IMG/VR virus record: IMGVR_UViG_3300023174_000102
Location: 1 to 64,000 of that record
Length of the DNA: 64,000 nucleotides
Source: a virus
Direction: 5' to 3' (one strand)
Positions 1-64,000 of the stretch are shown here, one piece after another. Made by a program: the position numbers and the translations under genes. Each line of letters starts with the position of its first letter. Position 1 is the first letter of the stretch. The notes beneath the pieces were generated by a model that saw only the letters and a list, made by a program, of their open reading frames with translations, searched no databases and was not told the origin of the DNA.

Positions 1-126
1 AATGATGGGAATATTGGCACCATTAATGTCTCTCGCACTGGAAATACCGTGGCTTTAACAGTCACTCCAGATCCTGCGATCAAGCCAGTCACTGTACGTT
101 TTGCACGTATGGGACTTAAGGCATAA
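1..126 (+). CDS. 3' end of a gene truncated by the window edge; probable virion/tail-associated protein
   Basis: Frame 1 is open (NDGNIGTINVSRTGNTVALTVTPDPAIKPVTVRFARMGLKA) to TAA at 124-126; beta-rich composition, directly upstream of the fibre cluster. Confidence 0.55.
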   Translation, partial: NDGNIGTINVSRTGNTVALTVTPDPAIKPVTVRFARMGLKA

Positions 127-143
127 ATAAAAGGAGATAAAAA

Positions 144-2048
144 ATGGCAACAGTAAATAAAGATTTTAAGATTAAGAGTGGACTTATCGTTGAGGGCCTA
201 CAAGGTACAATCAACGGTAATGTAATTCTTACAGAAAATGCGGGAGATCAATACATCCTTGATCTTATTGGTGGAGAAACACTAGTAAAGTCCGTAAGCG
301 GAAACCTTTCAGTAGATGGCTCAGGAAACCTTTCAATTAATCAGACAGGTCTTGCAGCAGATCTATCAGGAAGTTATCTGTATGACAACACTGGAACAAT
401 CAATCTTGACATTGAAGGAGTCTACGACGATTTAATTAATAGCGGAGTAGCAACAACAACAAATATTACAGATGCAATTAACACAGAGGTTACAAACCGT
501 AACTCAGCAATTGCAACTGCTAAGGGCGAAGCAGAAGATTATGCTGACACCGTTGCTGGCACAGCAGAATCAAATGCTAAGTCATACGCAGACGGACTTG
601 CTTCAAACTATGACCCAGCAGGCTCTGCAGCAACAGCACAAGGAAATGCAGAAGACTATGCAGATGGACTAATCTCAACAGAGGTTACAAATCGCAACTC
701 AGCCATTGCAACTGCAAAGGGTGAAGCAATTTCATCTTCTAACTCATATACAGATTCTGCAATTTCAACAGAAGTTTCAGATCGTAACTCAGCAATTTCA
801 TCAGCAATCTCAACAGAGGTTACAAATCGTAACTCTGCAATTGCAACTGCTAAGTCTCAGGCTATTGCAGATGCTAACTCATACACAGATGCAGAGGTTG
901 CAGCACTTGTAGATTCAGCACCAGAACTTCTAAATACACTTAATGAATTGGCTGCAGCAATTGCAGACAATCCAAATTATGCAACTGATGCAGCATCAGC
1001 AGTTGCTGGAAGAGTAGCGAAGTCTGGAGATACAATGACTGGAGACTTAGTTCTTCCAGGTGCTCCAACATTAAATCTACATGCAGCAACTAAGGGCTAT
1101 GTAGATGGAGAGATTGATACTCTTGATACAGCAGCACAAGGTTATGCTACAACAGCACAGACAAATGCAGAAGGTTACGCAGATGATTTAATTTCTCAAG
1201 AAGTAACAGATCGTAATTCAGCAATCTCTTCTGCTATTACTGCACTAGACCTTTCAAATACATACGATTCTAAGGGTTCAGCAGCACAGGCTTACACAGA
1301 TGCGGTTGCTGCTGCAGCATCAGATGCTACCACTAAGGCTGATGCAGCACTACAGAGTGCAAATGGATACACAGATAGCGCTGTATCAGCAGCACTTTCA
1401 GATGCACAAAATTACACAGATACTGAAATTGATGCACTTACAACAGACGATATTGAAGAAGGCTCAACAAACCAGTACTTCACAGATTATCGTGCAAAGG
1501 TATCAGCAGTTGATCTTTTGACTAATGCTACAAAGGAAAATATTGAGATTACTTGGACTAACCAGGGTGGTCTTGTTATTGCAGCAGAAAACGGTGTGGC
1601 AGACTCTACAACTGATGATCTTGAAGAAGGTTCAACAAATCTTTATTTCCAGGATTCTCGAGTACTTGATGCAGTATCTGGTTCAAACATTCAACCAGCA
1701 TCAGTTGACATCACATGGGTTCGCCGTGAAGAAGCAACCTGGACAGGTGTTCCAACTGCTTCAACAGCAACAGTTCACTCATTTGGAACAAACAAGGGTA
1801 GCGTAAAGTACCTTGTTCGTGTAATTAGTGGTTCATTCTCTCATGTAACTGAAATTCTTGCAACAACAGATGCAAGCAACAATGTTGCAGTAGTTGAATA
1901 TGGCACAATTTACACATCAGAAGATCCACTAGCAACAGCAACTGTTGTTTGGAACGCAGGATCATCACAGTATAATCTTAATGTTACAACAGCAAACAAT
2001 AACTCAGAAGTTCTTGTTGCAGCAACATTACTATCATACAATGACTAA
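144..2048 (+). CDS. Tail fibre/appendage protein with helical repeats
   Basis: AAGGAG RBS; repeated EVTNRNSAIATAK units; fibre motifs APELLNTLNELAAAI, KSGDTMTGDL, HAATKGYVD, TTDDLEEGSTNLYF. Confidence 0.75.
   Translation: MATVNKDFKIKSGLIVEGLQGTINGNVILTENAGDQYILDLIGGETLVKSVSGNLSVDGSGNLSINQTGLAADLSGSYLYDNTGTINLDIEGVYDDLINSGVATTTNITDAINTEVTNRNSAIATAKGEAEDYADTVAGTAESNAKSYADGLASNYDPAGSAATAQGNAEDYADGLISTEVTNRNSAIATAKGEAISSSNSYTDSAISTEVSDRNSAISSAISTEVTNRNSAIATAKSQAIADANSYTDAEVAALVDSAPELLNTLNELAAAIADNPNYATDAASAVAGRVAKSGDTMTGDLVLPGAPTLNLHAATKGYVDGEIDTLDTAAQGYATTAQTNAEGYADDLISQEVTDRNSAISSAITALDLSNTYDSKGSAAQAYTDAVAAAASDATTKADAALQSANGYTDSAVSAALSDAQNYTDTEIDALTTDDIEEGSTNQYFTDYRAKVSAVDLLTNATKENIEITWTNQGGLVIAAENGVADSTTDDLEEGSTNLYFQDSRVLDAVSGSNIQPASVDITWVRREEATWTGVPTASTATVHSFGTNKGSVKYLVRVISGSFSHVTEILATTDASNNVAVVEYGTIYTSEDPLATATVVWNAGSSQYNLNVTTANNNSEVLVAATLLSYND
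482..858 (+). repeat. Intragenic dispersed repeats encoding TEVTNRNSAIATAK / TEVSDRNSAISSAI
   Basis: acagaggttacaaa(c/t)cg(t/c)aactc..caattgcaactgc occurs three times near 483, 678 and 813, with variants near 768 and 1200. Confidence 0.85.
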
Positions 2049-2087
2049 GTTATAAAAAATAAAAATAGTTGGAAGAAGGAGTAGTAA

Positions 2088-2537
2088 ATGGCAACAGTCG
2101 AAAAAGACTTCAAGGTCAAGAATGGGTTAGTCGTCACAAACGGCGGTACATTCGGAGATGCAGTAACAGTAGGGGCACCAACCCTTAATGCCCATGCAGC
2201 AACTAAGGAGTATGTTGATTCAAGATCTATGGCTGTAGGCGATACTGCTCCTTCTTCACCAACTAATGGTACACAATGGTTAGATACTCTAACAAATAGA
2301 GTTAATTTTTACTATGAGGGTTCATGGTACACACAGGCAACCATTGATGATACAACGAATATTCCAGATCACATTCACGATACAGCAATTGATGGCACAG
2401 GCCTTATTGTAAGTATGTTTATAGATTCTGGATTTTTTGACAGCCCTATGACATCAGAAACAGATTCTGGGCTTGCTTCAGATACAGTTTTTGACTCTAC
2501 AGTAGATGGTGGAATAGCAATAGATAACTTCAATTAA
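2088..2537 (+). CDS. Small tail fibre-associated protein; N-terminus paralogous to 144..2048
   Basis: MATVEKDFKVKNGLVV vs MATVNKDFKIKSGLIV; HAATKEYVD and GDTAPSSPTNGTQWLDT fibre motifs; AAGGAG RBS. Confidence 0.7.
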   Translation: MATVEKDFKVKNGLVVTNGGTFGDAVTVGAPTLNAHAATKEYVDSRSMAVGDTAPSSPTNGTQWLDTLTNRVNFYYEGSWYTQATIDDTTNIPDHIHDTAIDGTGLIVSMFIDSGFFDSPMTSETDSGLASDTVFDSTVDGGIAIDNFN

Positions 2538-2543
2538 AACTGA

Positions 2544-2552
2544 TGTTATAAT
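2544..2552 (+). promoter_or_regulatory. Extended -10 promoter element (TGTTATAAT)
   Basis: TGn-TATAAT in the intergenic region upstream of 2592. Confidence 0.55.
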
Positions 2553-2591
2553 AAGATAAGTTAATGGGCAGCCCCCATAAGGAGAAAATAA

Positions 2592-3434
2592 ATGGCAGTA
2601 AGACAACAGCAAAGAAGAGGCACTGCAGCGCAGTGGACATCTGCAAATCCAATTTTGTCACCAGGTGAAATCGGTTTTGAAATTGATACAAACAAATTTA
2701 AGATTGGTGATGGAACAACTCGTTGGGCATCCCTAATATACTTTACAGCAGACGCAGCAGCAGCACTTGAAGATTTAATCGATGGTGCTCCAGGTCTTCT
2801 AGATACACTCAATGAACTTGCAGCAGCCGTTGGCGACGATGCAAACTTTTTCTCTACAGTAACAACAAATATTGCAACTGCTAAGTCAGAGGCAATCTCA
2901 ACAGCAGCATCAGATGCTACTACAAAGGCTAATACTGCTAAGTCAGAAGCAATCTCAACTGCTGCAGCAGATGCTACTACAAAGGCTAACAATGCTAAGT
3001 CTGGAGCAGAAACAACAGCAGCAAATGCTCTTGCTTCACACGAATCAGATACAACAAACATTCACGGCATTGCAGACACTTCACTTCTAGCAACTACAGC
3101 AAATGTAGCAACTGCTAAATCAGAAGCAATATCAACAGCAGGAACAGCAGCAGATACAAAGGTGTCAAATGCAGTAGCAGCACTAACAAAGTCTTCTGTT
3201 GGTCTTGGAAATGTTGACAATACTTCAGATGCAAACAAGCCTGTTTCAACAGCAACACAAACAGCCCTTGATTTAAAAGCACCACTAGCATCTCCAGGAC
3301 TTACTGGAAATCCAACGGCACCAACACAAGCAGTTGGTAATGACTCAACAAGAATTGCTACAACAGCATTTGTTAAGGCAGCAATACAAGACATTGCATC
3401 ACTTAACTTAGTTCTTGATGGCGGTGGCGTATAA
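2592..3434 (+). CDS. Tail fibre protein with Mtd_N/hyaluronidase-N-like anchor domain
   Basis: QQRRGTAAQWTSANPILSPGEIGFEIDTNKFKIGDG N-terminus; VGLGNVDNTSDANKPVS and SPGLTGNPTAPT...IATTAFV fibre motifs. Confidence 0.8.
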   Translation: MAVRQQQRRGTAAQWTSANPILSPGEIGFEIDTNKFKIGDGTTRWASLIYFTADAAAALEDLIDGAPGLLDTLNELAAAVGDDANFFSTVTTNIATAKSEAISTAASDATTKANTAKSEAISTAAADATTKANNAKSGAETTAANALASHESDTTNIHGIADTSLLATTANVATAKSEAISTAGTAADTKVSNAVAALTKSSVGLGNVDNTSDANKPVSTATQTALDLKAPLASPGLTGNPTAPTQAVGNDSTRIATTAFVKAAIQDIASLNLVLDGGGV

Positions 3435-3495
3435 AATGTTAAATTTTAATACAAAAATAGAAATGTACGCAAACCGTACAAGGGGGAGAAAATAA

Positions 3496-6084
3496 ATGAC
3501 AACAAGAATGCAACAGCGCAGAGGAACTGCAGCCCAATGGACGGCTGCAAACCCAATTCTGGCATCAGGTGAAATCGGTTTTGAAACCGACACAAACAAG
3601 TTTAAGATGGGCAATGGATCGTCAACATGGACTACCCTAGAATATTATTCTAATGCAGCAGAACTTCGCAGTGCAATTAATAATCTTATAGATGCTGCTC
3701 CAGGAACACTAGATACACTTAAGGAACTAGCAGAATCTATTGGAAATGATGCAGACTTTGCTGCAACCGTAGCAACACACACATCTGCAACTACAAATGT
3801 TCATGGAATTGCAGACACATCACTACTCGCAACAATATCAGGAGTTACTTCAGCAATTTCTGAGTCACGTTCTGTTTCAGCAGCAGATGCAACTTCAAAA
3901 GCAAATGGAGCAGTCGCAGCAGCAGCCATAGATGCTACTTCAAAGGCTAACGCTGCAGCAAGCGCAGCAGCAACAGCACTCTCAAACCATGAGGCAGATA
4001 CAACAAATATTCATGGCATTGCAGATACTTCACTTCTAGCAACTAAGAATTATGCTGATGGAGCAGTATCTGATCATAACGCAGACGAGACAAATGTTCA
4101 TGGTATTGCAAATACAGCATCACTTGCAACAAAGGATTATACAGATACAGCAATTACAACTGCAACATCACAACTTACAAAGTCAGCAGTAGGACTAGAT
4201 CAGGTAAATAATACTTCTGATGCAAACAAGCCAGTTTCAACTGCACAAGCAACAGCAATTTCAACTGCAGTTTCTGATCATAATCTTGATGAGACAAATG
4301 TTCACGGTATTGCAGACACCGCAGAACTTGTAACACAGACACAACTTACAAACGCTATTTCAGGTGCAACTGTAGATCAGGCAGCACTTGCAGGAAACGG
4401 TCTTGTATGGGATGCAGCAAACTCAGAGTATGATCTTGATAATACATATATCACAACTGCTACTCAGACAGCACTTGACTTGAAGGCACCTCTTGCAAAT
4501 CCAACTTTTACAGGAACAGTTTCTGGTGTTACAAAGACACATGTTGGCCTTGCAAATGTTGATAATACTTCAGATGCCAATAAGCCAGTTTCAACTGCTG
4601 CACAAACAGCACTTAACTTAAAGGCTAATCTTGCTGGTCCAACATTTACAGGAACTGTAACTCTTCCTGCAAATACAATTACAAATACAATGATGGCTGA
4701 TGACTCTGTAGATACTGCAGAAATTAAAAATTCAGCAGTTACAAATGCTAAATTAGCAGGGTCAATTGATTGGACAAAACTCTCAGTATCTTCAACAGTT
4801 TCAGAAACAGAACTTGGGTATGTTGATGGCGTAACTTCAGCAATTCAGACACAGTTAGATGCTAAGTTGCCAAAGTCTGGTGGAACAATGACTGGAGCGC
4901 TTACACTTTCAGGTGCACCAACATCAGATCTTCATGCAGCAACTAAGGCTTATGTTGACGGAATTTCTGCAGGAATTAATTTCCACCAATCAGTAGTTGC
5001 AGCAACATCAGGTAATTTGGTTGGTGTTTATGACAATGGCACAAATGGATATGGAGCAACAATCACAGCATCAGCAAATGGTTCTATTGGAACAATTGAT
5101 GGTGCAACAGTTTCTGTTGGATCTAGAATATTACTTCGTGCACAAACAGATGCAACACAAAACGGTATTTATACAGTCACTAACGTAGGTGGATCATCAG
5201 CAAAGTGGGTTGTAACTCGTGCAGCAGATGCAGATAATAATCCAGCAGGCGAACTTGCAACTGGTGACTTCTGTTTTGTAACTGGTGGAAATACATATCC
5301 TAATACAGGATTTATTTTGTCAACATCAGGAACAATTACAATTGGTACAACCAACGTTAACTATACTCAGTTTAACGCAGCACAAGCAATTGTTGCTGGC
5401 TCAGGTTTGACAAAGACTGGCTCAACACTATCTATTGAGTCTGGCGCAATTACATCATCAATGATTCTTGATGGAACAATTGTTGATGCAGATATTAATT
5501 CAAGTGCAGCAATTGCTAAGACAAAGATTTTTGGAACAGCAATTACAGCAGCAGATTCAGGTACAGTTACATCAGCAATGATCGCTGACGGAACAATTGT
5601 AGATGGTGATATTAATGCTTCAGCAGCAATTGCACAATCAAAGATTTTTGGACTTACTTCAGATCTTGCTGCTAAGGCTCCTCTAGCATCACCTACATTT
5701 ACTGGCACAGTAACTGTTTCATCTTCAGGTATTGCATTTACAGATGGTACACAGACAAAAGAAGGTGTTGTATCACGTACACCAATTGTACAAAAGACAG
5801 CATCTTATACACTTTCAGCACTTACAGAAAGAGACTCACTAATTGAAATCTCTTCTGCATCAGCAGTAACTCTTACAATACCAACAAATGCAACACTTGC
5901 TCTTCCAGTAGGAACTTCTATTGATATCCTACAAACTGGAGCGGGGCAGATTACAGTTGCAGGAGCAGCAGGAGTAACAGTTAATGCAACACCAGGTTTA
6001 AAGTTACGCACACAGTGGTCTGGAGCAACTCTTTTCAAGAGAGCAACAGATACCTGGGTAGTATACGGCGACTTGTCAGCATAA
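3496..6084 (+). CDS. Long tail fibre protein with Mtd_N-like anchor domain
   Basis: Same N-terminal domain as 2592; repeated TTNVHGIADT and VDNTSDANKPVS modules; RILLRAQTDATQNGIY motif; C-terminal beta domain. Confidence 0.8.
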   Translation: MTTRMQQRRGTAAQWTAANPILASGEIGFETDTNKFKMGNGSSTWTTLEYYSNAAELRSAINNLIDAAPGTLDTLKELAESIGNDADFAATVATHTSATTNVHGIADTSLLATISGVTSAISESRSVSAADATSKANGAVAAAAIDATSKANAAASAAATALSNHEADTTNIHGIADTSLLATKNYADGAVSDHNADETNVHGIANTASLATKDYTDTAITTATSQLTKSAVGLDQVNNTSDANKPVSTAQATAISTAVSDHNLDETNVHGIADTAELVTQTQLTNAISGATVDQAALAGNGLVWDAANSEYDLDNTYITTATQTALDLKAPLANPTFTGTVSGVTKTHVGLANVDNTSDANKPVSTAAQTALNLKANLAGPTFTGTVTLPANTITNTMMADDSVDTAEIKNSAVTNAKLAGSIDWTKLSVSSTVSETELGYVDGVTSAIQTQLDAKLPKSGGTMTGALTLSGAPTSDLHAATKAYVDGISAGINFHQSVVAATSGNLVGVYDNGTNGYGATITASANGSIGTIDGATVSVGSRILLRAQTDATQNGIYTVTNVGGSSAKWVVTRAADADNNPAGELATGDFCFVTGGNTYPNTGFILSTSGTITIGTTNVNYTQFNAAQAIVAGSGLTKTGSTLSIESGAITSSMILDGTIVDADINSSAAIAKTKIFGTAITAADSGTVTSAMIADGTIVDGDINASAAIAQSKIFGLTSDLAAKAPLASPTFTGTVTVSSSGIAFTDGTQTKEGVVSRTPIVQKTASYTLSALTERDSLIEISSASAVTLTIPTNATLALPVGTSIDILQTGAGQITVAGAAGVTVNATPGLKLRTQWSGATLFKRATDTWVVYGDLSA

Positions 6085-6112
6085 ATTTAAGTAGAAAAAA
6101 GGAGATATACCA

Positions 6113-7723
6113 ATGGCAGTTAATAAGAATATAGGTGGAAGATCACAGTCAGCAAATGACTTCCTTGCACCGTATGCACCAACAATTGGGACAGCAACAG
6201 ATGTTGGAACAGGTCGAGCATATAATAATGGAGCAGCAACAGTAACATTTACTGGAACTGGTCCAAATGCAGCGACCTCCTATACAGTTTATGCTGTTGA
6301 AGATAATACAAAAACTGCCACTGGTGTATCATCTCCTTTGACTGTAACTGGTCTTGCATCAGGAACAAACTATACATTTAAGGTATATGGAACAAATACT
6401 CAAGGAGGCAGAGGTTCTGATTCATCAGCATCTAACCAAATAACAGCAACAACAGTTCCTCAAACACCAACACTTGGAGCAGTAACAAATACTTGTTCTG
6501 GTCGTGGATTTGGTGATGGCTTAATTACTGTTGCTATGACAGCAAACGGTACTGGTGGAAAAGCAATTTCATCATACTATGCAATTTCAAATGCTGGACA
6601 AAATGGATCAGGTGCATCTTCTACAGTAAATGTTACTGGATTGTCAGGAGGAACATCATATACATTCCAGGGCCGTGTTTCAAATGCAAATGGTAACTCT
6701 GACTTAACAGCATCATCAGGTGCAGTTGCTGCAACAACAGTACCTGCAGCACCAGGGGCTCCATCAGCATCATCACCATCATATGGAGTTGACTCTGTTT
6801 CATGGTCAGCACCATCAAATGGTGGTTCTGGAATTACAAATTACCGCTGGACATCTTCTGATGGAAAGGCTGGAGATACTGGATCAACATCAGTATCAGT
6901 AAGTCAGGAAGTAGGAACAGCACAGACATACAGTGTTTATGCAACAAATGCTTGTGGTAACTCTGCAACATCTGCTCCATCAGGAACTGTCACAACTACT
7001 TTCGGTGCATTCGGTGCATTCGGTGCTTTTGGTGCATTCGGTGCCTTCTCCGCATTCGGTGCATTCGGTGCATTCGGTGCCTTCTCCGCATTCGGTGCAT
7101 TCGGTGCATTCGGTGCCTTCTCCGCATTCGGTGCTTTTGGTGCATTCGGTGCCTTTGGTGCCTTTGGTGCCTTTGGTGCTTTCGGTGCTTACGGTGGTGG
7201 TAGCCGTATTTACTCAGTTGGTCCAGAGACCCTAATCCTAACTACAAATGGATATGTAATGGCAGCAGATCTTGAAATAGGTGACACTCTTATTTCAGCA
7301 GATGTTCCTGGATTAGGTATGTCATTTACAACAGATGAAATGAAAGCCTGGAGAAATAGTCCAGACAATTTAGAAATTGTTCCAGATAAAACAACAACAA
7401 TCAAGGCTATTGGATTATCAAATGCAACAGTTTCTGTGATGATAGATAATGAAACATACTCAGGAACTCACCATTTACTTGCAAAAAGAGATGGTGTGGC
7501 TCAGATGATTTTATCTGCAAACCTATTGACTACAGACAAGTTGTGGTCTACAAAGACAAACTCTTGGATCGATATAGTTGACTTGGTTATAACAGAGATT
7601 AGTCATCAGGTTGTTTCAATCAACTGTGAGCCACTAGATATGTTCTTTACAGAAAACTTCCTAGTCTATGATGGCTATCAGATAGATTACCCATTACCTA
7701 GCATAGATCCTACACTAGAATAA
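6113..7723 (+). CDS. FN3-repeat protein with (F-G/S-A)21 array and C-terminal Hint domain
   Basis: Three FN3-like units (LTVTGLASGTNYTFKVYGTN; VTGLSGGTSYTFQGRVSN; VSWSAPSNGGSGITNY); tripeptide array; Hint motifs SVGPETLILTTNG..AADLEIGD, SGTHHLL, VVSINCEPLDMFFTENFLVYD. Confidence 0.8.
   Translation: MAVNKNIGGRSQSANDFLAPYAPTIGTATDVGTGRAYNNGAATVTFTGTGPNAATSYTVYAVEDNTKTATGVSSPLTVTGLASGTNYTFKVYGTNTQGGRGSDSSASNQITATTVPQTPTLGAVTNTCSGRGFGDGLITVAMTANGTGGKAISSYYAISNAGQNGSGASSTVNVTGLSGGTSYTFQGRVSNANGNSDLTASSGAVAATTVPAAPGAPSASSPSYGVDSVSWSAPSNGGSGITNYRWTSSDGKAGDTGSTSVSVSQEVGTAQTYSVYATNACGNSATSAPSGTVTTTFGAFGAFGAFGAFGAFSAFGAFGAFGAFSAFGAFGAFGAFSAFGAFGAFGAFGAFGAFGAFGAYGGGSRIYSVGPETLILTTNGYVMAADLEIGDTLISADVPGLGMSFTTDEMKAWRNSPDNLEIVPDKTTTIKAIGLSNATVSVMIDNETYSGTHHLLAKRDGVAQMILSANLLTTDKLWSTKTNSWIDIVDLVITEISHQVVSINCEPLDMFFTENFLVYDGYQIDYPLPSIDPTLE
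7001..7189 (+). repeat. 9-nt tandem repeat x21 (TTY GGT GCH, three TTC TCC GCA variants) with 36-nt higher-order period
   Basis: Encodes FGAx5-FSA-FGAx3-FSA-FGAx3-FSA-FGAx7; TTCTCCGCA at 7046, 7082, 7118. Confidence 0.97.
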
Positions 7724-7815
7724 TATTTTAGTATGTTTTAAATTTTAAAACATATTTTAAAATTTTATATAGATAAACTTGTGATTAGGTCATAAAAATG
7801 CTAACGTATTTGTTA

Positions 7816-7824
7816 TGATATAAT
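7816..7824 (+). promoter_or_regulatory. Extended -10 promoter element (TGATATAAT)
   Basis: Motif 13 nt upstream of ATG 7838. Confidence 0.55.
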
Positions 7825-7837
7825 TATAAGAAAGAGA

Positions 7838-8560
7838 ATGGAAATAATGAATACTATTAAATTTCTTCAGATGTATCCTCAGTTGCTAAGCATTGTTCCA
7901 GAGCCAGAGCAGGGAACAAAGAATATTCCTACATGGTATAAAGAGCAGCCAGCAATTTCAGGAAACGATGTTCCTGATAGAGGAATTATGAGGCTCACTG
8001 TAAAAAAATGTCAAGCCTTCTTTGATGCTATGGCAATGGGGTATATTCTAAAAGTTCCATGTGATATATATATAGATACAACTGAGGGAAACTTAAATAT
8101 TCAACTCCCTGCTGGAATGAATAAATATTATTCCATGCTTATAAGTGAACATTCGGCAGAGCAGGTTTCTCACTTGCCTATAGATAAAGACATTTACTGT
8201 AATAAAATTTTAAGAATTCATCCTACATGGATGGTTCAGACTAATGCTGGATATAGTACATTTTTTACAAATCCAATCCATCAGAGTCCATCTCCATTAA
8301 AGGCAATTGATGCTGTTGTTGATACTGATAACTATTTTACAGACGGGCATCTATCATTCTTGGTAAAAAAGAATTTTAAAGGAACAATAAAGCAAGGAAC
8401 GCCAATGTCTCAAGTTTTTCCATTTAAAAGAGAAGAATGGGAAATGGAACTAGATAAAAACTTTCCAGAAAAGAAAATAGAAGAACAAAGAAACAAAGTA
8501 AGGTCTACTTTTCAAAACGGATATAGATTAAAGTTTTGGCAAAAGAAAACCTTTAAGTAA
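7838..8560 (+). CDS. Uncharacterised phage accessory protein (TVKKCxxFxDAM family; possibly DUF6065/dUTPase-like beta fold)
   Basis: Motifs TVKKCQAFFDAMAMGYIL, GYSTFFTNP, VVDTDNY, GTIKQGTPMSQVFPFKRE; family assignment from memory. Confidence 0.5.
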   Translation: MEIMNTIKFLQMYPQLLSIVPEPEQGTKNIPTWYKEQPAISGNDVPDRGIMRLTVKKCQAFFDAMAMGYILKVPCDIYIDTTEGNLNIQLPAGMNKYYSMLISEHSAEQVSHLPIDKDIYCNKILRIHPTWMVQTNAGYSTFFTNPIHQSPSPLKAIDAVVDTDNYFTDGHLSFLVKKNFKGTIKQGTPMSQVFPFKREEWEMELDKNFPEKKIEEQRNKVRSTFQNGYRLKFWQKKTFK

Positions 8561-8607
8561 AACTCTCAACAATAGATTTAGGTAGAGTTTTACTTTTTTA
8601 AAAACTC

Positions 8608-8616
8608 TGCTATACT
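8608..8616 (+). promoter_or_regulatory. Extended -10 promoter element (TGCTATACT) upstream of nrdJ
   Basis: TGn-TATACT, followed by GAAAGGA RBS before ATG 8650. Confidence 0.55.
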
Positions 8617-8649
8617 TAAGATTATTCCGTTTTTGAAAGGACGATACAC

Positions 8650-10683
8650 ATGTCAGATTTTTTTAGTTTTAGACTTCCAGAGGATTTTGTAGGAAAGTAC
8701 AAAAATCAAGAGAGCCCATTTGGATTTAAAGATGCAGCAGAAAACTCACTTGGAGAAATTACTTTTATTCGTACATATTCTCGTATGAAGGAAGATGGAA
8801 CTAAAGAGCGTTGGCATGAGGTATGCCGTCGTGTAATCGAGGGTATGTATTCAGTACAAAAGAATCATGCTAAAGAAAATCGTTTGCCATGGAACGATTA
8901 CAAGGCTCAAAAATCAGCACAAGAAGCATTTCAAAGAATGTTTGAGTTGAAGTGGACTCCACCAGGACGAGGTATGTGGGCATTCGGAACTCCTATGACT
9001 ATGGAGAAGAAGAACTCAGCAGCATTACAAAACTGTGCAATGGTTTCTACAAAGGACCTTGACAAGAATGATCCAGGAGCATTATTTGCTTGGGTCATGG
9101 ATGCACTTATGCTTGGCATTGGTGTAGGGTTTGATACAGTAGGACAGGATAAGAATTTTTTAATCTATGCCCCAACAGAACCAGAACAGGTGTTCGAAAT
9201 TCCAGACACTCGTGAAGGATGGGTAGAGTCAGTCAGACTTCTAATAAACTCATACCTTAGAGCAAACCAGAGTATTCAAAAGTTTAACTACGATTTGATT
9301 AGACCTCTTGGTGCACCTATTAAGGGCTTTGGAGGGGTTGCTTCAGGGCCTGAACCTCTTATTAAGTTGCACGACCAGATAGACCGTGTAATCGGCTCCA
9401 GAGGCGGAGAAACGCTAGACTCTCGTGCCATCGTAGACCTTGTAAACCTTATTGGTACCTGCGTGGTATCAGGTAATGTTCGCAGATCAGCAACACTGGC
9501 TTTGGGTACTGCAGGAGATGACACATTCATGAATCTAAAGAATTCAGAAATGTTCCCAGAACGCAATTCATTTGATCCAGATAATCCAGGTTGGGCTTGG
9601 ATGTCTAATAATTCTATTTCAGCAGAAGTGGGAACAAAGTACGAAGACTATGTAGATTTAATTACAGAAAACGGAGAACCAGGTTTTATCTGGCTTGATG
9701 TTGCTCGTAATTATGGACGACTAAAGGATGCGCCAGACGGTAAGGATTATCGTGTGATGGGATTTAACCCATGTGCGGAGCAGCCATTGGAATCATACGA
9801 ATTATGTACACTTGTAGAAGTGCACTTGAATCGTCATGAATCTAAGGAGGACTTCCTGCGTACCCTGAAGTTTGCATACCTTTATGGAAAGACTGTAACG
9901 CTTGTTCCAACACACTGGCCACAAACAAACGGTATCATGCAACGCAACCGTCGTATTGGTACATCACTAACAGGTATTGCGTCATTTGCAGATCAAAAGG
10001 GTTTGCCAATTGTTCGTGAGTGGATGGACGAAGGATACAACAAGATCCGTCACTATGACCACCAGTATTCAGAATGGCTTTGTGTTCGTGAATCAATTCG
10101 TGTAACAACAGTTAAGCCATCAGGGTCAGTTTCAATTCTTTCTGGTGCAACTCCTGGAGTTCACTGGGGTCCTGGAGGAAACTTCTTCCTTCGTGCAGTT
10201 AGATTTGGAAACACAGATCCAATGATGCACTTGTTTAAAGCAGCAGGGTACACAATTGAAGATGACGTAGTATCAGCAAATACATCAGTAGTTTACTTCC
10301 CAATCAAGTCAGGTCATCCAAGATCTGAAAAGGATGTAACCTTGTTTGAAAAGATTGCACTTGCTGCAACTGCTCAAAAGTATTGGTCTGATAACGGTGT
10401 TTCTGTAACGCTTTCTTTTGACAAGGAAACAGAATCAAAGCATGTTGTTCCAGCACTTCATATGTACGAAGGACAACTAAAGGCAGTATCATTCCTTCCA
10501 ATGGGAAATACAGTTTATCCACAACAGCCATATACTCAGATTACTGAAGAAGAATATGATTCTTATATTGGCAAGTTGAAGCACATTGATTTTTCTGCTA
10601 TTTATGATGGAGCAGAAAATCTTGAGGCTCAAGGAGAGATGTACTGCACTACAGATTACTGTGAAATCAAAATAAACAAGTAG
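8650..10683 (+). CDS. nrdJ: Class II adenosylcobalamin-dependent ribonucleotide reductase, monomeric RTPR type
   Basis: PPGRG, ALQNC, VSGNVRRSA, GFNPCAEQ (radical Cys), TTVKPSGS, C-terminal CTTDYC redox pair; no beta-subunit gene nearby. Confidence 0.93.
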   Translation: MSDFFSFRLPEDFVGKYKNQESPFGFKDAAENSLGEITFIRTYSRMKEDGTKERWHEVCRRVIEGMYSVQKNHAKENRLPWNDYKAQKSAQEAFQRMFELKWTPPGRGMWAFGTPMTMEKKNSAALQNCAMVSTKDLDKNDPGALFAWVMDALMLGIGVGFDTVGQDKNFLIYAPTEPEQVFEIPDTREGWVESVRLLINSYLRANQSIQKFNYDLIRPLGAPIKGFGGVASGPEPLIKLHDQIDRVIGSRGGETLDSRAIVDLVNLIGTCVVSGNVRRSATLALGTAGDDTFMNLKNSEMFPERNSFDPDNPGWAWMSNNSISAEVGTKYEDYVDLITENGEPGFIWLDVARNYGRLKDAPDGKDYRVMGFNPCAEQPLESYELCTLVEVHLNRHESKEDFLRTLKFAYLYGKTVTLVPTHWPQTNGIMQRNRRIGTSLTGIASFADQKGLPIVREWMDEGYNKIRHYDHQYSEWLCVRESIRVTTVKPSGSVSILSGATPGVHWGPGGNFFLRAVRFGNTDPMMHLFKAAGYTIEDDVVSANTSVVYFPIKSGHPRSEKDVTLFEKIALAATAQKYWSDNGVSVTLSFDKETESKHVVPALHMYEGQLKAVSFLPMGNTVYPQQPYTQITEEEYDSYIGKLKHIDFSAIYDGAENLEAQGEMYCTTDYCEIKINK

Positions 10684-10708
10684 TCTTCTGTGGTAAAATA
10701 GACCTATA

Positions 10709-13700
10709 ATGTCTAATCCATCCAACCTATATGCAGAAAAAGTCTTTGCTGAGCATCCGACTGGCTTATGGGCATTGGATGATAAAGCAGACTATATTTC
10801 TTTAATTTCAGAACCACAAAGAATTTTATCAGATCCAACAAAATGGGATATAACTGGAGGAACTGCTTCGGCATATCCTAACTCAGTTGATGAACCGTTT
10901 ATTCAAAGTTATGTTGGAAGAATTGTTGCAATCCCAACATCAAATGATTCATCTTCAATTATTGCTATTAGCAAAGATATAATGAATTTAAAAGATTTTA
11001 ATAAATACCTAAAAACTTTTTCTGTTGGCGGATACTTTTATTCTGAAAGCGCATATATTGTAGGCTTTGAAATTGGATATCAGTATACAGACACAACAAG
11101 TGGACAGGATATAACTCATTTAAAAAATTACGATACCGTAATAAATAATAATTGGATTTTTATATCAGAGACATTTGATACACCACCAGATGAGACTGGA
11201 ATTAGGCTAGTATTTAAGATTAATTTTGTTGGTGGGTCAGAAACAGAAGATGCATTCTTGGTAAATGGAATAAGCCTTGGACAGTGGTCAGAAGAGTTTG
11301 CTTCAACATCTCTTGGAGTTGAGCCAATAGATATTCCTTCTGACATATCAATTGCACCACAAAAAGGAATAGTGTCAAAGTGTTATGGTCTACAGCAACT
11401 AGATGGATATTACTTAGTTGCCGATAATATGCTTAAGGCAAAAAATTCAGGAATCCCAATTGTTTATGGAACTTCAGGTTTGACAACAATGTATCCAAAT
11501 GGAGACAATCCTTCTTTAATAGTTCCAGGAGTTGGTTTATTAAATGAGTCTGGAAAGTTTAAGCAATATACCCTTGAAACTTGGCTAAGAATAAACTCAT
11601 ATAGCAATGATAGAAAAAGAATAATTGGACCAATCGCATCTGATGATGGCATATATGTTGATGGGCCTTCTATTGGACTAAAAATAGGAAATGAATATTC
11701 TACTTATTATGTTGGTGAATGGACAAGGCCAATGTTAGTTCACATGAGAGTTGGCAAAGATGTAGCATCCCTTGTTATTAATGGTCAAGAGGTTATTTCT
11801 TTAACTTATTTAACAGAAGATCTTGTTCTTCCAACTATGCTAGATGAAAATGATAAAGATCAAGATTGGATAGGTTTTTATGCACACGAGGATATATATC
11901 CAATAGAATTTGACTGTGTTGGAATTTATCCTTATATTGTCGCATCTGCTGTTGCAAAAAGAAGGTTTGTTTTTGGGCAGGGTGTTGAAATTCCAGAAAA
12001 TATAAATACATCGTATAGTGGTACATCTGTTTTTATTGATTATTCTTTTGCAGACTATACATCAAACTATTCATATCCAAAAACTGGATCATGGAATCAA
12101 GGTTTTAAAGATAATATTTCCATATCAAGTAAATCTCTTTCTGTTTTATCTCATCCTCTTCCAGAAATAGTTCTATCATCAAAAACAAAAGAAGAACTTT
12201 TTGCAGATTGTAAAGCAGTTCAGTCATCAGATACCAATAAGTTCTTTTCGTTTAGACCAAACTCATCTTGGAATTCTATTTCTGGTTATTTATTCTTTAA
12301 AAACTTTGACTCAATAAAAACTCCTGTTTCTGCATTCTATGGATCTTTTAGATTGCCACAATCATCAACTTCTATGCAAACACTTTTTAGAATTGAAAAA
12401 GAAAATACAAGCAATTACTTTTTAATACAACTTATCAATAATCAAATATCTTATGTTATAAATTACAACGGAATTACAGAAACGCTATATTCTCCATTAG
12501 TGGCAGAGCCAGGAGAGTTAGTTGACATAGGAGTTAATATTCCAGCATTTATTTCTAGGTTTGGAAATCCAGCATCAGATTTCTTTGGTTCTTTGTCAGA
12601 TCTAAGAATGTATGTTGGAGGAGATAAAACTGGATCTTCTACCTTTACTGGCAAGATATACAGAGTGGGTTTATGTTCAAACTATAATTTTCAAAAAATT
12701 AGATTTTTGTTTAATGAGATAGGTGTTCCAATCTGGAATGAAGATCTCTTTGCAGTTTATCAAAATAATCAATTAATAAATGTAGACGGAGGAGTAGATA
12801 CAACATCCATGCCACCATCAGGAGGAATAACTGATACTGCTAATGGAGCACTGTCTGGTGGCGGTGTATTAATTACTGACGAAGATAGTCTCCTTGACCA
12901 TGTTGCAACATATACATTAATTCCACAAACAATATTTGATACATACAAGTTGGCAGTATCTGCAAGCGCATACTGGGAAGATAATCTTCCCCTAACATAT
13001 TTTGCTGAATCTGTTCTTGATAAAAGAGGTGATCAGTACTTTGATCTTGATTTTATTCAATTTAATATTGATTATCCAATACCGTCAAAAACAATTGCAA
13101 TAGATACAGATCCAGAAGATTGGACATATGCAGATTTAGCAAATGAGTATGGAGTTCCAGTTCAAAGAAGTTATACATCTCTGGATAACTACTTGTTTAC
13201 TGGATATAATGATTATGAAGATTTAAAAAATAAAGTTGCAAAAGACTATAGATATGATACTGACGGTGCTGCAGTAAAAAGTTATGTAACATTTCAATAT
13301 ACAGAACTAGGAGCAAATCAGACATACTTTTATTTTACAAAAATTGAAAGACCTTCTAGAGATGGAATACTTATACCTGGGTCAGACTGGATGACAACAA
13401 AGTATGAAGTTGTAGATAATATGATTATTTATCCACCAGCAGGCGTAGATTTTAATGACCTATCTATTGTTACACATATAGAGATGAATGTTAAAGACTC
13501 AGAAAAAAACAATATTTCAATTAAAAAACTTTCGTATGCATCTCAAGCACTTAACGAATCTGATGCAAGCCCAATAGGAACAAGGTTTGGAACTTCTATA
13601 TATCCTTATACTAAGACTGGAATATATTACAATTTTAAAAGAAAAAATCCATTTTCAATTTATAATGGATCTTCCCCTTATTTATATCTAACAAAAACAA

Positions 13701-14434
13701 GCGGAATACAGTTGCGTGGAAAGTATGATCCACTTATCAATAGAGGTCTTTTGATTCCTGTAAATACAAGTAGAGCAGAAGGATTTAAGGTTATAGCAAT
13801 GCAAATGGCTTTAAGATTTGATGGAGAATACTTCCCTTACGCTCCAACACAGATTTTTGAAATGCAAAGCAAGGACTCTTACATAAAGTTTTATATGGTT
13901 GCAAATGATCCTAGTGGCAAGAGAGCAAAAATTTATGCTATAGATGCAAAGACGGGTCTTGTTCAAAATGGAATTGGTTTTTACTGGAATGGAAAAATTG
14001 TAAAAGAGCCAGTCATTACCCTGCAAGAGTGGGGATTCCTTGGAATTAACTTTGCAGATAGACTAAACTTTTCGTTTTTTGAAGGAGCGCTAAGACTAAC
14101 TGGTCCACTACTATTTAACAGCATATCCTATTATCAATCTACAAATCTACAAGAAGTACAGAATACATCAGAAAGGCCGTGGTTTAGAGTCAAGGTGCTT
14201 GGTTCTTATGGACTTGACTGGAAATTCTGGAACACTGGATCTTTTAATTGGAACAAGGTTCTTGTCCTATCGGAAACAAGTTACTATGGTGTCAATCCAT
14301 CAGATGTTTACAAGAGTTATACTGGTACTAATAAGATTATTGTAGACGATGATAGACCTGTTGTGTTAGGGCAATACGCATATACGCTATTTACTAACGT
14401 AAACTGGAAACAGTTTGTCCAAGACCCTGTTTAA
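10709..14434 (+). CDS. Large virion structural/minor tail protein with LamG/concanavalin-like segments
   Basis: Starts YAEKVFAEHPTGLWALDD; YTLETWLRI and SLVINGQEV LamG-like motifs; lies just before the portal. Confidence 0.55.
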   Translation: MSNPSNLYAEKVFAEHPTGLWALDDKADYISLISEPQRILSDPTKWDITGGTASAYPNSVDEPFIQSYVGRIVAIPTSNDSSSIIAISKDIMNLKDFNKYLKTFSVGGYFYSESAYIVGFEIGYQYTDTTSGQDITHLKNYDTVINNNWIFISETFDTPPDETGIRLVFKINFVGGSETEDAFLVNGISLGQWSEEFASTSLGVEPIDIPSDISIAPQKGIVSKCYGLQQLDGYYLVADNMLKAKNSGIPIVYGTSGLTTMYPNGDNPSLIVPGVGLLNESGKFKQYTLETWLRINSYSNDRKRIIGPIASDDGIYVDGPSIGLKIGNEYSTYYVGEWTRPMLVHMRVGKDVASLVINGQEVISLTYLTEDLVLPTMLDENDKDQDWIGFYAHEDIYPIEFDCVGIYPYIVASAVAKRRFVFGQGVEIPENINTSYSGTSVFIDYSFADYTSNYSYPKTGSWNQGFKDNISISSKSLSVLSHPLPEIVLSSKTKEELFADCKAVQSSDTNKFFSFRPNSSWNSISGYLFFKNFDSIKTPVSAFYGSFRLPQSSTSMQTLFRIEKENTSNYFLIQLINNQISYVINYNGITETLYSPLVAEPGELVDIGVNIPAFISRFGNPASDFFGSLSDLRMYVGGDKTGSSTFTGKIYRVGLCSNYNFQKIRFLFNEIGVPIWNEDLFAVYQNNQLINVDGGVDTTSMPPSGGITDTANGALSGGGVLITDEDSLLDHVATYTLIPQTIFDTYKLAVSASAYWEDNLPLTYFAESVLDKRGDQYFDLDFIQFNIDYPIPSKTIAIDTDPEDWTYADLANEYGVPVQRSYTSLDNYLFTGYNDYEDLKNKVAKDYRYDTDGAAVKSYVTFQYTELGANQTYFYFTKIERPSRDGILIPGSDWMTTKYEVVDNMIIYPPAGVDFNDLSIVTHIEMNVKDSEKNNISIKKLSYASQALNESDASPIGTRFGTSIYPYTKTGIYYNFKRKNPFSIYNGSSPYLYLTKTSGIQLRGKYDPLINRGLLIPVNTSRAEGFKVIAMQMALRFDGEYFPYAPTQIFEMQSKDSYIKFYMVANDPSGKRAKIYAIDAKTGLVQNGIGFYWNGKIVKEPVITLQEWGFLGINFADRLNFSFFEGALRLTGPLLFNSISYYQSTNLQEVQNTSERPWFRVKVLGSYGLDWKFWNTGSFNWNKVLVLSETSYYGVNPSDVYKSYTGTNKIIVDDDRPVVLGQYAYTLFTNVNWKQFVQDPV

Positions 14435-14452
14435 TATGGTATACTTGTGGTT

Positions 14453-14857
14453 ATGAATATGGAAAATCCAAACAAAAAGCGTAAAACATTGCCAAAAATG
14501 AAGGGTCAAGTGGGTGAGTCCCGTGCAACAATTATTGAAAAGCACTATGATTGGGGCCTTTATGTATATAAAAAGGCTAACGGAAAGTGGTTTACGGATG
14601 GAACTGGGTCAGTTTTAAACATTGAGTCCATGAAGGGCGACATTGCACAGATTGCAAAACTCCGTGATGCTGCAAAATATTACGGGGATGAAGGAGATGG
14701 AGAATGCATCTTTGTACCAGGACTAACTAGAATTTCAGAAGAAGAGTATTCTGAGCAAAAGCAAAGACTTGCAGAAGGATACATCCCATCGATGAATGAT
14801 CTTGGTGCATGGAAGGCTGCTCAGGATACAGTTAACAAATATGGAAGTGATGAATAA
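14453..14857 (+). CDS. Conserved hypothetical protein upstream of portal; probably leaderless
   Basis: ORF track 14447..14857; TGGTATACT at 14437-14445 lies 7 nt before ATG 14453. Confidence 0.6.
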   Translation: MNMENPNKKRKTLPKMKGQVGESRATIIEKHYDWGLYVYKKANGKWFTDGTGSVLNIESMKGDIAQIAKLRDAAKYYGDEGDGECIFVPGLTRISEEEYSEQKQRLAEGYIPSMNDLGAWKAAQDTVNKYGSDE

Positions 14858-16467
14858 TGAGCGATGAGATGGAGTACAGAATTGGTGCACGTATTGACGA
14901 GTTGCCAAAATCAGATGATACTTTTGTAAAGCAGGATCCATTTAATAAAGATTGGGATGACCTAAAAAGCCTTAGTGGTTTAGATAATAACTTTAAACGC
15001 CGTGCACAAAGAATATCAAAGACAGAAGCAAGCCCTGGATACATTGATAGCGCAATGGCAATAAGCACTGGAATTAATGGAGCAGCATCAAAAGAAATCA
15101 ATCCTGGACTTATTTATCGTAACGGATATGGATTGTTTGATGTAATTACTCCTCCGTGGAATTTATATGAATTAGCAAACTATTATGATACATCTTTTGC
15201 AAACCACGCAGCCATTGATGCAAAGGTAGAAAATATTGTAGGTTTAGGATATGACTTTAGTGTATCTCCAAGAACAATGTTAAAACTAGAATCTTCAGTA
15301 GACTCTGCTGCAACAGATCGTGCACGTAAAAGAATTGAAAGAGCAAAGATTGAAATGCGTGACTGGTTGGAAAGCCTAAACACAGAAGACTCTTTTACAT
15401 CATCTATGGAAAAGGTGTACACAGACCTGCAAGCAACTGGAAATGCATACCTAGAAATAGGTAGAACTGTAACTGGTGAGATTGGATATGTTGGCCACAT
15501 ACCAGCAACAACAATTCGTGTTCGTAGACTACGCGATGGATTTGTTCAGGTAATTGGAAACAAAGTTGTTTATTTCCGTAACTTTGGGGCAACAAATCCA
15601 AACCCACTTGGAACAGATCCAAGACCAAACGAAATTATTCATTTTAAGCAATACTCACCACTGAACACTTTTTACGGGGTTCCAGATATTATCTCTGCAA
15701 TTAATTCTTTGTATGGAGATTCTCTTGCTTCACAATACAATATTGACTACTTTAGTAATAAGGCTGTTCCAAGATATGTTGTTACATTAAAAGGCGCAAA
15801 GTTATCTGCAGAAGCAGAAGATAAGATGTTTAGATTTTTGCAAACTGGTCTTAAGGGGCAAAACCATAGAACTCTATATATTCCTCTTCCTCCAGATTCA
15901 GATACCAACAAGGTTGAGTTTAAGATGGAGCCAATTGAAAACGGTATTCAAGAAGGATCCTTTAAAGAATATAGAAAGCAAAACCGCGATGATATATTAA
16001 TTGCACATCAAGTTCCACTATCAAAAATAGGTGGAGATTCTGGGTCTATTTCTTCTGCACTATCACAGGATAGAACATTCAAGGAGCAGGTTGCAAGACC
16101 ATCACAAAGGCAACTTGAAAAGCAAATAAATAAAATCATTCGTGAAAAAACAGATATTCTAGAGTTTAAGTTTAATGAGTTAACTCTTACAGATGAGATT
16201 ACTCAGTCTCAAATTCTTGAGCGTTATGTTAAGAATCAAATTATTGTTCCTAACGAAGCAAGAGAGCAGTTGGGGCTTCCACAGCGTCCAGGAGGAGATG
16301 ATCCACTAGAGATGAATCCTCAGCAGGCAGCAGATGCAACTGCAAATAGACAAAGAGACGCAGAGCGCACCAACAACAACTCAGATAGCCCATCTACAGT
16401 ATCTGGCAGAAACCCAAAAGGTGAAGGCAGAAAGTTTGATGGAGAGTCTGAATTGTCCATATTGTGA
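14857..16467 (+). CDS. Portal protein
   Basis: HAAIDAKVENIVGLG, TGNAYLEI, HIPATTIR, EIIHFK, YGVPDI, PNEAREQLGLP portal motifs; position before protease and capsid. Confidence 0.92.
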   Translation: MSDEMEYRIGARIDELPKSDDTFVKQDPFNKDWDDLKSLSGLDNNFKRRAQRISKTEASPGYIDSAMAISTGINGAASKEINPGLIYRNGYGLFDVITPPWNLYELANYYDTSFANHAAIDAKVENIVGLGYDFSVSPRTMLKLESSVDSAATDRARKRIERAKIEMRDWLESLNTEDSFTSSMEKVYTDLQATGNAYLEIGRTVTGEIGYVGHIPATTIRVRRLRDGFVQVIGNKVVYFRNFGATNPNPLGTDPRPNEIIHFKQYSPLNTFYGVPDIISAINSLYGDSLASQYNIDYFSNKAVPRYVVTLKGAKLSAEAEDKMFRFLQTGLKGQNHRTLYIPLPPDSDTNKVEFKMEPIENGIQEGSFKEYRKQNRDDILIAHQVPLSKIGGDSGSISSALSQDRTFKEQVARPSQRQLEKQINKIIREKTDILEFKFNELTLTDEITQSQILERYVKNQIIVPNEAREQLGLPQRPGGDDPLEMNPQQAADATANRQRDAERTNNNSDSPSTVSGRNPKGEGRKFDGESELSIL

Positions 16468-16496
16468 TATAATTGTAAAAAGGGGTTTATAATATA

Positions 16497-17840
16497 ATGG
16501 TGAGCAATATATCTAAAGCCCATTGGAATTCAGATGGGGAAAATTTACGTCTTTCTATGCCACTTACTAAAGTGGACAAGGAGCGTAGAATCGTTTCTGG
16601 TTTTGCTTCTTTAGATAATATCGATAAGCAAGATGATATTGTAACAGCAGAAGCATCAATGGCAGCATTTGCAAAGTTTCGTGGTAACATCAGAGAAATG
16701 CATCAGCCAGTAGCGGTAGGCAAAATGGTAGACTTTAAAGAAGATAAATATTTTGATCCAGAAACAAAGAAGTTTTATAAGGGTGTATTTGTATCTGCTT
16801 ATGTTTCAAAGGGTGCACAGGATACATGGGAAAAGGTTCTTGATGGAACACTGACTGGTTTTTCAATCGGTGGTCGTATGAACAAGTGGGATGATGCTTA
16901 TGATGAGAAGTCAGATAAAGCAATTAGAGTTATTAAGGAATATGATTTAGTAGAGTTGAGTCTTGTTGATTCCCCTGCTAATCAGTTTGCAAATATTGTT
17001 TCAGTAGAAAAAGTTGATGGCGTAGATGTAATCAAGGCAGACTCTACTGTATTAGAAAATGTTTTTTATGATAAAGAAAATGGAATTGTAATCGCATCTG
17101 AAAATGAATCAGAAGTCAGCCCAATTACTGGTGAGCAGATGGAAAATATAGGGTTCGTTGAAAAAACGGATAGTGAAAAGACAAACATGATAAAATTCTT
17201 AGTTGATAGTGCTAAAGGCATTAATACTTCTAAGATGAACAAGGAGGAAAACCTTATGGCAAAAGCAACAAAAAATACAACAGATGAGATTGTTTCAAAA
17301 TCAGAAGTTGTTGTTGAAAACACAGAGGTCGCTCCAGAGGCAGATCAGGTAGTAGAAGCAGTTGTAGAAGAAGTAGTTAGCGCTGATGAAGCAGTAACTA
17401 CAGAAGCAGTTGCTGAACCTGTTGCTGAAGAAGTTGCAAAGTCAGATGACGTTGTTGCAGAAGCAGTTGCAGAGGCTACAGTAGCATCTAAGTCAGATGA
17501 AGTAATTGCAGAAGCAGTTGCAGAAATCAATGACGGTCTTAATAAAGCCTTTAGCGATCTAGTAGAAGTAGTCAAGTCATTACAAGCAGAGGTAGAACTA
17601 TTGAAGTCTACCAAGGTTGATGTTGACGTGGCAAAGAGTTCATTTGAGGCAGTTGCAAAAGATATTGCATCAGCAACAAATGTATTTAATGAATTTGGTA
17701 AGCGTGTGGAACTTGTAGAGCAAGACACTGCTTTCCGAAAGTCTGGCGATCTCGGCGAGATAGTACAGAATCAACCTGAAACGGTTGAAAAATCCCTATG
17801 GGGCGGTAGTTTCCTCAAAACAGCCGATCTATTCAGTTAG
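16497..17840 (+). CDS. Prohead protease (XkdF/HK97-like) fused to acidic scaffold domain
   Basis: RIVSGFAS..DKQDDIV, REMH, WEKVLDGTLTGFSIGG, ELSLVDSPAN; Glu/Ala/Val-rich C-terminal half. Confidence 0.88.
   Translation: MVSNISKAHWNSDGENLRLSMPLTKVDKERRIVSGFASLDNIDKQDDIVTAEASMAAFAKFRGNIREMHQPVAVGKMVDFKEDKYFDPETKKFYKGVFVSAYVSKGAQDTWEKVLDGTLTGFSIGGRMNKWDDAYDEKSDKAIRVIKEYDLVELSLVDSPANQFANIVSVEKVDGVDVIKADSTVLENVFYDKENGIVIASENESEVSPITGEQMENIGFVEKTDSEKTNMIKFLVDSAKGINTSKMNKEENLMAKATKNTTDEIVSKSEVVVENTEVAPEADQVVEAVVEEVVSADEAVTTEAVAEPVAEEVAKSDDVVAEAVAEATVASKSDEVIAEAVAEINDGLNKAFSDLVEVVKSLQAEVELLKSTKVDVDVAKSSFEAVAKDIASATNVFNEFGKRVELVEQDTAFRKSGDLGEIVQNQPETVEKSLWGGSFLKTADLFS
17256..17840 (+). CDS. Probable nested in-frame scaffolding protein
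   Basis: AAGGAGG at 17241-17247, 8 nt before in-frame ATG 17256, at the start of the acidic region. Confidence 0.65.
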   Translation: MAKATKNTTDEIVSKSEVVVENTEVAPEADQVVEAVVEEVVSADEAVTTEAVAEPVAEEVAKSDDVVAEAVAEATVASKSDEVIAEAVAEINDGLNKAFSDLVEVVKSLQAEVELLKSTKVDVDVAKSSFEAVAKDIASATNVFNEFGKRVELVEQDTAFRKSGDLGEIVQNQPETVEKSLWGGSFLKTADLFS

Positions 17841-17863
17841 AAAAAATCACAGGAGGTGACAAT

Positions 17864-19006
17864 ATGTCGGAACAAAATATAGAAAAGAACCAGCCAGGTA
17901 CTTCAGGTAACCTAGGCGGAACAGCACCAGGACTCTATCAGGGTCAGGGAGCATTTGCATCAGGTTCAGATGCAGGAGTAAATGTACCAGGTAATTATAC
18001 TGACGGTGGTGTATTGGGTAATATCCCAACAGCACGATTCGGAGTTAATGATGGTCCAAACGCAGTAAATCCTTCAGGTGAGGCTGGATCAGGTATCCTA
18101 CGCCCAGAGCAGGCACGTCGTTTTATTGACTACGTGTGGGATGCAACCATTCTCGCCCAAGATGGCCGTCGCGTTACTATGAGAGCCAACACAATGGAAC
18201 TCGAAAAGGTAAACGTCGGAGAGCGTGTAATCCGTGCAGCAGCGCAAGCAGTTGGCGACTACACAAACGCAGGTGCAACATTCTCAAAGGTTGAATTGAC
18301 TACAAAGAAGATTCGTCTTGACTGGGAAGTATCTGCAGAAGCACTAGAAGATAACATCGAAGGTGCAGCACTAGAAGATCACATTGTTCGCTTGATGACA
18401 AATGCTTTCGGTAATGATATCGAAGACCTTGCAATCAACGGAGATGGCGCAACAGGCAATTTCTTGTCAATCATGAACGGTTTCGTAAACCGTGTAAAGA
18501 CTGAGGGAGATGCACATGAAGCAGTTGTTACAGTTGCAAACAATAACTGGACAACAGACGCAATGCAGAAGATTATTCTTGCAATGCCACGTAAGTACCG
18601 TGCTATCAAGTCTAACTTGAAGTTCTACGCAGGAACAGATGCATTCCAGGGAATCGTTAAGAATAACGGTACTCTAGCAGATGCAGTTGCTGAAGCATTT
18701 GCTTCACAGGCTGGTGGAACACCAATGAACCGTCAGGCATACCTTGATGGTGGAGCACAGACATTCGGTGGAGCACGTACAACACGTGTTCTAGGTGTAG
18801 ATGTTCAGGAAGTTCCTTACTACCCTGCAGGATATGTCGACTTGACATTCCCACAGAACCGTGTATGGGGATTCCAGCGCGATATCACAGTAAACCGTGA
18901 ATACCGTCCAAAGAAGGATACTGTAGAATACACAGTATTCGTTCGTTTTGGTATTCAGTGGGAAGAGCAGGATGCAATTGCATTCGCTGATGCTGCAGCA
19001 GAGTAA
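17864..19006 (+). CDS. Major capsid protein (HK97 fold)
   Basis: AGGAGG RBS; GILRPEQARRFID, VSAEALEDNIEG, EDLAINGD motifs; follows protease/scaffold. Confidence 0.92.
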   Translation: MSEQNIEKNQPGTSGNLGGTAPGLYQGQGAFASGSDAGVNVPGNYTDGGVLGNIPTARFGVNDGPNAVNPSGEAGSGILRPEQARRFIDYVWDATILAQDGRRVTMRANTMELEKVNVGERVIRAAAQAVGDYTNAGATFSKVELTTKKIRLDWEVSAEALEDNIEGAALEDHIVRLMTNAFGNDIEDLAINGDGATGNFLSIMNGFVNRVKTEGDAHEAVVTVANNNWTTDAMQKIILAMPRKYRAIKSNLKFYAGTDAFQGIVKNNGTLADAVAEAFASQAGGTPMNRQAYLDGGAQTFGGARTTRVLGVDVQEVPYYPAGYVDLTFPQNRVWGFQRDITVNREYRPKKDTVEYTVFVRFGIQWEEQDAIAFADAAAE

Positions 19007-19027
19007 TCTGTAAACAGTACAATTTAG

Positions 19028-19057
19028 GGGGAGTAGGAGTTAACGCTCCTGCTCCCC
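19028..19057 (+). terminator. Strong hairpin after capsid gene (terminator or mRNA stabiliser)
   Basis: GGGGAGTAGGAG-TTAACG-CTCCTGCTCCCC, 12-bp stem with one G-U; U-tail is weak. Confidence 0.7.
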
Positions 19058-19070
19058 TTACTACTTATAA

Positions 19071-19079
19071 TGATATAAT
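19071..19079 (+). promoter_or_regulatory. Extended -10 promoter element (TGATATAAT)
   Basis: Directly after the hairpin, before AGGAGG and ATG 19098. Confidence 0.6.
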
Positions 19080-19097
19080 ACTATTTAGGAGGCAATA

Positions 19098-19577
19098 ATG
19101 GAAAATGTAAATGAAAATCCAGTAGCAGAAGAAGTTGTCGTTGAAGCACCAGTTGTTGAAGAAGCGCCAGTTGTTGAAGCACCAGTTGTTGAGGCACCAG
19201 TCGTTGAAGCACCAGTTGTTGAGCAAGTACCAGCAGAACCTGTAATTGAAGCAGCACCAGCACCAGCACACGATGCAATTGGTGCACCAGCATATAGCAA
19301 TAACTCTGAAGAGATTCCAGCACTAGGTGCTGTAAACAATGGAGTTATGGGAACTACTTCTGTTCCAAAGCCAGAACCACGCTCATTTGAAAAGCCAAAG
19401 GTAGAAGACTCAGTTGAGAAGGTAGCAATACACTCAACCAAGAACGTTTCTTGGCAGGGCGTAGGAAAGGTTTCTAGAGGATACAACATTGTAACAAAGG
19501 ATGCAGCAGATCAGTGGTTAACACGACCACATATTCGCATAGCAACACCAGAAGAAGTCAAGAAGGCTTTTGGGTAA
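19098..19577 (+). CDS. Hypothetical head-region protein with EAPVV repeats
   Basis: AGGAGG RBS; acidic low-complexity N-terminus, compact C-terminal domain (GYNIVTKDAADQWL...RIATPEEV). Confidence 0.7.
   Translation: MENVNENPVAEEVVVEAPVVEEAPVVEAPVVEAPVVEAPVVEQVPAEPVIEAAPAPAHDAIGAPAYSNNSEEIPALGAVNNGVMGTTSVPKPEPRSFEKPKVEDSVEKVAIHSTKNVSWQGVGKVSRGYNIVTKDAADQWLTRPHIRIATPEEVKKAFG
19143..19223 (+). repeat. 15-nt tandem repeat (GAAGCACCAGTTGTT-like) x5 encoding EAPVV
   Basis: Directly visible in the sequence. Confidence 0.9.
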
Positions 19578-19583
19578 TAATCA

Positions 19584-20492
19584 ATGGAGGTCATGAGAGT
19601 TCCACCTTATCCTATTACAACAACTTGGACATTACCTATACCAAACTATACGTATATCCAGTATGTTGAGGATTTGGTGGACCACTCAGTAATTGAAACT
19701 GAAGTAACATCAGATGCCAACGGTATCGTAGTATACGAACTAGAACTAGATAAAGTTCAGTACGATAGAAAGTTTTATATTAAGTTTTATGATTCAGAGC
19801 ACATTCATACTCTTTACGAAGAAAACCTAGACATAATTAGGCCATATGTTAACGCTAATAAGTTAGCAACAACTGCTTCAGAAATTTCAGAGTATAGAAT
19901 GCTAGAGTTAGTTGCAAGATCAATAATAGATACAATCATTCCAAATGGTTTTTATAACCATAAGCAAATTATTCAAACAACTGGTCAGGGAACAGATTAC
20001 TTCCCACTTTGGTACGACACAAATAAAATTTTACAGGTTTATGAAAATAACAAACTAGTCTACGACGTTGAAACACCAGAATCAAATGAGTATCAGTTTG
20101 TTATAACTTTAGATAATTCTGCAGTTCAGAAATTAATTGTTGATACCTACAACAGAGCAGAACAAGCACCACCAAATATTCCATCTGCAAGAGGAGATCT
20201 TGGCTACTATGGTTTTCAATCAGTTGGATTCCCAGCAGGTTATGACTATACCTTTATTGTTGATACAGGATATAAGACAATTCCTACAGATGTTGAGTAT
20301 GCTACACAAGTGTTAATAGAAGATATTAAGTGTGGAAAGTTAGACTACTATAAGAGATTTATAACATCATATAACACAGATCAATTTAGAATTCAGTTTG
20401 ATAAGTCCATGTTTGGAGGAACTGGCAATCTTTTGGTTGATAAGATTTTAGATAAGTATGCAAATACTATTCTTAAGCCAGGGCTAATTTAA
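19584..20492 (+). CDS. Head-to-tail adaptor
   Basis: ARSIID and GYKTIPTDVEYATQVLI...GTGNLLVDKILDKY connector-like motifs; synteny. Confidence 0.7.
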   Translation: MEVMRVPPYPITTTWTLPIPNYTYIQYVEDLVDHSVIETEVTSDANGIVVYELELDKVQYDRKFYIKFYDSEHIHTLYEENLDIIRPYVNANKLATTASEISEYRMLELVARSIIDTIIPNGFYNHKQIIQTTGQGTDYFPLWYDTNKILQVYENNKLVYDVETPESNEYQFVITLDNSAVQKLIVDTYNRAEQAPPNIPSARGDLGYYGFQSVGFPAGYDYTFIVDTGYKTIPTDVEYATQVLIEDIKCGKLDYYKRFITSYNTDQFRIQFDKSMFGGTGNLLVDKILDKYANTILKPGLI

Positions 20493-20938
20493 TGATATGC
20501 GAAGCAACAGACTTTATGTTTCCTATGCAGGGATCTGTCTATTACCCAATAGTTGAGCAGGGAGACTTTGGAGCAATTAAAAAAAGATGGGTACTAGATA
20601 AAACCTTTGCTTGCATATTTTCATCTGGAGGTTCTGCCTTTAAAGAAGAAGTTAAGCCTAATGTTAACATAACACAAAATTCAATTCTTGTTGGAAGGTT
20701 AAAATCAGACATAAGGATTTCTTCTCTTGATAGCAAAAATTCTTTAACTAATATACTTTTAACAGATATTAAAGACAAAGAAGGAAACCTAGTCTACATG
20801 GAAACATCTGGACCAAGATCTGGAAAAGGAACGTTGTTTGAGATTGCAACATATGAACCATTTGTGGGACCTTTTGGAACAGTTGAATTTTATAAAGTTG
20901 TAATAAGAAGATCTGAAAATCAAGCAGGTGATGTATGA
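20492..20938 (+). CDS. Head-to-tail stopper/closure protein
   Basis: Size and synteny between adaptor and neck genes. Confidence 0.55.
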   Translation: MICEATDFMFPMQGSVYYPIVEQGDFGAIKKRWVLDKTFACIFSSGGSAFKEEVKPNVNITQNSILVGRLKSDIRISSLDSKNSLTNILLTDIKDKEGNLVYMETSGPRSGKGTLFEIATYEPFVGPFGTVEFYKVVIRRSENQAGDV

Positions 20939-21609
20939 AAGCAGTATTTAATTCTAATCAATTTAAAAAAGAAATGAACAACATTGTTGATTACTCCATT
21001 GGATTTTTAGACGGAGTACAAAAAGGTAAGACAGTATTTTTAAAAACTCTTGGAATGGAAACTGTTCAAGTTATGAAAGAGTTTGTAGATTCAAATGCAA
21101 GAATTAATCCTCAAATGCTTCATCATATATATGAATGGAATCAAACAGGAAGTCCAAGTGCAAGACTATACGATATATCATACACAACAAGCAATTTAGG
21201 TCTATCATTTAAGTCTTCATTTACTCAATCAACATCAATAAAGAATGGATCAAGAACTCCATTTTATGATAAGGCAAGAATTATGGAGGAGGGAATTCCA
21301 GTCACAATCAGACCAAAGGTTGCACAGGTTTTGGCATTTGATGAAAACGGAGAAACAGTATTTACAAAAGGTCCAGTAAAAGTTGACAACCCTGGAGGGT
21401 CAGAAGTTCAAGGTGGTTTTGAAAAAACACTTGATATGTTTTTTAATAGATATTTTTCACAAGCATTTTTGAGGTCTAGTGGAGTCGCAAGATATCTTGA
21501 AAATCCAGAAGTATATAGAAAAGACATGAATGCTGGAAAGTCACTTGGTAGATCCAAGGGTATGTTAACAGGATATCGTTGGATTGCTAATGCGGGGGTA
21601 AATGCATAA
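20935..21609 (+). CDS. Neck/tail completion protein
   Basis: Synteny; LHHIYEW and KARIMEEG motifs. Confidence 0.5.
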   Translation: MKAVFNSNQFKKEMNNIVDYSIGFLDGVQKGKTVFLKTLGMETVQVMKEFVDSNARINPQMLHHIYEWNQTGSPSARLYDISYTTSNLGLSFKSSFTQSTSIKNGSRTPFYDKARIMEEGIPVTIRPKVAQVLAFDENGETVFTKGPVKVDNPGGSEVQGGFEKTLDMFFNRYFSQAFLRSSGVARYLENPEVYRKDMNAGKSLGRSKGMLTGYRWIANAGVNA

Positions 21610-22187
21610 TGGCTAATATTCATCATCCACCAACAATTATTAATAAGTATTTGGCAGCAAAAATAGACCCTAATTTTGAGTTAGATATGGATAGTCTTAC
21701 TTTGTCAGATCCACCGTTACAAGGAACAAGGACAGTTGGAACAACATATTTTTTCCCAACACTTCCAACAGATATTGAAAACCTTACTACAACTTTTCCT
21801 CAGAGCAATGAGGTTTTTGCTGTATATGACAGAATGTTTAAAATGAGAAGAACCCCATTTCCATACATTAAGTGTGAGCAACTGTTGTACTACTTTTATG
21901 CAGTGGGAGAAAATGCAACAACAAAGATGGTTATAACTCAGCAACAAATAAGCGATTTGCTTGACCGTGGTGATGACTCAGCAAAAGACCTTAACGAGTG
22001 GGCAGCAGCAAATCAGGGTGCTTGGGAAGATGAGTCTAAACAATGCTTTTTTCATAACTTTAAAATTTATCAACTTGAAGAGACCAGAGACATTATAGAC
22101 TTTGGCACAGCCCGTACTTATGCGGGGAATAAGATCATCATAGATTATGACTGGCATCCCGTATGGCCAGACTCATTAAACCCATAA
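21609..22187 (+). CDS. Tail terminator-like protein
   Basis: Immediately upstream of the major tail gene; size. Confidence 0.5.
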   Translation: MANIHHPPTIINKYLAAKIDPNFELDMDSLTLSDPPLQGTRTVGTTYFFPTLPTDIENLTTTFPQSNEVFAVYDRMFKMRRTPFPYIKCEQLLYYFYAVGENATTKMVITQQQISDLLDRGDDSAKDLNEWAAANQGAWEDESKQCFFHNFKIYQLEETRDIIDFGTARTYAGNKIIIDYDWHPVWPDSLNP

Positions 22188-22252
22188 TAAACGGCCTGTA
22201 TAATTAAGATGAGGAAACAACCCCCTTTTAATAAAATGAAAGAGGTGAAAAT

Positions 22253-22912
22253 ATGGCATACAGCCGTGGTTCAAGTAGTAACATCATCGTAGGTGCAGCA
22301 GCACTTTTTACATATGATGCAGGTCCAATCGGATACAACTCACAGACTGGCAAGGTAACTGATGCTCAAGCAGTAACAGACCTTCCATCTTTTACAGCAT
22401 CCGCAACATCTTATAAGAGTACTTTGACAGATCGTGACGAAGACTTTACAAATATAGGATACACATCAAATGGTTTGGAACTTGCGTTTCAGCCAGATTT
22501 TGGTGAGGTTGCAGTAGATCAACTTCTAGACGTTGCTCGTTTATTCAAGCAAGGTATGACAGTTAATCTAAATACATCTTTTGCAGAGGCAACACTAGAA
22601 AACCTTCTAGTAGCAATTGCAGGAAGTGACACAGATCTAGCATCAGCAGACGAAGTTTCAACACTTCGCATGTCTGCTGGAGATATTGGCGACGTTCCAC
22701 TAGAGCGTGGTCTTGTAGCAGTAGGTCCAGGTTCTGGTTCTGCTCTAGATCCAAAGGAAAGAATTTATGTTGCATACCGTGCACTCTCAATTGAGAATGT
22801 TACAGTAGCAGCAAAGCGTGATGAAGCAACAATGTTTGAAGTTTCATTCCGTCTTCTTCCAAATGATGATGCGTCTTACGGTAAGATCGTAGACCGCTCA
22901 CTATCAGCATAA
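22253..22912 (+). CDS. Major tail (tube) protein
   Basis: NIIVGAA, IGYTSNGLEL, EVAVDQL, FAEATLENL, FEVSFRLLP siphovirus tube motifs; GAGGTG RBS. Confidence 0.85.
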   Translation: MAYSRGSSSNIIVGAAALFTYDAGPIGYNSQTGKVTDAQAVTDLPSFTASATSYKSTLTDRDEDFTNIGYTSNGLELAFQPDFGEVAVDQLLDVARLFKQGMTVNLNTSFAEATLENLLVAIAGSDTDLASADEVSTLRMSAGDIGDVPLERGLVAVGPGSGSALDPKERIYVAYRALSIENVTVAAKRDEATMFEVSFRLLPNDDASYGKIVDRSLSA

Positions 22913-22927
22913 TACAACTTAATATAC

Positions 22928-22964
22928 GAGAGGCTCAATTCTTCGGGATTGGGCCTTTCTTTTT
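22928..22964 (+). terminator. Rho-independent terminator with C(UUCG)G tetraloop
   Basis: GAGAGGCTCAATT-CTTCGG-GATTGGGCCTTTC followed by a T run. Confidence 0.88.
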
Positions 22965-22978
22965 GGTATACTTGTATA

Positions 22979-23656
22979 ATGGCAACAAGAATTTATGATA
23001 AAAAACAGTTTAGTCTTGTAGATGGAACTAAAATTTATGCTACCCCATTAAAAATAAAATATCTTAGAGAATTTTTAGAAGAATTCGATGCAATCAAAAA
23101 AGCAAAAACAGATGATGAATCAATATCTGTTTTAGTTAACTGTGCATTAATTTGTATGCAACAGTATGCTCCACATATTCAAACTGTAGAAGATTTAGAA
23201 GATAACCTAGATCTTCCAACGATCTATGAGGTAATAGATATTGCAGCAGGTATCAAGATTAACGAAAAATCTGATGATACCGTAAAATCTCAAGCAGTTG
23301 ATAGCGGTTCATCTTGGGAAACTTTAGACCTAGCAAAACTAGAATCAGAAGCATTTCTTCTTGGAATCTGGAGAGATTACGAGGAACTAGAACAATCTTT
23401 GTCTATGGCAGAATTAACTGCAACAATAAAAATAAAAAGAGAATTAGATTATAGCGATAAAAAGTTTGCTGCAGCGATGCAGGGTGTAGATTTAGATAAG
23501 AATTCTGGAAGTGGTAATGCATGGGAAGATATGAAGGCCAAAGTTTTTAGCAAGGGTGCAGCAACTAGTGGAAATGATATTCTAGCCTTACAAGGTAAAA
23601 ATGCTGAAAAGGCTGGTTTTGGAATAGGAATGGGCCTTGACTATGAATCATATTAA
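22979..23656 (+). CDS. Tail assembly chaperone, long (G+T-like) form; probably leaderless
   Basis: N-terminal ~95 aa paralogous to 23715..24038, plus a C-terminal extension (LDLAKLESEAFLLGIWRDYEELEQSLS); TGGTATACT 6 nt before ATG 22979. Confidence 0.75.
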   Translation: MATRIYDKKQFSLVDGTKIYATPLKIKYLREFLEEFDAIKKAKTDDESISVLVNCALICMQQYAPHIQTVEDLEDNLDLPTIYEVIDIAAGIKINEKSDDTVKSQAVDSGSSWETLDLAKLESEAFLLGIWRDYEELEQSLSMAELTATIKIKRELDYSDKKFAAAMQGVDLDKNSGSGNAWEDMKAKVFSKGAATSGNDILALQGKNAEKAGFGIGMGLDYESY

Positions 23657-23679
23657 TATTAAAAAATAAGCCTGTGCTA

Positions 23680-23688
23680 TGGTATAAT
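23680..23688 (+). promoter_or_regulatory. Extended -10 promoter element (TGGTATAAT)
   Basis: Intergenic, upstream of TAAGGAGG RBS of 23715. Confidence 0.6.
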
Positions 23689-23714
23689 TGACTAAACCTT
23701 ATAAGGAGGAATAA

Positions 23715-24038
23715 ATGGCAACCGCCACTGAAGAAAAGACAGTAACTTTGATCGACGGAACAAAGATCAAGGTAAGACCACTAAAGATATCACTACTTCG
23801 TCCATTTATGAAGAAGTTTGAGGATATTGCAAAGGTAGCAGAAGATAACGAGAAGTCAATGGATTTACTTATTGACTGTGTTCAAATTGCAATGAAACAA
23901 TACAAGCCAGAGTTGGCAGAAGATAAGGAAGCCCTAGAAGAAAATCTAGACCTTCCAACAGTATACAAGATTGTTGAAGAGGCATCTGGAATTAGACTTT
24001 CAGACGCTTCACTACTTGGCAACCTTGTAAATAACTAA
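23715..24038 (+). CDS. Tail assembly chaperone, short (G-like) form
   Basis: Between major tail and tape measure genes; DGTKIKVRPLKI...LEENLDLPTVYKIVE; strong RBS. Confidence 0.8.
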   Translation: MATATEEKTVTLIDGTKIKVRPLKISLLRPFMKKFEDIAKVAEDNEKSMDLLIDCVQIAMKQYKPELAEDKEALEENLDLPTVYKIVEEASGIRLSDASLLGNLVNN

Positions 24039-24055
24039 ATAAGAGGTGTTAATGG

Positions 24056-27000
24056 ATGGCTGATGTTCAATCCAATATTAATGTAAATATTGATACGTCT
24101 GATGCTTTAGCAAGTCTAAAACTTCTGCAACGTCAAATATCAGCCTTCCATACACAAATGGCCAAGTCTGGTACTGCAGCAAATGCGGTAGCAGCAAATC
24201 AAGCACAAAACTTGATGAACAGCATAAATGCAACTGGCAAGTTCCAGGCATCTATGCGATCAGTAAAAACAAGTACAGAGTCGTTTACAGACGCATTAGA
24301 AAAAAATAAACTAACATCAAGAGAATATTTTAGATACACTGGCGCAGCCACAAAAACTTTTGGTAGACTATTCAAGTCTGAGTTTGACACAATAAGCAAG
24401 GTAGCACGAGAGCGTGTTAAGGATGTACAGACCCAATATATTAAGATGGGTCGAGGAGCAAACGGTGCTCTCCAAGCAATTGCTGTAAGACCTCTAACCT
24501 TAGATATGAAAAACCTTGGCACACAAACAGCCATGGCAGCACAAAAACAACAACTTTTAAATCAGTTATTAAAGCAAGGTTCGACCAATCTTTTAAACTT
24601 TGGTAAGAATACACAATGGGCTGGCCGTCAGTTGATGGTTGGTTTTACAGTTCCACTTACAATGCTTGGAACAGCAGCAGCAAAAACATTCATGGCGATG
24701 GAAGAGCAGGCCATTAGATTTAAGCGTGTTTATGGAGACATGTTTACAACAAAAGAACAAACAGATGAGATGGTCAGCCAGATACAGACACTGGCAAGAG
24801 AGTACACAAAGTATGGCGTTGCAGTAGAAGAAACAATGAAGATGGCAGCAGATGCTGCAGCAATGGGTAAGGTAGGATCAGAACTAACTGCACAGGTTTC
24901 TCAAGCAACAAGACTTGCTGTTCTTGGCGGTGTTGAGCAAGCACAGGCATTAGAAACAACAATATCAATTACAAATGCTTTTGGTGTTGCTGCAGAAGAT
25001 TTAACAAAAAAGATTGACTTCCTTAACGCAGTTGAAAACCAAACTGTTGTATCTATTGAAGATTTAACAATTGCAATTCCAAAAGCAGGCCCAGTTGTTC
25101 AACAACTTGGAGGAGATGTAGAAGATCTTGCATTTTTCTTAACAGCAATGAAGGAAGGTGGAATCAATGCATCAGAAGGTGCTAACGCACTTAAGTCAGG
25201 TCTTGCATCATTAATTAATCCATCTGACAAAGCATCTAAAATGCTTGCAGGCCTTGGTATTAATATAAAGGGAATTGTAGAAGCAAACAAAGGAGATGTT
25301 AAATCAACAGTAATTGATTTTGCAAAAGCCCTTGATACGCTAGATCCACTCAATCGTGCAAGAGCAATTGAGCAATTATTTGGTAAGTTTCAGTTCTCTC
25401 GTTTGTCAACACTATTTCAAAATGTAACTGCCGAAGGTACACAAGCATCACGAGTCTTAGAGTTAACAAGGGCAACAACAGAAGAGTTAGCAATTTTATC
25501 TGAGCGAGAACTAGGTAAGATAGAAGAGACAACAACATATAAGTTTAAAAAGTCAATTGAGGATTTAAAGGTAACTCTTGCTCCAGTAGGAGAGCAGTTC
25601 TTAAAAGCATTAACACCAATTGTTGAGTTTGCTTCAAAGATTTTAGATAAGTTTAATGATCTTGGGGATGGAAGCAAAAAGTTTATAACAATTCTTACCT
25701 TAGCACTTGGTGCAGTCGGACCATTGGCTCTTATGTCTTTCGGTTTGCTTGCCAATGGTATTGCAAATATAATTAAATTATTTACAACGTTACGAGGCGG
25801 ATTTCAAAAGGCAGGATCCTCTACACAGATTCTTGGAGAGCAGACTAACTATCTAACTAAACAGCAACTTGAAGCATCTGCTGTTGCAGCATCTTTAGAC
25901 CAGGTTCATCAAAAACTTAGACAAACATTTACATCTGAAGCATCAGCCGTTGGAGCATTGGCATTAGCATACCAAAGAGCCTTATCAGCACAGCAAGCAT
26001 TTGGAATGCCAATAGGAATGCGACCTGGAGCAGTTGCTAAAAAGTTTGCAGGAGGAGGAATTGTTTTTGGTCCTGGAGGACCAACCTCAGATTCAGTTCC
26101 AATTATGGCATCAAATGGTGAGGCTATTATATCTGCAGGAATTGTTAAGAAGTACCCTGGTCTTGTAAATGGATTAATAGCAGGAAATATTCCTGGATAT
26201 AAGAATGCTGGAATTGTTGGCTCTAAATCTGTAAAATTTGGTGGAAGCGATTATTCTTTGCCTGCAGGATCACAAACAATAAAAGCAATCCAAGCAAAAG
26301 TTGATAGCAGCATTGGCACAGTAGATGACATAATTGCTCAAGCATTAAAGAACCTTGCATCAGAAACTAAAATAAGCACGAAGATGTTTGTTAAAGAAGT
26401 TAGAAGTATTGCTCAAGCAGAAGGCAGAAGAGTTGCAGATTTAGGCAAAGAGTTTGCATCCAAGTCAGAAAAAAGAGTTGGTGGAGGAGGCGCATATGCT
26501 GCACCTAAATCACTAGGAAGTCCTGCAGATCAACTAAGAAGAGAACGTGGCGCAGTTGCAGCAGCAGCAGAGATGGCACCAGCAAGAGCGTCTGCAAAAG
26601 CAATAAGACGCACAATGGAAAAGTATGGAGCAACACAGTCACAAATTGCTAATGCAACACAGATCGATAGGTCACACACTGTTGCTGTTTCAAAAGAACA
26701 AAAGGGTGTAAAGACAGGAATAAAGACTGGGATGAAGTCACCAGCCTGGAACAGTGCAGTATGGACTCCGCAAACTGGTGCAGAAAATAATTCTATTCTT
26801 GAAAGCCTTAAAAAATCTGAAAAGTATAGAAAAGTATATCAAGAGTACTTAGTAAAAACTGGTGCAACAGAAAAACAGATTGCATCTATCATGTCAAATG
26901 TAAATAATGGCGTTGCATTAACAGAAGAGCAATTGAGTATTCAAGGAAAAGCACTTAGAAAAATTGCAGCAGACTCACAAACAAATGCTGCAATTGAAAA

Positions 27001-30000
27001 GCAAACAAGTAAAAACTTTATAATGTATGCAGACGCAGTTGGTCAGGGGGCACTTGCTAGAGAAAAGGTTCTTGCAAGACAGCCAAAGCAACTAAGAGAT
27101 TTAACAGTAAGAAATCAAGAAGCAATACAGGCAATTGCAAATGAGTTACCAAATGCAGCAGCCCTAGCACTACAAACTAAGTCTCCATCACGAAAGATGC
27201 GTAAGGTAGGACAAGATGCAGGGGCTGGATTAGTTCTTGGAGCAAGAGAGTATATTGATGATGCAAAGGCAACAGGACAAGCACTTGGTGCAGCAACAGT
27301 TCAGGGATCGCAGTCAAAGGCTGCAGCATCAAGAACAGCGCTATACGGCACGGGACCAATCGATGCTAATCAAAAGTCAATAAGAAGACAACTACAGTTA
27401 CAGCAAAAGAGAAGTGCACTTGCTCAAAAGTCTGCATACCCAGCATCAGTAATTACAGCAGGATCAGCAGATTCTGCTAAAAAGCAAACACTATCTTCAA
27501 GAATGTCTTCAGTTTCTCAAAAGATAAAAGATAGAAGAGCAGAAAGAAAAGAGGCTGGAAAGAGCATGGGTGCAGGTGGCAAGATGATGGCTGCCTCTGG
27601 TGTCATGATGGCTGCTTCTATGATTCCTGGTCAAGTTGGAGATACCGCTCAAAAACTAATGATGCCTATGATGGCATTAACAGCGGTGATGCCATTGCTA
27701 ACAAGTGCAGTTGGAATTGCTGGTGTTGCTATTGGAGCAGTTGCTGCAACATTATATTATTTTAATCAAAACATAAAGAAGGCCAGAGAAGAAGGAATTG
27801 CTCTTGCAAATGCAATGTCAATGGGAACTAACAAGATTAAAGAACTATCACTTGTTACTGGCAAGGTTTCTGCATCAGAAGCAGCAAAAAGAAAAAGAGA
27901 AACAGTGGTTGCTGGAACATCAGAACAACAAAGACGATCTGGTCAAACAATTTTGCAAAGTGGTTTTGGAAAAACACTTATGTCAGATATCAATACTCAG
28001 GCAAAACAGGGAATGGGTACAGAAGCAATTGGCAAAAATATTTCAACAAACCTTGCTCAAGCAATTATGCAAGGTATTATTACAACAGACCAAGCAAAGA
28101 GTATTGCTTCTGCACTAGGTGAGCAACTGGGTGATTACTCAATCCCAGCAACAATTACTGGAGATCTAGTACAACTTTTAGGTCCAAATGGGGAAAATCT
28201 ATATACAGATCCATTATCAGTGGCACTGACTATTAAAGCCAACACAATGCAAAATGTTCAAGATGCTTTTAGTCAGGCAGTTACTGGAGCAAACGCTGAT
28301 GCAGTTTATAAGTCAATGCCATGGTGGAAAAAAGCGTTTGATGGAGTTGCAGCAGGAATCGCTCCAAATCTTATGCCATTTTCTAACAATGCAGTAGGTG
28401 CAGCAAATGCAAAATTAGATGCAGCAGCAGTTCAAACTGGAGCAATGGCAATTCAACAAAATCAAGCACAAATAGATGCACTAAATAAGCAATATGAAAT
28501 AAAAAAGCAAAATGCAAAAACTGATAAGGAAGCATTAGCCCTTGAGGATGAAAGAAAAGCAAAGGTTGAAAGTTTAAATAGAGCAAACAAACAAAGTCTT
28601 GATGAGGTAAAAACTTTGTCTAAGAGTCTTTCTGGAAAAGAGTTCACAGCAGCAATTAATACATCTATAGATGCTTTGTATAAAGATGCTCCAGAGGCTA
28701 TTAAAACTTTTGTTTCGCAAGCAAAAGATCAACTTGGGACACTTCAAGACACACCGTTTAAGAAAACAATTCAATTAGGTTTTGCTTCTGGAGATTTAAA
28801 TGCAAGCACAGTTTCAAAAATTGTAGCAGCAAGTGCTGAAGATAAAGATTTTTCAAGCAGAATTAATCTTTTGATAGAGCAGCAGGGATTTGCAAATACA
28901 GATATGATTATGCAACTTCTTTCTAAAACAGGAGCAAAAGCATCAACAATAAGCGTAATGTTAAATTATGTAAATACAAACAAAGAGTCATTTGATACAG
29001 ATTTAAATGCAGTTGAGGCTTTATCTAGATTTAAAGACCAGTATGGAATTACTTTAGATCTAAAAACAAATGGTGTAAAGCAAATGCAGATTGCTTCTGC
29101 AGCACTCACAGCAATTGCTCCGCTACCAGAAAAATTAGATTTTGCATTAATTACAAAACTTGCAGGAGAAGACCCAGCGACTTTTGCTGGCGTAAAAGCA
29201 GACTGGGCAGCACTTTCTGAAGGAAAAGATACAATAAATAAAAACTTAGTTGTAAACTATTTAGTTGGAAAGGCTGACCCAAATGTTGTTAATGCAGCAA
29301 ATAATGAATTTAGGGGCAAAGGTCTTTCTGAGAGCACTGGTGTTGCAACATATATTGCAAAGGGTTTTATAACTCCACCAGCAAAAACTTTTGACAAGCC
29401 TACTAATACTAATGACAATAAGGGAATAGATTCATCACCACTAGATGACCTGGTTAAAAGATTAAGAGATGTGAGAAAAAATCAGATCAAGGTTACAGAA
29501 GGATTTGAAGCATCTTCAAAAGCATTAAATAAATTATTTGGTGGAAATAAAACTTTAAAAATATTTAGCGGTATTGAAAATGACATGAGAAAACTAGGTG
29601 CAGGAGAAGACCTTATTGATCTCATTGTTGGAATGGATCCAAAAGATTATGAGAAACAAAAGAATAAGTTATTTAAGTTTGATGAAAAGGGCAATATATC
29701 AGGAATAAAAGATACTGCAAAAAGCATACAGGATGCAATTCAGTCCATTAAACTTGGAGAGTTCGTAAGTGAGCAAGAAAGGATGGCAAGACAAATTGGA
29801 GACCAAACTACAGCGTTAACCAGACTCAAGGCTGCTGGCGTTGAAGGCTCTATTGCTTTAGAGGCTGTGGCAGATGCAACCTTTGCAGCAGCAATTGCAA
29901 ACAAAAAATTAGATGATGGTCAAATAAAAAAGATTGTAAATGCCTGGAGAGAAGCAACAATACAAAAGAAAAATTATGCTGCTGTTGAGGCTATTCAGTC

Positions 30001-31879
30001 TGAAGAAACAGCGCTAGATGATAATGTTACGTTGCTAACAAGAATGACAGAGACCATGGGTCAGTTTAGTCAAGAACAACTTAATGCAATTATGCAAAGC
30101 GAAAACCTTAAGAAAGCATTGGTTAATTTGGCAAGCGTTAAGCCAGGATCAAAAAATTATGAAGATTTCTTAAGGGTGCTTCAAAAAGCATTAAATAAAG
30201 AAAAGGTCCAGTTACAGATTGATGCTGTTTCAATTGAAGGTATGCAAAAGATTTTTGACAGAGGATTCTCAAATGCAATGGATCAGGCAGACGTTAAGCA
30301 AAAAACACTTCAACTAAAGTTTGATATTGATACAGAAGATCTTCAAAACAAAATTGATAAAGCACAGGATGAAATTGATGCTAATCAGTATAAAATAGAT
30401 CAAAAAAATGCAGCACTTCGTGAGATTGAAAAACAAGAGCAAAAAATTAATGATAAGTATGATGAAAGAGTTAAGGCGCTAGATGAAATTGAAAAAGCAA
30501 ATGCTACAATTTCACAGCAGCAAAAGGGTCAACTAACTCTTGCAGAAGCATTAACATCTGGAGATATTGCAGCAGCAGCAAAGGCTGCTCAAGATATGAG
30601 AGCACAGGCAGCAGCAGATGCAGTGACAAAAGAAAAAGATGCTTTAGAGCAGTCTAGACAAGCAGAATTATCAAGAGTCACTCAAGATGGAAAGACTAGA
30701 AAAGACCTTGAGCAAGAGATCAGTGATTTAGAAGATAAGATATTTGATTTGGAAAATAATAAGATTAAGCCAGCACAAGAAGAAATAAGACAAAAGAGTG
30801 TAACCTTAAGAGAAGAAATAAAGCAACTAGATATTTTTAGAAGAGGTTGGGAATTACTTCAAAATCAAGTTGATGTCGCAAGAACAAACAGTGCAAAATT
30901 TTTACAAGAAATGGAAAATGCTAAAAATATTGTAGACAAACTCGTAAAGGCTTATAAGGATGAAAAGGCAGATGTTCTGCTTCCTGCAGGATCGTATACC
31001 CCAAAGCCAGGAGAAACTCCAACACCAGAACCAAAGCCAGGAGAGACCCCAGATCCAAAGCCAGGAGAAACTCCAACACCAGAACCAAAGCCAGGACCAA
31101 ATCCAGAATATCGTGGAAATGCAGGAAGCACTCCAGACAGCGCTGGTACTGGGAATAACGGTTCGGGAACTTCTACTCCTAATGGATTTACAGAAACACC
31201 ACCAACACCCTATACCCCTACATGGATGAATATAGATGATCCTACAGCACGAGGGCATGTAAAAGACCTAGAGACAAACATTGCTGCAAACATAGGAAGA
31301 AATTCTGAACTATTTAATCGTGCAGTAAATAACTTAAAGATTGCAGAAAATGCTGGTACAGGTGCAGCAATGCACTATCAAGATCTTAATAGACTAACAG
31401 ATCAAATGAACCTTGCAAAGAAATATAATACTGGACCAGACTATGCAAAACAGCAGGCTGAACAGTTGGCAGCAAATAAAGCAGCAGCAGCAAAGAAAGC
31501 ACAGGATGAAGCAAACCTTAAAAAGTTTGGCGGAAATGCTGCAGCAGCCCAAGCATTTGGAAACTGGTCTACTGGTGGACTTATTCCTAAATATTTTGCT
31601 GTTGGTGGTTTTGCAAAGGGAACTGATACAGTACCAGCAATGCTAACTCCAGGCGAATTTATAATGAGTAAATATGCTGTAGATTCCTACGGTGTAGATA
31701 ATATGAGAAAAATTAATAATGGTGATTCTATTGGTGGCACAGTGTATAATAATACATATACATTAACAGTTAATGCAAAGACAGATGCAAATCCAAATGA
31801 TATTGCACAGGCAGTAATGTCAACAATTAAAAAGGTTGATGATAGAAGAATCAGAGGAGTATCACTAAATGGCCGATGA
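24056..31879 (+). CDS. Tape measure protein (TP901-family core)
   Basis: 2607 aa, Ala/Gln/Lys-rich helical; AFFLTAMKEGGINASEGANALKS core; C-terminal GTDTVPAMLTPGEFIM motif; synteny. Confidence 0.95.
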   Translation: MADVQSNINVNIDTSDALASLKLLQRQISAFHTQMAKSGTAANAVAANQAQNLMNSINATGKFQASMRSVKTSTESFTDALEKNKLTSREYFRYTGAATKTFGRLFKSEFDTISKVARERVKDVQTQYIKMGRGANGALQAIAVRPLTLDMKNLGTQTAMAAQKQQLLNQLLKQGSTNLLNFGKNTQWAGRQLMVGFTVPLTMLGTAAAKTFMAMEEQAIRFKRVYGDMFTTKEQTDEMVSQIQTLAREYTKYGVAVEETMKMAADAAAMGKVGSELTAQVSQATRLAVLGGVEQAQALETTISITNAFGVAAEDLTKKIDFLNAVENQTVVSIEDLTIAIPKAGPVVQQLGGDVEDLAFFLTAMKEGGINASEGANALKSGLASLINPSDKASKMLAGLGINIKGIVEANKGDVKSTVIDFAKALDTLDPLNRARAIEQLFGKFQFSRLSTLFQNVTAEGTQASRVLELTRATTEELAILSERELGKIEETTTYKFKKSIEDLKVTLAPVGEQFLKALTPIVEFASKILDKFNDLGDGSKKFITILTLALGAVGPLALMSFGLLANGIANIIKLFTTLRGGFQKAGSSTQILGEQTNYLTKQQLEASAVAASLDQVHQKLRQTFTSEASAVGALALAYQRALSAQQAFGMPIGMRPGAVAKKFAGGGIVFGPGGPTSDSVPIMASNGEAIISAGIVKKYPGLVNGLIAGNIPGYKNAGIVGSKSVKFGGSDYSLPAGSQTIKAIQAKVDSSIGTVDDIIAQALKNLASETKISTKMFVKEVRSIAQAEGRRVADLGKEFASKSEKRVGGGGAYAAPKSLGSPADQLRRERGAVAAAAEMAPARASAKAIRRTMEKYGATQSQIANATQIDRSHTVAVSKEQKGVKTGIKTGMKSPAWNSAVWTPQTGAENNSILESLKKSEKYRKVYQEYLVKTGATEKQIASIMSNVNNGVALTEEQLSIQGKALRKIAADSQTNAAIEKQTSKNFIMYADAVGQGALAREKVLARQPKQLRDLTVRNQEAIQAIANELPNAAALALQTKSPSRKMRKVGQDAGAGLVLGAREYIDDAKATGQALGAATVQGSQSKAAASRTALYGTGPIDANQKSIRRQLQLQQKRSALAQKSAYPASVITAGSADSAKKQTLSSRMSSVSQKIKDRRAERKEAGKSMGAGGKMMAASGVMMAASMIPGQVGDTAQKLMMPMMALTAVMPLLTSAVGIAGVAIGAVAATLYYFNQNIKKAREEGIALANAMSMGTNKIKELSLVTGKVSASEAAKRKRETVVAGTSEQQRRSGQTILQSGFGKTLMSDINTQAKQGMGTEAIGKNISTNLAQAIMQGIITTDQAKSIASALGEQLGDYSIPATITGDLVQLLGPNGENLYTDPLSVALTIKANTMQNVQDAFSQAVTGANADAVYKSMPWWKKAFDGVAAGIAPNLMPFSNNAVGAANAKLDAAAVQTGAMAIQQNQAQIDALNKQYEIKKQNAKTDKEALALEDERKAKVESLNRANKQSLDEVKTLSKSLSGKEFTAAINTSIDALYKDAPEAIKTFVSQAKDQLGTLQDTPFKKTIQLGFASGDLNASTVSKIVAASAEDKDFSSRINLLIEQQGFANTDMIMQLLSKTGAKASTISVMLNYVNTNKESFDTDLNAVEALSRFKDQYGITLDLKTNGVKQMQIASAALTAIAPLPEKLDFALITKLAGEDPATFAGVKADWAALSEGKDTINKNLVVNYLVGKADPNVVNAANNEFRGKGLSESTGVATYIAKGFITPPAKTFDKPTNTNDNKGIDSSPLDDLVKRLRDVRKNQIKVTEGFEASSKALNKLFGGNKTLKIFSGIENDMRKLGAGEDLIDLIVGMDPKDYEKQKNKLFKFDEKGNISGIKDTAKSIQDAIQSIKLGEFVSEQERMARQIGDQTTALTRLKAAGVEGSIALEAVADATFAAAIANKKLDDGQIKKIVNAWREATIQKKNYAAVEAIQSEETALDDNVTLLTRMTETMGQFSQEQLNAIMQSENLKKALVNLASVKPGSKNYEDFLRVLQKALNKEKVQLQIDAVSIEGMQKIFDRGFSNAMDQADVKQKTLQLKFDIDTEDLQNKIDKAQDEIDANQYKIDQKNAALREIEKQEQKINDKYDERVKALDEIEKANATISQQQKGQLTLAEALTSGDIAAAAKAAQDMRAQAAADAVTKEKDALEQSRQAELSRVTQDGKTRKDLEQEISDLEDKIFDLENNKIKPAQEEIRQKSVTLREEIKQLDIFRRGWELLQNQVDVARTNSAKFLQEMENAKNIVDKLVKAYKDEKADVLLPAGSYTPKPGETPTPEPKPGETPDPKPGETPTPEPKPGPNPEYRGNAGSTPDSAGTGNNGSGTSTPNGFTETPPTPYTPTWMNIDDPTARGHVKDLETNIAANIGRNSELFNRAVNNLKIAENAGTGAAMHYQDLNRLTDQMNLAKKYNTGPDYAKQQAEQLAANKAAAAKKAQDEANLKKFGGNAAAAQAFGNWSTGGLIPKYFAVGGFAKGTDTVPAMLTPGEFIMSKYAVDSYGVDNMRKINNGDSIGGTVYNNTYTLTVNAKTDANPNDIAQAVMSTIKKVDDRRIRGVSLNGR
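31001..31096 (+). repeat. 42-nt direct repeat encoding a Pro-rich PKPGETPTPE linker in the tape measure
   Basis: CCAAAGCCAGGAGAAACTCCAACACCAGAACCAAAGCCAGGA at 31001-31042 and 31055-31096. Confidence 0.9.
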
Positions 31880-32510
31880 GCAGATAGATCCTAGGGCAAC
31901 ATATATCCAAGGTCGTAGGAAATACAACAGACCAAGCGGAATGCTTTGGTCTGAAAACTCTGGCACATTGCAAAATGGTTTATACATTCCTTACGGATAT
32001 GAGGTTGGGGTAGACCCAGAAAGCGTTGAGGATCAAACCTTACTAGATCAATTTATCTTTATTACCGATGATAACAGACAGCCACTAGAGTTTTCAGAAG
32101 AAAGAATTGAAAAGCGTGAAAGAATGATTAATGGTCGCATGAGATCATATCATATTGCAGATAAACTTACACTAAGCACAAGTTGGAATATGATTCCATC
32201 TAGATCTCATTCAAACGTACCAGCATTTGATACTGCCACAGGGGTATCTCCATATAAATCTTACACGACTGATGGAGGAGCAGGTGGAGCAGATATGCTT
32301 GAGTGGTATGACTCTCACAAAGGTTCTTTTTGGGTATTTCTTGCATACGATAGAAAGGGCATATTCAAGGGCACACCAGAGCCTTACGATCATCTAGGAC
32401 AATATAATCAACTTATTGAAATGTTTATTAGTGATTTTTCATACTCTGTTGAAAAACGAGGAAGCAATTTTGACTACTGGAATGTCTCAATAAGTTTGGA
32501 AGAGGTATAA
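31869..32510 (+). CDS. Minor tail protein (distal tail-like)
   Basis: First gene after tape measure; ERMINGRMRSYHIADK and WNVSISLEEV. Confidence 0.7.
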   Translation: MADEQIDPRATYIQGRRKYNRPSGMLWSENSGTLQNGLYIPYGYEVGVDPESVEDQTLLDQFIFITDDNRQPLEFSEERIEKRERMINGRMRSYHIADKLTLSTSWNMIPSRSHSNVPAFDTATGVSPYKSYTTDGGAGGADMLEWYDSHKGSFWVFLAYDRKGIFKGTPEPYDHLGQYNQLIEMFISDFSYSVEKRGSNFDYWNVSISLEEV

Positions 32511-35500
32511 TGTTTGAAGATAAAGACCTGCAAACATTTTTAGAGACTTCTTCGACGGTACGTAATAAGTCAATAATTACAGCAGAATGGAATATGAATA
32601 TACCAACCAATATCAAACATATTGGTAATTATAGATATAGACCAACAGATCCTTCTTCTATTTATTCTTCTTTGCCCACAAGTTTTGACATTAATGATGA
32701 TGGAAATTTTTATACAGGGGCAACTGATGCAGATGTTCTAGTTGATGGAACTTTTGACAATGATGACATTCCTACAACATTTTTAACAAAAAAAGAAAAA
32801 TTAAAAACTCTTTATTCTTTAGAGGCATGCTTTGAACAGTTCAGACCAAGGTCTGGAATTAATAAGGCTGCATTTTTTGAAAATGGAAAACTACACCATC
32901 CAAACCTATACATGGCAGACCGACCAAGATATTATATGCCAGATAAAAATGATAAGTTTAAATACTGGACATCTTATAGAACTGAATTAGGACAAGAGTA
33001 CGGAATTGCCTCAAAAGTCAGAGGCTCGCAAAACTCTATAGAAGATGCCTGCCCATTTGTTGTTTATAAAGAAAAGGTCCCAACAAATAGAGTTGTTGTA
33101 AAAATGCAAACACATACTGGAACAGAAAATCTTGGTCCATTCTCATCACCCACAGGCGCATTTGCAGATCCATTTTTTGGAGAACTAAATCAAAAGGTCC
33201 CTAATAGATGGAAAATTCAATTTTTAAAAGAAGGAAACTGGGAAGACGTAATTTCTTTTAACCCTGCGACAAGAAGAGCAGACGGATCACCTATTATTAG
33301 TAGTGATGGATATGTTGAAATTGCTTACGGACTAGTTGTTCCAGATGAGTGGAGATCAAACTTTGTATTTGCAGAAATATATGCAAGCATATCTTTGCTT
33401 CCAGAACAGTCTGTTGTTGGATATGCTTATCTTATTAAAGAAAATGAAAATGATATAGGTAAGTTTTATATTTGGAATGGAACAGACTATACAATAATAA
33501 CCCCAAAATATGGCTGGTATGTTCAGGATGAAACAGTAAATAGACTAACAAACTTTGTGACAGATGCAACATCTCCAAATGTATTCATAAAGTCTTTGGA
33601 TGGTAAGGCACAGTACAGAGAGTTTGAATACATCTCTGGAATTAGAATTGTTGTTCAGTCAATGAATGTAAAAGATTCAACATTTGATTTAATAGAAATA
33701 TCTCCAAGACTTGCTATGAATGTTTCTGATAAAACCTTGGACTATTCAATCAATAAGAGCGCATCAGATCTTGGCATAAGCGGTTTGCCAGTTGGACAAT
33801 TAATTGCTTCTAATGGAAGCATTAATATATTTGATTACGATCAAGCATTTAATGAAAACAACTCATCAAGTATAATAGCAAAATATGTAAATAGACATGT
33901 TCAGTTTAAATTTTATGAAGTAATCGTTGATGTTGCTGGATGGGATTATTATGTTCCAATGAAAACCCTTTACTCTGATTCATTTCCAAAGCAAGACCTT
34001 ATGGGAAAAACAGTCTCTCTTTCTTTAAGAGATATGTATTGGTATTTAGAATCAATTACTGCTCCACAAATATTGATGACAGAGGTATCAGTTAGTTCTG
34101 CAGTTTCTCTTTTGCTAGACTATATTGGATTTTCTAACTATACTTTTAAAAGAGTTGAAAATGAAAAAGAAATAATAATTCCATACTTTTTTGTTGGACC
34201 AGATAAAAGTGTTGCAGAAATTCTTCAAGACTTAGCCGTCTCAACTCAGACTGCAATGTTCTTTGATGAATATAACAACTTTGTTATGATGAGCAAAGAT
34301 TATATTATGCCAACTGCAGTTCAAAGACCAGTCACATTTGAACTCAAGGGAACTGTAGATTTAGTTCAGGATAAAGAAATTAAAAACAAAAGTACTAATA
34401 CTAAACTTGCAAATGTTATTTCTGTTTCTACCCAGCCTAATAATGTTTATAACGACGGTGTTATTAACTACACAACAAGGCACATACAAAGATCTATAGG
34501 TTCTTTAAGGCAGGCTAGTCTTTTAGATGATGAAAGATTTTACACCTATAAGCCTGCCTTGCTGTGGGAAGTATCTGGCACAGAAAATACAAAGTCCATA
34601 AACAATGAAGTCAATACACAGTCTTCTTATGTCCTTAGTGCTATACCTTTAAACTCCTATCTTTCAGCAGATGTTCCAGTTGTAAAAAATAATATTGTAA
34701 TAAATAATACATTTAGTCTTGGCGAGGCTGCATATTGGATTACAAGATATAATGGATACTTTTATTCTCAAGGAGAAATTATTAAATATGATGCAGTTCA
34801 GTATAATGTCACTGGCTTTGGAAATGTTTGGATAACATCAGTAGAAGACTATCAAAATTATTTTTCTAAACTTCCATTTAATGGAAAGATATATCCAACT
34901 GGTCTAGTAAGAATTTACTCTGAGCCAAAATACTTTGAACAGTCTGGAGTTACTAAATTACAAAATGGGGATGTTCAAAAACATGGTCGTGGACAATTTG
35001 GAACAACAATTGTTGCTCATACTGCTGGCATATCTGATTACTGGAAATCTGATGATAATGTAAAAGGTTGTTACATGTCTTCTGAATATCTTTTTGACAA
35101 AAAGCAAGTGCCTGCTGTAACACTTGTAGATTCTGCTGGAAAACTAACAGACACTAACATTTCTTCTGATGCCCTAGCAAGATCATCAACACGAACAGGA
35201 ATTATTAAAAACTTTATGTCCACTGCAAATGTTGGAGAGATAACAACAAAAACTCAGCAGATTCCTGGGTCAATTCAATCATCAGCACTTTCATTAACTG
35301 GTCCTAACTTTACAACAAAAGAAAAGCCAAGAGATTTCATTTCTTATGTTCATAAGTCATTACAGGATAAAAAGTATAAGCACTTTGGAACAAGAGTAAG
35401 AATCATTGGAAAAATAGAAAGCAATCAGGATCGTGGACAAACCTCAAATGGCTCTTCAACTTATTATGTTGTAACTGGGTCAACACCAGATAAAAACATT

Positions 35501-36799
35501 AATATTGCAGGCGGGTCTGCAGGCATTGGAGTAATGGTAAATCCAACAACAAATGTGGGATACTATTTTGAAATAGCAGCCCTGGGTCTTGGTGATTTAT
35601 CAAAAAAACAAAGACAAACTGTTAGCAATGTTTTCTTTTATAAAATAAAATCTGATGATGGAAAAGCAGTGCCAGTTGGCTTATGGGAGGGTCTGGCTAA
35701 GATTACTGTTGATGATGGTAATTTTACTGGTCAGTCAAGAGTGTTTTCTGAGGAAAATCCAACGGTATATGATCTAGCAGTAGAGTATGAAGATATAGGA
35801 CAAACAAGAAGATTTTATCTATACATTAATGGCAAACTAATAAAAACAGTAGACGACAATGAACCACTACCAGTATACTCTGAGGTAGCATTATTTACAA
35901 GAGGATCTTCAAGAGCAATGTTTGAAAATGTTTATGCTTTATGCAACAACTATTCTCAAAACACTTCTTTCTCTTTGGGTGCCCCAGTTAACTCAGTATT
36001 TGGAGATTCTGAAATTGATGCAAATGAGTCTTTCCGTAAGTATGCAATGAGTGGTTTGATACAAAATACATACCTTGCTGGCATTGGTTCTTCAGAACCA
36101 CCAAAGTACAACATCTATTTTGAAGAGTTTGGAAGCATTATGAGAGAAGCAGCAGTTTTTAACTTTAAGTATGATAAAGCATACCCAGCACTAACTGCAA
36201 AGATATCTCCAACATTTAATAAGATAAAAGGCTATGTTGTTTCTGGATTTAGAGCAGGATCGTATGGAGCAGAGTTTATTATTTTCAATGCAACAGACAC
36301 GGCTCTTAGCCTAGATGAGACAAGCGGAAACTATTTAAGAGTTCAAGGAATTACATTTACTCAACAATCAAATAATAATTTAACGGTAGATGATTATTTT
36401 AATAAAAATACTCTTGAGTCAAATCCTCAGTTTGTAGCAGATAAGTTAATTTCAAACCCATACAAGTTTAAACAAGATTATCAAGACATAAAGTTGAGCA
36501 GAATGACTTACGGCAAAAAAGATTTTTCTTTAAATACACCATACATACAGTCACAAGATGAAGCATCAGGCCTAATGAAATGGATGATTGAAAAAACAAT
36601 GAAGCCAAGAAAATCTATTGGGGTTAAAATATTTTCAATACCTACAATTCAATTAGGAGATATTGTTAGCCTAGACTACAAAGAAAATGATATAAGCATG
36701 GCATCAAGTGCTTCTACCAGATTTGTTGTTTATAATATTGAATTTTCAAGAAGTTCAGATGGACCAGAAATGACATTATTTTTAAGTGAGGTGGCATAG
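32510..36799 (+). CDS. Large minor tail/baseplate hub protein
   Basis: 1429 aa; LQDLAVSTQTAMFFDEYNNFV and PTIQLGDIVSL hub-like motifs; synteny. Confidence 0.7.
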   Translation: MFEDKDLQTFLETSSTVRNKSIITAEWNMNIPTNIKHIGNYRYRPTDPSSIYSSLPTSFDINDDGNFYTGATDADVLVDGTFDNDDIPTTFLTKKEKLKTLYSLEACFEQFRPRSGINKAAFFENGKLHHPNLYMADRPRYYMPDKNDKFKYWTSYRTELGQEYGIASKVRGSQNSIEDACPFVVYKEKVPTNRVVVKMQTHTGTENLGPFSSPTGAFADPFFGELNQKVPNRWKIQFLKEGNWEDVISFNPATRRADGSPIISSDGYVEIAYGLVVPDEWRSNFVFAEIYASISLLPEQSVVGYAYLIKENENDIGKFYIWNGTDYTIITPKYGWYVQDETVNRLTNFVTDATSPNVFIKSLDGKAQYREFEYISGIRIVVQSMNVKDSTFDLIEISPRLAMNVSDKTLDYSINKSASDLGISGLPVGQLIASNGSINIFDYDQAFNENNSSSIIAKYVNRHVQFKFYEVIVDVAGWDYYVPMKTLYSDSFPKQDLMGKTVSLSLRDMYWYLESITAPQILMTEVSVSSAVSLLLDYIGFSNYTFKRVENEKEIIIPYFFVGPDKSVAEILQDLAVSTQTAMFFDEYNNFVMMSKDYIMPTAVQRPVTFELKGTVDLVQDKEIKNKSTNTKLANVISVSTQPNNVYNDGVINYTTRHIQRSIGSLRQASLLDDERFYTYKPALLWEVSGTENTKSINNEVNTQSSYVLSAIPLNSYLSADVPVVKNNIVINNTFSLGEAAYWITRYNGYFYSQGEIIKYDAVQYNVTGFGNVWITSVEDYQNYFSKLPFNGKIYPTGLVRIYSEPKYFEQSGVTKLQNGDVQKHGRGQFGTTIVAHTAGISDYWKSDDNVKGCYMSSEYLFDKKQVPAVTLVDSAGKLTDTNISSDALARSSTRTGIIKNFMSTANVGEITTKTQQIPGSIQSSALSLTGPNFTTKEKPRDFISYVHKSLQDKKYKHFGTRVRIIGKIESNQDRGQTSNGSSTYYVVTGSTPDKNINIAGGSAGIGVMVNPTTNVGYYFEIAALGLGDLSKKQRQTVSNVFFYKIKSDDGKAVPVGLWEGLAKITVDDGNFTGQSRVFSEENPTVYDLAVEYEDIGQTRRFYLYINGKLIKTVDDNEPLPVYSEVALFTRGSSRAMFENVYALCNNYSQNTSFSLGAPVNSVFGDSEIDANESFRKYAMSGLIQNTYLAGIGSSEPPKYNIYFEEFGSIMREAAVFNFKYDKAYPALTAKISPTFNKIKGYVVSGFRAGSYGAEFIIFNATDTALSLDETSGNYLRVQGITFTQQSNNNLTVDDYFNKNTLESNPQFVADKLISNPYKFKQDYQDIKLSRMTYGKKDFSLNTPYIQSQDEASGLMKWMIEKTMKPRKSIGVKIFSIPTIQLGDIVSLDYKENDISMASSASTRFVVYNIEFSRSSDGPEMTLFLSEVA

Positions 36800-37368
36800 T
36801 GACAAGTCTTATTGATGGTGGCGGTGAGCCATTAAACCCAACTGCAGCCCTTCCAGAAGCAATAGCAAAAGAAGACACTAAGTCTATCAAGGTTGCAACG
36901 CCAGACCTTATTCTTTTTAATGATGATGTTATGTCTATTGAGATAATGACAGACCTTATCTTTGAAGATATTGGTGGGTATGAACTTGCTACTATATCTA
37001 GGCATGACTTGGTAAATGGTCAAAAGGTTATTTATACCCCAATCAAAAATTTAACAGACCTATATTTACAATATAATCCAAACAATGTTTTAAGGCTTCA
37101 GGCCTCTGACTCATACCTTAAGTCTTTATCTTTATCAATTTTTGATCATCTTCCAATTTGTGGAACTGGATACGATATATTTCCACCAGACAGCAATCCA
37201 GATGAAAAAGATAAGACAAAGTGGAAAAAAGTTCCTAACTGTAAATCAGTGTACATTGACCCATTAACTGGCGATTTGGTTATTAATTTAGTTAATGTTA
37301 AAGAAAATGAGCAGGCAGAGGTTCAGGTACTAACTAGTGGAGAAATTTTTGATGATACAATATATTAA
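36799..37368 (+). CDS. Probable minor tail protein
   Basis: GTG start overlapping the previous stop; synteny. Confidence 0.5.
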   Translation: MTSLIDGGGEPLNPTAALPEAIAKEDTKSIKVATPDLILFNDDVMSIEIMTDLIFEDIGGYELATISRHDLVNGQKVIYTPIKNLTDLYLQYNPNNVLRLQASDSYLKSLSLSIFDHLPICGTGYDIFPPDSNPDEKDKTKWKKVPNCKSVYIDPLTGDLVINLVNVKENEQAEVQVLTSGEIFDDTIY

Positions 37369-37380
37369 TGGGAGTGATTA

Positions 37381-38538
37381 ATGATAACTAATACAGGTAA
37401 AAATCTTTTAGCCAAATATCTTGTTGGGCAGATACAATCATATGCCTCTCATATTGCTGTGGGCTGTGGACCCACTCCAGTGGCTTCTGACGGCATCGCT
37501 GACTTTGGAGACTACTCAGAGAAAAGTTCGCTAGATTTTGAAATGTTTCGTGTTCCAATCATATCCAGAGGGTTTGTAAATGAAGATGGTTTAGATAAGA
37601 TAGTCTTAACAGCCGAACTACCAACAGAAGAAAGATACGAAATTACCGAGGTTGGAGTTTTTTCTGCAGCATCAAATCCAGTTGCTGGATCTTTTGATAG
37701 TAGGAATATTTATTCCTTTGCAGACACAGATAACTGGCTCTATCAACCATATGGTTCTTCTGCTATAGAGATAAAATCTGTATATACACCACTAGATGGT
37801 GATTCTGAAAATGGTATTATAAATCAGACAGATAGTGTTTTTCAAACAAATGCCGATAATAGAATATTTACTCAGTCACCTAGAGTGACAAGAAATGAAA
37901 GATGCAGGTTTTTAAATAACATAATTGCTATTGTTGGAAACAATTCAACACTTACGTTAAATAATCAAAACAAAATAGAAATAGGTACTGGCTCAAAGTT
38001 TATTCGTCTTAATGAAACAACTGTAGATTTTACAAAAAATAGTCCACTAGATGAATTGAGATTGGCATTTTCTGTTGTTAACAAAGTCTCCAACTCTAAT
38101 ACTGTTCCAGACAACGTTAAGATTTTGTTAGAGTTTTCTTATGCAGGCGTAGACTCTGTTCAAGAATATGCAAGGTTTGAAGTAGATATAGACGATATGT
38201 CTTATTCGCAAGGCACAGCAACAGAAAAAAGAAATCTTGCGACTAATAGATATATAGTTGCATCAAAAGCACTTAAAGATTTAAACAAAACAGATAATTT
38301 TGATTGGAGAAATGTTGCTGTTGCAAAAATTTATGCCTGTGTTACTGAGGCTGGTTCGCCCTCTGATCTTTTCTATGTTTGCTTAGATGGATTAAGACTT
38401 GAAAACATTACATCCACAAACTCTTTGTATGGACTAACTGGATACTCTGTGATTAAAAATGTTGGATCAAGGCCAATTATAAAGTCAGCAAATACAACAA
38501 ACTATATTGAATTTAGATTTGCTTTGGGTGTTGCATAA
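37381..38538 (+). CDS. Probable minor tail/baseplate protein
   Basis: MITNTGKNLLAKYL..IAVG and ITEVGVFS motifs typical of tail-collar/baseplate proteins. Confidence 0.6.
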   Translation: MITNTGKNLLAKYLVGQIQSYASHIAVGCGPTPVASDGIADFGDYSEKSSLDFEMFRVPIISRGFVNEDGLDKIVLTAELPTEERYEITEVGVFSAASNPVAGSFDSRNIYSFADTDNWLYQPYGSSAIEIKSVYTPLDGDSENGIINQTDSVFQTNADNRIFTQSPRVTRNERCRFLNNIIAIVGNNSTLTLNNQNKIEIGTGSKFIRLNETTVDFTKNSPLDELRLAFSVVNKVSNSNTVPDNVKILLEFSYAGVDSVQEYARFEVDIDDMSYSQGTATEKRNLATNRYIVASKALKDLNKTDNFDWRNVAVAKIYACVTEAGSPSDLFYVCLDGLRLENITSTNSLYGLTGYSVIKNVGSRPIIKSANTTNYIEFRFALGVA

Positions 38539-38966
38539 TGGCAGACAAGGGTATTAAAAATGTTGTTATTAAAAAAGATTTATTGGGAAATGTAACATCA
38601 TCAAACTCAAGAGTTGTTAGATTTAGACTTATTGCAGAAGATAGAAATAGAAAGTCGGCATATTCAAAAATTTTTGTAACAAATTCAGATGCTGTTATAA
38701 TAGGAGAAGGAGATCTTAATTTTGTTGGAAATCTAATATTGGCTAACTGGACTACTGGGGAGGTATCAGTTCAAATAGTTTATGATGTTTTTGTTGGTTT
38801 TGATGGACAGACTCCAAAGTATATAGCCAGCACTGGATCTAATAACTATTCTTTTTTAAAAACTGGAACTCAGTCAGTAAGGGTTATAGTTCAAATATCT
38901 TCTATAGATCCAACACTTTCTCAAGATTTAGAAATATACGATTCTCAAATTGTGAGTCTGGTATAA
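38538..38966 (+). CDS. Probable minor tail protein
   Basis: Translationally coupled; beta-rich. Confidence 0.45.
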   Translation: MADKGIKNVVIKKDLLGNVTSSNSRVVRFRLIAEDRNRKSAYSKIFVTNSDAVIIGEGDLNFVGNLILANWTTGEVSVQIVYDVFVGFDGQTPKYIASTGSNNYSFLKTGTQSVRVIVQISSIDPTLSQDLEIYDSQIVSLV

Positions 38967-38973
38967 TTATAAT

Positions 38974-39417
38974 ATGGCAATATTACCTGTACCAGAGCGA
39001 GGGCAACCTTTAGACGTAACTTATATATATCAGATTGTTAAGGCTATTAATGATCTTTCTGTTCAGGTATCACCATCAACATATAAGTATGTAACAGTTG
39101 ATACACCAAATGCTGGAAAGCAAAGCGTTAAAGCATCTGAGGCAAGAATTATTGGAGGGTATGTTCAGGTAACTACTAGTACAACACAAACCGCTGGATC
39201 TTCACAATCATTCTCTTATGATTTTCCAAGTGAGTTTAAGTTTGCTCCAGTAGTAACGGCAACCCCCGTAAACGTTGGAAACACAGATGCTGGAAAAGAT
39301 GTAACGGTTACGCTAAAAAGTGTTTCAACTTCAAAAGTTGAGGGCACTGTTAAGTTCAATGCTGGAGGAGACACAAGTATTGGAATTAACCTAGTGATTA
39401 TTGGAATACCAAATTAA
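38974..39417 (+). CDS. Probable virion protein with lectin-like C-terminal beta domain; probably leaderless
   Basis: FPSEFKFAPVVTAT motif; TGGTATAAT 6 nt before ATG. Confidence 0.45.
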   Translation: MAILPVPERGQPLDVTYIYQIVKAINDLSVQVSPSTYKYVTVDTPNAGKQSVKASEARIIGGYVQVTTSTTQTAGSSQSFSYDFPSEFKFAPVVTATPVNVGNTDAGKDVTVTLKSVSTSKVEGTVKFNAGGDTSIGINLVIIGIPN

Positions 39418-39608
39418 TGATTAGATGTCAAAAATGCAATGGAAGAATGTTTATAGATAGACAATATACTGAAATAAATAATTTAGAAATATATTGCATA
39501 ACTTGTGGACTAAGAAAGTTTTTTCATCCACCTAGCAATTCTCAGGAGGGCCAATGGTTATTAAAAAGGGAACAATTGAGAGCGAAAAATACAATGAGTC
39601 ACCTGTAA
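39417..39608 (+). CDS. Small zinc-ribbon protein
   Basis: CQKC...CITCG. Confidence 0.7.
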   Translation: MIRCQKCNGRMFIDRQYTEINNLEIYCITCGLRKFFHPPSNSQEGQWLLKREQLRAKNTMSHL

Positions 39609-40096
39609 TACCAGGTAACAAAAAGGTCTGGTTTCTTAACGGAGACCTGGTTAGAATTCATCACTATAATCATTCCAACGGAATTATGTCTGTTTATAAT
39701 ATAAACAAAGATCAGATTGAAAGTTGTTTAATTAGTGAGTTTAAAAATAAAAGAGAACGAGCATACACAGTAGGTCAGACTGCTGAGTTGGTTAACCGTC
39801 ATAAAAAATATATGCCATCTCTGATGAAGCGTGGAGTGATACCGTTTCCGACGGGCTCACAAAAAGGTGGTGCAAGAGGTTTTCAGGTTAGGTCATACTA
39901 CTCAGAATCACAGGTAAGGGCTATTCGTGATATACTTGCTTCATACCATATTGGTAGGCCAAGAAAAGACAAATTAATAACTAATGATATTACGCCTAGT
40001 AAGCAAGAGTTGACACGAAGAATGGGCGATGGTATACTTACATATACGAGAACTGAAGATGGACGGTTTGTTCCAATTTGGAATGAATCTATTTAA
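39554..40096 (+). CDS. MerR-like helix-turn-helix DNA-binding protein
   Basis: AYTVGQTAELVNRH...RGVIP...RSYYSESQV; GGAGG RBS. Confidence 0.7.
   Translation: MVIKKGTIESEKYNESPVIPGNKKVWFLNGDLVRIHHYNHSNGIMSVYNINKDQIESCLISEFKNKRERAYTVGQTAELVNRHKKYMPSLMKRGVIPFPTGSQKGGARGFQVRSYYSESQVRAIRDILASYHIGRPRKDKLITNDITPSKQELTRRMGDGILTYTRTEDGRFVPIWNESI
40010..40038 (+). promoter_or_regulatory. Consensus sigma70/SigA promoter for the replication genes, inside the HTH gene
   Basis: TTGACA (40010-15), 17 nt, TATACT (40033-38) with TG extension. Confidence 0.8.
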
Positions 40097-40109
40097 CGAA
40101 GGGTATAAA

Positions 40110-40319
40110 ATGGAAAACGAAGACACAAAGGTATCAGTTACACTTGGATACACACTTAATCTAGGAAACTTTCAATCGCTGAGACTTGATTTGGGTATTG
40201 TTGACTCAAGACGTAACGGAGAAACTCCAGACCAAGCCTTTGAGCGTGTTTATAAGTTTGTTGAAGATAAACTAACAGCAAAGATTTTAGAAGCCCAGTC
40301 GGAGGCTGCTGAGGGATAA
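40110..40319 (+). CDS. Hypothetical protein (TLNLGNFQSLRLD family)
   Basis: ORF track 40029..40319; likelier start ATG 40110 after GAAGGG. Confidence 0.65.
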   Translation: MENEDTKVSVTLGYTLNLGNFQSLRLDLGIVDSRRNGETPDQAFERVYKFVEDKLTAKILEAQSEAAEG

Positions 40320-40627
40320 TGGCAGAACGCAAAGACCGTATGGCTTTGCTTTCAAGATACAGCAAGTATCATACCGCAAGGTACGAATCAAAGCCATCCC
40401 TTAACCTTAATGTAGAGCAGTGGGCTTCAGATGCTCTTGTTGAATCATATACGTTGCCAGGATGCTACGATATACTTGAGTATTATTTTTCAGTTGCAGA
40501 AAATCCATCTTGGAACTACTTTGCATATAATGCAGAAAAAATATTGCAGGCACAAAAAGAAAAAAATAAAGATGATCAAGAAAGAGCAGAGCGCAGAAAA
40601 ATGGCAAAGGAGTGGTTAAGTGAATAA
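40319..40627 (+). CDS. Hypothetical protein upstream of helicase
   Basis: Coupled to both neighbours. Confidence 0.6.
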   Translation: MAERKDRMALLSRYSKYHTARYESKPSLNLNVEQWASDALVESYTLPGCYDILEYYFSVAENPSWNYFAYNAEKILQAQKEKNKDDQERAERRKMAKEWLSE

Positions 40628-41840
40628 TACAGAGGCAAAACTTCTTACGGCTGTTTTAAATGATAAGCAGATTCACGTGCTATTGCAGGCCAATGTTGAT
40701 AATCTTTTAAGAACGCATGGCGATATCTGGAACTTTGTTAGACTATATTTTGAAAATAACTCAGTTCTTCCTCCAGCAGAACTAGTTACTGAAAAATTTA
40801 GAGACTTTGAGCCAGTAGCAGGAGTTGGTGCAACAAAGCATCATCTTGAAGAACTTCAAGGAGAATACCTTACAGATAGCCTAAAGGATATTATTAGGTC
40901 TGCAGCAAGCGAGATTCAAAACAATAATGGAACTGGTGCACTTAACGAGTTAATTACAAAAACATCAGAACTCAAAAAAAATACAGCAGCAATTCGTGAC
41001 ATTGATGTTACAGACCTTGAGTCTGCTATTGCATATTTTGAGAATGTAAAGAAACAGCAGGCACTAGGTTTATCTGGAATTAAAACTGGACTCCCAGGTT
41101 TTGATAATTATCTTCCTTCAGGCATTATGCCAGGACAACTTGGAGTGTTTCTTGCTTACCCAGGAATTGGTAAGTCATGGTTAGCGCTATACTTTGCAGT
41201 TCAAGCATGGAAGCAAGGTAAGAGTCCAATGGTCATCTCTCTTGAAATGAGTGAGACAGAAGTTCGCAATCGTGTGTTTACTATTATGGGAGAGGGCCGA
41301 TGGTCGCATCGCAAAATTAGTAATGGTGAGATTGAAATAGATATGCTTAAAGACTGGCATGCTAAGAATCTTAAGGGCAAGCCAGAGTTCCACATCATAT
41401 CAAACGATCAAGGTGGTGAAATTAATCCCTCAGTTCTTCGTGGAAAGATTGATCAGTATAAGCCAGACTTTGTAATTGTTGATTACCTTCAGTTAATGGC
41501 TCCTAATCAGAAGTCAGATAATGAAACAGTACGAATGAAGAACCTTTCTCGTGAACTTAAACTTATGGCTATTGGTGAAGAAGTTCCAATCATCGCTATC
41601 TCATCTGCCACACCAGATGATGTAAATGACCTATCCACAGTCCCAACACTGGGTCAAACTGCATGGTCAAGACAGATTGCATATGATGCTGATTGGGTTC
41701 TTGCTTTGGGCCGTGGTACAAATAGCGATATCATTGAGTGTGCATTTAGAAAGAATCGTAACGGATTTATGGGTGATTTTTTAGTCCAGTGTGATTTTGA
41801 TAAGGGATATTACAGATATAAAGACTTTGAAGATAAGTAG
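40620..41840 (+). CDS. dnaB: DnaB-like replicative helicase
   Basis: AYPGIGKS Walker A, ISLEMS, VIVDYLQLM, LSRELKLMA, IAYDAD, KNRNG. Confidence 0.93.
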   Translation: MNNTEAKLLTAVLNDKQIHVLLQANVDNLLRTHGDIWNFVRLYFENNSVLPPAELVTEKFRDFEPVAGVGATKHHLEELQGEYLTDSLKDIIRSAASEIQNNNGTGALNELITKTSELKKNTAAIRDIDVTDLESAIAYFENVKKQQALGLSGIKTGLPGFDNYLPSGIMPGQLGVFLAYPGIGKSWLALYFAVQAWKQGKSPMVISLEMSETEVRNRVFTIMGEGRWSHRKISNGEIEIDMLKDWHAKNLKGKPEFHIISNDQGGEINPSVLRGKIDQYKPDFVIVDYLQLMAPNQKSDNETVRMKNLSRELKLMAIGEEVPIIAISSATPDDVNDLSTVPTLGQTAWSRQIAYDADWVLALGRGTNSDIIECAFRKNRNGFMGDFLVQCDFDKGYYRYKDFEDK

Positions 41841-41852
41841 TTATAATATGGT

Positions 41853-42209
41853 ATGTCAAAAAAGAGTGCCAACACTTATGATTCATACCATCATAAAACT
41901 ATCAAAAGGTTTTACCTTGATGGAATAATTTATGATGACTCAATGATTGGCAGACTTAAAGATGAGTATATAAGATTATTGGTATCGGAAATGAAATTAA
42001 GTGGTTATGTGCCAAGAATTGATCTTGACCCAGATTTTACTATAGGGTATAATGAGATAAAGAACTTTTTTGAATTTGAATTATCAATACAGGCAGTCTA
42101 CGCAGGGAAGAGGAAAAGCGAATGGATAGCAGGAATAGACGGAACAACTCCAATCTTTATTCCGCAGAACAAGTCAAGCGAGTCCTTACAGGATCGGGTA
42201 TTACCGTAG
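41853..42209 (+). CDS. Hypothetical protein; probably leaderless
   Basis: TATAAT at 41842-47, 5 nt before ATG; overlaps the primase start by 88 nt. Confidence 0.6.
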   Translation: MSKKSANTYDSYHHKTIKRFYLDGIIYDDSMIGRLKDEYIRLLVSEMKLSGYVPRIDLDPDFTIGYNEIKNFFEFELSIQAVYAGKRKSEWIAGIDGTTPIFIPQNKSSESLQDRVLP

Positions 42210-43066
42210 AGTCTGAACTTGATGCAGACTTCATGATCTTTTGTCCATTTCACAATAATCACAGAACACCAGCAGGAGAAGTTCAAAAAGATAGCGGAAT
42301 GTTTTTCTGTTTCTCTTGTCAGAAATCTGCAGACCTTATAGAGTTGGTTATGTATACCTCTGGTAGGACATATTTTGAGGCTGCTAGATTTATTAAAACT
42401 AAAGAAAAATTAACTAATCTTACTACAGAGATTGATAAGGTTCTTGTAAAAGAAGAGCAGTATAAAACATTTGATGAATTAATTATTAAAAGATTACACA
42501 ACAACCTAGTTGCTTCCGAAAGAGCAAAGAATTATTTTACATATAGAAAAATTCAAAAACCTTCATGCATAAAGTTTTCATTAGGATATTCCGAAAAGCA
42601 AGACATGGTTACTGTTCCAGTTCATAGCCCAGATGGGATACCTTTAGGGTTTGTTGGTAGATCTATTGAGGGAAAAGATTTTAAAAATACGCCAGGACTA
42701 CCAAAAAGTAAAACCCTTTTTAACTTGCACAGAGTTAAGAAGTCTGATAGAGTATATGTAGTGGAATCTTCATTTGATGCTATTAGGCTTGATCAGGTAG
42801 GTCTTCCAGCAGTAGCAACGCTTGGTGCAAATGTATCAAGTACACAGATAGAATTGCTTCAGAAGTATTTTAATAACATTATTGTTATTGCTGATAATGA
42901 TGAGGCGGGAGGAAATATGAAAGATAGAATCGTTGAGAAACTATCTACTCGTGTTTCCGTTATTAAACTAAACACTCAGTATAAAGATATTGGCGATATG
43001 CCAGACGAAGAACTTAGAAATTTAGAGTTTCAGTTTGACAAATCAATATCACTTATGCTAAACTAA
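42122..43066 (+). CDS. dnaG: DNA primase (CHC2 zinc finger + TOPRIM)
   Basis: CPFH...CFSC; GFVGR; VVESSFDAI; ADNDEAG; KDIGD. Confidence 0.92.
   Translation: MDSRNRRNNSNLYSAEQVKRVLTGSGITVESELDADFMIFCPFHNNHRTPAGEVQKDSGMFFCFSCQKSADLIELVMYTSGRTYFEAARFIKTKEKLTNLTTEIDKVLVKEEQYKTFDELIIKRLHNNLVASERAKNYFTYRKIQKPSCIKFSLGYSEKQDMVTVPVHSPDGIPLGFVGRSIEGKDFKNTPGLPKSKTLFNLHRVKKSDRVYVVESSFDAIRLDQVGLPAVATLGANVSSTQIELLQKYFNNIIVIADNDEAGGNMKDRIVEKLSTRVSVIKLNTQYKDIGDMPDEELRNLEFQFDKSISLMLN
43035..43064 (+). promoter_or_regulatory. sigma70/SigA-type promoter
   Basis: TTGACA, 18 nt, TAAACT with TG extension, upstream of 43090. Confidence 0.7.
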
Positions 43067-43089
43067 TATAATAAACAAAGGAGAATAAT

Positions 43090-43746
43090 ATGAGCGTAGT
43101 AAAGGGACTCAAGAATATCAATGCCCTGCTCGACAAGCCAAAGTATGAAAACGACGGGCCAAAGGTAAAGTGGCTAAAACTTGCAGACGGTCAATCTGTA
43201 AAGATTCGATTCATTGAAGAACTTGATGAAGATTCTGCAAACTATAATGAAAAGCGTGGACTAGCACTTGTTGTTAAGGAGCACGTAAACCCAAAGGACT
43301 ACAAGCGCAAGGCTGTAGACACAATGGAGTCAGAGGGTCGTGACTGGGCAGAAGAAATGCACCGCAAGGATCCAAAGGCAGGATGGCGTGGCCGTCTTCG
43401 TTTCTACTGCAACGTACTAGTTGATGACGGAATTGAAGCACCTTATGTTGCAATTTGGTCAATGGGTATCAGCAAGCAATCATCATTTAATACAATTCGT
43501 GAGTATGCTCTTGAAACAGGAAGCATCTCAAATGTACTGTGGAAGTTAAAGCGTAATGGTCAGGGGACTGAAACTAATTACACACTTATTCCATCAGCAC
43601 CAGACAAGGAACCATTTGATTGGAAGGACATTGAGCCTTATCCTCTTGAGTCAGCACTTAAGAAGATTCCTTATGCCGAGCAAGAAGCATACTATTTGGG
43701 CTTTGATGGTCCATCTGTAACTTCATCTACCAACGCAGATTGGTAA
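43090..43746 (+). CDS. Single-stranded DNA-binding protein (phage gp32-like)
   Basis: WLKLADGQSVKIRF, RFYCNVLV, KLKRNGQGTETNYTL; acidic/aromatic C-terminus; between primase and polymerase. Confidence 0.7.
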   Translation: MSVVKGLKNINALLDKPKYENDGPKVKWLKLADGQSVKIRFIEELDEDSANYNEKRGLALVVKEHVNPKDYKRKAVDTMESEGRDWAEEMHRKDPKAGWRGRLRFYCNVLVDDGIEAPYVAIWSMGISKQSSFNTIREYALETGSISNVLWKLKRNGQGTETNYTLIPSAPDKEPFDWKDIEPYPLESALKKIPYAEQEAYYLGFDGPSVTSSTNADW

Positions 43747-43747
43747 T

Positions 43748-46700
43748 ATGAACTACGTCGGCTTACATGTCCATACCCATTTTAGTTTATTTGATGGGAT
43801 TGCTACTCCAGAAGAATACGTGAACCGTGCAGTTGAGTTAGGGATGCCAGCAATAGCCATCACTGACCACGGTACTTTATCTGGGCATAGGGAACTGCAC
43901 CGTATTGCAAAAGCAAAGGGCATTAAGCCAATTCTAGGTCTAGAAGGATACATGTGTGCAGACATATCTGATACACGAGATAAGTCTGAAAGAGAAGGTC
44001 AGCAAGATCTTGTCTACAACCACATTATCCTTCTAGCCAAGAATCAAATTGGTTTGGAAAACCTTAACAAGATTAGCGAATTATCTTGGACAGATGGTTT
44101 CTTTAAGAAGCCACGATTTGACTTTGAGATATTAGAAAAATATAAAGAGGGAATCATTGTTTCTTCTGCATGTCCAAGTAGCGTTCTAGTTAAAGCATTA
44201 GAAGAGGAAGAGTTTGCACTTGCCAAGAAGTATCTATCTTGGTTTAAGGAGCGATTTGGTGATGACTATTATGTTGAGGTTATGCCTCATAACGAAGCAC
44301 ATATAAACAAGTATTTAATTGAACTTGCAGATGAGTTTTCCATTAAGGTTATTGTTACACCAGATTGCCACCATGTTGATCCATCACAAAAAGAAGTTCA
44401 AGAGTTTAAGTTACTTATGAATACACACGGTAAGTTTGTAAAAGATGCAACATATGAAAAGTCAAAGAAAAAAGGCAACATCATGGAACGCCTTGATTAT
44501 CTTTATGGCGAAGACCGTCAGATTACATTTAATAAGTTTGATATCCATCTGCTTTCATATGAAGAAATTAAAGCAGCCATGGAAGAGCAGGGTATTGATC
44601 GACCAGACATCTACTCAAATACAATCCTATTAGCAGAGACAGTAGGAGACTACGGTATTCAAGAAGGATTAAACCTTCTACCAGTACAGTACAAAAGTCC
44701 TGACAAGGAACTTGCAAAGGTTGCTTTGGAAGGTTTGGCAGAGCGAGGACTATCAGAGAACAAAGAGTATCTTGATAGACTTGAAGAAGAATTACAGATT
44801 ATTAAAGATAAGAAATTTGCTCCATACTTCCTTGTTGTGAGTAACATGATTAACTGGGCCAAGAAAGAAGAAATCATGGTTGGTCCTGGTCGTGGTTCAT
44901 CTGCTGGATCTCTTGTTTGTTATGCGCTAAAGATTACAGATATTGATCCTATTGAACACAACCTTTTGTTCTTCCGCTTTATTAATCCAGAGCGCAATGA
45001 CTTTCCAGATATTGATACAGATATTCAAGATACTCGTCGTGAAGAAGTAAAAGACTATCTTGTTAGACAGTACCGACATGTTGCATCTATTGCCACCTTC
45101 CTTGAATTTACAGGTAAGGGAATTGTTAGAGACGTTGCACGAGTATTAAACATTCCCCTATCAGATGTAAATAAAGTATTAAAAACTGTGGACTCTTGGG
45201 ATGATTTCTGCAATTCAAAATCAACCAGAGAATTTCGTGAAAAGTATCCAGAAGTAGAAGTTTACGGAGAGCAACTTCGTGGTCGCATCCGTGGTACAGG
45301 TATTCACGCTGCTGGTGTGGTAACTGCAAAAGAACCAATCTTTAGATATGCACCACTTGAAACAAGATCATCTACTGGTTCTGATGAAAGAATTCCTGTT
45401 GTTGGCGTTGACATGGAAGAGGCCGAGAGAATTGGTTTAATTAAGATCGATGCCTTGGGACTTAAAACATTATCTGTTCTTAAGAATACAATTGATATCA
45501 TCAAAGAGCGTGATGGCAAAAAGATTGATCTTCTTAAAATTAAAATGGACGATGCCAATGTTTATCAGATGCTTTCAGATGGATACACAAAGGGTGTCTT
45601 CCAGTGTGAAGCAGCACCTTATACCAACCTTTTAGTTAAGATGGGTGTCAAGAATCTAAACGAACTTGCAGCATCTAATGCTCTGGTTCGACCAGGTGCG
45701 ATGAACACAATTGGTAAGGACTATGTTGATCGTAAGCATGGTCGTCAAAATATATCTTATACTCATCAAGTACTAAAACAATTTACGGAGGACACCTATG
45801 GCTGTATTCTTTACCAGGAACAAGTTATGCAAGCATGCGTACACCTTGGCGGTATGTCCATGTCGGAAGCAGATAAAGTTAGAAAGATCATTGGTAAGAA
45901 AAAAGATGCTAAAGAATTTGATCAGTTTAAAGAGAAATTTGTAGAGGGTGCATCAAAGTTTATCTCTCCAAACCTTGCTCTTGACTTATGGCATGACTTT
46001 GAGGCTCACGCAGGGTACTCATTTAATAAGTCACACGCAGTAGCATACTCAACCCTATCTTATTGGACAGCATGGTTGAAGTATTACTATCCACTTGAGT
46101 TTATGTACTCAGTGCTAAAAAATGAAAAGGATAAAGATGCGAGAACTGAATACCTTATTGAAGCAAAAAGAATGGGTATTAGCATTAAGTTACCTCATAT
46201 TAACGATTCGGATATCGATTTTAAAATTGAGGGTAAAGGTATTCGGTTTGGACTCAGTGCTATCAAGTTCATATCTGATAAAATTGGTGAACGATACATA
46301 TCTGCACGACCATTTAGTTCTTACAAAGAACTTGAAGAATTTACATTTACCAAGGGTAACGGAGTAAACAGTCGTGCACTACAGGCACTCAGAGTAATTG
46401 GTGCTGCAACCTTTAATGATAATCCTAGAAATGATCAGGAGATTAAAGAGAATCTGTACGAATATTTAAATCTTCCAGAGTTTAATATCACAATTCCTTC
46501 TCATTACTATGCCTTCATTCAGGATATTGTTGACTTTGAAGAAAAGGGATCATATATATTCATGGGTATGGTAAAATCAATTAAGCGAGGAACAGGATGG
46601 TCACGAGTTGAAATTTTGGACAAAACTGGCAGTGTCGGTATATTTGATGATGAAAATACAACTATTGAGACAGGTCGCTCTTATCTTGTCTTGTGTAATG

Positions 46701-47023
46701 ATAATAGGATTGTTTCTTTCATACCTTCAGATGAGATAAAAGAATCATCTCATGCTCTTGTAAAGTTTTTAAGTTACAAGCAGTTGCCATACAAGGATGA
46801 TGAGATGTTTGTAGTTTCTTTTAAACCAAGAATTACAAAGACTGGAAAGAAAATGGCATCTCTTACTCTTGCAGACACAAGAAGAGACTTACATTCAATT
46901 ACAGTTTTCCCTACATCATTTGCAAAAGCGTATATGAGTATTGAAGAAGGAAAAGCATACAAGTTTGATTTTGGAAAGACAAAAGACGGAACAGTAACAT
47001 TGGAGGATGTACATGTCGGTTAG
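43748..47023 (+). CDS. dnaE: DNA polymerase III alpha subunit (family C)
   Basis: PHP domain HVHTHFS/TDHG; GPGRGSSAGS; PDIDTD; HAAG; KIDALGL; YSFNKSHA. Confidence 0.97.
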   Translation: MNYVGLHVHTHFSLFDGIATPEEYVNRAVELGMPAIAITDHGTLSGHRELHRIAKAKGIKPILGLEGYMCADISDTRDKSEREGQQDLVYNHIILLAKNQIGLENLNKISELSWTDGFFKKPRFDFEILEKYKEGIIVSSACPSSVLVKALEEEEFALAKKYLSWFKERFGDDYYVEVMPHNEAHINKYLIELADEFSIKVIVTPDCHHVDPSQKEVQEFKLLMNTHGKFVKDATYEKSKKKGNIMERLDYLYGEDRQITFNKFDIHLLSYEEIKAAMEEQGIDRPDIYSNTILLAETVGDYGIQEGLNLLPVQYKSPDKELAKVALEGLAERGLSENKEYLDRLEEELQIIKDKKFAPYFLVVSNMINWAKKEEIMVGPGRGSSAGSLVCYALKITDIDPIEHNLLFFRFINPERNDFPDIDTDIQDTRREEVKDYLVRQYRHVASIATFLEFTGKGIVRDVARVLNIPLSDVNKVLKTVDSWDDFCNSKSTREFREKYPEVEVYGEQLRGRIRGTGIHAAGVVTAKEPIFRYAPLETRSSTGSDERIPVVGVDMEEAERIGLIKIDALGLKTLSVLKNTIDIIKERDGKKIDLLKIKMDDANVYQMLSDGYTKGVFQCEAAPYTNLLVKMGVKNLNELAASNALVRPGAMNTIGKDYVDRKHGRQNISYTHQVLKQFTEDTYGCILYQEQVMQACVHLGGMSMSEADKVRKIIGKKKDAKEFDQFKEKFVEGASKFISPNLALDLWHDFEAHAGYSFNKSHAVAYSTLSYWTAWLKYYYPLEFMYSVLKNEKDKDARTEYLIEAKRMGISIKLPHINDSDIDFKIEGKGIRFGLSAIKFISDKIGERYISARPFSSYKELEEFTFTKGNGVNSRALQALRVIGAATFNDNPRNDQEIKENLYEYLNLPEFNITIPSHYYAFIQDIVDFEEKGSYIFMGMVKSIKRGTGWSRVEILDKTGSVGIFDDENTTIETGRSYLVLCNDNRIVSFIPSDEIKESSHALVKFLSYKQLPYKDDEMFVVSFKPRITKTGKKMASLTLADTRRDLHSITVFPTSFAKAYMSIEEGKAYKFDFGKTKDGTVTLEDVHVG

Positions 47024-48023
47024 TATAGAAGAAGCATTAGCACAACTTGATCCTAAGTTAAGAAAAAGATTGGGAAGCGGAGTTGGAGTTAACTATGAGT
47101 ATCAGCCAACACCTAGTTATGGTTTAAACCGTGCACTAGGTGGAGGATTACCATATGGCAGACAGGTTCTTATTTGGGGATCAAAGTCTTCTGCAAAGTC
47201 TTCTATGTGCCTTCAGATGATTGCTCTAGCACAAGCAGAGGGAAAACTGTGTGCATGGATTGACTCTGAGATGTCATATTCAGAAGATTGGGCAAGATCT
47301 TTGGGTGTAGACCCAACAAAACTAATCTACTCACAAGCAAGAACTATCAGTGATATGGTAGATGTTGGAGTTGGTTTAATGAATGCTGGAGTTGATCTAA
47401 TTGTAGTAGACTCTATCACATCAATGCTTCCAGCAATCTATTTTGAAAAAGATACAGATGAAATGAAGGCTTTGGAAAACACAAAGCAGATTGGAGCAGA
47501 ATCTCGTGACTTTAGTAATGCGTGGAAAATGCTTAACTATGCAAATAATAAAGTTAAGCCAACTCTTCTTGTGCTTATTTCTCAGTCCCGCAATAATATT
47601 AACGCTATGTATACTAGCCAGCAGCCGTCAGGTGGTCAGGCTACTAAGTTTTACTCTTCATGCATCATCAAACTATTTAGTTCAGAATCAGACAATCAAG
47701 CAATTAAAGGCAAAATCAAGGTAGGAGATAAATTAATTGAAGAAAAAATTGGTAGAACTATTAAATGGGAACTACAGTTCTCAAAAACCTCCCCAGGGTT
47801 TCAATCTGGCGAGTATGATTTTTATTTTAGAGGTGACGATATTGGTCTTGACACCATCGGCGATCTTGTTACTACTGCTGAGTTAAACGGTATAGTTGAG
47901 CGCACTGGAGCCTGGTATATTCTTCCTGATGGATCAAAGGTGCAAGGCAAGGAAGCGTTTGTAAATCGTGTACGAGAAGATCTTGACTTGCAAGAATCAA
48001 TCAAGGCAAAATTAAATGGCTAG
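47013..48023 (+). CDS. recA: RecA-like recombinase
   Basis: ALGGGLPYGR, WIDSE, IVVDSI, ISQSR, GGQATKFYSS, GAWY; GGAGG RBS favours ATG 47013 over 47007. Confidence 0.92.
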   Translation: MSVSIEEALAQLDPKLRKRLGSGVGVNYEYQPTPSYGLNRALGGGLPYGRQVLIWGSKSSAKSSMCLQMIALAQAEGKLCAWIDSEMSYSEDWARSLGVDPTKLIYSQARTISDMVDVGVGLMNAGVDLIVVDSITSMLPAIYFEKDTDEMKALENTKQIGAESRDFSNAWKMLNYANNKVKPTLLVLISQSRNNINAMYTSQQPSGGQATKFYSSCIIKLFSSESDNQAIKGKIKVGDKLIEEKIGRTIKWELQFSKTSPGFQSGEYDFYFRGDDIGLDTIGDLVTTAELNGIVERTGAWYILPDGSKVQGKEAFVNRVREDLDLQESIKAKLNG

Positions 48024-48192
48024 TTTTACAGTATATTATGGAAAGTTTACTTGTCACGAATGTAAAACTGAGGTCAAGTCTTTAAGGCTTTATGCAGAAA
48101 CAAAGACAGCAACTTGGATGTGTGCTAATAAGCATCTAAGTAGTGTTAAGTTTGGAAAGCAGAAATGGAAGGGTAATGACAGAGAAGAGTGA
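48016..48192 (+). CDS. Small zinc-ribbon protein, 58 aa (absent from ORF track)
   Basis: MASFTVYYGKFTCHECK...WMCANKH; overlaps recA stop and next start. Confidence 0.65.
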   Translation: MASFTVYYGKFTCHECKTEVKSLRLYAETKTATWMCANKHLSSVKFGKQKWKGNDREE

Positions 48193-48463
48193 GTCTAAGA
48201 GAATAGGTGCAAAACAGCACAAAAACTCTGGGCGAAATACACAAAAAGGAGATGCTTCCTGGAAAAACTTTGTTGTAGACTTTAAAGAGGTCGGAAAGTC
48301 TTTTACTTTAAACAAAGAGGTATGGGCTAAGGCTACAACAGATGCCATGAAAAATGGCAAAGACCCAGCCATTATTGTAGTAATAGGAGAGGGCAACACA
48401 AAAGTTAGACTTGCTATAATTGAGATGAGTATTTTAGAACAACTTTCAGAGGATGGTGTATAA
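48176..48463 (+). CDS. PD-(D/E)XK nuclease, Holliday junction resolvase-like
   Basis: E...NSGR...GDA...VDFKE; ATG 48176 after GGAAGGG. Confidence 0.7.
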   Translation: MTEKSESKRIGAKQHKNSGRNTQKGDASWKNFVVDFKEVGKSFTLNKEVWAKATTDAMKNGKDPAIIVVIGEGNTKVRLAIIEMSILEQLSEDGV

Positions 48464-48470
48464 TATTAAT

Positions 48471-49157
48471 ATGAATACAGGACATGAACCAAAAAATAAA
48501 ATAGTTCCACATGTGATTAGAGATTTTTTTACTGAAGCAGAAGTAGAAGTTTTACAAGCAATTGTAAAGTATCAAAAAAATGCTAAGGATTTAGATGAGT
48601 TCTATGCACCTATGCTGCTGCCTGACCTATCAAGAATGCAGATAGAAGTAATGTATCCAGAACACATACGAAGAAAACTTGAAAGGTTTGCTTCAAATTT
48701 AGTTGGAGAGGAAGTATTTATGTACCATAATAGTTATCTAAGTTACAACAAAGAACATAATTCTACCTCAAATCCAAAGTTACCAGTACACTACGATTCA
48801 GATAATTATTTTTCTAAATTAACAATGGATTACCAGTTGGGTGCTAACATAGATTGGCCTATAGTGATTGAAGGTGAAAGTTTTAATCTTCAGTACGGAG
48901 ATCTTCTTATATTTTGGGGTGCTGGTCAGGTACACTGGAGAGAGCCTGTATTGTTTAAAGAAGGAGACAACACTGAGGTTTTGACAATGCATTTCTCAAC
49001 AAAAGAAGACTTTGAAAAGTTAAACCTTGTTTCTCGTGATCCAGAAAAAAGAAAAGAAAGATTGGCAACTTGGCAGGCAGATCCACAGTTTGCACAATAC
49101 AATAAAGACTTTTTTGCAAAAGAAGATGCACTATTAAACTTTAAAATTATTGGATAA
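48471..49157 (+). CDS. 2OG-Fe(II) dioxygenase superfamily protein; probably leaderless
   Basis: LPVHYD (HxD), WPIVIEG, GDLLIF, HWRE; TATAAT 6 nt before ATG 48471. Confidence 0.75.
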   Translation: MNTGHEPKNKIVPHVIRDFFTEAEVEVLQAIVKYQKNAKDLDEFYAPMLLPDLSRMQIEVMYPEHIRRKLERFASNLVGEEVFMYHNSYLSYNKEHNSTSNPKLPVHYDSDNYFSKLTMDYQLGANIDWPIVIEGESFNLQYGDLLIFWGAGQVHWREPVLFKEGDNTEVLTMHFSTKEDFEKLNLVSRDPEKRKERLATWQADPQFAQYNKDFFAKEDALLNFKIIG

Positions 49158-49166
49158 GGAAATTAA

Positions 49167-49472
49167 ATGCAAAACGAAGTTACGACAATAGATATGGTAA
49201 ATGGTCTTGCAGAAATTGCAGACTACATGAAAGATGAAGAACTAACTACTGCATTAACCTTTATAGCAAAAATCATTGTTAAGCCAGACATTCCTTTGAA
49301 TGTGGCTACCGTTGAAATTGTAAGACTTCAGGCTATTGCTGCAAAGATGGCTTTTAAGGCTACTTGGATGGCTAATGTAGACAAGTCAGATCGTGGAAAG
49401 AAAAACCTTTATTATACGGCAGCAGAATCTATTAATAATTTAGTATCTGCATTAAAATATATAACTCGATAG
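49167..49472 (+). CDS. Hypothetical helical protein
   Basis: ORF with TAAGGA RBS; no recognised motif. Confidence 0.6.
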   Translation: MQNEVTTIDMVNGLAEIADYMKDEELTTALTFIAKIIVKPDIPLNVATVEIVRLQAIAAKMAFKATWMANVDKSDRGKKNLYYTAAESINNLVSALKYITR

Positions 49473-49507
49473 TCTGCTATACTTATACTAATAGAAACGA
49501 GAAATTA

Positions 49508-50323
49508 ATGACAAAAAATTTACTACATACGGTTATGATTAAGCCAGAAGAAAAACCAGTTCATCGTATGGATATAGCAGGGCTTGAAGCAAAAATTAAA
49601 GAAGGATACACTATTACTCGTGTAGACAAACACACAACAAAGAAAACCTTTGCTCCATCTACTATTGCGTATGGTCACGGAGAGTGTGCAAGATATTGGT
49701 ACCTTGCTTTTGACGGACAGGTATTTGAGGATAATGCCGATGCATATGCAGCAGCAAATATGACTGCTGGAACTTTATCCCATGCAAGAATTCAAAATGC
49801 AATGATGAATGCTGGCATAGTAAAGATTTATCGTGATGAAGATAATCAGGCTACAACAGAGTTTAAGATAAAAAATGAAGATCCACCTATCTTTGGATAT
49901 GGTGATGTCATGTTTGATTGGCAGGGAGAAGAACTCATTGGTGAAATTAAAACAATGATGAACGAAGGGTTTGAATATAGAAAGGCATCAGGCAAGGCCA
50001 AGAATGGTCACTTAATGCAATTACTTATTTATATGAAGATTTTAAAGAGACCAACTGGAATAATGATTTATGAAAATAAAAATAATCATGAACTTCTATT
50101 GATCCCTGTAGATGTAAACGATCATTACCGTCGGTGGGTAGACCAGGCATTTGATTGGATGAGACTAGTTCGCAAGACATGGGAAAACAGAACCCTGCCA
50201 AACAAAAACTATAGATCAAACTCCAAGATATGCAAGTCATGCCCAATTAAAAAAGCATGCGAGTCTGCAGGTCCAGGCGTATTAAAAATAGCGCCCTTGG
50301 AGATTCTCGGTGAAGAATTGTAA
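49508..50323 (+). CDS. Cas4-like PD-(D/E)XK exonuclease
   Basis: CARYWY, GTLSH, GYGD...GEIKT, QLLIY, C-terminal CKSCPIKKAC cluster; TGCTATACT element at 49475. Confidence 0.85.
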   Translation: MTKNLLHTVMIKPEEKPVHRMDIAGLEAKIKEGYTITRVDKHTTKKTFAPSTIAYGHGECARYWYLAFDGQVFEDNADAYAAANMTAGTLSHARIQNAMMNAGIVKIYRDEDNQATTEFKIKNEDPPIFGYGDVMFDWQGEELIGEIKTMMNEGFEYRKASGKAKNGHLMQLLIYMKILKRPTGIMIYENKNNHELLLIPVDVNDHYRRWVDQAFDWMRLVRKTWENRTLPNKNYRSNSKICKSCPIKKACESAGPGVLKIAPLEILGEEL

Positions 50324-50594
50324 GTTTTGTGATAAAAATTTTAGTCAGTCAGTATCTTATCAAATATACTGTTCTGCAGAATGTAGAGATTTAGCAACAA
50401 AAGAAAAAATTGCTGAAAGATACTTACATTCAAAAAGACAAAAGAGAAGGGGGAAGACAAGGCTTTGCAAATCTTGCTCTTCTCCGCTCTCTATATATAA
50501 TGACGATACAATTTGTTCTTCTTGTGTAATAAATCCAGATGCAGTTACAAAAGCAATTAAACAAATAAAGGGTAAAACAAATGGTAAAGAATAA
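50310..50594 (+). CDS. Cys-rich zinc-binding protein
   Basis: CKFC...YCSAEC...CKSC...CSSC; GTG start. Confidence 0.7.
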   Translation: MKNCKFCDKNFSQSVSYQIYCSAECRDLATKEKIAERYLHSKRQKRRGKTRLCKSCSSPLSIYNDDTICSSCVINPDAVTKAIKQIKGKTNGKE

Positions 50595-51171
50595 ATGGGG
50601 CTTAGAAATAAAACCACAAAAAATTTGCGCTATCGATGCAAGTACTAATAGTCTTGCATTTGCTCTGTTTAATGGAGAGGACTTGGAGTCTGTTGGAAAA
50701 ATAAACTTTGATGGAAATGATGTTTATGAAAAAGTCATGGATGCTGGTAAAAAAGTAAAAGCATTTTTTGATATCTACGGTGGCTTTGAAGCAATTATTA
50801 TTGAGCATACTGTATTTATGAATAGCCCAAAGACAGCAGCAGATCTTGCACTAGTTCAAGGAGCAATCCTGGGATCAGCAGGACAAACTGGAACCAAAGT
50901 AATAGGCAAAGTTTCTCCAATAACATGGCAAAACTATATCGGCAATAAAAAAATATCAAAAGATGAGCAACTGTTTATTCGTTCACAAAACCCTGGAAAA
51001 TCAGAATCTTGGTATAAATCTTATGAAAGAAATCTTCGTAAAGAAAGAACAATTAGATTTATTAATACAATATATGATAGAACTATTATTGATAATGATG
51101 TTGCAGATGCTTGTGGTATTGGGCATTGGGCTTTAAAAAATTGGGGGAAAGCAATAGGAGTTGACAAGTAA
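50581..51171 (+). CDS. RuvC-like resolvase/RNase H-fold nuclease
   Basis: AIDAST, IIIE, DNDVADACGIG. Confidence 0.8.
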   Translation: MVKNKWGLEIKPQKICAIDASTNSLAFALFNGEDLESVGKINFDGNDVYEKVMDAGKKVKAFFDIYGGFEAIIIEHTVFMNSPKTAADLALVQGAILGSAGQTGTKVIGKVSPITWQNYIGNKKISKDEQLFIRSQNPGKSESWYKSYERNLRKERTIRFINTIYDRTIIDNDVADACGIGHWALKNWGKAIGVDK

Positions 51172-51189
51172 TACCATGGCTGCTAAACT
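51161..51189 (+). promoter_or_regulatory. sigma70/SigA-type promoter overlapping the start of the small HTH gene
   Basis: TTGACA (51161-66), 17 nt, TAAACT (51184-89) with TG extension. Confidence 0.65.
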
Positions 51190-51331
51190 ATATACAAGTG
51201 AAACCTTTATGCGTAAGAGATATCTTGTGGATAAAAAAACACCTGAAGAGATTGCAAAAGAGTGTGGATGTTCTTTAGAAACCATCTATGTTTATCTTGC
51301 TAAATTTGGATTAAGGAAATCAAAAAGATGA
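51176..51331 (+). CDS. Small HTH protein, 51 aa (absent from ORF track)
   Basis: MAAKLYTSETFMRKRYLVDKKTPEEIAKECGCSLETIYVYLAKFGL. Confidence 0.75.
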   Translation: MAAKLYTSETFMRKRYLVDKKTPEEIAKECGCSLETIYVYLAKFGLRKSKR

Positions 51332-51450
51332 AAAAGATTAAATATCTTATATTTGTTATATCATTAGTTGCAGCAGTTGGAATTTCATATGCGACAGCAA
51401 CCTTGAAAAATATGCCAGAATCATTTGACTGGGAGGAAGATGATGAGTGA
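51328..51450 (+). CDS. Small membrane peptide, 40 aa (absent from ORF track)
   Basis: MKKIKYLIFVISLVAAVGISYATATLKNMPESFDWEEDDE; ATGA coupling; one hydrophobic helix. Confidence 0.6.
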   Translation: MKKIKYLIFVISLVAAVGISYATATLKNMPESFDWEEDDE

Positions 51451-51685
51451 AAATTTAAACATAACTGTTGATCAGGTCAATCATCCAACACACTATACTA
51501 CAGATCCTTCTGGAGTTGAATGTATTCAAATTACACGTCATCGCAATTTTAACATTGGGAATGCCTTTAAGTATTTGTGGAGAGCAGGTATTAAAGATGA
51601 GTCTAAGACTATTCAAGATTTAGAAAAAGCAATTTTTTATATTAAAGATGAAATTAATAGACTAGAGGGAAAGTATGTCAACTGA
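51440..51685 (+). CDS. DUF3310 family protein (T7 gp1.7-like nucleotide kinase family)
   Basis: DQVNHPTHY...VECI...GNAFKYLWRAGIK...QDLEKAIFYI. Confidence 0.85.
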   Translation: MMSENLNITVDQVNHPTHYTTDPSGVECIQITRHRNFNIGNAFKYLWRAGIKDESKTIQDLEKAIFYIKDEINRLEGKYVN

Positions 51686-52211
51686 AGATGATCTAGTTAA
51701 GCATCTTGATCAGGTAAATCAGGTTGTAGAAGAATATTTAAAAGGCAATGACCCAACAGTAATTTCAAAACAATTGTCTATACCAAGACAAAAGGTAGTA
51801 ACACTTATTAATGAGTGGAAGGTCATGGCATCTGCTAATGATGCTATTCGTGCTCGTGCTAAAGAAGCACTTGCTGCTGCAGATACACATTACAGCAAGT
51901 TAGTCTCAAGAACATATGAAGTTATTGATGAAGCATCAATGACAAACAATCTTAGTGCAAAAACTGCTGCAATTAAACTTGTCATGGATATTGAATCTAA
52001 AAGAATTGATATGCTGCAAAAGGCTGGGCTGCTCGAAAACAAAGAACTTGCAGAAGAAATGATTGAGATTGAACGTCGTCAAGAAGTTCTTGTCGGCATT
52101 CTAAAAGACATTGCGTCTGAGTATCCACAAGTGCGTGATGAAATCATGCGTAGATTATCTTCATTTGCAAAAGACAATGAGGTGATTACAGTTGTCCACG
52201 ATGTTCAATGA
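51675..52211 (+). CDS. HTH protein, probable terminase small subunit
   Basis: N-terminal HTH (PTVISKQLSIPRQKV), helical body, overlaps the large terminase. Confidence 0.6.
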   Translation: MSTEDDLVKHLDQVNQVVEEYLKGNDPTVISKQLSIPRQKVVTLINEWKVMASANDAIRARAKEALAAADTHYSKLVSRTYEVIDEASMTNNLSAKTAAIKLVMDIESKRIDMLQKAGLLENKELAEEMIEIERRQEVLVGILKDIASEYPQVRDEIMRRLSSFAKDNEVITVVHDVQ

Positions 52212-53976
52212 GTTTCTTGAGGCACTTCAAGACGATCATTTTGAAGAAACCCCAGTAGATGCAAGAACATTTGTTGAGGGTGAAGAATACCTTGGACAGC
52301 CACCATTATCAGACATTCAGTACGATATTGTTGAGGCAATGAGTCAAATTTATCGTAAAGAGGATTTGATTAATATAATGGGGGAAGAAAAAGGCACTCA
52401 GTACTACAACAAATATACAAAAAATGAAATCATTCTGCAACTTGGCAAGGGATCTGGAAAAGACTTTACATCAACTGTAGCATGCTCATACATCGTATAT
52501 AAACTTCTATGCTTAAAAGACCCAGCAAAGTATTTTGGTAAGCCCTCTGGAGATGCTATTGACCTCATTAACGTTGCTATTAATGCTCAGCAGGCCAAGA
52601 ATGTTTTCTTTAAAGGTTTTAAAACAAAGATTGAAAAGTCACCTTGGTTTATTGGAAAGTATAATGCAAAAGCAGATTCTGTTGAGTTTAATAAATCAAT
52701 CACTGTTTATTCTGGTCACTCAGAACGTGAATCACATGAGGGCTTAAACCTCTTGCTTGCAGTTCTTGATGAGATTTCTGGTTTTGCATCTGAGGTTGGA
52801 ACAGGAAACGAACAGGGAAAAACTGCTGACAACATATATAAGGCTTTTCGTGGTTCGGTAGACTCTCGTTTTCCAGACCTAGGAAAGGTTGTTTTGCTTT
52901 CTTTCCCAAGATATCCAGGTGACTTTATTTCAGAAAGATACGATGCTGTTATTGCAGACAAAGATGTAATAGAAAGAACTCATGAGTTTGTAATTAACCC
53001 ACTACTTCCAGATTCAGATCCAGACAATAAATTTCAAATATCTTGGGATGAAGACCAAATCCTTTCATATAAATATCCAGGGGTATTTGCATTAAAGCGT
53101 CCGACATGGGAAGTAAACCCAACAAGAAAGATTGACGATTTTAAAATTGCTTTTATGACAGATCTTGGTGATGCAATGATGCGATTTGCTTGTGTCCCAA
53201 CATTTGCATCGGATGCTTTTTTTAAGCAGGTAGACAAAGTTAGATCTTGTATGACCTTAAGAAATCCAGTAGATAATTTTAAAAGATTTGAAGAGTCTTT
53301 TAAGCCAGACCCAAATAAAAAATATTATGTACACGCAGACCTTGCACAAAAGCATGACAAGTGTGCAGTAGCAATTGCTCATGTAGAAAAATGGGTAAAT
53401 ATTCAAGTAATAAATAATTATGAGCAGGTAGCCCCAATAGTAGTAGTAGATGCTGTTGCTTGGTGGGAGCCTAAGATTGAGGGGCCAGTAAACTTATCAG
53501 AAGTAAAGCAGTGGATTCAAAATCTTAGAAGAATTGGTTTTGATATTGGAATGGTTTCATTTGACCGTTGGCAGTCATTTGACATTCAAAACGAATTAAA
53601 ACAAGTTGGAATGAAAACTGATACTGTTTCTGTTGGCAAGAAGCATTATGAAGATATGGCAATGCTTGTGTATGAAGAAAGATTGGCAATGCCAGCAATT
53701 GATCTACTATTTGATGAATTGACACAACTAAAGATCATGCCAAATAATAGAGTTGATCACCCAAGAAAGAAGTCAAAGGACTTGGCTGATGCCGTGTGTG
53801 GTGCCATTTTTGGTGCAATATCTCATACTCCTAAAAATATAGACACTGAAGTAGAGATTCATACATTTAAAGATAGGCCAAAGCAGTTTGACTCCGATCA
53901 TGGCAACGTGATACAATATAATCCTAGCCAAATAGAAGAAATTAAAGACTATCTGGATAGGCTAAAAACACTATAA
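52192..53976 (+). CDS. terL: Terminase large subunit
   Basis: GKGSGKD Walker A, AVLDE Walker B, HADLAQKHD, FDRWQS and DHP...SKDLADAV nuclease motifs. Confidence 0.92.
   Translation: MSTMFNEFLEALQDDHFEETPVDARTFVEGEEYLGQPPLSDIQYDIVEAMSQIYRKEDLINIMGEEKGTQYYNKYTKNEIILQLGKGSGKDFTSTVACSYIVYKLLCLKDPAKYFGKPSGDAIDLINVAINAQQAKNVFFKGFKTKIEKSPWFIGKYNAKADSVEFNKSITVYSGHSERESHEGLNLLLAVLDEISGFASEVGTGNEQGKTADNIYKAFRGSVDSRFPDLGKVVLLSFPRYPGDFISERYDAVIADKDVIERTHEFVINPLLPDSDPDNKFQISWDEDQILSYKYPGVFALKRPTWEVNPTRKIDDFKIAFMTDLGDAMMRFACVPTFASDAFFKQVDKVRSCMTLRNPVDNFKRFEESFKPDPNKKYYVHADLAQKHDKCAVAIAHVEKWVNIQVINNYEQVAPIVVVDAVAWWEPKIEGPVNLSEVKQWIQNLRRIGFDIGMVSFDRWQSFDIQNELKQVGMKTDTVSVGKKHYEDMAMLVYEERLAMPAIDLLFDELTQLKIMPNNRVDHPRKKSKDLADAVCGAIFGAISHTPKNIDTEVEIHTFKDRPKQFDSDHGNVIQYNPSQIEEIKDYLDRLKTL
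53888..53917 (+). promoter_or_regulatory. sigma70/SigA-type promoter inside the terL 3' end
   Basis: TTGACT, 18 nt, TACAAT with TG extension. Confidence 0.6.
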
Positions 53977-53995
53977 AAGAAAAGGAATAAATTAA

Positions 53996-55123
53996 ATGAA
54001 CTCATTTAAGAAAATCGCTCTAGCCATGGTTGCAGCCATGACTACCGCAACAATCATAGCAACACCTGCAAGTGCTGCTGTAATGACAGTCGCTGTATCA
54101 TTGGACGGAACTGCTAATACAACAGCATCCGCAATTGCTACACCTGCTGCATTGCCAGTCCCTGCAGACAACTCAGTTGACGCTGCTGATGCACTTAAGT
54201 TTGTAGCAACAGTAGATGCTGGAACATCAGTTACAGCAGTAGCAACAAACGCAACAATCGTGTCTGCACTACACACATCTGCTGCACCAGTAGGAGCAAC
54301 ATCAGGATCATCATCTTTGACAGTTGCAACTGGTACAGGAACAACAGCAACATTTTATGTCTATACAAAGACAACAGCAATTGGTACAGTTGCTATTACA
54401 AATGGTGGAACAACACTTACATACTACGTACAGGGAACTGCTGGAAAGATTAATAATCTAACAGTATCTGCTCCTGCTGCTGGTGCTGCTGGTACAAAGC
54501 AAGACATCACAGTAACAGCAACTGACGTATTTGGAAATAAGGTTTCAGGTAAGTCAATTACTGCAACAGTGTTTGCTGCAACAGCAACAGTTGATTCAGC
54601 AACAGCAACAACTGGCGCAACACTTTCAGACTTTGGAGTTGCAAAGTTTGCTGCAACACTTCCAACAACTGGAACACGAGCACTAATTATGTTTGCTCCA
54701 ACAACTTCAACAGATGGAACATCTGCAGATGTAGTTGGTCTAACAGCACGTACACTTGCTCCATTTGCAGAGATTGCAGTTCGTGATCTAGTATCAGAAC
54801 TTGCTGCTGCTAATGCTGCTAAGGATGCAGCAATTGCTGCTAAGGCTACATCAGATGCTGCAGTTGTAAAGTCTGCTGCAGATGCTGCTGCTGCTAAGGT
54901 TGCTTCAGATGCTGCTCTTGCAGCAGAAAAGGCTGCTTCAGCAAAGGCACTAGTAGATGCTAAGGTTGCATCAGATAAGGCACTTGCTGATAAGGATGCA
55001 CAGATTGCTAAGTTGACTGCAGATAATGCTGCAGTGCTTGCAACTCTAAAGGCATCATTCAATGCACTTGCTAAGCAATGGAATGCAAAGAATCCAAAGG
55101 CTAAGGTTACTTTGGTTAAGTAA
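53996..55123 (+). CDS. Secreted/cell-surface Ala/Thr-rich protein with Ig-like region and coiled-coil tail
   Basis: Signal peptide MNSFKKIALAMVAAMTTATIIATPASA; VTATDVFGNKV Ig-like motif; Ala/Lys/Asp coiled coil. Confidence 0.7.
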   Translation: MNSFKKIALAMVAAMTTATIIATPASAAVMTVAVSLDGTANTTASAIATPAALPVPADNSVDAADALKFVATVDAGTSVTAVATNATIVSALHTSAAPVGATSGSSSLTVATGTGTTATFYVYTKTTAIGTVAITNGGTTLTYYVQGTAGKINNLTVSAPAAGAAGTKQDITVTATDVFGNKVSGKSITATVFAATATVDSATATTGATLSDFGVAKFAATLPTTGTRALIMFAPTTSTDGTSADVVGLTARTLAPFAEIAVRDLVSELAAANAAKDAAIAAKATSDAAVVKSAADAAAAKVASDAALAAEKAASAKALVDAKVASDKALADKDAQIAKLTADNAAVLATLKASFNALAKQWNAKNPKAKVTLVK

Positions 55124-55136
55124 TTAATCCAACACT

Positions 55137-55169
55137 AAAGGGGTTGCCAATTAAGGTAGCCCCTTTTTT
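55137..55169 (+). terminator. Rho-independent terminator
   Basis: GGGGTTGCC-AATTAA-GGTAGCCCC-TTTTTT. Confidence 0.88.
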
Positions 55170-55180
55170 GTGCAATAAAA

Positions 55181-55189
55181 TGGTATAAT
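55181..55189 (+). promoter_or_regulatory. Extended -10 promoter element (TGGTATAAT)
   Basis: Directly after the terminator. Confidence 0.65.
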
Positions 55190-55227
55190 CATCCTAACAG
55201 ACATCTTGTCTGCAAGGGGGAAGGCAA

Positions 55228-57384
55228 ATAAAACGAATAATACGCATAGTAACAGCAACAGTTTTAGCCTTTGGCTGGCTTTTTATAGCACCCCAAGATG
55301 CTCATTCTGATGACCCTCTAACTGTTTCAGCCAAGGAAATTGAAAACCTCAATAGCGCAGTAGATAAATTAGACTATAAAGATGGTCTAATAAATATGAT
55401 TGATATAGCAGAGAACAAGTTTATGTACGCTAAAAATCTGCGGGATATCAGAGATGTCTCAATTAAAAACTACGAAGATGCAGTAGAAGCAGAAGCCTTG
55501 GCATTAGAAGCAAAAGATATTGCTCAGTCAAATGTAGATGGTCAGACAGTATTGATTGGTTTAGCCCTTGAAAATAAAAATGATGCCAAAGATGCACTTG
55601 ATCTAGCCAATATAAATTTACAAACTGCACAATCAAATTTGCAAAGTGCAAGTGGTCAAGGACTTAGATATGATGTTTATAGTTTAATTAGACAAAATGG
55701 CCAGGCCGTACCCTATCAATACCTATGTTCTGGTGTTTTAAATGGAAATGCTATGTCTCCTGGATCTGCTACATGTGGATATTATCAGAATTTTATTGTT
55801 AAATTTACTGGAAAAATAACAGTTCCTTCATGGTTTACATCAACAAAATTTGCAGGATACACAGATGATGGCTTTAAAATGTATGTCAATGGAAACCTTG
55901 CTATAAATAATTGGCGAGAGCAGGGAACAACTTGGAGTGCATATTCTCCAATATACGATGTAAGTGAAGAGAAAGAATTAAATGTAGAGATTTGGTGGTA
56001 TAACGGTGGTGGTCCAGGATATTATCATCTAGGTTGGGGAATCCCTTATGACTCATCTGGTAGTTTAGGTTGGACTGGTGCAGGATGTGATTATGCTGGA
56101 AATCCAAGAGTATGGGGACAAAACTTTAGTTGTAATCTCAATACATTTTCATCTGGTTCTGAACCAACACAGCAACAACTTGATGCGTATAATCAAGCGT
56201 TATCTGATAAAAATGCAGCACAACAAAATTATAATGATAAATTAACTATTTATAATGCAGAAGTTGCTACATTAAACTCATACAATCAAGAATTAACTAA
56301 CAAAACATCTGAGTATGACAATGCAGTAAATGATACAGAAGATGCTTTATCTGAAAAAAATAATTCTATATCTAATTTTAATAATGCCGTACTTGATGTT
56401 AATAGTGCAATTGATGACGCATGGCGTTACTATGATGAGCAATCACAAAGAGAAATTCAAAGAGCAATTGCTCAGGCAGCAGCCAACGCTGCAGCAAACC
56501 AGCCAAAGCCAGAGCCATCTCCAAAGCCAACAGAAGAGGCACCAAAGCCAAAGCCTTCTCCAGTACCAACAGATAAGCCTGAGCCTCAGCCAAGCAATGT
56601 TACTGGAACAGAAGAACCAGGTCCAAAGCCAACACAACCAGGTCCAAAGCCTACAGAGCCTGGACCTAAGCCAGATCCAACAGATAACCCAAAGCCTGAG
56701 CCTACAAAGCCAGAGCACCCTAAGCCAACACCTACAGAAGAGCCTAAGCCAAAGCCAGAGCCTGCTCCAGAGCCTTCTGTCGAGCCTTTACCAGAGCCTA
56801 AACCACTTCCAAGGCCAGACTTCAAGCCAGCAGAAAATCTTGATCCAGCAATCAAAGATGCAGCGTTAGCAGCACTTATCCCAGAAAAGGGTACAGGAAA
56901 TGCAGAAGACTTGTCTGGTGTTATTGCAAACCTTACAAGCAAGGATAATAAATTAGTTAAACTTTCTGTAGAGCAAACAGCAGCAGTTAGCCAAACCCTC
57001 AAGTCTTTAACACAAGAAGCAAAAACACAAGTTGCTGAGAAACTTGGTATTTCTGCATCAGAAGTTGCAAAAGTTGCAGATCAAATAAAATCTAACCCAG
57101 CACTTGCTGCTGCATTTGTTGCATTTAATGATAAAGCAGTAGAAGCAGGAGATACTCCAATGCCATTTACATTAGCAGATGCAGTAACAGAAGTACAAAC
57201 AGATGAATTTTTAGCAGACCCACTTGGAGCAGTATTTGCAGTGGATCCATTAGAACTTTTATCCAATTTTTCTGAGTTGGGTATGGACATGACAGATGAT
57301 CAGAGAGAAAAAGCACAAGAAGTAATTGTCCCAGTGGTCATTGCATCACAAATTGCAGGGGCAATGATAAGGAGGAACAAATGA
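55228..57384 (+). CDS. Secreted, C-terminally anchored PA14-domain protein with coiled coils and Pro-rich stalk; probable ATA start
   Basis: PA14 motif FIVKFTGKITVP...TDDGFKMYVNGNLAINNW...WYNGGG; frame open 56 codons upstream of ATG 55396 and encodes a signal peptide; hydrophobic C-terminus ending RRNK. Confidence 0.75.
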   Translation: MKRIIRIVTATVLAFGWLFIAPQDAHSDDPLTVSAKEIENLNSAVDKLDYKDGLINMIDIAENKFMYAKNLRDIRDVSIKNYEDAVEAEALALEAKDIAQSNVDGQTVLIGLALENKNDAKDALDLANINLQTAQSNLQSASGQGLRYDVYSLIRQNGQAVPYQYLCSGVLNGNAMSPGSATCGYYQNFIVKFTGKITVPSWFTSTKFAGYTDDGFKMYVNGNLAINNWREQGTTWSAYSPIYDVSEEKELNVEIWWYNGGGPGYYHLGWGIPYDSSGSLGWTGAGCDYAGNPRVWGQNFSCNLNTFSSGSEPTQQQLDAYNQALSDKNAAQQNYNDKLTIYNAEVATLNSYNQELTNKTSEYDNAVNDTEDALSEKNNSISNFNNAVLDVNSAIDDAWRYYDEQSQREIQRAIAQAAANAAANQPKPEPSPKPTEEAPKPKPSPVPTDKPEPQPSNVTGTEEPGPKPTQPGPKPTEPGPKPDPTDNPKPEPTKPEHPKPTPTEEPKPKPEPAPEPSVEPLPEPKPLPRPDFKPAENLDPAIKDAALAALIPEKGTGNAEDLSGVIANLTSKDNKLVKLSVEQTAAVSQTLKSLTQEAKTQVAEKLGISASEVAKVADQIKSNPALAAAFVAFNDKAVEAGDTPMPFTLADAVTEVQTDEFLADPLGAVFAVDPLELLSNFSELGMDMTDDQREKAQEVIVPVVIASQIAGAMIRRNK
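56500..56830 (+). repeat. Pro/Lys/Glu/Thr-rich imperfect repeats (PKPEP, PGPKPT)
   Basis: Repeated CCAAAGCC/CCAGGTCCAAAGCC units. Confidence 0.85.
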
Positions 57385-57608
57385 AAATAATCAATAAAGC
57401 CATCAACCTAGTAGGCAAAATGCTAAAGGGATTAATTAAATGGTTTAAAGATGCAGGAATGGAATTAATTGCACAGGCATTTACCCTCCTTGGCTTCTTT
57501 ATCGCATGGCTAACTTTGACGGGATCAGCAAGAGATATTGTTGGTATTGCAGTACTTGCAACAACAGTTATTTGGCTAATCACAATTCCACTAAGAAAGG
57601 AGGACTAA
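57381..57608 (+). CDS. Small two-TM membrane protein
   Basis: Two hydrophobic segments; AGGAGG RBS; ATGA coupling. Confidence 0.7.
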   Translation: MKIINKAINLVGKMLKGLIKWFKDAGMELIAQAFTLLGFFIAWLTLTGSARDIVGIAVLATTVIWLITIPLRKED

Positions 57609-57609
57609 A

Positions 57610-57897
57610 ATGGCAACAAGAAAAAAGGTAGTAGAGACTCCTAAGAAAGAGCACCCACAAAAGGCTTTGACAAATGTTTTGATGCGTATTGTAGCAGTGT
57701 TTGCTGCTTCTGGTCTGTCAGTACTTGGTGCTGGAGCAGTAGTAGGAATTGACACAGTTCAGGCAGTAATGCTTGCAGGTTTATTAGGCGTAGCAACAGT
57801 CATTGAAAGACTAGCAAGGGCTTTTTTGGACGATGGAAAACTTACAATCGCAGAAATAAATGATGCATTTAAGACTGTAGACAAAAAGGCTAATTAG
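57610..57897 (+). CDS. Small membrane protein, possibly holin-like
   Basis: Two hydrophobic segments then DDGKLTIAEINDAF; AAGGAGG RBS. Confidence 0.6.
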   Translation: MATRKKVVETPKKEHPQKALTNVLMRIVAVFAASGLSVLGAGAVVGIDTVQAVMLAGLLGVATVIERLARAFLDDGKLTIAEINDAFKTVDKKAN

Positions 57898-57913
57898 TCA
57901 TTGTAGGTTATAG

Positions 57914-57943
57914 TTGACAGCCCTCTCTGGGTGATGGTATACT
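57914..57943 (+). promoter_or_regulatory. sigma70/SigA-type promoter
   Basis: TTGACA, 18 nt, TATACT with TG extension. Confidence 0.8.
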
Positions 57944-57974
57944 TAAGTGTTAACTATCTAGAGAGGGTTTTGTC

Positions 57975-58499
57975 ATGACCTGTATTGTTGCTTTACGCCA
58001 TGAAGATAAAATTTATATGGCAGGAGATCGTGGAGCATCAGATGATGGGGTCATTCTTTCTCTTGAATCACCTAAAGTTTGGAAAACTGGACCATACCTA
58101 ATTGGATATGCTGGATCAATGGATGGTGAAAGAATGAGACATAACTTTAAACCAACTGCTCCAAATATTAAAGATACAGACAAGTTTATGCAAACAAAGT
58201 TTGTAAAAGAACTTCGTGAATTTTATAACGAGTTCTGGATTGACACATCAAAAGATGGAGAGTTTAGTTTAATAATTGGTATTCGTGGTGAAATATATGA
58301 ACATAGTTCTGGAGATATGTCTTTATCTAAATATTCATTACCATATGTTTCTATAGGCTCTGGATCAGAATATGCATATGGAGTTATGTATGCAACAGAT
58401 AAGCAAAAAAATGCAAGGAACAGAGTACAGCAAGCAGTATCTGCAGCAATTAAATTTAACCCATCATGCATGGGACCAGTTGACATCATAAGTGCTTAG
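57975..58499 (+). CDS. Ntn-hydrolase of the HslV/proteasome-beta family
   Basis: M-T-CIV start (Thr1 nucleophile), AGDR, PKV, IGYAGS, SIGSGSEYAYG. Confidence 0.8.
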   Translation: MTCIVALRHEDKIYMAGDRGASDDGVILSLESPKVWKTGPYLIGYAGSMDGERMRHNFKPTAPNIKDTDKFMQTKFVKELREFYNEFWIDTSKDGEFSLIIGIRGEIYEHSSGDMSLSKYSLPYVSIGSGSEYAYGVMYATDKQKNARNRVQQAVSAAIKFNPSCMGPVDIISA

Positions 58500-58508
58500 G
58501 AGTATACT
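58480..58508 (+). promoter_or_regulatory. sigma70/SigA-type promoter, leaderless start at 58515
   Basis: TTGACA, 17 nt, TATACT, then 6 nt to ATG. Confidence 0.75.
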
Positions 58509-58514
58509 TAGTAT

Positions 58515-58733
58515 ATGAGCGAAGAATTTGAAGAGATCCTGAAGGACATTCAAAACATAGAGTCAGATTTTGATGAGTTTGAGATTTGGCTTAACAATGG
58601 AATTGAGCGGGGATGGGTAACAGAACCATTCTGTAATACTCATGAAGGAGATCCTTACATGACAGATGAAGAGCAGCAAGAGTGGGAAGAAGGCGGAGAC
58701 CCATGCCAAGTAGTTTTAAAAATCAAACAATAA
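58515..58733 (+). CDS. Small acidic hypothetical protein
   Basis: WLNNGIERGWVTEPFCNTHEGDP...WEEGGDPC. Confidence 0.7.
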   Translation: MSEEFEEILKDIQNIESDFDEFEIWLNNGIERGWVTEPFCNTHEGDPYMTDEEQQEWEEGGDPCQVVLKIKQ

Positions 58734-58753
58734 ACAATAATAAGGAGAAAACA

Positions 58754-59629
58754 ATGAAGAAAGTACTACTAGCACTACTATCAGTTACCATTGCATTTAC
58801 AGCAATGCAGCCATCACAAGCAGAAGATCAAAAGGTTTTAGCAATCATTGACTCTGCTATTGATTCTACAAAGTTTAACTCAATCATATATGAGGCTTGC
58901 TTTACAACAGTAAAGAGCATGTCTTGCCCTAATGGTCAGTTATTTATGGAAGGACCAAAGTCAGCATCAGCACCTTGGCCAATGCAGACAAATGGAGTCA
59001 ACTTTGATGTCAATAACGCAACTTTTCATGGGGATGCTATGGTTAAGTCCGCTTTGACAGTAAATCCAAACCTAAAGATTGTCTTTATTCGATTTAATGA
59101 TGTTACAACCACTGGAAATTCAAGAGGAGATGTAGCAGCACTTCGTATGGCTTTTGATTGGGTAACAAAGAATGCATCAAAGTATAGCATTGATGCTGTT
59201 TCCATTAGCCAGTCTTCAGTTAGTGCAGGAAATCTAGCACTATGTTCAACAGATACAACTATTATTAAGTCTGTTGCATCTTTAAACTTGCAAAATATTC
59301 CAGTTTTTGTTGCAACTGGTAACGACAGTCGAAAAGATATTATCGGATTTCCATCATGTGTTAAGGGTGTAGTTCCAGTCGGAGCACTTGCAAATGAAAC
59401 TCAACTTGAGAAAGCAACTAACAGTGGTCCTGGACTTTCAATGGTTTCACCTGGCAAGGTAAGCATCACAAAGTACAATGGATCTTCAACAGATACTGCT
59501 GGAAGTTCTGTAGCAACTGTAGTATCTGCAGCATCATATGTAAATCGCAATACCTTTAAAACTTTTGGAGAATATCTATCATCTCTTCCAAAGATTTTAA
59601 TTGGGACAGCATCATATATCCGTAATTAA
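58754..59629 (+). CDS. Secreted subtilisin-like (S8) serine peptidase
   Basis: TAAGGAG RBS; signal peptide ending SQA; AIIDSAI (Asp), FHGDAM (His), ATGND (oxyanion Asn), AGSSVAT (Ser). Confidence 0.78.
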   Translation: MKKVLLALLSVTIAFTAMQPSQAEDQKVLAIIDSAIDSTKFNSIIYEACFTTVKSMSCPNGQLFMEGPKSASAPWPMQTNGVNFDVNNATFHGDAMVKSALTVNPNLKIVFIRFNDVTTTGNSRGDVAALRMAFDWVTKNASKYSIDAVSISQSSVSAGNLALCSTDTTIIKSVASLNLQNIPVFVATGNDSRKDIIGFPSCVKGVVPVGALANETQLEKATNSGPGLSMVSPGKVSITKYNGSSTDTAGSSVATVVSAASYVNRNTFKTFGEYLSSLPKILIGTASYIRN

Positions 59630-59664
59630 ATAATAGTCCTAGGCATGACTTTAAACTGCCCCAT

Positions 59665-59737
59665 TGCCCTATAACTCAGTTGGTAGAGTGCCGAACTGTT
59701 AATTCGGATGTCCCTGGATCGAGGCCAGGTGGGGCAG
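59665..59737 (+). tRNA. tRNA-Asn (GTT)
   Basis: Cloverleaf: acceptor TGCCCTA/TGGGGCA, D stem ACTC/GAGT, anticodon stem CCGAA/TTCGG with loop CTGTTAA, T stem CCTGG/CCAGG, discriminator G; CCA not encoded. Confidence 0.9.
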
Positions 59738-59797
59738 CAACAGTAGTGTATAATTGTTATATCAATATGCAACAACATAGAATAAAGGAGATAGGCA

Positions 59798-60463
59798 ATG
59801 CTAAATACCAATGGGACTGCTATACAAAGTAACAGACCACATAAGTTTTTTGAAAGATATCTAGATAATGATCTAGATGAACTTGCTAAATTTTTAGAAG
59901 TAAAGTATCAACTAATTAAGGATGCACAACTTCGTGGTGTTAGCACAATGGAAAATGATGAAGGAGTATGGCTAGAGTCTGGAAGTTTATCAACTGTAAA
60001 GTGGAGAGAGTACAATGTGTTTCAACTTTATCATCCATCTCTACATAAGTTATACTCAGAATTATCAAGTACAGTCAAAGAAGCATGTCTTTACTATGGT
60101 GTAGACTTTGAAAAACAGCAATACTATGTTCAGGGTTGGTTTAACATTAATGAATCAGGCAATGGAAAACTTAACTGGCACGATCATGGGGCTCCAGGTG
60201 CTCCTAATTTTCATGGATATTACTGTGTAAAGGCCGAACCATCAACCACATACTATAGACTTTTTGGTGATCCAAACAGGGAAGTTGCAAATCATAATAT
60301 TGATAATAGAATGATTGTTTCAGAAATGGGTCATCCACACGCTCAGGGTGATTGGGACTGGCCTGGATCAAGAATTACAGTTGCTTATGATATTCAGCCT
60401 CTTAAGTCTCTCTTGAACGCTGGTCGTCACACAATAGAACAGCATTGGATACCATTACTTTAA
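59798..60463 (+). CDS. Putative 2OG-Fe(II) oxygenase/cupin-fold protein
   Basis: WFNIN...WHDH...FHGYYCV...HPH...RITVAYDI double-stranded beta-helix pattern. Confidence 0.7.
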   Translation: MLNTNGTAIQSNRPHKFFERYLDNDLDELAKFLEVKYQLIKDAQLRGVSTMENDEGVWLESGSLSTVKWREYNVFQLYHPSLHKLYSELSSTVKEACLYYGVDFEKQQYYVQGWFNINESGNGKLNWHDHGAPGAPNFHGYYCVKAEPSTTYYRLFGDPNREVANHNIDNRMIVSEMGHPHAQGDWDWPGSRITVAYDIQPLKSLLNAGRHTIEQHWIPLL

Positions 60464-60464
60464 A

Positions 60465-60551
60465 ATGAAAAAAATAATTAAAATTATAAGGTACTACATT
60501 ATTAAAAGAAAAATTAAAAAAAACCCTATAGATAATGACTTTATATATTAA
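60465..60551 (+). CDS. 28-aa basic peptide ending FIY, upstream of carbamoyltransferase (absent from ORF track)
   Basis: MKKIIKIIRYYIIKRKIKKNPIDNDFIY fills the intergenic gap exactly. Confidence 0.55.
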   Translation: MKKIIKIIRYYIIKRKIKKNPIDNDFIY

Positions 60552-60562
60552 TTTGGAGAGAC

Positions 60563-62005
60563 ATGATAATTCTTGGTATTAATGAAACTACACATGACGC
60601 TTCAGTATCTTTGATTAAAGATGGAGAAATACTTTTTGCTGGTCATTCCGAAAGATATAGCAAACAAAAAAATGACTGGTTCACAAACAAAGAACTTATC
60701 AAAAATGCGATTCAGTATGGCTACCCAGATCAGATTGCCTATTACGAGAAGCCTTTACTTAAGAAACTTAGAGTAAAGACTAGGGGTGGATTTGGTGGAG
60801 ACAAGCCATGGTTTGAGTCTACAGAACTTGGGGACCTGCCAAGAAAAAATTTTGGTCACCACTACTCTCATGCCTCAGCGGGATACTATACAAGTTCTTT
60901 TCATGATGCCGTTATTGTTGTACTTGATGCCATAGGAGAGTTTAATACATCTACAATTTGGGTTGGTGAAGGAGAAAAGATTAAACTAAAATATAAACAA
61001 AACTATCCAGTTAGTTTTGGTCTTTTCTACTCAGCATTTACACAACTTATCGGACTTATGCCAAACCAAGAAGAATACATTATGATGGGTATGGCAGCAT
61101 ACGGTGACTGGCGCAGATACTATAAAGAAGTTGACGAATATTTCCCTAAATATAATAAGCAAAAATACAACTTCCATAAAGGCATCCATGACTGGGGCAT
61201 GCCAATAACAGAGCAAGATAAATTTGATATTGCTGCTGCAGTCCAGGTTGTTTACGAACAAAGACTAAATGATTTTATGCATATGGCCTATTCAATTACT
61301 GGGAAAAAGAATTTAGTCTTCATGGGTGGTTGTGCGCTCAACTCATCAGCAAACACTTTGCTATGGAATATATTTGACATGGTTTGGATCATGCCAAACC
61401 CAGGTGATGCTGGATCATCATTAGGTGCAGCAGCAGCCCTGTACGGAAAGCATATCAACTGGAAGACCCCATACCTTGGCTATGATCTTGGCGGAGAATA
61501 CCCAGTCCAGCAAATTGTGGACGGTATATTGAAAGATGGAATCGTAGCAGTAGCATCAGGCAGAGCAGAGTATGGACCAAGAGCGCTAGGCAATAGAAGT
61601 ATCCTTGCGGACCCAAGAGATCCAAATATTAAGGACAAGGTTAATTTAATTAAACAGAGAGAGTTGTTTAGACCTTTTGCTCCAGTAGTTTTGGAAGAAT
61701 GTGCATCTACGTGGTTTGACATGGACTTTGCAAGTCCCTATATGCAGTATACAGTTAAGTGTCTTAAGCCAGAAAAAATTCCATCCGTTGTTCACGCTGA
61801 TGGGACATCTAGAGTTCAAACAGTAAATAGAGATCAACATAGGGGTTTGTATAGAGTTTTAAATAAGTTTTATGTTGAAACTGGTGTTCCAGTACTGCTC
61901 AATACTAGTCTTAACATAAAAGGTCAGCCACTACTTAATGATGAAACAGACATCATTAAATGGGAAAAAGAATACCTTACAAAAATTATTGGACCAAATT
62001 TATGA
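60563..62005 (+). CDS. Carbamoyltransferase (NodU/CmcH/TobZ family)
   Basis: ILGIN..HDASV, ERYSKQK, HHYSHA, DAIGE, MMGMAAYG, GGCALN, PGDAG, EYGPRALGNRSILADP, FRPFAP, HADGTSRVQTV, LLNTSLN. Confidence 0.95.
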   Translation: MIILGINETTHDASVSLIKDGEILFAGHSERYSKQKNDWFTNKELIKNAIQYGYPDQIAYYEKPLLKKLRVKTRGGFGGDKPWFESTELGDLPRKNFGHHYSHASAGYYTSSFHDAVIVVLDAIGEFNTSTIWVGEGEKIKLKYKQNYPVSFGLFYSAFTQLIGLMPNQEEYIMMGMAAYGDWRRYYKEVDEYFPKYNKQKYNFHKGIHDWGMPITEQDKFDIAAAVQVVYEQRLNDFMHMAYSITGKKNLVFMGGCALNSSANTLLWNIFDMVWIMPNPGDAGSSLGAAAALYGKHINWKTPYLGYDLGGEYPVQQIVDGILKDGIVAVASGRAEYGPRALGNRSILADPRDPNIKDKVNLIKQRELFRPFAPVVLEECASTWFDMDFASPYMQYTVKCLKPEKIPSVVHADGTSRVQTVNRDQHRGLYRVLNKFYVETGVPVLLNTSLNIKGQPLLNDETDIIKWEKEYLTKIIGPNL

Positions 62006-62910
62006 AAGAACACAAAGAACTAACACAGTACCTAATGAGGAAGATTGTAAAGAAAAAGAACACTCATGCACTTTTTTTTAATGAAATAGACAGTGTTGTA
62101 AGACAAAAAGAAGAAGAGTTTTTAATTTATGGTGAATTGCTCAGAGAAGATTATGACCAGGATGATAGCGTAAGATATTATTTTAACTCTTTAGGTTATC
62201 GCTCAGATGAGTTTACAAATTATCATGATGGACAACATATATTATTTGCTGGTTGTTCAGAAACAGAGGGTCAGGGTGGTAACTTGGAATCTTTGTGGGC
62301 CCACATGGTGTATAAAAAACTTTCTGAGACAAAAAAAATATCTGGATTCTTTAACTTGTCAAGAGGAGGCTGGGGACACGACATAATTATCTCAAATATA
62401 ATCGAGTATATTAAAAGATATGGAAAGCCAGATAAGATTTATATATTGTTCCCAAATCTTTCAAGAGACTTTGATTGGCAAGGTCTTGAACATAACGAAG
62501 AGTTGTACTATTATTCAATAAAGACTACATTTTTTAGTAAAAAACAATTTATTTTATCAGATGGTACAGTAAGACAAAAACAAAAGTTAAAGGAGCAAAG
62601 AGATTTAGTAACCAAGTTTATAAACTTGATAAAACTATTTGAAGAATATTGTGCTTCAAACAACATAGAACTAATTTGGTCAACATACTCTATACCTGAT
62701 GGCAAAAACTATAAAAACCTAAATGTTTTTAACAATTTTATTGAGATGTTGGATGCTGATGAAATTATTTCTAAAAGCAAAAAATTGTTTAAAGAAGAAC
62801 TGTACAATAAAAAAAATATAATAAACAAAAGAGATGGTCATCAAGGATATATTTTTCACTACCACTGGGCACAAAAATTTTTAGGTTTATCAACAGAACA
62901 AAGACTATAG
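62002..62910 (+). CDS. SGNH/GDSL-like hydrolase or acyltransferase, paralog 1
   Basis: YYFNSLGYRSDEF, ILFAGCSETEG, FNLSRGGWG, C-terminal RDGHQG...HYHWA; ATG 62002 coupled to the previous stop. Confidence 0.65.
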   Translation: MKEHKELTQYLMRKIVKKKNTHALFFNEIDSVVRQKEEEFLIYGELLREDYDQDDSVRYYFNSLGYRSDEFTNYHDGQHILFAGCSETEGQGGNLESLWAHMVYKKLSETKKISGFFNLSRGGWGHDIIISNIIEYIKRYGKPDKIYILFPNLSRDFDWQGLEHNEELYYYSIKTTFFSKKQFILSDGTVRQKQKLKEQRDLVTKFINLIKLFEEYCASNNIELIWSTYSIPDGKNYKNLNVFNNFIEMLDADEIISKSKKLFKEELYNKKNIINKRDGHQGYIFHYHWAQKFLGLSTEQRL

Positions 62911-62918
62911 GATAAATA

Positions 62919-63803
62919 ATGCAAGAATATATAATGAAAAAAATTTCAGAATCTAATAATATGAACGCATTGTTTTTTAATAAAATAGATAGCATTGTGA
63001 GATCAAAAGAAGAAGAGTTTTTAATAAATAGTGAAAAAATATTGCCAGAATTTATGGGAGACGATAACGTAAGATATTACTTTAATTCTTTAGGTTTTCG
63101 TTCAGATGAGTTTTTAGAAACTCATATAGGTAAGCATATACTCTTTGCTGGCTGTTCAGAAACAGAAGGATTTGGTGGCAGTTTAGAAGACTGTTGGTCT
63201 CATATGGTGTATACAGAAATCTGCAAAACAGAAAAAATATCTGGATTCTTTAATCTATCAAGGGCTGGTTGGGGAAATGAAATAATAATAGCAAATATAA
63301 TTCAGTATATTAGCAGGTACGGTAAACCAGATAAAATTTACATGCTTCTACCAAATCTTTCAAGAATGTTTGAATACGTTGGACAAGAAGAAGGCCTAGA
63401 AATATATCGGCACACACAACTAACCCCCTATTGGTCAAAAAAGGAGGTAGAAGGAAATAATGGAGAAAAAAGAAAAAGGCAGACCATAGAGCATCAAAGA
63501 AACATAATTCCATCATTTGTAATTTTAATGAAACTCTTTGAAGAATATTGCATTTCTAATAATATAAAATTGGTATGGGCAACTTGGGCACAAGAAGATG
63601 GAGAAAACTATAAAGGTTTAAATGTTTTTAATAGTTTTATCAAACTTCCAGACCATGCAGATGTAATTTTGGAAAGTAAAAATTTTCTTACCAAAGATAA
63701 AGAAAAAAGAAAGCACTTACTAAAAAAAAGAGACGGACACCACGGTTACCTATATCACTACATGTGGGCACAAACATTTTTGGGTCTGCTTGAAACAAAG
63801 TAA
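62919..63803 (+). CDS. SGNH/GDSL-like hydrolase or acyltransferase, paralog 2
   Basis: Same motifs as paralog 1 (FAGCSETEG, FNLSRAGWG, RDGHHG...HYMWA). Confidence 0.65.
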   Translation: MQEYIMKKISESNNMNALFFNKIDSIVRSKEEEFLINSEKILPEFMGDDNVRYYFNSLGFRSDEFLETHIGKHILFAGCSETEGFGGSLEDCWSHMVYTEICKTEKISGFFNLSRAGWGNEIIIANIIQYISRYGKPDKIYMLLPNLSRMFEYVGQEEGLEIYRHTQLTPYWSKKEVEGNNGEKRKRQTIEHQRNIIPSFVILMKLFEEYCISNNIKLVWATWAQEDGENYKGLNVFNSFIKLPDHADVILESKNFLTKDKEKRKHLLKKRDGHHGYLYHYMWAQTFLGLLETK

Positions 63804-63818
63804 TACTAATGATATAAT
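63790..63818 (+). promoter_or_regulatory. sigma70/SigA-type promoter
   Basis: TTGAAA, 17 nt, TATAAT with TG extension. Confidence 0.7.
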
Positions 63819-63846
63819 ATATATAAGCCTATAGGAGGAAATAAAC

Positions 63847-64000
63847 ATGGCAGCAAAAGGATCACTAGAAGCAATCATTGAGGTTGCAAAGAAGGAAGTG
63901 GGCACAATTGAAGGCCCAAAGGATAATGAAACAAAGTACGGCGCTTGGATTAAGGTAAACTTCCAACCATGGTGCCAGTCATTCGTTTCTTGGTCAGCAT
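63847..64000 (+). CDS. Endolysin, CHAP-like amidase; truncated by window end
   Basis: AGGAGG RBS; AKKEVGTIEGPKDNETKYG...QPWCQSFVSW catalytic-Cys motif. Confidence 0.8.
   Translation, partial: MAAKGSLEAIIEVAKKEVGTIEGPKDNETKYGAWIKVNFQPWCQSFVSWSA

Follow-up and report, generated by a model that had tools for sequence, protein, structure and literature searches.

A putative self-cleaving Hint domain behind an aromatic repeat in a phage tail-fibre gene cluster

Hint domains are known from inteins, Hedgehog proteins, bacterial intein-like (BIL) domains and polymorphic toxins. Our literature search found no paper in which they form a regular C-terminal part of fibre-cluster proteins in phages. Within the fold, residue 1, Thr B:7 and His B:10 have established roles in the acyl shift (PMC4031507). 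BIL domains sit in variable, surface-type proteins rather than at conserved enzyme sites, lack an endonuclease, require no +1 nucleophile and cleave at one or both of their ends. Self-cleavage is documented for the A-type (PMC7765530), and the A- and B-types go back to Amitai et al. 2003 and Dassa et al. 2004, as summarized in that review. In Hedgehog and Hog proteins a C-terminal Hint domain frees an N-terminal extracellular module by a residue-1 acyl shift and is accompanied by a sterol-recognition region of ~60-70 aa. PT-HINT peptidases (PMC3482391) lie behind filamentous or repeat stalks, tail-fibre-like repeats included, and free a C-terminal toxin domain. Peptidase_S74 (PF13884; PMC7824862) lies at the C-terminus of fibre-type phage proteins, from which it detaches by self-cleavage at a Ser; it trimerises and nucleates fibre folding.

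We analysed a window of 64,000 nt of viral DNA in which an ORF downstream of tail-fibre genes encodes fibronectin type III (FN3) domains, an aromatic tripeptide repeat and a C-terminal Hint domain. On the best reading, the source is an uncultured siphovirus-like phage and the FN3-Hint protein is an accessory protein of its tail-fibre cluster. The features are as follows.

2592..6084, plus strand: two tail-fibre genes (2592-3434 and 3496-6084) upstream of the Hint gene, from Mtd_N and PHROGs matches
6099..6104, plus strand: ribosome-binding site AAGGAG, 8 nt 5' of the ATG, read from the sequence
6113..7723, plus strand: whole ORF, 536 aa, three FN3-like domains, (FGA)21, Hint domain and short tail
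6113..6172, plus strand: basic N-terminal peptide of ~20 aa with the motif S-Q-S-A-N-D-F-L-x-P
6173..6442, plus strand: FN3-like domain 1, about residues 21-110 (best fn3 stretch residues 41-104; AlphaFold (AF2) strands with pLDDT >90)
6455..6727, plus strand: FN3-like domain 2, about residues 115-205 (Pfam fn3; AF2)
6746..7000, plus strand: FN3/PKD-like domain 3, about residues 212-296 (weak PKD_6; AF2 strands at residues 218-279)
7001..7189, plus strand: 21 F-[G/S]-A units (Tandem Repeats Finder; translation)
7190..7213, plus strand: linker YGGGSRIY, ending in Y367 (-1 to the predicted scissile bond)
7214..7672, plus strand: Hint domain, 153 aa, S368-D520 (AF2, Foldseek, family profile)
7214..7216, plus strand: Ser368, Hint residue 1, predicted nucleophile for an N-to-O acyl shift
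7460..7471, plus strand: block B, S450-G-T-H453, equivalent of the intein TxxH
7610..7672, plus strand: blocks F and G, VVSINCEPLDMFFTENFLVYD
7673..7720, plus strand: 16-aa tail GYQIDYPLPSIDPTLE, residues 521-536

The ORF starts 28 nt past the stop codon (6082-6084) of the upstream fibre gene, and a search of this gap found no terminator-like or promoter-like site on the plus strand. The two tail-fibre genes, which match Mtd_N (1.4e-13 and 5.7e-15) and many tail-fibre PHROGs, are probably co-transcribed with the Hint gene. The same gene order is retained among related phages, and 44 of 48 distinct Hint forms have a fibre-like gene no more than 400 nt upstream; in three fusions (L029, L031 and L084) the repeat-Hint unit is itself joined to a fibre distal domain.

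The N-terminal motif is found again at the N-termini of many family members. In the full-length AlphaFold model residues 1-11 have low pLDDT, and a Sec signal peptide was ruled out at this end, which has no hydrophobic core. Pfam fn3 matches three stretches of the protein (E 3.9e-11), PKD_6 weakly matches residues 239-287 (E 0.00054), and the model shows three beta-sandwich domains with pLDDT >90. The array that follows has a 9-nt period and 21.8 copies over 7001-7196; its pLDDT of ~30 predicts disorder in the monomer. Unit number varies, with 22-24 in close relatives and 13 or 7 in the fibre-fusion forms, and other relatives have repeats of 5- or 6-residue units (FGFSP, FFPP and NYG are examples). 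We rejected a collagen-like triple helix, suggested by a G-A-F reading, as a property of the family: Ser replaces Gly at 3 of the 21 repeat positions, interrupting the Gly-X-Y periodicity, and the Pfam Collagen match of the protein fails its cut-off (E 0.077). The repeat leads into a junction that reads GGG[SPT]R..[YTF]|SVGP in most close relatives and GGGPTPT|SVGP in the fibre-fusion forms L029 and L030.

Direct searches of the C-terminal part against Pfam, PHROG and PDB sequences gave nothing useful: no Pfam Hint model matched the window protein at E<=1, and F1L matches at E ~0.5 were noise. The structure prediction was more informative. Run with 77 relatives, AlphaFold modelled this part with pLDDT 92.4 and pTM 0.86, and Foldseek against the PDB gave 50 matches at E<=0.001, with Hint domains in every match listed. 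The best was the BIL domain 2lwy (E 4.9e-7), followed by Tetrahymena BIL2 (6y75); the DnaB intein 1mi8, the gp41-1 intein and Hedgehog structures 6tyy and 1at0 were also among the top matches. A family profile matches the gp41-1 intein (2.6e-7) and 2lwy (6.3e-7) in a register that places the residue-1 region (S368 here) on the intein N-terminus and D520 (codon 7670-7672) on the terminal Asn. By model and profile, the C-terminal part is a genuine Hint fold.

An earlier note, made from the sequence alone, had proposed this layout; its observations hold, and its interpretation holds in part. Pfam and AlphaFold agree on its three FN3-like domains, Tandem Repeats Finder returns its repeat, and the translation has its 21 F-[G/S]-A units with YGGGSRIY behind them. 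The 153-aa Hint stretch (S368 to D520) and the 16-aa tail match its account exactly, its Ser1, Tyr-Asp end and block B are the residues present, and the structural check that it called for bears out the fold. Its placement of the Hint domain in a fibre gene cluster was also correct, and the N-terminal catalytic set is conserved.

This conservation is deep. Position 1 is covered by 64 representatives, 53 with Ser and 11 with Cys. Of the 77 aligned members, 75 have the block-B His (H453 is invariant in alignment A3), and the first block-B position is Ser or Thr throughout. Residue-1 Ser/Cys and the block-B His persist down to ~25% identity, and E506 and D509 are close to invariant. The active site is atypical, since Tyr-Asp (Y519-D520) replaces the penultimate His and terminal Asn and Asp509 occupies the block-F position that is usually His in inteins. 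Ser1 together with a terminal [H/Y/F]-Asp is found in all 79 classified IMG/VR loci. The Hint domain is C-terminal across the whole family, with tails of 1-44 aa that differ widely in length and sequence; in the closest relatives the tail begins with a conserved GYQ and then varies.

The family itself is almost purely viral and known from uncultured sequence only. It comprises 235 motif-bearing IMG/VR loci, and the domain invariably lies behind a low-complexity repeat that is aromatic or rich in Pro. A first scan of cellular-genome contigs found no relative; a second, with the motif I[ND][CT]EPxDxF[FW], gave two matches in 185,579 species genomes, both on MAG contigs of ~10 kb, possibly phage DNA binned in error. 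No match was obtained by tblastn in 50,697 cultured-phage records with the whole protein, the Hint part or a distant member (P0104) as query. In the tree, basal members share the FN3-repeat architecture; they have Cys1, and their terminal His-Asn is followed by just 1-4 residues. The well-supported clade of the window protein has Ser1, a block-B [ST]xxH and terminal [H/Y/F]-Asp, and arose by a single Cys-to-Ser change at position 1; Ser1 forms with a retained terminal Asn (Tyr-Asn, Trp-Asn) are among the unresolved lineages basal in it. Because Ser1 arose once, its conservation does not amount to many independent events, and the tree rejects the co-variation of Ser1 with terminal Asp as a repeatedly evolved coupling.

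Placed against the described systems, the Hint domain is nearer to BIL domains than to Hedgehog, because it lacks a sterol-recognition region, BIL structures lead the fold matches and the basal members have Cys1/His-Asn, as in A-type BIL domains. Like BIL domains it sits in a variable, modular protein, has no endonuclease and lacks a required +1 nucleophile; self-cleavage, their characteristic feature, is here predicted. It differs from them in belonging to a viral family, in its place at the extreme C-terminus and always behind a low-complexity repeat, and in the Ser1 and terminal [H/Y/F]-Asp of its clade, the window protein ending in YD where A-type domains have His-Asn. Sequence models of Hint and BIL domains recognize the family in part: 15 of the 77 relatives match Intein_splicing, 7 PT-HINT (PF07591), 5 Hom_end_hint and only 3 Hint_2 (B-type). 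The Hedgehog-like identity put forward in the earlier note gives way to a BIL-like one. With Hedgehog/Hog the protein shares the C-terminal position, the predicted release of an N-terminal extracellular module by residue-1 acyl shift, the missing terminal His-Asn and the matches to 6tyy and 1at0; in contrast, it has Ser1 rather than Cys1, RIY|SVG rather than the Gly-Cys-Phe motif at the junction, and a tail of 16 aa in the place of a sterol-recognition region. Where class 1 inteins have a penultimate His and a terminal Asn (Gln or Asp is tolerated) it has Y519-D520, and the Asp may be able to cyclise, as in some inteins (PMC4031507). It differs from class 1 inteins in having Gly at +1 rather than Cys, Ser or Thr, a short, low-confidence tail in place of a functional C-extein, and a variable host protein rather than a conserved insertion site.

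Homologous proteins have three kinds of C-terminus. The survey of FN3-repeat-Hint architectures recommended earlier shows that 77 of 115 clusters of FN3-part homologues end in a Hint domain. About 25 clusters end right after the repeat (for example P0130, on a 118-kb contig), and in P0208, P0219 and P0222 a Peptidase_S74 domain takes the position of the Hint domain behind the aromatic repeat (41-49 bits against a cut-off of 22; PF13884 does not match the window protein). The S74 domain is unrelated in fold and chemistry, using a Ser-Lys dyad, and we do not attribute its trimerising, fold-nucleating role to Hint. In line with these homologues, the mature protein is probably FN3x3-(FGA)n, as the earlier note suggested.

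We therefore favour, as the probable though by no means certain reading, a BIL-like Hint domain that removes itself at Y367|S368 and leaves FN3x3-(FGA)21, acting once and on its own chain. Ser368 would attack the Y367-S368 peptide bond in an N-to-O acyl shift aided by the block-B Ser450/His453 pair, and the resulting ester would be resolved, most likely by water. The products would be FN3x3-(FGA)21-YGGGSRIY (~367 aa) and a Hint fragment of ~19 kDa. We infer cleavage, its site and hydrolysis from the fold, residues, family architecture and genomic context described above. The Hint domain would then be a removable C-terminal module in the slot held in other phages by the intramolecular-chaperone domain Peptidase_S74. 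Splicing is not expected, because the +1 residue is Gly, which has no side-chain nucleophile, and the tail is short and of low confidence in the model (pLDDT ~40). A Ser ester is harder to form than a thioester, and cleavage might therefore be slow or depend on a trigger. Counting against self-cleavage, the active site is atypical, and the conserved Hint residues might serve folding rather than catalysis.

Hydrolysis is not the only conceivable fate of such an ester. In a Hedgehog- or BUBL-like transfer, the Ser368 ester would pass to an external nucleophile and tether the C-terminus of the FN3-repeat part covalently; the acceptor could, for example, be an amine of the host's cell wall or, on a virion protein, a Lys or the N-terminal amine. 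There are precedents: the Hedgehog Hint ester goes to cholesterol (PMC7765530), and Tetrahymena BIL2, the second-best fold match, passes its ester to a lysine to form an isopeptide bond (PMC8616854), so that transfer of an N-extein to lysine is possible for a BIL domain. BIL2 differs from the phage domain in its ubiquitin-like flanks, its Cys1 and terminal Asn, and its regulation by zinc. By analogy, adhesin-type domains followed by a Pro- or aromatic-rich spacer and an activating module resemble sortase substrates, and Ser in place of Cys would fit an oxidising, extracellular setting. PASTA domains, which bind peptidoglycan, occur in 18 of the 77 relatives. Against transfer, the protein has no sterol-recognition or other acceptor-binding region, only its poorly modelled tail, and no sign of an acceptor was identified; the natural Hint-less and S74 forms imply that a plain free C-terminus works. 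The DUF6065 gene downstream also occurs in haloarchaeal viruses, which are among the cultured-phage records in which the three family queries tried matched nothing. We consider transfer unlikely, and we found no direct support for the attachment to a lipid, a glycan or another virion protein that the earlier note raised. One form of transfer, in which the repeat-Hint unit is a self-contained, enzyme-free anchor and hands its Ser368 ester to an amine on another virion protein or in the cell wall of the host, seems to us quite unlikely. If true, a flexible aromatic spacer would link the C-terminus of the FN3 or PASTA module covalently to its acceptor, in the manner of sortase attachment but without a sortase, and transfer of the ester in place of hydrolysis would give viruses a covalent attachment of a new kind.

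That the Hint domain has lost activity and stays in place as a knob with a structural or binding role at the appendage's distal end is rather unlikely. The absence of the canonical His-Asn and the change of the block-F His to Asp are what such a loss would look like, and the domain is better conserved than the FN3 part (~79-85% against 72-74% identity between close relatives), as expected of any folded functional domain. Yet residue-1 Ser/Cys and the block-B His are strictly retained over deep divergence, the domain starts exactly at the nucleophile right behind a disordered repeat, and the same slot in other homologues holds a known self-cleaving domain or nothing.

We regard as very unlikely a BIL-type ligation or splicing, in which D520 would cyclise and the freed 16-aa tail would become attached to Y367, by its newly exposed alpha-amine or, where a clade has Ser at +1, by classical transesterification, giving a mature FN3x3-(FGA)21-...RIY-GYQIDYPLPSIDPTLE. 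It goes too far to assume that no C-terminal chemistry can occur once the terminal Asn is lost, since Asp or Gln can cyclise in its stead in natural inteins (PMC4031507). Aranko et al. 2013, as cited in PMC4031507, reported ligation with no nucleophilic side chain for the Clostridium thermocellum BIL domain 2lwy, which is the top fold match here. At +1 the family has Ser more often than any other residue (25 of 71 representatives with a Hint domain ending in Asp or Asn, among 77 aligned; 49 of 79 classified loci). The closest relatives conserve GYQ at +1 to +3, and in a few members His-Asp-Ser is followed by a tail of 35-55 aa or more. In the window protein, however, +1 is Gly and the tail is poorly modelled; across the family tails vary widely, shrinking to 1-4 residues in the canonical Cys1/His-Asn members, and the Hint-less forms end directly after the repeat.

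A decayed mobile intein, or a pretoxin Hint domain that has lost its C-extein or toxin, is hardly credible: some relatives do match Pfam Intein_splicing and PT-HINT, but no homing endonuclease is present, the host protein is not conserved but hypervariable, hundreds of viral loci share the same C-terminal architecture with intact catalytic residues, and the Hint domain is trailed by a short tail alone where PT-HINT domains precede toxins (PMC3482391).

With self-cleavage as the preferred reading, the alternation of Hint and Peptidase_S74 in one slot points to two independent solutions to a single need in appendage assembly, namely to deliver an aggregation-prone low-complexity C-terminus and then discard the helper. 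The Ser1/terminal-Asp clade offers compact, cysteine-free natural Hint variants which, if active, could be of interest to protein engineers. The conserved GYQ of the closest relatives and the frequent +1 Ser of other clades hint at chemistry at the C-terminal junction that the preferred reading does not explain.

The downstream DUF6065/phrog_7084 gene was considered separately as an obligatory tailoring partner of the Hint protein, a role that is not supported. None of the DUF6065-bearing phage records was matched by the three Hint-family queries tried, and the association of the two genes persists but is confounded by lineage. Homologues occur in ~50 phage records, mostly of haloarchaeal tailed viruses, and the family is also present in bacteria.

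The source record of the window spans 98 kb, with an estimated completeness of 89%, and the window is its first 64 kb (IMG/VR). The gene studied here, the Hint gene, begins 28 nt beyond the stop codon of a tail-fibre gene (862 aa) and is preceded by an AAGGAG ribosome-binding site; no terminator-like or promoter-like sites were seen on the + strand between the two genes.

6113-7723, + strand, Hint gene, 536 aa
7001-7196, tandem repeat within it, 9-nt unit, 21.8 copies (Tandem Repeats Finder)

Translation of the repeat gives 21 F-[G/S]-A units, followed by the linker YGGGSRIY, S368 to D520 and 16 further residues; the coordinates stated in the earlier note were all correct. Pfam matched only fn3, in three stretches. 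In a full-length AlphaFold model based on an alignment of 26 sequences, the FN3 part formed three beta-sandwich domains (pLDDT >90) and residues 368-522 a folded domain (pLDDT ~90), while pLDDT was ~40 in the tail and ~30 in residues 300-365. The FGA repeat is predicted to be disordered in the monomer. Close relatives have 22-24 FGA units, and forms fused to a fibre domain have 13 or 7. A collagen-like reading of the array as a family trait was ruled out because relatives use units of 5 and 6 residues.

Direct searches of Pfam, PHROGs and PDB sequences with the C-terminal 176 aa gave no match. An exhaustive phmmer search for relatives of this piece yielded 104 representative clusters, nearly all with the match at the extreme C-terminus of proteins of 150-1100 aa. 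A Hint fold had been predicted here from the sequence, and modelling agreed: AF2 with an alignment of 77 relatives reached a pLDDT of 92.4 and a pTM of 0.86, and the top Foldseek matches in the PDB were exclusively Hint folds, led by the Clostridium thermocellum bacterial intein-like (BIL) domain 2lwy (E 4.9e-7) and followed by Tetrahymena BIL2 6y75, the Ssp DnaB intein, the gp41-1 intein and Hedgehog 6tyy/1at0. The family profile matched the gp41-1 intein (2.6e-7) and 2lwy (6.3e-7) in a register that places the region of family residue 1 (S368 here) at the intein N-terminus and the last residue (D520 here) at the terminal Asn. Individual relatives matched the Pfam families Intein_splicing (15), PT-HINT (7), Hom_end_hint (5), Hint_2 (3) and Vint (1). 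The C-terminal domain of the window protein is a Hint domain.

Of the 77 aligned members, 53 have Ser and 11 have Cys at residue 1, and block B reads [S/T]xxH throughout, with His in 75/77. In inteins, residue 1, Thr B:7 and His B:10 have established roles in the first acyl shift, and cyclisation by a terminal Asp or Gln is also established (PMC4031507). A His-Asn end was found in 9/11 Cys1 members and in 0/52 Ser1 members with a covered C-terminus, 44 of which end in [H/F/Y/L]-Asp. In a midpoint-rooted maximum-likelihood tree of the Hint domains, the Cys1/His-Asn members form a basal grade and all Ser1 members one clade (support 99/93), with Ser1 forms that are still Asn-terminated (Tyr-Asn, Trp-Asn) among the unresolved lineages at its base. 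This topology argues that the Ser/Asp state is a single inherited change and not repeated co-variation. The state is retained without exception over very deep divergence, including all 79 classified IMG/VR loci. The active site of the window Hint is atypical: Tyr519 takes the place of His and Asp520 that of Asn, and Asp509 occupies a position that is commonly His in inteins. Classical splicing would not be expected since the +1 residue is Gly. Elsewhere in the family (P0081, P0105 and the ORFs of L142, L150, L156 and L166) the Hint domain is internal with Ser at +1, and 35-130 aa more follow His-Asp-Ser (e.g. ...HDSQPLDLN...LEELYQQWK...); if true splicing, or the release of a peptide from the C-terminus, occurs anywhere in the family, these members are the most likely to show it.

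A search with residues 1-300, the FN3 part, found 1161 proteins at E<=1e-10, and endings were judged among the 115 new homologues listed. In this set 77 end in Hint, and ~25 clusters end directly after the aromatic repeat, typically in ...FTAAF, ...FSAAY or ...FSAWT (e.g. P0130 with 382 aa, from a contig of 118 kb, and P0154, from one of 99 kb), so an FN3-repeat chain with a free end occurs naturally. In three others (P0208, P0219, P0222), Peptidase_S74 follows straight after the repeat (junction ...SRYS-SDERIK) with scores of 41-49 bits (cut-off 22). S74 is an intramolecular chaperone and releases itself from fibre and spike proteins rich in low-complexity content (PMC7824862); because S74 and Hint alternate behind the repeat, Hint sits where homologues carry a module known to remove itself. 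For the window protein we infer cleavage at Y367|S368, with hydrolysis as the default outcome; the strongest indirect support comes from this shared position and the free-ended forms. Passage of the Ser368 ester to an acceptor rather than water has precedents in Hedgehog and in the isopeptide bond made by Tetrahymena BIL2 (PMC8616854), but the window protein is without an acceptor-binding region and we consider this outcome unlikely. An inactive Hint domain that stays on the protein, where S74-bearing homologues carry a self-removing module, seems improbable as well. Joining of the tail by ligation (or splicing) is very improbable, even with GYQ conserved after D520, Ser frequent at +1 elsewhere in the family and a best fold match reported to ligate without a nucleophilic side chain.

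Related contigs keep the order fibre genes, Hint gene, DUF6065 gene, class II ribonucleotide reductase, 1241-aa ORF and portal gene; between them the reductase is 98% identical and the fibre and Hint genes just ~40-75%.

7838-8560, + strand, DUF6065/phrog_7084 gene (1.4e-39), directly 3' of the Hint gene
8650-10683, + strand, class II (B12-dependent) ribonucleotide reductase
10709-14434, + strand, 1241-aa ORF, between the reductase and portal-side genes

In a set of 72 distinct IMG/VR homologues of the FN3 part, a fibre-like gene lies <=400 nt upstream of 44/48 Hint forms and 15/16 forms without Hint. More distant members, including some with an Asn-terminated Hint and the PASTA-bearing L011, also lie 3' of fibre genes. 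At three loci, a single 865-900-aa protein joins a fibre distal domain, (VTP)n stretches, an aromatic repeat (FGA in L029 and L031) and Hint.

L029, 2862-5510, fibre-fusion ORF
L031, 2817-5519, fibre-fusion ORF
L084, 2898-5495, fibre-fusion ORF

The fibre distal domain of these forms shares 35% identity with residues 764-860 of the window fibre (E 3e-14), and that of L084 matches the phrog_8780 minor tail protein. The (V/A)TP repeats between it and the repeat-Hint unit are very long and are broken by small, repeated Cys-rich modules of ~30 aa (e.g. CN.DW/N...C..CGLVW.P.FGEC), for which a PHROG search gave no match. Two Hint-terminated genes occur together in some phages (contigs 3300034066_000840, 3300043468_000329 and 3300002835_000068; loci L142, L150, L156, L166 and L180). 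L022 and L029, on one contig, have Hints that are 82.7% identical and different N-terminal parts (FN3x3 vs fibre distal domain), which suggests that the repeat-Hint unit moves as a cassette.

A DUF6065 gene lies <=1.5 kb downstream of 31/48 Hint forms vs 2/16 forms without Hint, an association confounded by lineage. The DUF6065 gene of the window is 90-93% identical to its relatives, far above the Hint gene (72-74%). L012, L014 and L015 likewise have a DUF6065 gene 3' of distant Hint genes. DUF6065 homologues occur in haloarchaeal tailed viruses (HF2, HRTV, ~30% identity) and in bacteria; three Hint-family queries found no match in the phage collection holding the haloarchaeal homologues. The 1241-aa ORF had no match in Pfam or PHROG; related contigs conserve it at 79-84%, and L008 at 44%. 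The reductase is nearest to those of Actinomycetia phage DSL-LC01 (62%) and mycobacteriophage Gaia (61%). Taken with the PASTA domains of relatives, this is a hint of an actinobacterial host. Synteny with the window was absent from the 21-kb stretch of DSL-LC01 inspected, and the Hint protein had no match in this phage in the cultured-phage record search.

Across the family, the segment adjoining Hint on its N-terminal side is nearly always a low-complexity repeat with abundant Phe, Tyr, Pro or Gly (e.g. FGA, FGFSP, FGFTP, FFPP, NYG, PPYYN, GPPxGPP or VTP), and the -1 residue is mostly Lys (52/79 loci). The domains before the repeat vary (fn3 in 21/77, PASTA in 18/77, also PKD, TIG, He_PIG and CBM96); the combination of FN3, aromatic repeat and Hint, for which the earlier note had proposed a survey, recurs in relatives. 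The marker motif I[ND][CT]EPxDxF[FW] was confirmed in 235 IMG/VR loci. Prokaryotes, at one genome per species (185,579 species), yielded 2 motif loci, each on a ~10-kb MAG contig, and a sequence search of cultured-phage records with family queries found no match in any. The best structural matches in BFVD were uncultured Caudovirales proteins, with automatic names including 'PASTA_pknB domain containing protein', 'Fibronectin type III' and 'Hint domain containing protein'; ESM Atlas neighbours were viral clusters too. A library search for papers on Hint/BIL domains with phage, virion or tail fibre returned only ordinary inteins (terminases, polymerases), polymorphic-toxin Hints and reviews. 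The fold and chemistry of the Hint domain are known; new are its viral C-terminal context behind low-complexity repeats, its exchange with S74 and the Ser1/terminal-Asp clade.

A third N-terminus class carries tandem 'Y[VI]KV.G.W+.V'-like units (P0024, P0026, P0027, P0033, P0047, P0061, P0092, P0103). Pfam scans gave no match in the members covered, apart from fn3 elsewhere in the protein in P0061 and P0092; P0103 was covered by the pooled scan only. In PASTA-type members, the N-terminal peptides are strongly basic (MRRKTGRVGRRK...).
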